Shown here: one piece after another, positions 1 through 10,193 of the stretch | Layout of the letters: each line of letters starts with the position of its first letter | How positions within the stretch are numbered: the stretch's first letter is position 1 | NCBI GenBank assembly: GCA_016840425.1 | Contig: JAEOSI010000062.1 | Span: forward strand, 1-10,193 | Length of the DNA: 10,193 nucleotides | Direction of reading: 5' to 3' | From: Candidatus Wukongarchaeum yapensis | GTDB lineage: Archaea > Asgardarchaeota > Wukongarchaeia > Wukongarchaeales > Wukongarchaeaceae | Translations under genes and position numbers: made by a program | Notes under the pieces: model-generated | The model's database searches: none | What the model saw: the letters and a program-made list of their open reading frames with translations, nothing else | Told to the model about the DNA's origin: nothing

Positions 1-2
1 CC

Positions 3-1070
3 TTATGGAACTTCCTAGGAAGAATAACGAACAGAATCCTCCGATTTCTAGGCCTAGAAGTAAAAGTTAAGCCACGATTTTTTCGAACTTTCGCCATGTT
101 CATAATCCTTATAGCTTTTAGCACTATAAGTATTCACTTTGTCGAAGAAAGATCATGGTTTGACTCTTTATATTTCACGGTCTCAACCATTTCAACCGTA
201 GGCTTTGGAGACATAACCCCCCTATCTACCGTCGGTAAAATCATAGTTATACTCTTAATAATTTTCGGCATCGCTATTTTCTTCTTAATAATAGAAAGCT
301 TGATGCAGATAGCTGTAAAAAAACGCGTAGCAGAGGTACTAAAATTGGAAGAAGAAGAGATAAAACTCGAAAACCATGTGATAGTGTGCGGTTACGGGCT
401 TTATGGGCAAGTAGTAGCAAAGGAACTGAAAACCTTGGGCGAAACAATTTTGGTCATAGATGCTGAAGAAGATAAGGTAAAAGAAGCAGAAGAAGACGAA
501 TTCGCTGCCATAAAAGGGTCTGCTATGGAAGAAAGCACATTAATAAAAGCAGAAATAGAAAAAGCTAAAGCCTTAGTAATCACGCAAGAAGATGCAGGAA
601 CGGTGGCTTTTATAGCCATAACAGCTCAGCAAATAAATCCAGAAATAAGGCTTATAGCAAGGGCAAGCAAATTAGAATACTTAGATCAGTTCCTAAAAGT
701 TGGTATCGACAGAGTAATCTCTCCAGAAGCCGTAGGAGGAAGAATGATGGCAAGAGCAGCCACAGCACCTCAATATTTCGATTTCCTAAACAGGTTAACA
801 GTAGTACCTGGATTAGAACTTGCAGAAATGAATATTGAAAAAGAAAGCGAAGCTACAGGAAAAACCTGTGGAGAGATGGCAAAACGATGCAGGGCTCACT
901 GCTTGGTATTATACAAAGAAACAGGGGAAATAATACCAAGTCCTCCCCGAGAAAACATCTTAGAGCCAGGAGACCGTGTAATCATGTTCGGTACATCAGA
1001 ACAACTCCTAAAAACCAAAAAATACCTCTCAAAACCCACAGAAGAAGAAATACCTCCCCTAAAAAAATAA
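3..1070 (+). CDS. Potassium channel protein: 2TM pore (Ion_trans_2) plus TrkA_N/TrkA_C (RCK) domains, MthK/Kch-like; probably 5'-truncated
   Basis: Pore helix and selectivity filter DSLYFTVSTISTVGFGD flanked by two hydrophobic helices. Rossmann motif VIVCGYGLYG, then a TrkA_C-like C-terminus (IIPSPPRENILEPGDRVIMFG). The frame is open from position 3 to the ATG at 96 (LWNFLGRITNRILRFLGLEVKVKPRFFRTFA-M), and Met96 lies inside the first TM helix, so the real start is probably upstream of the window. Confidence 0.93.
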   Translation, partial: LWNFLGRITNRILRFLGLEVKVKPRFFRTFAMFIILIAFSTISIHFVEERSWFDSLYFTVSTISTVGFGDITPLSTVGKIIVILLIIFGIAIFFLIIESLMQIAVKKRVAEVLKLEEEEIKLENHVIVCGYGLYGQVVAKELKTLGETILVIDAEEDKVKEAEEDEFAAIKGSAMEESTLIKAEIEKAKALVITQEDAGTVAFIAITAQQINPEIRLIARASKLEYLDQFLKVGIDRVISPEAVGGRMMARAATAPQYFDFLNRLTVVPGLELAEMNIEKESEATGKTCGEMAKRCRAHCLVLYKETGEIIPSPPRENILEPGDRVIMFGTSEQLLKTKKYLSKPTEEEIPPLKK

Positions 1071-1097
1071 CACTATGGTGCTGATATTTTTCATTTT
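1061..1097. terminator. Oligo-T tracts between the convergent K+ channel and rpl15e genes
   Basis: T7 on the minus strand (1061-1067) downstream of rpl15e; T5 and T4 on the plus strand (1087-1097) downstream of the channel. Archaeal intrinsic terminators are oligo-U tracts. Confidence 0.4.
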
Positions 1098-1669
1098 GCT
1101 CGCCCTTTATGAGCCCTTATAGAAGGGCGTACTTTTTCAGCGCCTTTACCTTTCTGCTTTAAACCTCTTGACTTCTTCCCAGCGCTAGTGAGACCACGAA
1201 AAACCCGTCCTTTATGTGACTTTTCACAAATCCAATTTATACTAGGATCACTTTTAATCACTGGATGATTCGGGTCCAGCATTATGGCTTCGAACCATTT
1301 ATATCTTCCATCCTGAGCCACAAGATAACTGTTTAAAACCTCCAAGTTAGGAAACTTCCTAGCAACACGTTCCTCTGCAATCCATTGAAGAGATTTTCCA
1401 CGAGCACCTTTTATGGTTAACTTTTTACTCTTACGCCCAGCCCTTGGTCTCGACTTCCTAGCACCGCCACGACGAACTCGCACCCTAACAACAACAAAAC
1501 CTTGCTTCGCCTTATAACCTAAGCGTCTAGCCTTATCCAAATGAGAAGGCTTTTCAACACGCTTTATAGCAGGTTCACGCCGAAAAACTTGCAATCTTTC
1601 CCACAAAAGTTTATTCCGATACTCTTCCATCTCAGGACTTTCACGAAACTTTTTAAGATATGTATACAC
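1091..1669 (-). CDS. rpl15e: 50S ribosomal protein L15e
   Basis: Hallmark motifs [62 protein letters not shown] and [20 protein letters not shown] start with a GGTGA SD (plus-strand tcacc 1676-1680). Confidence 0.98.
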
Positions 1670-1778
1670 TGCTATTCACCGACACTCCACAAATACATAA
1701 TTTGGATAAAAAAACATCGAAGCAAAAGAAAAGTAACAGATAAAAGTTGATAAATCTTTTCTTTCTTTCTCAGGGTTT

Positions 1779-3332
1779 TTAGAAGTGGGGTATCCTCTTT
1801 TTACCTAAGTCTGCAGGTTCTAGATTGAAAATGATTGTTTTTATTGATGTAACTTCGTCTATGCTGTAACCTAACCCTTCACGTCCAAGGCCTGAGTCTT
1901 TTATGCCTCCGAACGGGAAGTTGCCCACACCGTGAGCTGGAGCGTCGTTTATTGTGATTTCTCCGTCTTGGAGCGCTTTTGCCGCTTTCCATACGTTATA
2001 AAAGGAGTTTGTAAAGACTGCAGCATCTAGACCGTATTCTGACCTGTTAGATATTTCTAGAGCTTCATCAAGGTTTTTTACTCGGATTATTGTTATAACA
2101 GGTCCGAAGGTTTCTTCCCAAGCTATTCTGGCCTCAAGAGGCACGTTGTTTAAAACTGTTGGCTCGTAGTATAATCCTTCATATTTTCCGCCTTTTAACA
2201 GGGTTGCCCCCTTGTTTATTGCGTCTTTTACCAGTTCATCAACCTTTTTTAAAGCTTGTTCGTTTATGAGAGGGCCAACTTTTGTTTCCGGATCTCTCGG
2301 GTCGCCCATTTTCCATTTTTCAACCTCTTCAAGCACCTTTTTTACGAAGGTTTCACCTATATTTTCTTGAACCAATATCCTGCTTATTGCATCACATCTT
2401 TGACCAGCATGTTTTAAACTACCTTCAACACACTTTTTAGCTGCTAGATCTAAATCCGAGTCATCAAGAACAATTGCTGGAGCTTTTCCTCCAAGTTCAA
2501 GATGAAGATCTTTTAGAACAGCCACGGTCGATATCTGTTTCCCTGTATTTGTGTTTCCTGTAAAACTTATCATGTTGATTTTTTCGCTTTTGACAATGGT
2601 TCCTCCGACCTCTCTTCCGCTTCCAGGTATTATGTTTATCGCACCCTTAGGGATCCCTGCAGCTTCCAATATTCTTCCAAACATGAGAAGAGTTATAGGA
2701 GTATCACTGGAAGGTTTTGCCACTACAGCATTTCCTGCAAGGAGGGCAGGGATTATTTTTGCAGCTGGTATAAAAAATGGGTAATTAAAGGAACCTATTG
2801 CACCGATTACTCCTTTAGGTTCTCTTATAACCAAAGCTATTTTTCCTACAGTATCACCCACCCAGTCTCCCGGTAGGTACTCGCCATAGATCTTTCTTGT
2901 CTCTTCCATTGTTAGTCTTAATCTTTCGGCCACTCCATTGACTTCCCCTTCTGCGCCTTCTAATGTTTTACTCATTTCTGTAACAATGATGTTTTTGAAA
3001 TCATTTTCGTATTTTAATAGAAGTTCTCTTGCCTTTGCGAAAATCTCTAATCTATCAATCGCTGGTATTGCCCTGATTTTACTTTTATTCTCGTATGCTG
3101 AATCGATAGCGTTTTCAGCGTCTTTAACTGTTGCTTTAGCAACTTTAGCTATGAGAGAACCATCTATTGGACTGTAAACGTTAAAGGTTCCCCCAATATT
3201 TGAGGAAACCCATTCACCTCCAAGAAACATCTTAAAAACCGGCAAAGCATCAGGACCAGTCTCATACATGGGTTCAAAAAAACTATCCAAAACTATCCTA
3301 GGTTTTTCCCCAAGTTTTACTAAATTACTCAT
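1779..3332 (-). CDS. gapN: Non-phosphorylating glyceraldehyde-3-phosphate dehydrogenase (archaeal GAPN, ALDH superfamily)
   Basis: ALDH motifs FNYP, SFTG, ELGGK, catalytic Cys in AGQRCDAI, EETFGP and PFGGIKDSGLGREG. GEYLPGDW, GQRCDAI, YGLDAAVF and HGVGNFPFGG match, from memory, the Thermoproteus tenax GAPN subfamily. The ORF extends to a GTG at 3341, but the ATG at 3332 sits 5 nt after GGAGTGA and is the likelier start. Confidence 0.85.
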   Translation of the reverse strand: MSNLVKLGEKPRIVLDSFFEPMYETGPDALPVFKMFLGGEWVSSNIGGTFNVYSPIDGSLIAKVAKATVKDAENAIDSAYENKSKIRAIPAIDRLEIFAKARELLLKYENDFKNIIVTEMSKTLEGAEGEVNGVAERLRLTMEETRKIYGEYLPGDWVGDTVGKIALVIREPKGVIGAIGSFNYPFFIPAAKIIPALLAGNAVVAKPSSDTPITLLMFGRILEAAGIPKGAINIIPGSGREVGGTIVKSEKINMISFTGNTNTGKQISTVAVLKDLHLELGGKAPAIVLDDSDLDLAAKKCVEGSLKHAGQRCDAISRILVQENIGETFVKKVLEEVEKWKMGDPRDPETKVGPLINEQALKKVDELVKDAINKGATLLKGGKYEGLYYEPTVLNNVPLEARIAWEETFGPVITIIRVKNLDEALEISNRSEYGLDAAVFTNSFYNVWKAAKALQDGEITINDAPAHGVGNFPFGGIKDSGLGREGLGYSIDEVTSIKTIIFNLEPADLGKKRIPHF

Positions 3333-3709
3333 ACTATTCACTCCCTTTCAAAAAGCAAGAATTCGACTTACACAAGTATAATTTCTATAAAACTTAGGGA
3401 TAACAAGAACGATAATTAATAAACCTTGAGTTATCTAGAAATGGCTTAAAGCTAAACCATGCTTTTTTGTTTCTTCGTCTAATATTTCATACTTTTCCAG
3501 ATTCTTTTGCATTTTTGTCAACCATCAGTAAAATACTATCCTGCTCTTTAGTTTAATCGGTAGCATTTTTGAATTTTCGGTCTTATTCTCCTTTATATAT
3601 TTCGAAAAGAAATTTCTCACGAACTTTTTAAAATTACCAACGGTTTCTGCCTAAAAAACTAAAAAAGGCTTAAAAAGGTTTGAGTTATTATGGGGAGAGG
3701 CTGATTAAA

Positions 3710-4468
3710 ATGTGTGAACTGTTTGATTTGAAAGGAAAGGTGGCAATAGTTACGGGGGCAAGCAGAGGTTTAGGAAGGGGTATGGCGATAGGATTGGCGA
3801 GGGCAGGGGCAAATGTAGTTGTCACAGATATTTTAGACACAAAAGAAACTGTTGATGAGGTAAAAAAGTTAGGGAGAGAAGCGTTGGGAATAAAGGTTAA
3901 TGTAACCAAAAAATCAGATGTCGAGGCGATGGTTAAGCAAACTTTGGAAAAATTTGGCAGGGTTGATATTTTGGTGAATAATGCAGGTATCCTTAGAATA
4001 GAGCCGACAGAAGATATGAAGGAGGAAGATTGGGACAAAGTTTTAGCTGTTAATCTAAAAGGACAATTTCTATGTGCCCAAGAAGTTGGTAAGAATATGA
4101 TAAAGCAAAAGTCGGGAAAAATAATTAATATATCAAGTATTGCCGGTAAATTTGGTAACCCTCAATCTGCTGCTTATAACGCGAGTAAAGCAGGAGTAAT
4201 TTTGCTTACAAAAACTTTGGCCATAGATTGGGGAAAACACAACATTCAAGTTAACGCTATTTGTCCAGGCGCGTTTTATACCCCAATGACAGAAGAAAGT
4301 TTCAAAGATGAAAATCTTGTTCAAATGATAAAGACGAGTGTACCGTTAGGGAGATACGGGGAACCGGAAGATTTGGTTGGAACAGTGATTTATCTCGCTT
4401 CTGAAGCTTCAAACTATGTGACGGGTCACGCATTAGTAGTCGATGGAGGATGGACAGCAAAAATATAA
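3710..4468 (+). CDS. Classical short-chain dehydrogenase/reductase, NAD-preferring; KduD/gluconate 5-dehydrogenase-like
   Basis: TGASRGLG, acidic residue at the end of beta-2 (VTDIL), NNAG, ISSIAG, YNASK catalytic motif, NAICPG and VDGG. The ATG at 3710 follows the purine-rich GGGGAGAGG (3692-3700); the ORF track starts at a TTG at 3680. Substrate cannot be determined from sequence. Confidence 0.92.
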   Translation: MCELFDLKGKVAIVTGASRGLGRGMAIGLARAGANVVVTDILDTKETVDEVKKLGREALGIKVNVTKKSDVEAMVKQTLEKFGRVDILVNNAGILRIEPTEDMKEEDWDKVLAVNLKGQFLCAQEVGKNMIKQKSGKIINISSIAGKFGNPQSAAYNASKAGVILLTKTLAIDWGKHNIQVNAICPGAFYTPMTEESFKDENLVQMIKTSVPLGRYGEPEDLVGTVIYLASEASNYVTGHALVVDGGWTAKI

Positions 4469-4520
4469 CAATCAAAAAATATCGCTTTCTTGCCCCATTA
4501 CCAGTATCTTCAACCTATCA

Positions 4521-4536
4521 TTTTCTTTTTCTTTTT
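4521..4536 (+). terminator. Oligo-T terminator candidate for the SDR gene
   Basis: TTTTCTTTTTCTTTTT about 50 nt after the stop codon. Confidence 0.5.
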
Positions 4537-4673
4537 ATCGCTGGCTGAGGGAAAAAGGTCAGAACTTTCTTTTTTCAAGGAATTAGAAATAAGCCTGCGA
4601 ATTATTGGGGCTTTTCCGCGTAAACATCCCAATTTACCGAGGGGATAATTTACGCGTGAACTTTATATTTTTT

Positions 4674-4686
4674 GAAAGGTTATAAG
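4674..4686 (+). promoter_or_regulatory. BRE/TATA candidate for the membrane protein gene
   Basis: GAAAGG followed by TTATAAG, about 36 nt upstream of the TTG at 4722; GAGGT SD-like motif at 4714-4718. Confidence 0.4.
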
Positions 4687-4721
4687 AAAACAAACACGAT
4701 TTTTTAGGGGTTTGAGGTTTT

Positions 4722-5825
4722 TTGGAAAAAATGTCAGAAGTGTTTATGGAAATTTTTCCGAAGTACAAGTCTTTGGAAAAGGCGAAGAATAGCTGGTGGA
4801 TTGAGAAAATCTTGCCGGACCATAGTAGGACTTTTATCGTGTTCGTTGTTTCGTTTTGTCTTGGTATATGGTTGATTGGTTATGCTATCGCTCTTTCTAG
4901 TGATGTTATTGAGGGTGTGGAATTCGAATACGCGGATCCTGTTAGTGACTATTTGCGCGATCGTGAGTGGCAGTATCAACCGTTTTATTTAGCGGTTCAT
5001 TTTGTGATTTTGAGGATGTTTGGAGTTGTGTACACGAGGAACTTTGAAACCACTATTTGTCTTCTTAAAGCTAAGCCTGAGGAGATAAGTCGCCATACTC
5101 GTTGGGTTTTTGGTCATGTATCAAATTTTGGAGCGTTTTTAGCGGCTGCTGGGTTCATTTACTATGATTATAGCGCGATGCTTGAGGAAGGTTTTGGCGC
5201 CTTAACCTCCTTAGACTTTTTGATCATGTTTGTATGGGGTCTTGAGCGGGTTATTCTTGGCTATGTGATCTGCCTGATGTTGGGCACGGTATTTCTTATC
5301 TGGAAGCTTTTGAGGAGTTATTACTATTCAGCTCCTGCTGATATTGTGCTCATGGAAAAAAGGTATAGGCCGTTTACGCATTTTGCTATGGAAGCTTCCT
5401 CGCTCGTACTTTTGTTTGCTTTGGTAGACGTTGTATATCTTTATTACGCGGGCTTTTGGTTGGCAGATTTTCTCGCTTTCATGGTGTTAATTTTCTTGGT
5501 GACTGCTAGTTTTTTGGTGAGTACTTGGATAATAAAGAGCGATTTGAAGGTAGAAGTAGAGGAGCAGCTTATGGAGTTCTATAAGGAGCTTGAAGCTGCA
5601 AAAAAAGGAGTAAGCTCTTTGGATCCGGAGATACCGAAAACAGATGCAAGATGGCTTGCAGGTAACATGGATCTCATCCTAGCATTCCTTAAAATAGATT
5701 ATCTTGAAGACCAATTTCGAACCATGGCAGCGAGCGATGCAAGAATGCTGGTTTTAAGGATGCTAATACCGATTGTTGGTATAATACCGAAACTGTTGGA
5801 AGAAGGCGGCTTCACAATATTTTAA
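4722..5825 (+). CDS. Multi-pass membrane protein of unknown function (about 7 helices); candidate 7TM ion-channel superfamily member
   Basis: 367-aa ORF with six clear hydrophobic segments, a long charged helix after TM6 (KSDLKVEVEEQLMEFYKELEAAKK) and a split C-terminal hydrophobic region. Start is the TTG at 4722 or the ATG at 4731. The CDS itself is well supported; the family call is an inference. Confidence 0.85.
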   Translation: MEKMSEVFMEIFPKYKSLEKAKNSWWIEKILPDHSRTFIVFVVSFCLGIWLIGYAIALSSDVIEGVEFEYADPVSDYLRDREWQYQPFYLAVHFVILRMFGVVYTRNFETTICLLKAKPEEISRHTRWVFGHVSNFGAFLAAAGFIYYDYSAMLEEGFGALTSLDFLIMFVWGLERVILGYVICLMLGTVFLIWKLLRSYYYSAPADIVLMEKRYRPFTHFAMEASSLVLLFALVDVVYLYYAGFWLADFLAFMVLIFLVTASFLVSTWIIKSDLKVEVEEQLMEFYKELEAAKKGVSSLDPEIPKTDARWLAGNMDLILAFLKIDYLEDQFRTMAASDARMLVLRMLIPIVGIIPKLLEEGGFTIF

Positions 5826-5843
5826 ATTCTCTATTCTTTAAGC

Positions 5844-5861
5844 TTTTTTTCTTTTTATTTT
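5844..5861 (+). terminator. Oligo-T terminator candidate
   Basis: TTTTTTTCTTTTTATTTT 19 nt after the stop at 5825. Confidence 0.55.
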
Positions 5862-6038
5862 CTTGGACTATTTTTAAATTCTAAGATTGTAGTCTTTGAA
5901 GTATAAGAAGAAGATACGAGGCCGTATAATCCCAGGCTTACCTATATCAGGGGCCCCTGTCTAACCATCGAATGAAAACATTGATCCATGACAAAACTAC
6001 AAGTGTATCGGGTTAAATCATGGTTATGGTGAAGTTTT

Positions 6039-7247
6039 TTGGTTAGAAATGATTCTTTTTATGATGTTGTGATTGTTGGAGCTGGGCCTGCTGGGGCTGC
6101 TGTAGCTTTTACTACAGCGAAACTTGGCTTGAAAACGGTGATTGTTGAGCAGATGCCTGAACCTGAGCATAGGGTTCGTTGTGGAGAGTTTATGCCAGGT
6201 TTAGAAGAGATTTTTAGGATAATTCCCGAGAAGGGCGATTTCTTTTCTCTTCTTTTGGAGAGTGAAAGGTTTTCAACAAATATTACGAGGGAGATTTCTC
6301 TTGTTTCTCCTTTTGGGTATGAACGGAGGGTTAATTTTGGGGCTTATGTTATTGACCGTAGGAGGTATGTTCAGTGGATGGTGGGGAAGGCTGTAGATAT
6401 GGGAGCAGAACTTCTTCTAAACACGAGGTGTGTGCAGCTTGAAATTGGAGGAGAAGGAGTTAGAGGAGTGGTTGTAAAGAGAAAAGGAGGCGATCAGAAA
6501 GTTTTGAAGGGTAACGTTATTGTAGGAGCTGATGGAGCTGATTCCAGCGTGGCGAAACAGGGGAGCATGTTTCGAAGTTACGGGGACCTTGATTTGGTTA
6601 CTACACGCCAATATGTTATGGAGAATTTTTTGGGGGATGAGGATGTTTGTAGGATGTACATAGGGCAAGATTATAGTCCAGGTGCTTATGCTTGGATTAT
6701 TCCTAAAGGTGAGGGGACGATCAACGTAGGTACGGGAATCCGTAAACCTTATTTGCGGTCAGGGGACACTTTGAGGGGTTGTTTACAGCGTTTTATAAAA
6801 GACCATCCTCAAGCTTCAAACCTTTTAAAAGATGCTACTGTTAAAGGAGTTATATCCGCCCATGTCCCTGTAGGAGGATCTTTAGAAAAAACTTTTTGGA
6901 AAAATGTTTTGCTTGTAGGGGATGCTGCAGGTCAAGTCATTGTGCACGTTGGGGCAGGCATGCCCCCCGCGATAATAGCGGGAGAAATAGCAGGACAAAC
7001 GATAACCAAATATTTAGAAGGAAACACACCGCTTTCCGACTACGAAAAAATTTGGAAAAGCATTATGCAAAAACCCATAAAAAACGGTTTATATATACGA
7101 AAGCTTTGGGATAAGATCGCTCATAATGATAAAAAAGCTGAGAAATTTTTAAAAATTATAAGACAGGGCATGCTGGAAAAAATGATTCGTGCAAAAATAC
7201 CGATAACTGTTAGACTCTTCGCACCAATAATCACAAAAATATTATAG
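6039..7247 (+). CDS. Geranylgeranyl reductase-family FAD-dependent oxidoreductase (DGGR-like)
   Basis: FAD motif DVVIVGAGPAG, RCGE, VGADGADS, PGAYAWIIP (PxxYxWxFP-like), NVGTG and LLVGDAAG. TTG start 6 nt after a GGTGA SD (6028-6032). Confidence 0.9.
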   Translation: MVRNDSFYDVVIVGAGPAGAAVAFTTAKLGLKTVIVEQMPEPEHRVRCGEFMPGLEEIFRIIPEKGDFFSLLLESERFSTNITREISLVSPFGYERRVNFGAYVIDRRRYVQWMVGKAVDMGAELLLNTRCVQLEIGGEGVRGVVVKRKGGDQKVLKGNVIVGADGADSSVAKQGSMFRSYGDLDLVTTRQYVMENFLGDEDVCRMYIGQDYSPGAYAWIIPKGEGTINVGTGIRKPYLRSGDTLRGCLQRFIKDHPQASNLLKDATVKGVISAHVPVGGSLEKTFWKNVLLVGDAAGQVIVHVGAGMPPAIIAGEIAGQTITKYLEGNTPLSDYEKIWKSIMQKPIKNGLYIRKLWDKIAHNDKKAEKFLKIIRQGMLEKMIRAKIPITVRLFAPIITKIL

Positions 7248-7326
7248 AAAAAATAAAAAAAGGGAGGGTCTAAAAAAATTGACCTCTTTACCTCCTAAAA
7301 GCAGTCATTTTGTTCTTTGTTTTTTC
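7248..7326. terminator. Bidirectional oligo-T terminator region between the convergent GGR and gelsolin genes
   Basis: Minus strand has T-tracts (plus-strand A-runs at 7248-7261 and 7272-7278); plus strand has TTTTGTTCTTTGTTTTTTT at about 7309-7325; a weak GGTC/GACC stem lies between them. Confidence 0.5.
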
Positions 7327-7914
7327 CTATTTTAGAAGTTCTTTAAATTTTGGCGGTTCTTCTTCACCTTCATATATGACGATCATTTGGGGCACGAATT
7401 TTCTCTCAGAATCAAGTTTTCGTCCGATACGACCTGCTTCAAACTTTTCCATAGAGCTAGCGTTGCGACCGATCCATACGTAGATGTTCAAACCCGAATC
7501 TAACACTAGCGCGGAATCACTGTTTAGAGATTCTCTCGAAAGCTCAACCTCTTCGAATTCTTCATGACCTATCGCCCGATAAAGCTTTGGCTTAAACTCT
7601 TCTATCCCTCCTTCTACGGTTTTTAAAAATCCTGGCGTTCCTCCAGACTTCACTTTTGGGGCACCGCCAAGCAACTCTATCAACTCTTCAGGCTCTTCGT
7701 TTTGTTCACAAGTAATAACGTGGGGGTAATCCTTTCGCTCCATATCCATCTTATTAGACAACCAAGCAGCCGTAAACTTTTCATCTATTGTAGACTCTTT
7801 GCCTCGCCATATGAAAATCGTTATTCCTGCATCAACCACATATACGTCGCCTTCATAAAATTCTGCTTCACTGATTTCTTCCAATTCACCGCCTTTTACA
7901 TGGAATATCTTCAC
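7327..7914 (-). CDS. Two-domain gelsolin-like protein (Asgard 2DGel type), paralogue A
   Basis: Domain 1 FYEGDVYVVD...IFIWRGKESTIDEKFTAA...MD...EQNEEP aligns by eye to gelsolin G1 (FFTGDAY...YWLGNECSQDESGAAA...LD...VQGFES). Linker KVKSGGTPGFLKTV resembles KYKKGGVASGFKHV. Domain 2 PKLYR...SLNSDSALVLD...IYVWIG...EKF...EGEEEPPKF resembles G2. GTG start with a GAGGCGG SD. Confidence 0.9.
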   Translation of the reverse strand: MKIFHVKGGELEEISEAEFYEGDVYVVDAGITIFIWRGKESTIDEKFTAAWLSNKMDMERKDYPHVITCEQNEEPEELIELLGGAPKVKSGGTPGFLKTVEGGIEEFKPKLYRAIGHEEFEEVELSRESLNSDSALVLDSGLNIYVWIGRNASSMEKFEAGRIGRKLDSERKFVPQMIVIYEGEEEPPKFKELLK

Positions 7915-7972
7915 AAAAAACCGCCTCTTAAAAAGAAACTTCCAAAAAATCGCTATATACAGACAGCTTTCC

Positions 7973-8560
7973 TTAACCTAAGAGCTCTTTAAATTTCGGC
8001 GACTCATCTTCGCCCTCGTGTATAACGATTACTTGAGGTGTAAATTTTCTCTCAGAATCAAGCTTCCGCCCGATACGACCTGCCTCAAACTTTTCCATAG
8101 CACTAGCACCAGAACCGATCCAAACATAGATGTTTAAACCATCGTCTAAAACAAAAGCATCATCACTGACTAAACTTGACCTTGCAAGGGGCACTTCCTC
8201 ATAGTTTTCAGGACCTATCGCCTTGTAAAGCTTTGGCTTAAACACTTCTTTCTCCACTTCTACATGTACTAAGAGCCCGGGGGTCCCTCCAGGCTTCACT
8301 TTTGGAGCACCACCAAGCAAATCTAACAACTCTTGCGGTTCGTCACCTTGAGTACACGCAACAACCTTGGGGTACCCACGTCTGTCCATATCTAGCTTGT
8401 TACTGAGCCAAGCACCTACGAATTTTTCATCAACAGTGCAATCTTTGCCTCGCCATATGAAAATTCGCATTCCATCGTCTACGACATATACATCGCCTTC
8501 GTAAAATTCTGCTTCACTAACTTCTTCTAAGTCGTCTTTAACAACATGGTATAGTTTCAT
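7973..8560 (-). CDS. Two-domain gelsolin-like protein (Asgard 2DGel type), paralogue B
   Basis: Same length as paralogue A and aligns without gaps; 139/195 identical by hand count (about 71%). Same gelsolin repeat motifs. ATG start with a GGAGTGG SD. Confidence 0.9.
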   Translation of the reverse strand: MKLYHVVKDDLEEVSEAEFYEGDVYVVDDGMRIFIWRGKDCTVDEKFVGAWLSNKLDMDRRGYPKVVACTQGDEPQELLDLLGGAPKVKPGGTPGLLVHVEVEKEVFKPKLYKAIGPENYEEVPLARSSLVSDDAFVLDDGLNIYVWIGSGASAMEKFEAGRIGRKLDSERKFTPQVIVIHEGEDESPKFKELLG

Positions 8561-8744
8561 AAAAACCCACTCCTTAGAAAGAACACGCTAAAAACAACCA
8601 TCATTGCTAGATGGTTCTTAACATGCTACGAAGTTTCTTAATAATATAATAAGTAAAAAGGGATATTTATGTTTCTCCTAGAAAATAAGAAAATAGTTTA
8701 AGTTCTTCGGAGTTTTGTATGGTTTCCTAGGGGGTTAGTGTTTA

Positions 8745-9704
8745 ATGCAGGTTAAACGTGTTGATTTTCTTCTAACATTCAAATGTCCATCAAAATGTAA
8801 ACATTGTAGCTATAAAGGAGGGCCTGAAAGAAGTGGGTATATGAAATTAGTAGACGCTGAAAGGTACTTACAAGTGTTGACGGATGCTCATCCACTTCAA
8901 TCTATTACTGTACATGGAGGCGAGCCTTTTGTTTACTTTGAAAATTTGAAGCAAATTATGAAAAGAGCAAAGGAGTTGGAAGTGCCTCGAAGATGGGTTA
9001 TTACAAATGGTTATTGGGCAAAAACCAAAGAAGTGGCAAAAGAGAAACTTATTGAGTTAAAAGAAGCGGGATTAATGTGCATAACGTTTAGTGTTGATAG
9101 TTTTCATCAAGAATATATCCCTTTGGAAAATGTGAAAAACGGTATAGAAGTTGCAACAACCGTTGGTTTTGAAAGGGTGGTTGTAGATAGTTTGTTCTTA
9201 GGAAGTCTAAACTCGGACAACTTTTATAATAATTTGACTCGAAGGGTGTTAGAAAATCTTGGAGAATTAGGCGAAGTTGAAATCAATAGGGGACAAGTCG
9301 ATTTTGAAGGGAGAGCTGCAGAGTTTCTAGCCAGCTATGTAGAATCAAAAGCGGAGATACCAAGGGGAAGATGCCAATTACCTTTTTGGATAGGCGGAGA
9401 TCTAAAAAATCCAGAAGGGATAGAGATTGACTTTGAAGGAAATGTAACGCTTTGTCCAGGAATTTGTATTGGTAACACTAAAACCCAGTCTTTAACACAA
9501 ATACTTGAAGGCTATGATTGTCTTGAACATCCTATTCTTTCAATCCTCTCAGAAGAAGGGCCTATAGGGCTTTTTAAAGTAGCAATAGAGAAAGGTTTTA
9601 ATCAAAATGCGAAGTTTATTGATGAATGCCACCTCTGTTATGAAGTAAGGAAATTCGCGAGGCGTTACTATCCTCAACACTTAGCTCCAGAAAACTGTTA
9701 CTAG
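8745..9704 (+). CDS. Radical SAM protein with additional C-terminal cysteines (possible auxiliary Fe-S, SPASM/twitch-like)
   Basis: CPSKCKHC (CxxxCxxC), GGEPF, ITNG, SVDSFH, GRAA, IDFEGNVTLCPG..IGN and a C-terminal ECHLC. Confidence 0.92.
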   Translation: MQVKRVDFLLTFKCPSKCKHCSYKGGPERSGYMKLVDAERYLQVLTDAHPLQSITVHGGEPFVYFENLKQIMKRAKELEVPRRWVITNGYWAKTKEVAKEKLIELKEAGLMCITFSVDSFHQEYIPLENVKNGIEVATTVGFERVVVDSLFLGSLNSDNFYNNLTRRVLENLGELGEVEINRGQVDFEGRAAEFLASYVESKAEIPRGRCQLPFWIGGDLKNPEGIEIDFEGNVTLCPGICIGNTKTQSLTQILEGYDCLEHPILSILSEEGPIGLFKVAIEKGFNQNAKFIDECHLCYEVRKFARRYYPQHLAPENCY

Positions 9705-9809
9705 GTCCCTGTATAAGTTTAAAGTTCTTCTAAACTTAAAACCTTCTTCAATCGACATGTTACCTCTAAAACGAGGTTGAGACAATTTCAGAATTTTTTG
9801 CTTTTTCAT
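9681..9809 (-). pseudogene. N-terminal fragment resembling a SagB/ThcOx-type nitroreductase
   Basis: MKKQKILKLSQPRFRGNMSIEEGFKFRRTLNLYRDLVTVFWS* resembles the family start IKLPEPRxKGxMSxEEAIxxRRSxR. It begins 9 nt after the upstream ORF's stop and ends inside the 3' end of the convergent radical SAM gene. Confidence 0.45.
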
Positions 9810-9818
9810 CTTGTTACC

Positions 9819-10016
9819 CTAAATCTTTTTGCTTTCTCTATAGTGAACTGTAGCGGGGCAACCATTACAATCATATTCTTCGCGTAAGGGGTATTCTTGG
9901 CAATTTGCTCCGCACGGGGCTATGCTTGTTTTCTTTTTTGGCAACCTCAAATTGAATTGTTCAGGATATAATAAGTTTTCAACTATGTGAACCCAAACTA
10001 TTTCTGCACCTATCAC
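9819..10016 (-). CDS. Small Cys-rich protein, DUF3795-like; possibly a gene remnant
   Basis: IAPCGANCQEYP...CNGCP resembles the DUF3795 pattern CGxxCxxCP...CxGC, with the third Cys replaced by Tyr (TAC). The GTG start is uncertain; the frame continues 15 codons upstream to a TGA at 10059-10061. Confidence 0.5.
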   Translation of the reverse strand: MIGAEIVWVHIVENLLYPEQFNLRLPKKKTSIAPCGANCQEYPLREEYDCNGCPATVHYRESKKI

Positions 10017-10069
10017 TTCAGGATTCTGCCCGGGATATTTCAGCCACCATTTTTTTCTTCAGGAACAAT

Positions 10070-10193
10070 CTGACATACTCCCACGACTAAAGTCGGTGGG
10101 GTTCTATGCTACGCTACACTGTGCAGAGTAGCTAGCGAGGGGCGTGCCACCGCCCCGTTAACGACCCCCGCAGGAAACATGTTTCCATCTTCC
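10070..10193 (-). mobile_element. Right end of an IS200/IS605-family (tnpB / IS1341-like) element, partial
   Basis: Minus strand reads AGAACCCCACCGACTTTAGTCGTGGGAGTATGTCAG: the subterminal hairpin plus GGGAG..TGTCA terminus typical of IS200/IS605 right ends. GC rises to 66/113 (58%) over 10081-10193. No terminal inverted repeat or target duplication, as expected for this family. Confidence 0.78.
10070..10193 (-). ncRNA. Candidate TnpB omega-RNA (reRNA) scaffold, 3' part
   Basis: Four consecutive hairpins: 10173-10186 (GGAAACATGTTTCC), 10139-10156 (GGGGCG/CGCCCC), 10108-10136 and 10080-10100, ending at the putative element end. Confidence 0.55.
10109..10192 (-). CDS. Possible extreme C-terminal tail of TnpB (partial, continues beyond the window)
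   Basis: Open frame EDGNMFPAGVVNGAVARPSLATLHSVA* overlapping the hairpin array. GAVARP resembles the GxVxxP tail often seen where tnpB overlaps its omega-RNA. No catalytic motif lies within the window. Confidence 0.3.
   Translation of the reverse strand, partial: EDGNMFPAGVVNGAVARPSLATLHSVA

Follow-up and report, generated by a model that had tools for sequence, protein, structure and literature searches.

One- and two-domain gelsolins of Asgard archaea sever, cap and sequester actin, and the two-domain proteins (2DGels) are calcium-controlled (PMC7444086, PMC9433394); archaeal and eukaryotic actin regulation are connected by few links that can be approached by experiment, and the Asgard gelsolins are one of them. 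There are several gelsolin paralogues per Asgard genome, a situation described as 'functional diversification through paralogization' (PMC7444086, PMC9433394), and up to nine gelsolin homologues have been reported in one genome (2026, PMC13716822); the same paper found that five of the nine encoded by L. ossiferum co-precipitate with Lokiactin. Gelsolin paralogy in these archaea is therefore already well documented, while tandem gene order and four-domain forms are mentioned in neither PMC7444086 nor PMC9433394.

The Thor proteins 2DGel and 2DGel3 (PDB entries 7c2g and 7c2h; PMC7444086) are about 200 aa long, made up of two gelsolin domains without a C-terminal extension, and Thor genomes have several 2DGel paralogues. 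The 2DGels of Heimdall (7whf) and Loki (7whg), structurally solved in their actin-bound state, have the same two-domain core, and their severing, capping and sequestering activities are under calcium control (PMC9433394). Between the domains lies an LKKT-type WH2-like motif (Leu, two basic residues, then Thr or Val), which takes the form LRRV in Thor, LKHV or LRRT in Heimdall and LVDV in Loki (PMC9433394).

Here we describe two adjacent 2DGel genes. The window, by which we mean the whole stretch of DNA that was analysed, is an entire contig (C23) of 10,193 bp from a MAG (G000) of 2.16 Mb that is 92% complete, and the pair comprises an upstream paralogue (UP, P0002) and a downstream paralogue (DN, P0001):

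7973-8560, minus strand: UP, a two-domain gelsolin of 195 aa, with an ATG start; domain 1 at about residues 1-90, domain 2 at about residues 105-195
7327-7914, minus strand: DN, a two-domain gelsolin of 195 aa, with a GTG start

Both proteins find their best solved match in Thor 2DGel (34-36% identity; by sequence and, for P0001, by predicted fold), which they resemble in length, in the absence of a C-terminal extension, in having, by alignment, the type I and type II calcium residues of domain 1 and in having a candidate LKKT-like motif between the domains. They differ from it in belonging to another Asgard lineage, in being encoded by adjacent paralogues, and in the lack from DN of the type II Asp of domain 2. 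The Heimdall and Loki proteins, by contrast, carry C-terminal tails (284, 335 aa; a tail, or a linker and a zinc domain), whereas the window proteins end after domain 2. Eukaryotic gelsolin, CapG, severin and villin belong to the same repeat family (human gelsolin with E 1e-40, summed over domains), but have three or six domains in one chain, where the window has two separate two-domain genes. What is new in the present case is the age of the pair, the selection acting on it, its recurrence, its single-copy relatives, the Asp/Ser and linker-motif differences between the copies, and, elsewhere in the phylum, a second tandem pair in Sifarchaeia and a four-domain gelsolin. No new principle follows from the tandem order, from the variable presence of the second copy in congeners or from the Asp/Ser difference, though all three are useful details.

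It is probable, in our view, that UP and DN are paralogous 2DGels that arose by tandem duplication in situ, and that both have been kept under purifying selection; they would be calcium-dependent actin regulators, probably with some division of labour.

The pair, its family and its host

The original prediction of two intact genes of 195 aa, about 71% identical without gaps and 58 bp apart, proved exact when open reading frames and BLASTP alignment were inspected: UP and DN share 138 of 194 residues (71%; no gaps; E 3e-104), lie head to tail on the minus strand without stops or frameshifts, and are separated by a spacer (7915-7972) of 58 bp. The rest of the contig encodes a K+ channel, ribosomal protein L15e, an aldehyde dehydrogenase, an SDR, a membrane protein, a geranylgeranyl reductase (GGR, the gene for which is convergent with DN) and a radical-SAM protein; these neighbours are unrelated housekeeping genes. 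An ORF of 367 aa between the SDR and GGR genes (window 4722-5825) has no Pfam match, and is kept in a congeneric MAG (G001, with 90% identity) and in related contigs. An Rfam scan of the window gave no RNA family.

That the two proteins are two-domain gelsolins, as had been claimed, is borne out by profile, by PDB sequence search and by predicted fold. The Pfam gelsolin profile (PF00626) matches twice in each protein (97 bits for P0001 and 86 bits for P0002; cut-off 21), each of the four domains scoring above this threshold, and a profile scan of the genome finds four separate gelsolin domain matches on the window contig. Against PDB sequences (phmmer), P0002 matches Thor 2DGel3 (7c2g/7c2h, E 7e-28), Heimdall 7whf and Loki 7whg, the E values for Asgard 2DGels ranging from 1e-25 to 1e-28; it aligns with the Asgard 2DGel chains across residues 1-190, and full-length gelsolins are matched too. 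For the fold comparison, P0001 was represented by an AF2 model built on an alignment of 35 sequences (mean pLDDT 85.7), and P0002 was assigned through sequence. The model of P0001 has two repeats, each made up of a beta-sheet and a long helix, and in a Foldseek search of the PDB the top places are taken by the four solved Asgard 2DGel-actin complexes (7c2g, 7c2h, 7whg and 7whf), with E values from 8e-20 (Thor 7c2g/7c2h) to 2e-17 and 31-36% identity; gelsolin, CapG, villin and adseverin of eukaryotes come next. The TM-scores are near 0.48 because the two domains are freely oriented. A gelsolin fold was thus found by both the HMM and the structure search, and the objection that the proteins might have no such fold therefore fails. 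The assignment of both proteins to the gelsolin family is secure.

The host had been taken to be an Asgard archaeon, and so it is; the genome has its own canonical actin (L006:1462-2583, 445 bits), together with two longer actin-related frames and a profilin, and the contig bears an archaeal ribosomal protein L15e and a geranylgeranyl reductase. Judged by their sequences, UP and DN would bind actin and respond to calcium. There is also a ProGel-like one-domain gelsolin of 87-99 aa (C148:1035-1229, L005:999-1262), which with the pair makes three gelsolin-domain genes in a MAG that is 92% complete. Gelsolin matches are present in 38 of the 41 genomes of the phylum, many of which have at least two dispersed 2DGels. 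The host's order, and even its class, is represented by only three species in the genome collection, to which searches at both ranks added none, and the submitters' labels therefore call for caution: an orthologue of UP at 93% identity is on a contig titled Candidatus Hodarchaeota archaeon, and farther relatives have proteins recorded under Hodarchaeota or Heimdallarchaeota. Outside the host's order, the 2DGels nearest to the pair are those of Ca. Atabeyarchaeum.

Recurrence, junction and age of the pair

The same pair is found beside the same GGR gene in at least eight independent contigs from other assemblies and samples, and is intact in all the contigs examined. Fifteen studies, on marine sediment, seawater, marsh, mangrove and other sediments, have runs in which the 1.5-kb stretch containing the pair was detected, and in three of those metagenome runs the spacer is bridged by DNA contigs. 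The bridging contigs and the eight or more independent ones rule out an assembly artefact or collapsed strains. In one metatranscriptome library, small low-depth contigs were found at 7640-7848 (93% identity) and 8105-8374 (97%); these come from a related strain, may be DNA carry-over, and are not counted as expression.

At the syntenic site in the congeneric G001, and in the close-relative contigs L046 and L047, a single gene directly adjoins the GGR gene. These single-copy genes are of the UP type, being 93-95% identical to P0002 and about 71% identical to P0001. No second 2DGel was found anywhere in G001 (87% complete), nor was a free-standing DN-type gene found elsewhere.

Nei-Gojobori estimates of dN/dS are 0.07-0.25 in all comparisons, and therefore both copies are constrained by purifying selection. 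The notion that one copy is decaying or functionless, or that the pair is artefactual, seems to us exceedingly improbable: beyond the GTG start of DN and the faster evolution of its protein nothing speaks for it, whereas the frames are open and full-length in all alleles, the GTG and an RBS-like motif before it are conserved (the GTG is present in the allele of another, otherwise near-identical population, L039), the dN/dS of DN is 0.2-0.25, independent assemblies and bridging contigs agree on the arrangement, and 71% identity is far too low for collapsed strains. The claim that the pair is a retained tandem duplicate has thus held up, with intact copies, purifying selection and recurrent contigs all in its favour.

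UP and DN have the marks of a tandem gene duplicate: they are adjacent on the same strand with no intervening gene, their flanks are homologous, and the junction between them has a trailer-leader form. The relevant flanking features are:

8561-8660, minus strand: UP upstream region, with GGAG 8 nt before the ATG, a hairpin and, some 85 nt upstream, the AT-rich box TTATTATATTATTAAG
7915-7972, minus strand: spacer, with a short, diverged UP trailer ending in T6, the TATA-like TGTATATAG, a leader of about 30 nt, and GAGG before the GTG
7248-7326, minus strand: DN trailer, from the DN stop to the convergent GGR gene, with two T-runs

The 30 or so nucleotides before the two start codons, which make up a leader that includes the RBS-like motif, are homologous (TTCTTTCTAAGGAGTGGGTTTTTATG versus TTCTTTTTAAGAGGCGGTTTTTTGTG), and the TATA-like TGTATATAG is about 40 nt before the DN start; from their sequences, the spacer motifs may act as terminator, promoter and RBS. 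Beyond the leader, the upstream region shared with the single-copy genomes, in which 8561-8660 is kept, is found before UP only, and the full trailer is found after DN only; in the single-copy genomes a DN-type trailer lies directly 3' of the UP-type gene. Since the spacer thus consists of a trailer with T6 and then a leader, it is the junction expected for duplication of a unit of about 650 bp, and the event would have been an in-situ tandem duplication of the gene with its leader of about 30 nt and a short trailer. The hairpin upstream of UP has a 7-bp stem (AACCATC/GATGGTT) followed by T5 and folds with a z-score of -2.7; L046 conserves it, and in G001 it is weakened. Either a leader or attenuator element or, in this divergent intergenic region, a terminator-like signal is conceivable.

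The DN allele of the window differs from that of L039 mainly in one tract:

7424-7623, minus strand: mosaic patch within DN where domain 2 begins, with 71-77% identity to the L039 allele

Outside this patch, the G000 and L039 populations are 93-100% identical across about 4 kb. Between the two DN alleles, dS is 1.2 in codons 101-165 and 0.08 in the remainder. The L039 patch is closer to UP-type genes (dS 0.53-0.73) than is the rest of the L039 DN gene (about 1.2), and the G000 allele is uniformly distant from UP-type genes. The simplest reading is that the tract was partly converted towards the UP type and then exchanged between populations.

The pair is not recent, because dS between UP and DN is about 1 (0.9-1.2), compared with 0.3-0.4 (0.31-0.43) between UP and its single-copy orthologues; for four flanking genes, dS between G000 and G001 is 0.38-0.88. 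The phylogeny that had been suggested as a check was run on 38 2DGels from 25 genera, and indicates a lineage-specific duplication, later than the divergence from the closest other family of the order. In this protein tree the DN genes (100/98) and the UP plus single-copy genes (99/98) form sister clades, outside both of which lies the gene of the same-order MAG, G002. An AU test on the proteins speaks against a clade uniting UP with DN of the tandem genomes (p 0.034), a group that was named after the tree had been seen; with DNA (six close genes and an outgroup) the same grouping gave p 0.39, which leaves the order of duplication and speciation undecided.

Could the duplication instead have taken place recently, within the tandem-bearing sublineage, the single-copy state being ancestral and a redundant DN diverging fast? 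The single-copy genomes do show leader, gene and trailer exactly as an unduplicated ancestor would, the DNA-based AU test does not reject a clade of UP and DN, and outside the patch DN has a dN of 0.037 against 0.012 for UP, so that its protein has lately evolved about three times faster. Synonymous divergence does not fit such a history, however: the dS of UP against DN is some threefold that of UP against the single-copy genes, and outside the patch the two copies have equal recent dS values (0.08 for DN, 0.10 for UP), which gives no hint that synonymous sites change faster in DN. Nor is a recent origin easily reconciled with the 99/98 support for UP plus single-copy genes and the protein-based AU result, or with a DN that is under purifying selection and intact in every contig examined. 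On balance we regard a recent origin as unlikely. Most likely, the duplication is younger than the divergence from G002 and no younger than that of the sampled congeners, with DN lost later in the single-copy lines. The event would therefore belong within a small Asgard lineage, purifying selection having then maintained both copies. The single-copy genes are UP-like through their final codon, yet have a DN-type trailer; if there was loss, the deletion therefore ended almost exactly at the two stop codons, which is possible but particular.

A different kind of origin would make DN a xenologue, the gene of a farther member of the same lineage having recombined in beside the resident gene to give a pseudo-paralogous tandem. 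It would agree with the failure to find DN-type genes in G001 and L046/L047 (in which only the UP type occupies the syntenic site), with a dS between UP and DN (about 1) greater than the divergence of the flanking genes between congeners, and with the mosaic patch, from which it follows that recombination with divergent alleles does occur at this locus. But the leaders of DN and UP are homologous, the junction is a simple succession of trailer and leader, as in a tandem duplication, and no mobile-element gene or repeat was found there; moreover, DN is sister to the UP clade, closer than any other sampled lineage, and a free-standing DN-type gene has not come to light. We think this quite improbable, and return to in-situ duplication in what follows.

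Calcium ligands, linker motif and a possible division of labour

The sites at which the copies differ in the residues of most functional interest are:

8159-8161, minus strand: Asp134 of UP
7513-7515, minus strand: Ser134 of DN
8261-8272, minus strand: WH2-like motif LVHV of UP (residues 97-100)
7615-7626, minus strand: WH2-like motif LKTV of DN

Residue equivalences were taken from alignment to human gelsolin and to the 38-member family, the equivalent ligand positions in eukaryotic gelsolins being G65/D66/E97/D109 and D187/E209. In domain 1 both copies have G22/D23 and E45 (type II; human G65/D66 and E97) and D57 (type I; human D109), and in domain 2 both keep E156 and D168. They part company at position 134, which is Asp in UP and in the single-copy genes and Ser in both DN alleles, in spite of the mosaic patch; Asp or Glu is present here in 28 of the 38 family members. 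By alignment this position corresponds to human gelsolin Asp187, which is the domain-2 calcium ligand that is mutated in Finnish-type gelsolin amyloidosis, and several PDB titles among the Foldseek matches mention D187N/Y. In DN, Asp133, beside Ser134, might be an alternative calcium ligand.

The linker motif varies between UP and DN (LVHV and LKTV), as it does between the Heimdall (LKHV/LRRT) and Loki (LVDV) lineages. Each of the window motifs retains the Leu and a final Val, but has only one basic residue, and the calcium-binding Asp of the Loki motif is present in neither.

By analogy with their relatives, UP and DN should each cap, sever or sequester actin in a calcium-dependent manner. 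The job is probably divided between them, UP having every signature calcium ligand and DN being without the type II Asp of domain 2, such that DN likely differs in its calcium response or in the actin contact made by domain 2; we infer this functional difference from the Asp/Ser134 and linker-motif differences. A more elaborate possibility, which we put forward tentatively and with more doubt than belief, is a two-gelsolin module in which UP provides fully calcium-gated severing and capping, and DN, with altered or no calcium dependence in domain 2, is for example a constitutive side-binder or sequesterer, with a more basic WH2-like motif. If so, actin turnover in the archaeon would be tuned through the ratio between two small proteins instead of through one multi-domain protein, and close relatives with and without DN would amount to a natural experiment on what a second gelsolin contributes. 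Whatever the fate of that idea, the pair provides close natural variants (71% identical and of equal length) that differ at two sites which crystal structures show to matter, and the single-copy sister genomes are natural controls, making a clean system for the gain or loss of calcium control by gelsolin domains.

Multiplication of gelsolin domains elsewhere in the phylum

The original prediction went on to view the pair as a snapshot of a family on its way to multi-domain gelsolins. This is not supported: the pair is lineage-specific, old (dS about 1), and absent or lost in close relatives. Nor did the proposed check for fused four-domain orthologues in relatives reveal any, no fused form of the pair being found in 41 related genomes, and a search with P0002 for longer proteins yielded, besides eukaryotic proteins, just Loki-type 2DGels that have C-terminal extensions. 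There is no evidence that the window pair is ancestral to, or heading for, the fused eukaryotic type of protein, and it leaves the picture of the origin of eukaryotic multi-domain gelsolins unchanged.

The sole four-domain Asgard gelsolin that we met does not speak for a gene-fusion route either. It is P0012, a protein of 477 aa encoded in another Asgard MAG (G010; C128, L034:1239-2672), with four Pfam gelsolin repeats in the arrangement D1-D2-D2'-D2'' and an acidic linker of EPEP repeats after domain 2. Identity between its domains 3 and 4 is 82%, and they match domain 2 at 50% and domain 1 at 32% identity, from which it follows that the protein grew by serial repetition of domain 2 inside the gene, and not by the fusion of two 2DGel genes. 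P0012 appears to be a singleton, no close relative having been found in the protein database; it would be a natural example of serial multiplication of a single domain.

Finally in this section, tandem duplication of a 2DGel gene has evidently occurred more than once, as there is a comparable arrangement in Sifarchaeia (Ca. Borrarchaeum; WP_287582355.1 and WP_287582353.1, of 202 and 199 aa), seen in two genomes:

L036:4321-4929 and 4982-5581 (G040:C4): Sifarchaeia tandem pair
L030:323-1060 and 1114-1713 (G020): Sifarchaeia tandem pair, second genome

Like the window pair, it consists of head-to-tail genes, in this case 52 bp apart, each encoding a two-domain gelsolin of about 200 aa. Unlike UP and DN, however, the Sifarchaeia genes form a clade of their own (four genes, 100/99), and a common origin of the two pairs is rejected (AU test, p ~1e-115), the duplications being independent. 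Both of the Sifarchaeia copies have Asn at the domain-2 calcium-ligand position.

Follow-up and report, generated by a model that had tools for sequence, protein, structure and literature searches.

Tandem two-domain gelsolins of an Asgard archaeon differ at a predicted calcium ligand of domain 2

Two adjacent genes of Candidatus Wukongarchaeum yapensis encode two-domain gelsolins (2DGels), here called paralogues A and B, that differ at one predicted Ca2+ ligand. Residue 134, in the column of human gelsolin Asp187, is Asp in B and Ser in A. By analogy with human gelsolin, the explanation that we favour, with moderate confidence, is that Ser134 weakens or abolishes the type-II Ca2+ site of domain 2 in A, and that a calcium response would be kept via domain 1. 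The window, i.e. the whole stretch of DNA that was analysed, comprises 10,193 nucleotides.

A tandem pair of two-domain gelsolins

The genes, the spacer between them and the linker motifs of the encoded proteins are located in the window as follows.

7327–7914, minus strand: paralogue A, a 2DGel of 195 amino acids with a GTG start (open reading frame and translation, Pfam, AlphaFold2, Foldseek).
7915–7972, minus strand: B–A spacer of 58 nt, with an oligo-T run and a TATATA box; a GAGG precedes the GTG of A by 9 nt (sequence inspection).
7973–8560, minus strand: paralogue B, a canonical two-domain gelsolin of 195 amino acids with an ATG start (open reading frame, Pfam, phmmer).
7615–7629 in A (FLKTV) and 8261–8275 in B (LLVHV), minus strand: WH2-like linker motif, residues 96–100.

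The two proteins are 71% identical across 195 residues with zero gaps. Pfam identifies two gelsolin repeats (PF00626) in each of them, with E-values of 5.6e-28 for A and 1.3e-24 for B. With phmmer, B was matched to the full-length gelsolins of human and horse (E about 1e-40, summed over four matched stretches) and to the two-domain proteins 7c2g and 7c2h (Thor 2DGel3), 7whf (Heim) and 7whg (Loki), with E-values ranging from 7e-28, for 7c2g, to 3e-25. The same solved 2DGel entries were returned by hmmsearch with a profile of 26 archaeal 2DGels. The AlphaFold2 model of A, which was built from an alignment of 26 archaeal relatives and carries no ions, has a mean pLDDT of 85.7 and consists of two confident strand-helix-strand gelsolin domains, with disorder in linker residues 98–103. 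Its top five PDB matches in Foldseek are 7c2g, 7c2h, 7whf (two chains) and 7whg (E 4e-20 to 8e-18). Between domains 1 and 2, both A and B contain a WH2-like motif of the form L-x-x-V/T; the linker motifs described for other 2DGels are LRRV (Thor), LKHV (Heim) and LVDV (Loki) (PMC9433394).

By their sequences, A and B belong to the known Asgard 2DGel family, whose members sever, cap and sequester actin under the control of calcium, and similar activity is predicted for both of them. The GTG start of A is kept across orthologues, and the related contig L037 has almost the same spacer. The functions of the spacer elements are putative, the GAGG upstream of A being Shine-Dalgarno-like.

Calcium ligands of the two paralogues

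The residues predicted to bind Ca2+ are encoded at the following positions, with the equivalent residues of human gelsolin.

7513–7515, minus strand: codon 134 of A, TCC (Ser), in the gelsolin Asp187 column.
8159–8161, minus strand: codon 134 of B, GAT (Asp), the canonical type-II ligand.
7516–7518 in A and 8162–8164 in B, minus strand: Asp133, in the gelsolin Gly186 column, expected to be a main-chain carbonyl ligand.
7447–7449 in A and 8093–8095 in B, minus strand: Glu156 (gelsolin Glu209), on the long helix, the partner ligand of the type-II site, kept.
7411–7413 in A and 8057–8059 in B, minus strand: Asp168, the type-I signature Asp of domain 2, kept.
7846–7851 in A and 8492–8497 in B, minus strand: Gly22-Asp23, type-II residues of domain 1 (gelsolin Gly65-Asp66).
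7780–7782 in A and 8426–8428 in B, minus strand: Glu45, type-II Glu of domain 1 (gelsolin Glu97).
7744–7746 in A and 8390–8392 in B, minus strand: Asp57, type-I Asp of domain 1 (gelsolin Asp109).

Around residue 134, A reads SLNSDSALVLD and B reads SLVSDDAFVLD, and the Asp side-chain ligand of the domain-2 type-II site is thus absent in A and present in B. Both proteins have Gly22-Asp23, Glu45, Asp57, Asp133, Glu156 and Asp168 in common, and the type-I and type-II signature residues of domain 1 are complete in each. An earlier, sequence-only reading of this DNA had given the same codons and peptides, and had stated that Glu156 and the four domain-1 residues are kept in both copies; all of this agrees with what we find.

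The same reading had placed residue 134 in the column of human Asp187, and this assignment is borne out in several ways. The phmmer alignment sets 'sslvsDDafvld' of B over 'esfnnGDcfild' of gelsolin. The aligned gelsolin Asp is residue 214 of the 782-residue precursor chain 3ffn_A, which becomes 187 after subtraction of the 27-residue signal peptide. This offset also moves RRVVRA (195–200) to 168–173, which is the furin site 168-RRVVR/A-173 (PMC5025852). The register is the same in a search with the profile of 26 archaeal 2DGels, and the two HMMER searches agree on it against G1-G2 and G4-G5 of gelsolin. The mapping of the ligands is based on the alignments with human and horse gelsolin, and on the statement in PMC9433394 that 2DGels conserve the signature residues; a type-I signature in domain 2 is also described there for Asgard 2DGels.

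An artefact of alignment or assembly, such that residue 134 of A would not be the equivalent of Asp187, is extremely improbable. It is refuted by the gapless alignment of A with B, by the identical register in two independent HMMER searches and by the recurrence of the same codon in independent assemblies, and nothing was found in its favour.

Origin and conservation of Ser134

A maximum-likelihood tree built from 32 archaeal 2DGels groups all B copies, also those from genomes without A, in one clade, and the A clade is its sister (support 100/99 and 99/96). This topology implies that the duplication predates the genus. The gene order B-A-GGR, GGR being a geranylgeranyl-reductase-type gene, was found in the window and in contigs L036–L041. 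A same-genus genome (G001, locus L007) and two metagenome contigs (L042 and L043) have B next to GGR without A, and since the duplication is older than these lineages, A has been lost in them. Asp occupies column 134 in P0006 and L008, the closest outgroups, which belong to the same order; together with the sister position of the A clade to all B copies, this indicates that Ser134 is derived on the A stem.

The change from Asp to Ser at codon 134 (GAY to TCN) takes two nucleotide steps. In a collection of 15 billion proteins, Ser134 was found in nine of nine distinct A-type protein alleles, which come from independent assemblies, and Asp134 in 13 of 13 B-type alleles, so that the difference between the paralogues cannot be attributed to chance or sequencing error. 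Asp23, Glu45, Asp57, Glu156 and Asp168 are invariant among these A-type and B-type alleles.

Paralogue A evolves faster than B. Between the window and L037, dN and dS are 0.080 and 0.316 for A (ratio 0.25) and 0.010 and 0.080 for B (ratio 0.12), and tip branches measure 0.06–0.07 in A versus 0–0.05 in B. The dN/dS of about 0.25 between A haplotypes nevertheless identifies A as a constrained, working gene and not a pseudogene. These rates bear on the proposal that Ser134 arose by neutral drift in a dispensable duplicate, which would be under relaxed constraint and heading for loss, and that it has no adaptive meaning. The faster evolution of A would fit such drift, as would its absence from three B-GGR loci and the fact that D134S is only one of 33 fixed differences between A and B. 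However, dN/dS is 0.2–0.27 in all segments of A, which points to continued purifying selection. The reading frame, the GTG, the GAGG and all other Ca2+ ligands are moreover conserved across two deep A haplotypes, and sequences resembling A turn up in the metagenomes of several studies, from sediment, marsh and mangrove. We therefore consider drift towards loss a quite unlikely account of Ser134.

Two deep haplotypes in domain 2 of paralogue A

A part of A that includes codon 134 was found to exist in two strongly diverged forms.

7375–7578, minus strand: hyperdivergent core of domain 2 of A, codons 113–180, with two deep haplotypes (dS/dN comparison).

Between the window and L037, the dS of A is 4–7 times that of its neighbours (0.045 for GGR, 0.062 for a membrane protein and 0.080 for B). 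This excess is confined to codons 113–180, where the A haplotypes differ with a dS of 0.89 and a dN of 0.19, compared to a dS of 0.03–0.09 in B and the flanking genes. In this segment they differ from each other almost as much as either differs from B. The haplotypes do not differ in codons 181–195, and in domain 1 they differ by just 5%. Both haplotypes are present in one marsh metagenome, with flanks that otherwise match.

Of the 67 sites that distinguish the A haplotypes, the second haplotype (the L037/P0004 type) has the B state at 34, synonymous sites included. Simple gene conversion from B was rejected as its full origin, as the tract is only about 78% identical to B and conversion would also have had to skip codons 131 and 134. 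Asn131 and Ser134 are common to both A haplotypes, codon 134 being TCT in the second. Introgression of a divergent A allele, or an old polymorphism, may account for the second haplotype. As Ser134 is carried by both haplotypes despite a dS of 0.89, it is old relative to their split; its presence in both is only weak evidence for selection, since about two thirds of the residues in the segment are shared anyway.

Residue 134 in other gelsolin-type proteins

To place the Ser of A among related proteins, 503 matched stretches (covering one or both domains) from an exhaustive profile search and from genome loci were aligned to the A/B profile. Column 134 is Asp in 417 of them, followed by Ser (22), Asn (13), Glu (11), Gly (9) and a small number of other residues. 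A alleles account for nine of the stretches with Ser; among the remaining 13 is L031, a divergent 2DGel paralogue from another Asgard family (f6, genome G026), which is also without Gly22 and Glu156. Nine further Ser carriers were checked with Pfam and are all of eukaryotic size (744–1729 amino acids): seven have a villin headpiece, two of these also leucine-rich repeats, and the remaining two have PH domains.

The 26 other 2DGels from 40 sampled Asgard genomes have Asp (18), Asn (4), Glu (3) or Ser (1) in this column. The four Asn cases make up two tandem 2DGel pairs of family f16 (L021 and L025), which have Arg at the type-I column too, and Glu occurs in families f13 and f18. With about 30% of the other sampled Asgard 2DGels lacking Asp here, the difference between A and B is less singular than the sequence-only reading had implied. 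Particular to A and B is the contrast within one genome, with one copy fully canonical in its predicted ligands and the other changed at a single one. The type-II Asp of domain 1 is Asp in all 26 of these proteins. The predicted type-II ligand of domain 2 is thus the changeable one in the family, and A would be one of several independent departures. Invariance in domain 1 and variation in domain 2 fit a role of domain 1 as core switch, with domain 2 possibly adjustable.

Column 133 is highly variable, with D, G, N, E, S, K, R or H in different members of the family. This variability fits a ligand through the main chain, and Asp133 in A does not look compensating, since B has Asp133 too. Changes of a core calcium ligand are found repeatedly in the gelsolin superfamily; in the literature searched, they are uncharacterised in Asgard archaea.

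Expected consequences for calcium control

In human gelsolin, Asp187 binds the calcium ion of G2 through its side chain, and the substitutions D187N and D187Y abolish Ca2+ binding: 1 mM Ca2+ raises the melting temperature of wild-type G2 by 19 C and that of D187N by 0 C (PMC5025852). In human G2, even the near-isosteric Asn thus leaves no stabilisation by Ca2+. Since Ser is uncharged too, and shorter than Asn, it is most likely that the type-II site of A has been removed or strongly weakened. The analogy would hold within limits, as human G2 has an extra ligand, Asp259, and different neighbours around the site; Asp259 comes from the G2-G3 linker and is absent from two-domain proteins. The human variants of Finnish-type amyloidosis (G2 and its variants: 1KCQ, 6QBF and 6JEH; PMC5025852) involve the same column and, as in A, the replacement of Asp by an uncharged residue. 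They are pathogenic in that they destabilise G2 and expose the furin site, whereas Ser134 of A is a fixed, natural state in a protein under purifying selection.

We propose the following sequence of events. After an old duplication, A would have exchanged the sole side-chain Asp ligand of the domain-2 type-II site for Ser, with retention of Glu156, of the domain-2 type-I residue Asp168 and of both domain-1 sites, while B kept the full set of signature ligands. The domain-2 type-II site of A would then bind Ca2+ much more weakly, or not at physiological levels, and domain 2 would no longer be stabilised, or positioned on actin, by calcium. As the domain-1 type-I and type-II sites are intact, A as a whole should still respond to calcium through them, and full calcium independence is not expected. 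The cell would in this way have one canonical 2DGel, and one with either a changed calcium threshold or a second domain that is uncoupled from calcium.

A different possibility is that the domain-2 type-II site of A keeps its Ca2+ stoichiometry, through the hydroxyl of Ser134, a water molecule held by Ser134 or the side chain of Asp133, so that at most a modest shift in affinity with little functional effect would result. In EF-hand loops, Ca2+ is known to be liganded by the hydroxyls of Ser and Thr. The pocket around residue 134 is also well preserved, as Glu156, Asp133 and Asp168 are kept in every A allele and the surrounding strand, S-L-x-S-D-x-A-x-V-L-D, is otherwise conserved; the kept Glu156 and Asp168 could mean that the domain-2 pocket is still used. 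Ser is furthermore the second commonest residue at column 134 across gelsolin repeats and could be tolerated in a working site. These points have to be weighed against the loss of Ca2+ stabilisation in human G2 with Asn, which offers a carbonyl oxygen at equal reach (PMC5025852), since the side chain of Ser is one carbon shorter and uncharged. Asp133, moreover, is not new in A, B having it as well, and its column tolerates Gly, Lys, Arg and His. Retention of a working site is possible in our view, but doubtful.

Loss or weakening of the site, with calcium control kept via domain 1, agrees in part with the sequence-only reading, according to which A has lost or retuned Ca2+ control of domain 2. 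The position of the residue in the Asp187 column, the derived and fixed state of Ser134 and the constraint on A all speak for that part of the claim. Its extension to a partly Ca2+-independent actin regulator goes too far, given the retention of the domain-1 sites and Asp168 in A and the finding that a Loki construct of domain 1 only stays calcium regulated (PMC9433394). A functional difference between A and B need not come from residue 134 alone, as the linker motif (LKTV versus LVHV) and 31 other fixed positions also differ. To our knowledge, the role of the domain-2 type-II site in the regulation of 2DGels has not been separated experimentally from that of the other sites.

Comparison with known gelsolins

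Among two-domain proteins of solved structure, the Thorarchaeota (Thor) proteins 2DGel and 2DGel3 (7C2G and 7C2H; Akil et al. 2020, PMC7444086) come closest in sequence (E 7e-28); they are also the top matches by fold (E 4e-20). Like A and B, they consist of about 200 residues in two domains, with a WH2-like linker motif and no C-terminal extension, and B carries the signature ligands for the three calcium sites that are shared with human G1-G2. They are, however, only 33–36% identical to the proteins described here. The three Thor proteins that have been studied come from three different assemblies, whereas A and B are tandem copies in one genome.

The Heimdallarchaeota (Heim) and Lokiarchaeota (Loki) 2DGels (7WHF and 7WHG; Akil et al. 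2022, PMC9433394) have the same two-domain core, with type-I and type-II residues in both domains, as in B, and their regulation of actin is strictly calcium controlled. Unlike A and B, they carry a C-terminal tail or a Zn domain, and they have additional calcium sites specific to their lineages. Variation in calcium sites between lineages has thus been noted before, but as the gain of extra sites between phyla; the loss of a core ligand between paralogues of the same genome is not described there (PMC9433394). All solved structures of Asgard 2DGels (Thor, Heim and Loki) show an occupied type-II site in domain 2, and the activities of these proteins are calcium controlled (PMC7444086; PMC9433394); every crystallised 2DGel has the type-II Asp in domain 2, where A has Ser.

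The villin-type Ser repeats are single repeats inside proteins of three to six domains, whereas A and B are whole-gene, two-domain paralogues in an archaeon. From the aligned repeats, loss of the type-II Asp in particular repeats is an established pattern of the superfamily. In the tandem pairs of family f16, both copies have Asn134, so that there is no contrast between Asp and another residue, and in the Ser-containing paralogue L031 several other ligands are missing as well.

Domain-specific tuning of calcium sensitivity is a hallmark of the multi-domain gelsolins and villins of eukaryotes. A more far-reaching proposal is that A and B divide the labour, B being fully calcium-gated and domain 2 of A being freed from calcium control, and that such domain-specific tuning was thus reached by duplication of a whole gene at the two-domain stage, before eukaryogenesis. 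We regard this proposal as speculative and rather unlikely to hold in full. Besides the fixed Ser134, it would take in the classic WH2-like motif LKTV of A and the core of domain 2, of which natural populations keep two deeply diverged haplotypes.

The 2DGels assayed so far are canonical, fully liganded proteins from different organisms. Paralogues A and B offer a natural single-ligand experiment within one Asgard genome, from a lineage close to eukaryotes, in which the part of the domain-2 type-II site in calcium control can be asked about directly. The outcome bears on whether calcium tuning at the level of paralogues predates the three- and six-domain gelsolins; it would refine rather than overturn the current picture, since loss of a ligand in a single repeat is already common in the gelsolin superfamily.

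Genomic context

In one run of an RNA library, two short contigs were found that match positions 7640–7848 in A (93% alike), thus not reaching codon 134, and positions 8105–8374 in B (97% alike); carry-over of DNA is possible in this library. The same genome (2.16 Mb, 92% complete) encodes an actin, detected at 445 bits, as well as actin-related proteins. Only one further gelsolin-type gene was identified in it, on contig C148, which encodes a single-domain protein of 87 residues with Lys at the Glu156 column.

Evolution of the A and B paralogues

The duplication that produced the tandem two-domain gelsolin (2DGel) genes A and B is older, according to the tree, than the split of the lineages in which B directly adjoins the geranylgeranyl-reductase-type (GGR) gene, without A. 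This arrangement was found in a genome of the same genus (L007) and in two metagenome contigs (L042 and L043). Since the duplication predates these lineages, A has been lost at least once in relatives.

L007, 1501-3443: B-GGR locus without A
L042, 4001-5881: B-GGR locus without A
L043: B-GGR locus without A

Where A is retained, its domain-2 core occurs as two deeply diverged haplotypes, as seen when the window is compared with contig L037.

Window 7375-7578, minus strand: domain-2 core of A, codons 113-180

Between the haplotypes, dS is 0.89 and dN 0.19 in this segment; elsewhere in A, and in B and the GGR and membrane-protein genes, the same two strains differ by a dS of only 0.03-0.13. A single marsh metagenome contains both haplotypes. 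They may have arisen by introgression, as an old balanced polymorphism, or through patchy conversion from B.

The paralogues also have unlike WH2-like linker motifs, each fixed in its own clade; FLKTV of A resembles the classic form LKKT.

Window 7615-7629, minus strand: WH2-like linker motif of A, FLKTV
Window 8261-8275, minus strand: WH2-like linker motif of B, LLVHV

Calcium-ligand columns in other gelsolin-type proteins

Changes at calcium-ligand columns were also identified in other Asgard 2DGels, and in the only gelsolin-type gene of the genome besides A and B.

G020:C134, 461-1701 (L021): tandem 2DGel pair, family f16
G040:C4, 987329-988568 (L025): tandem 2DGel pair, family f16
G026:C40, 77146-77706 (L031): divergent 2DGel paralogue, family f6
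Contig C148, 999-1262 (L005): single-domain, ProGel-like gelsolin-type gene, 87 residues

Both copies of the f16 pairs have Arg at the domain-2 type-I column and Asn at the column of human gelsolin Asp187 (column 134), the same residue as in the human amyloidosis variant D187N. The f6 paralogue shares Ser at this column with A and has also lost Gly22 and the Glu156 position; its calcium sites appear degenerate. In the 87-residue protein, the Asp187 column is occupied by Glu and the Glu209 column by Lys, so that this protein probably binds no calcium.

Spacer and transcription

Window 7915-7972: 58-nt spacer between B and A

This spacer contains an oligo-T run just past the B stop codon, a TATATA box about 40 nt upstream of the GTG start of A, and GAGG 9 nt upstream of that start. 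These elements, and the almost identical spacer of L037, suggest a possible separate promoter for A. Transcription of relatives of both genes is weakly hinted at by two short contigs in a metatranscriptomic library labelled leaf litter, one 93% alike to part of A (window 7640-7848) and the other 97% alike to part of B (window 8105-8374).
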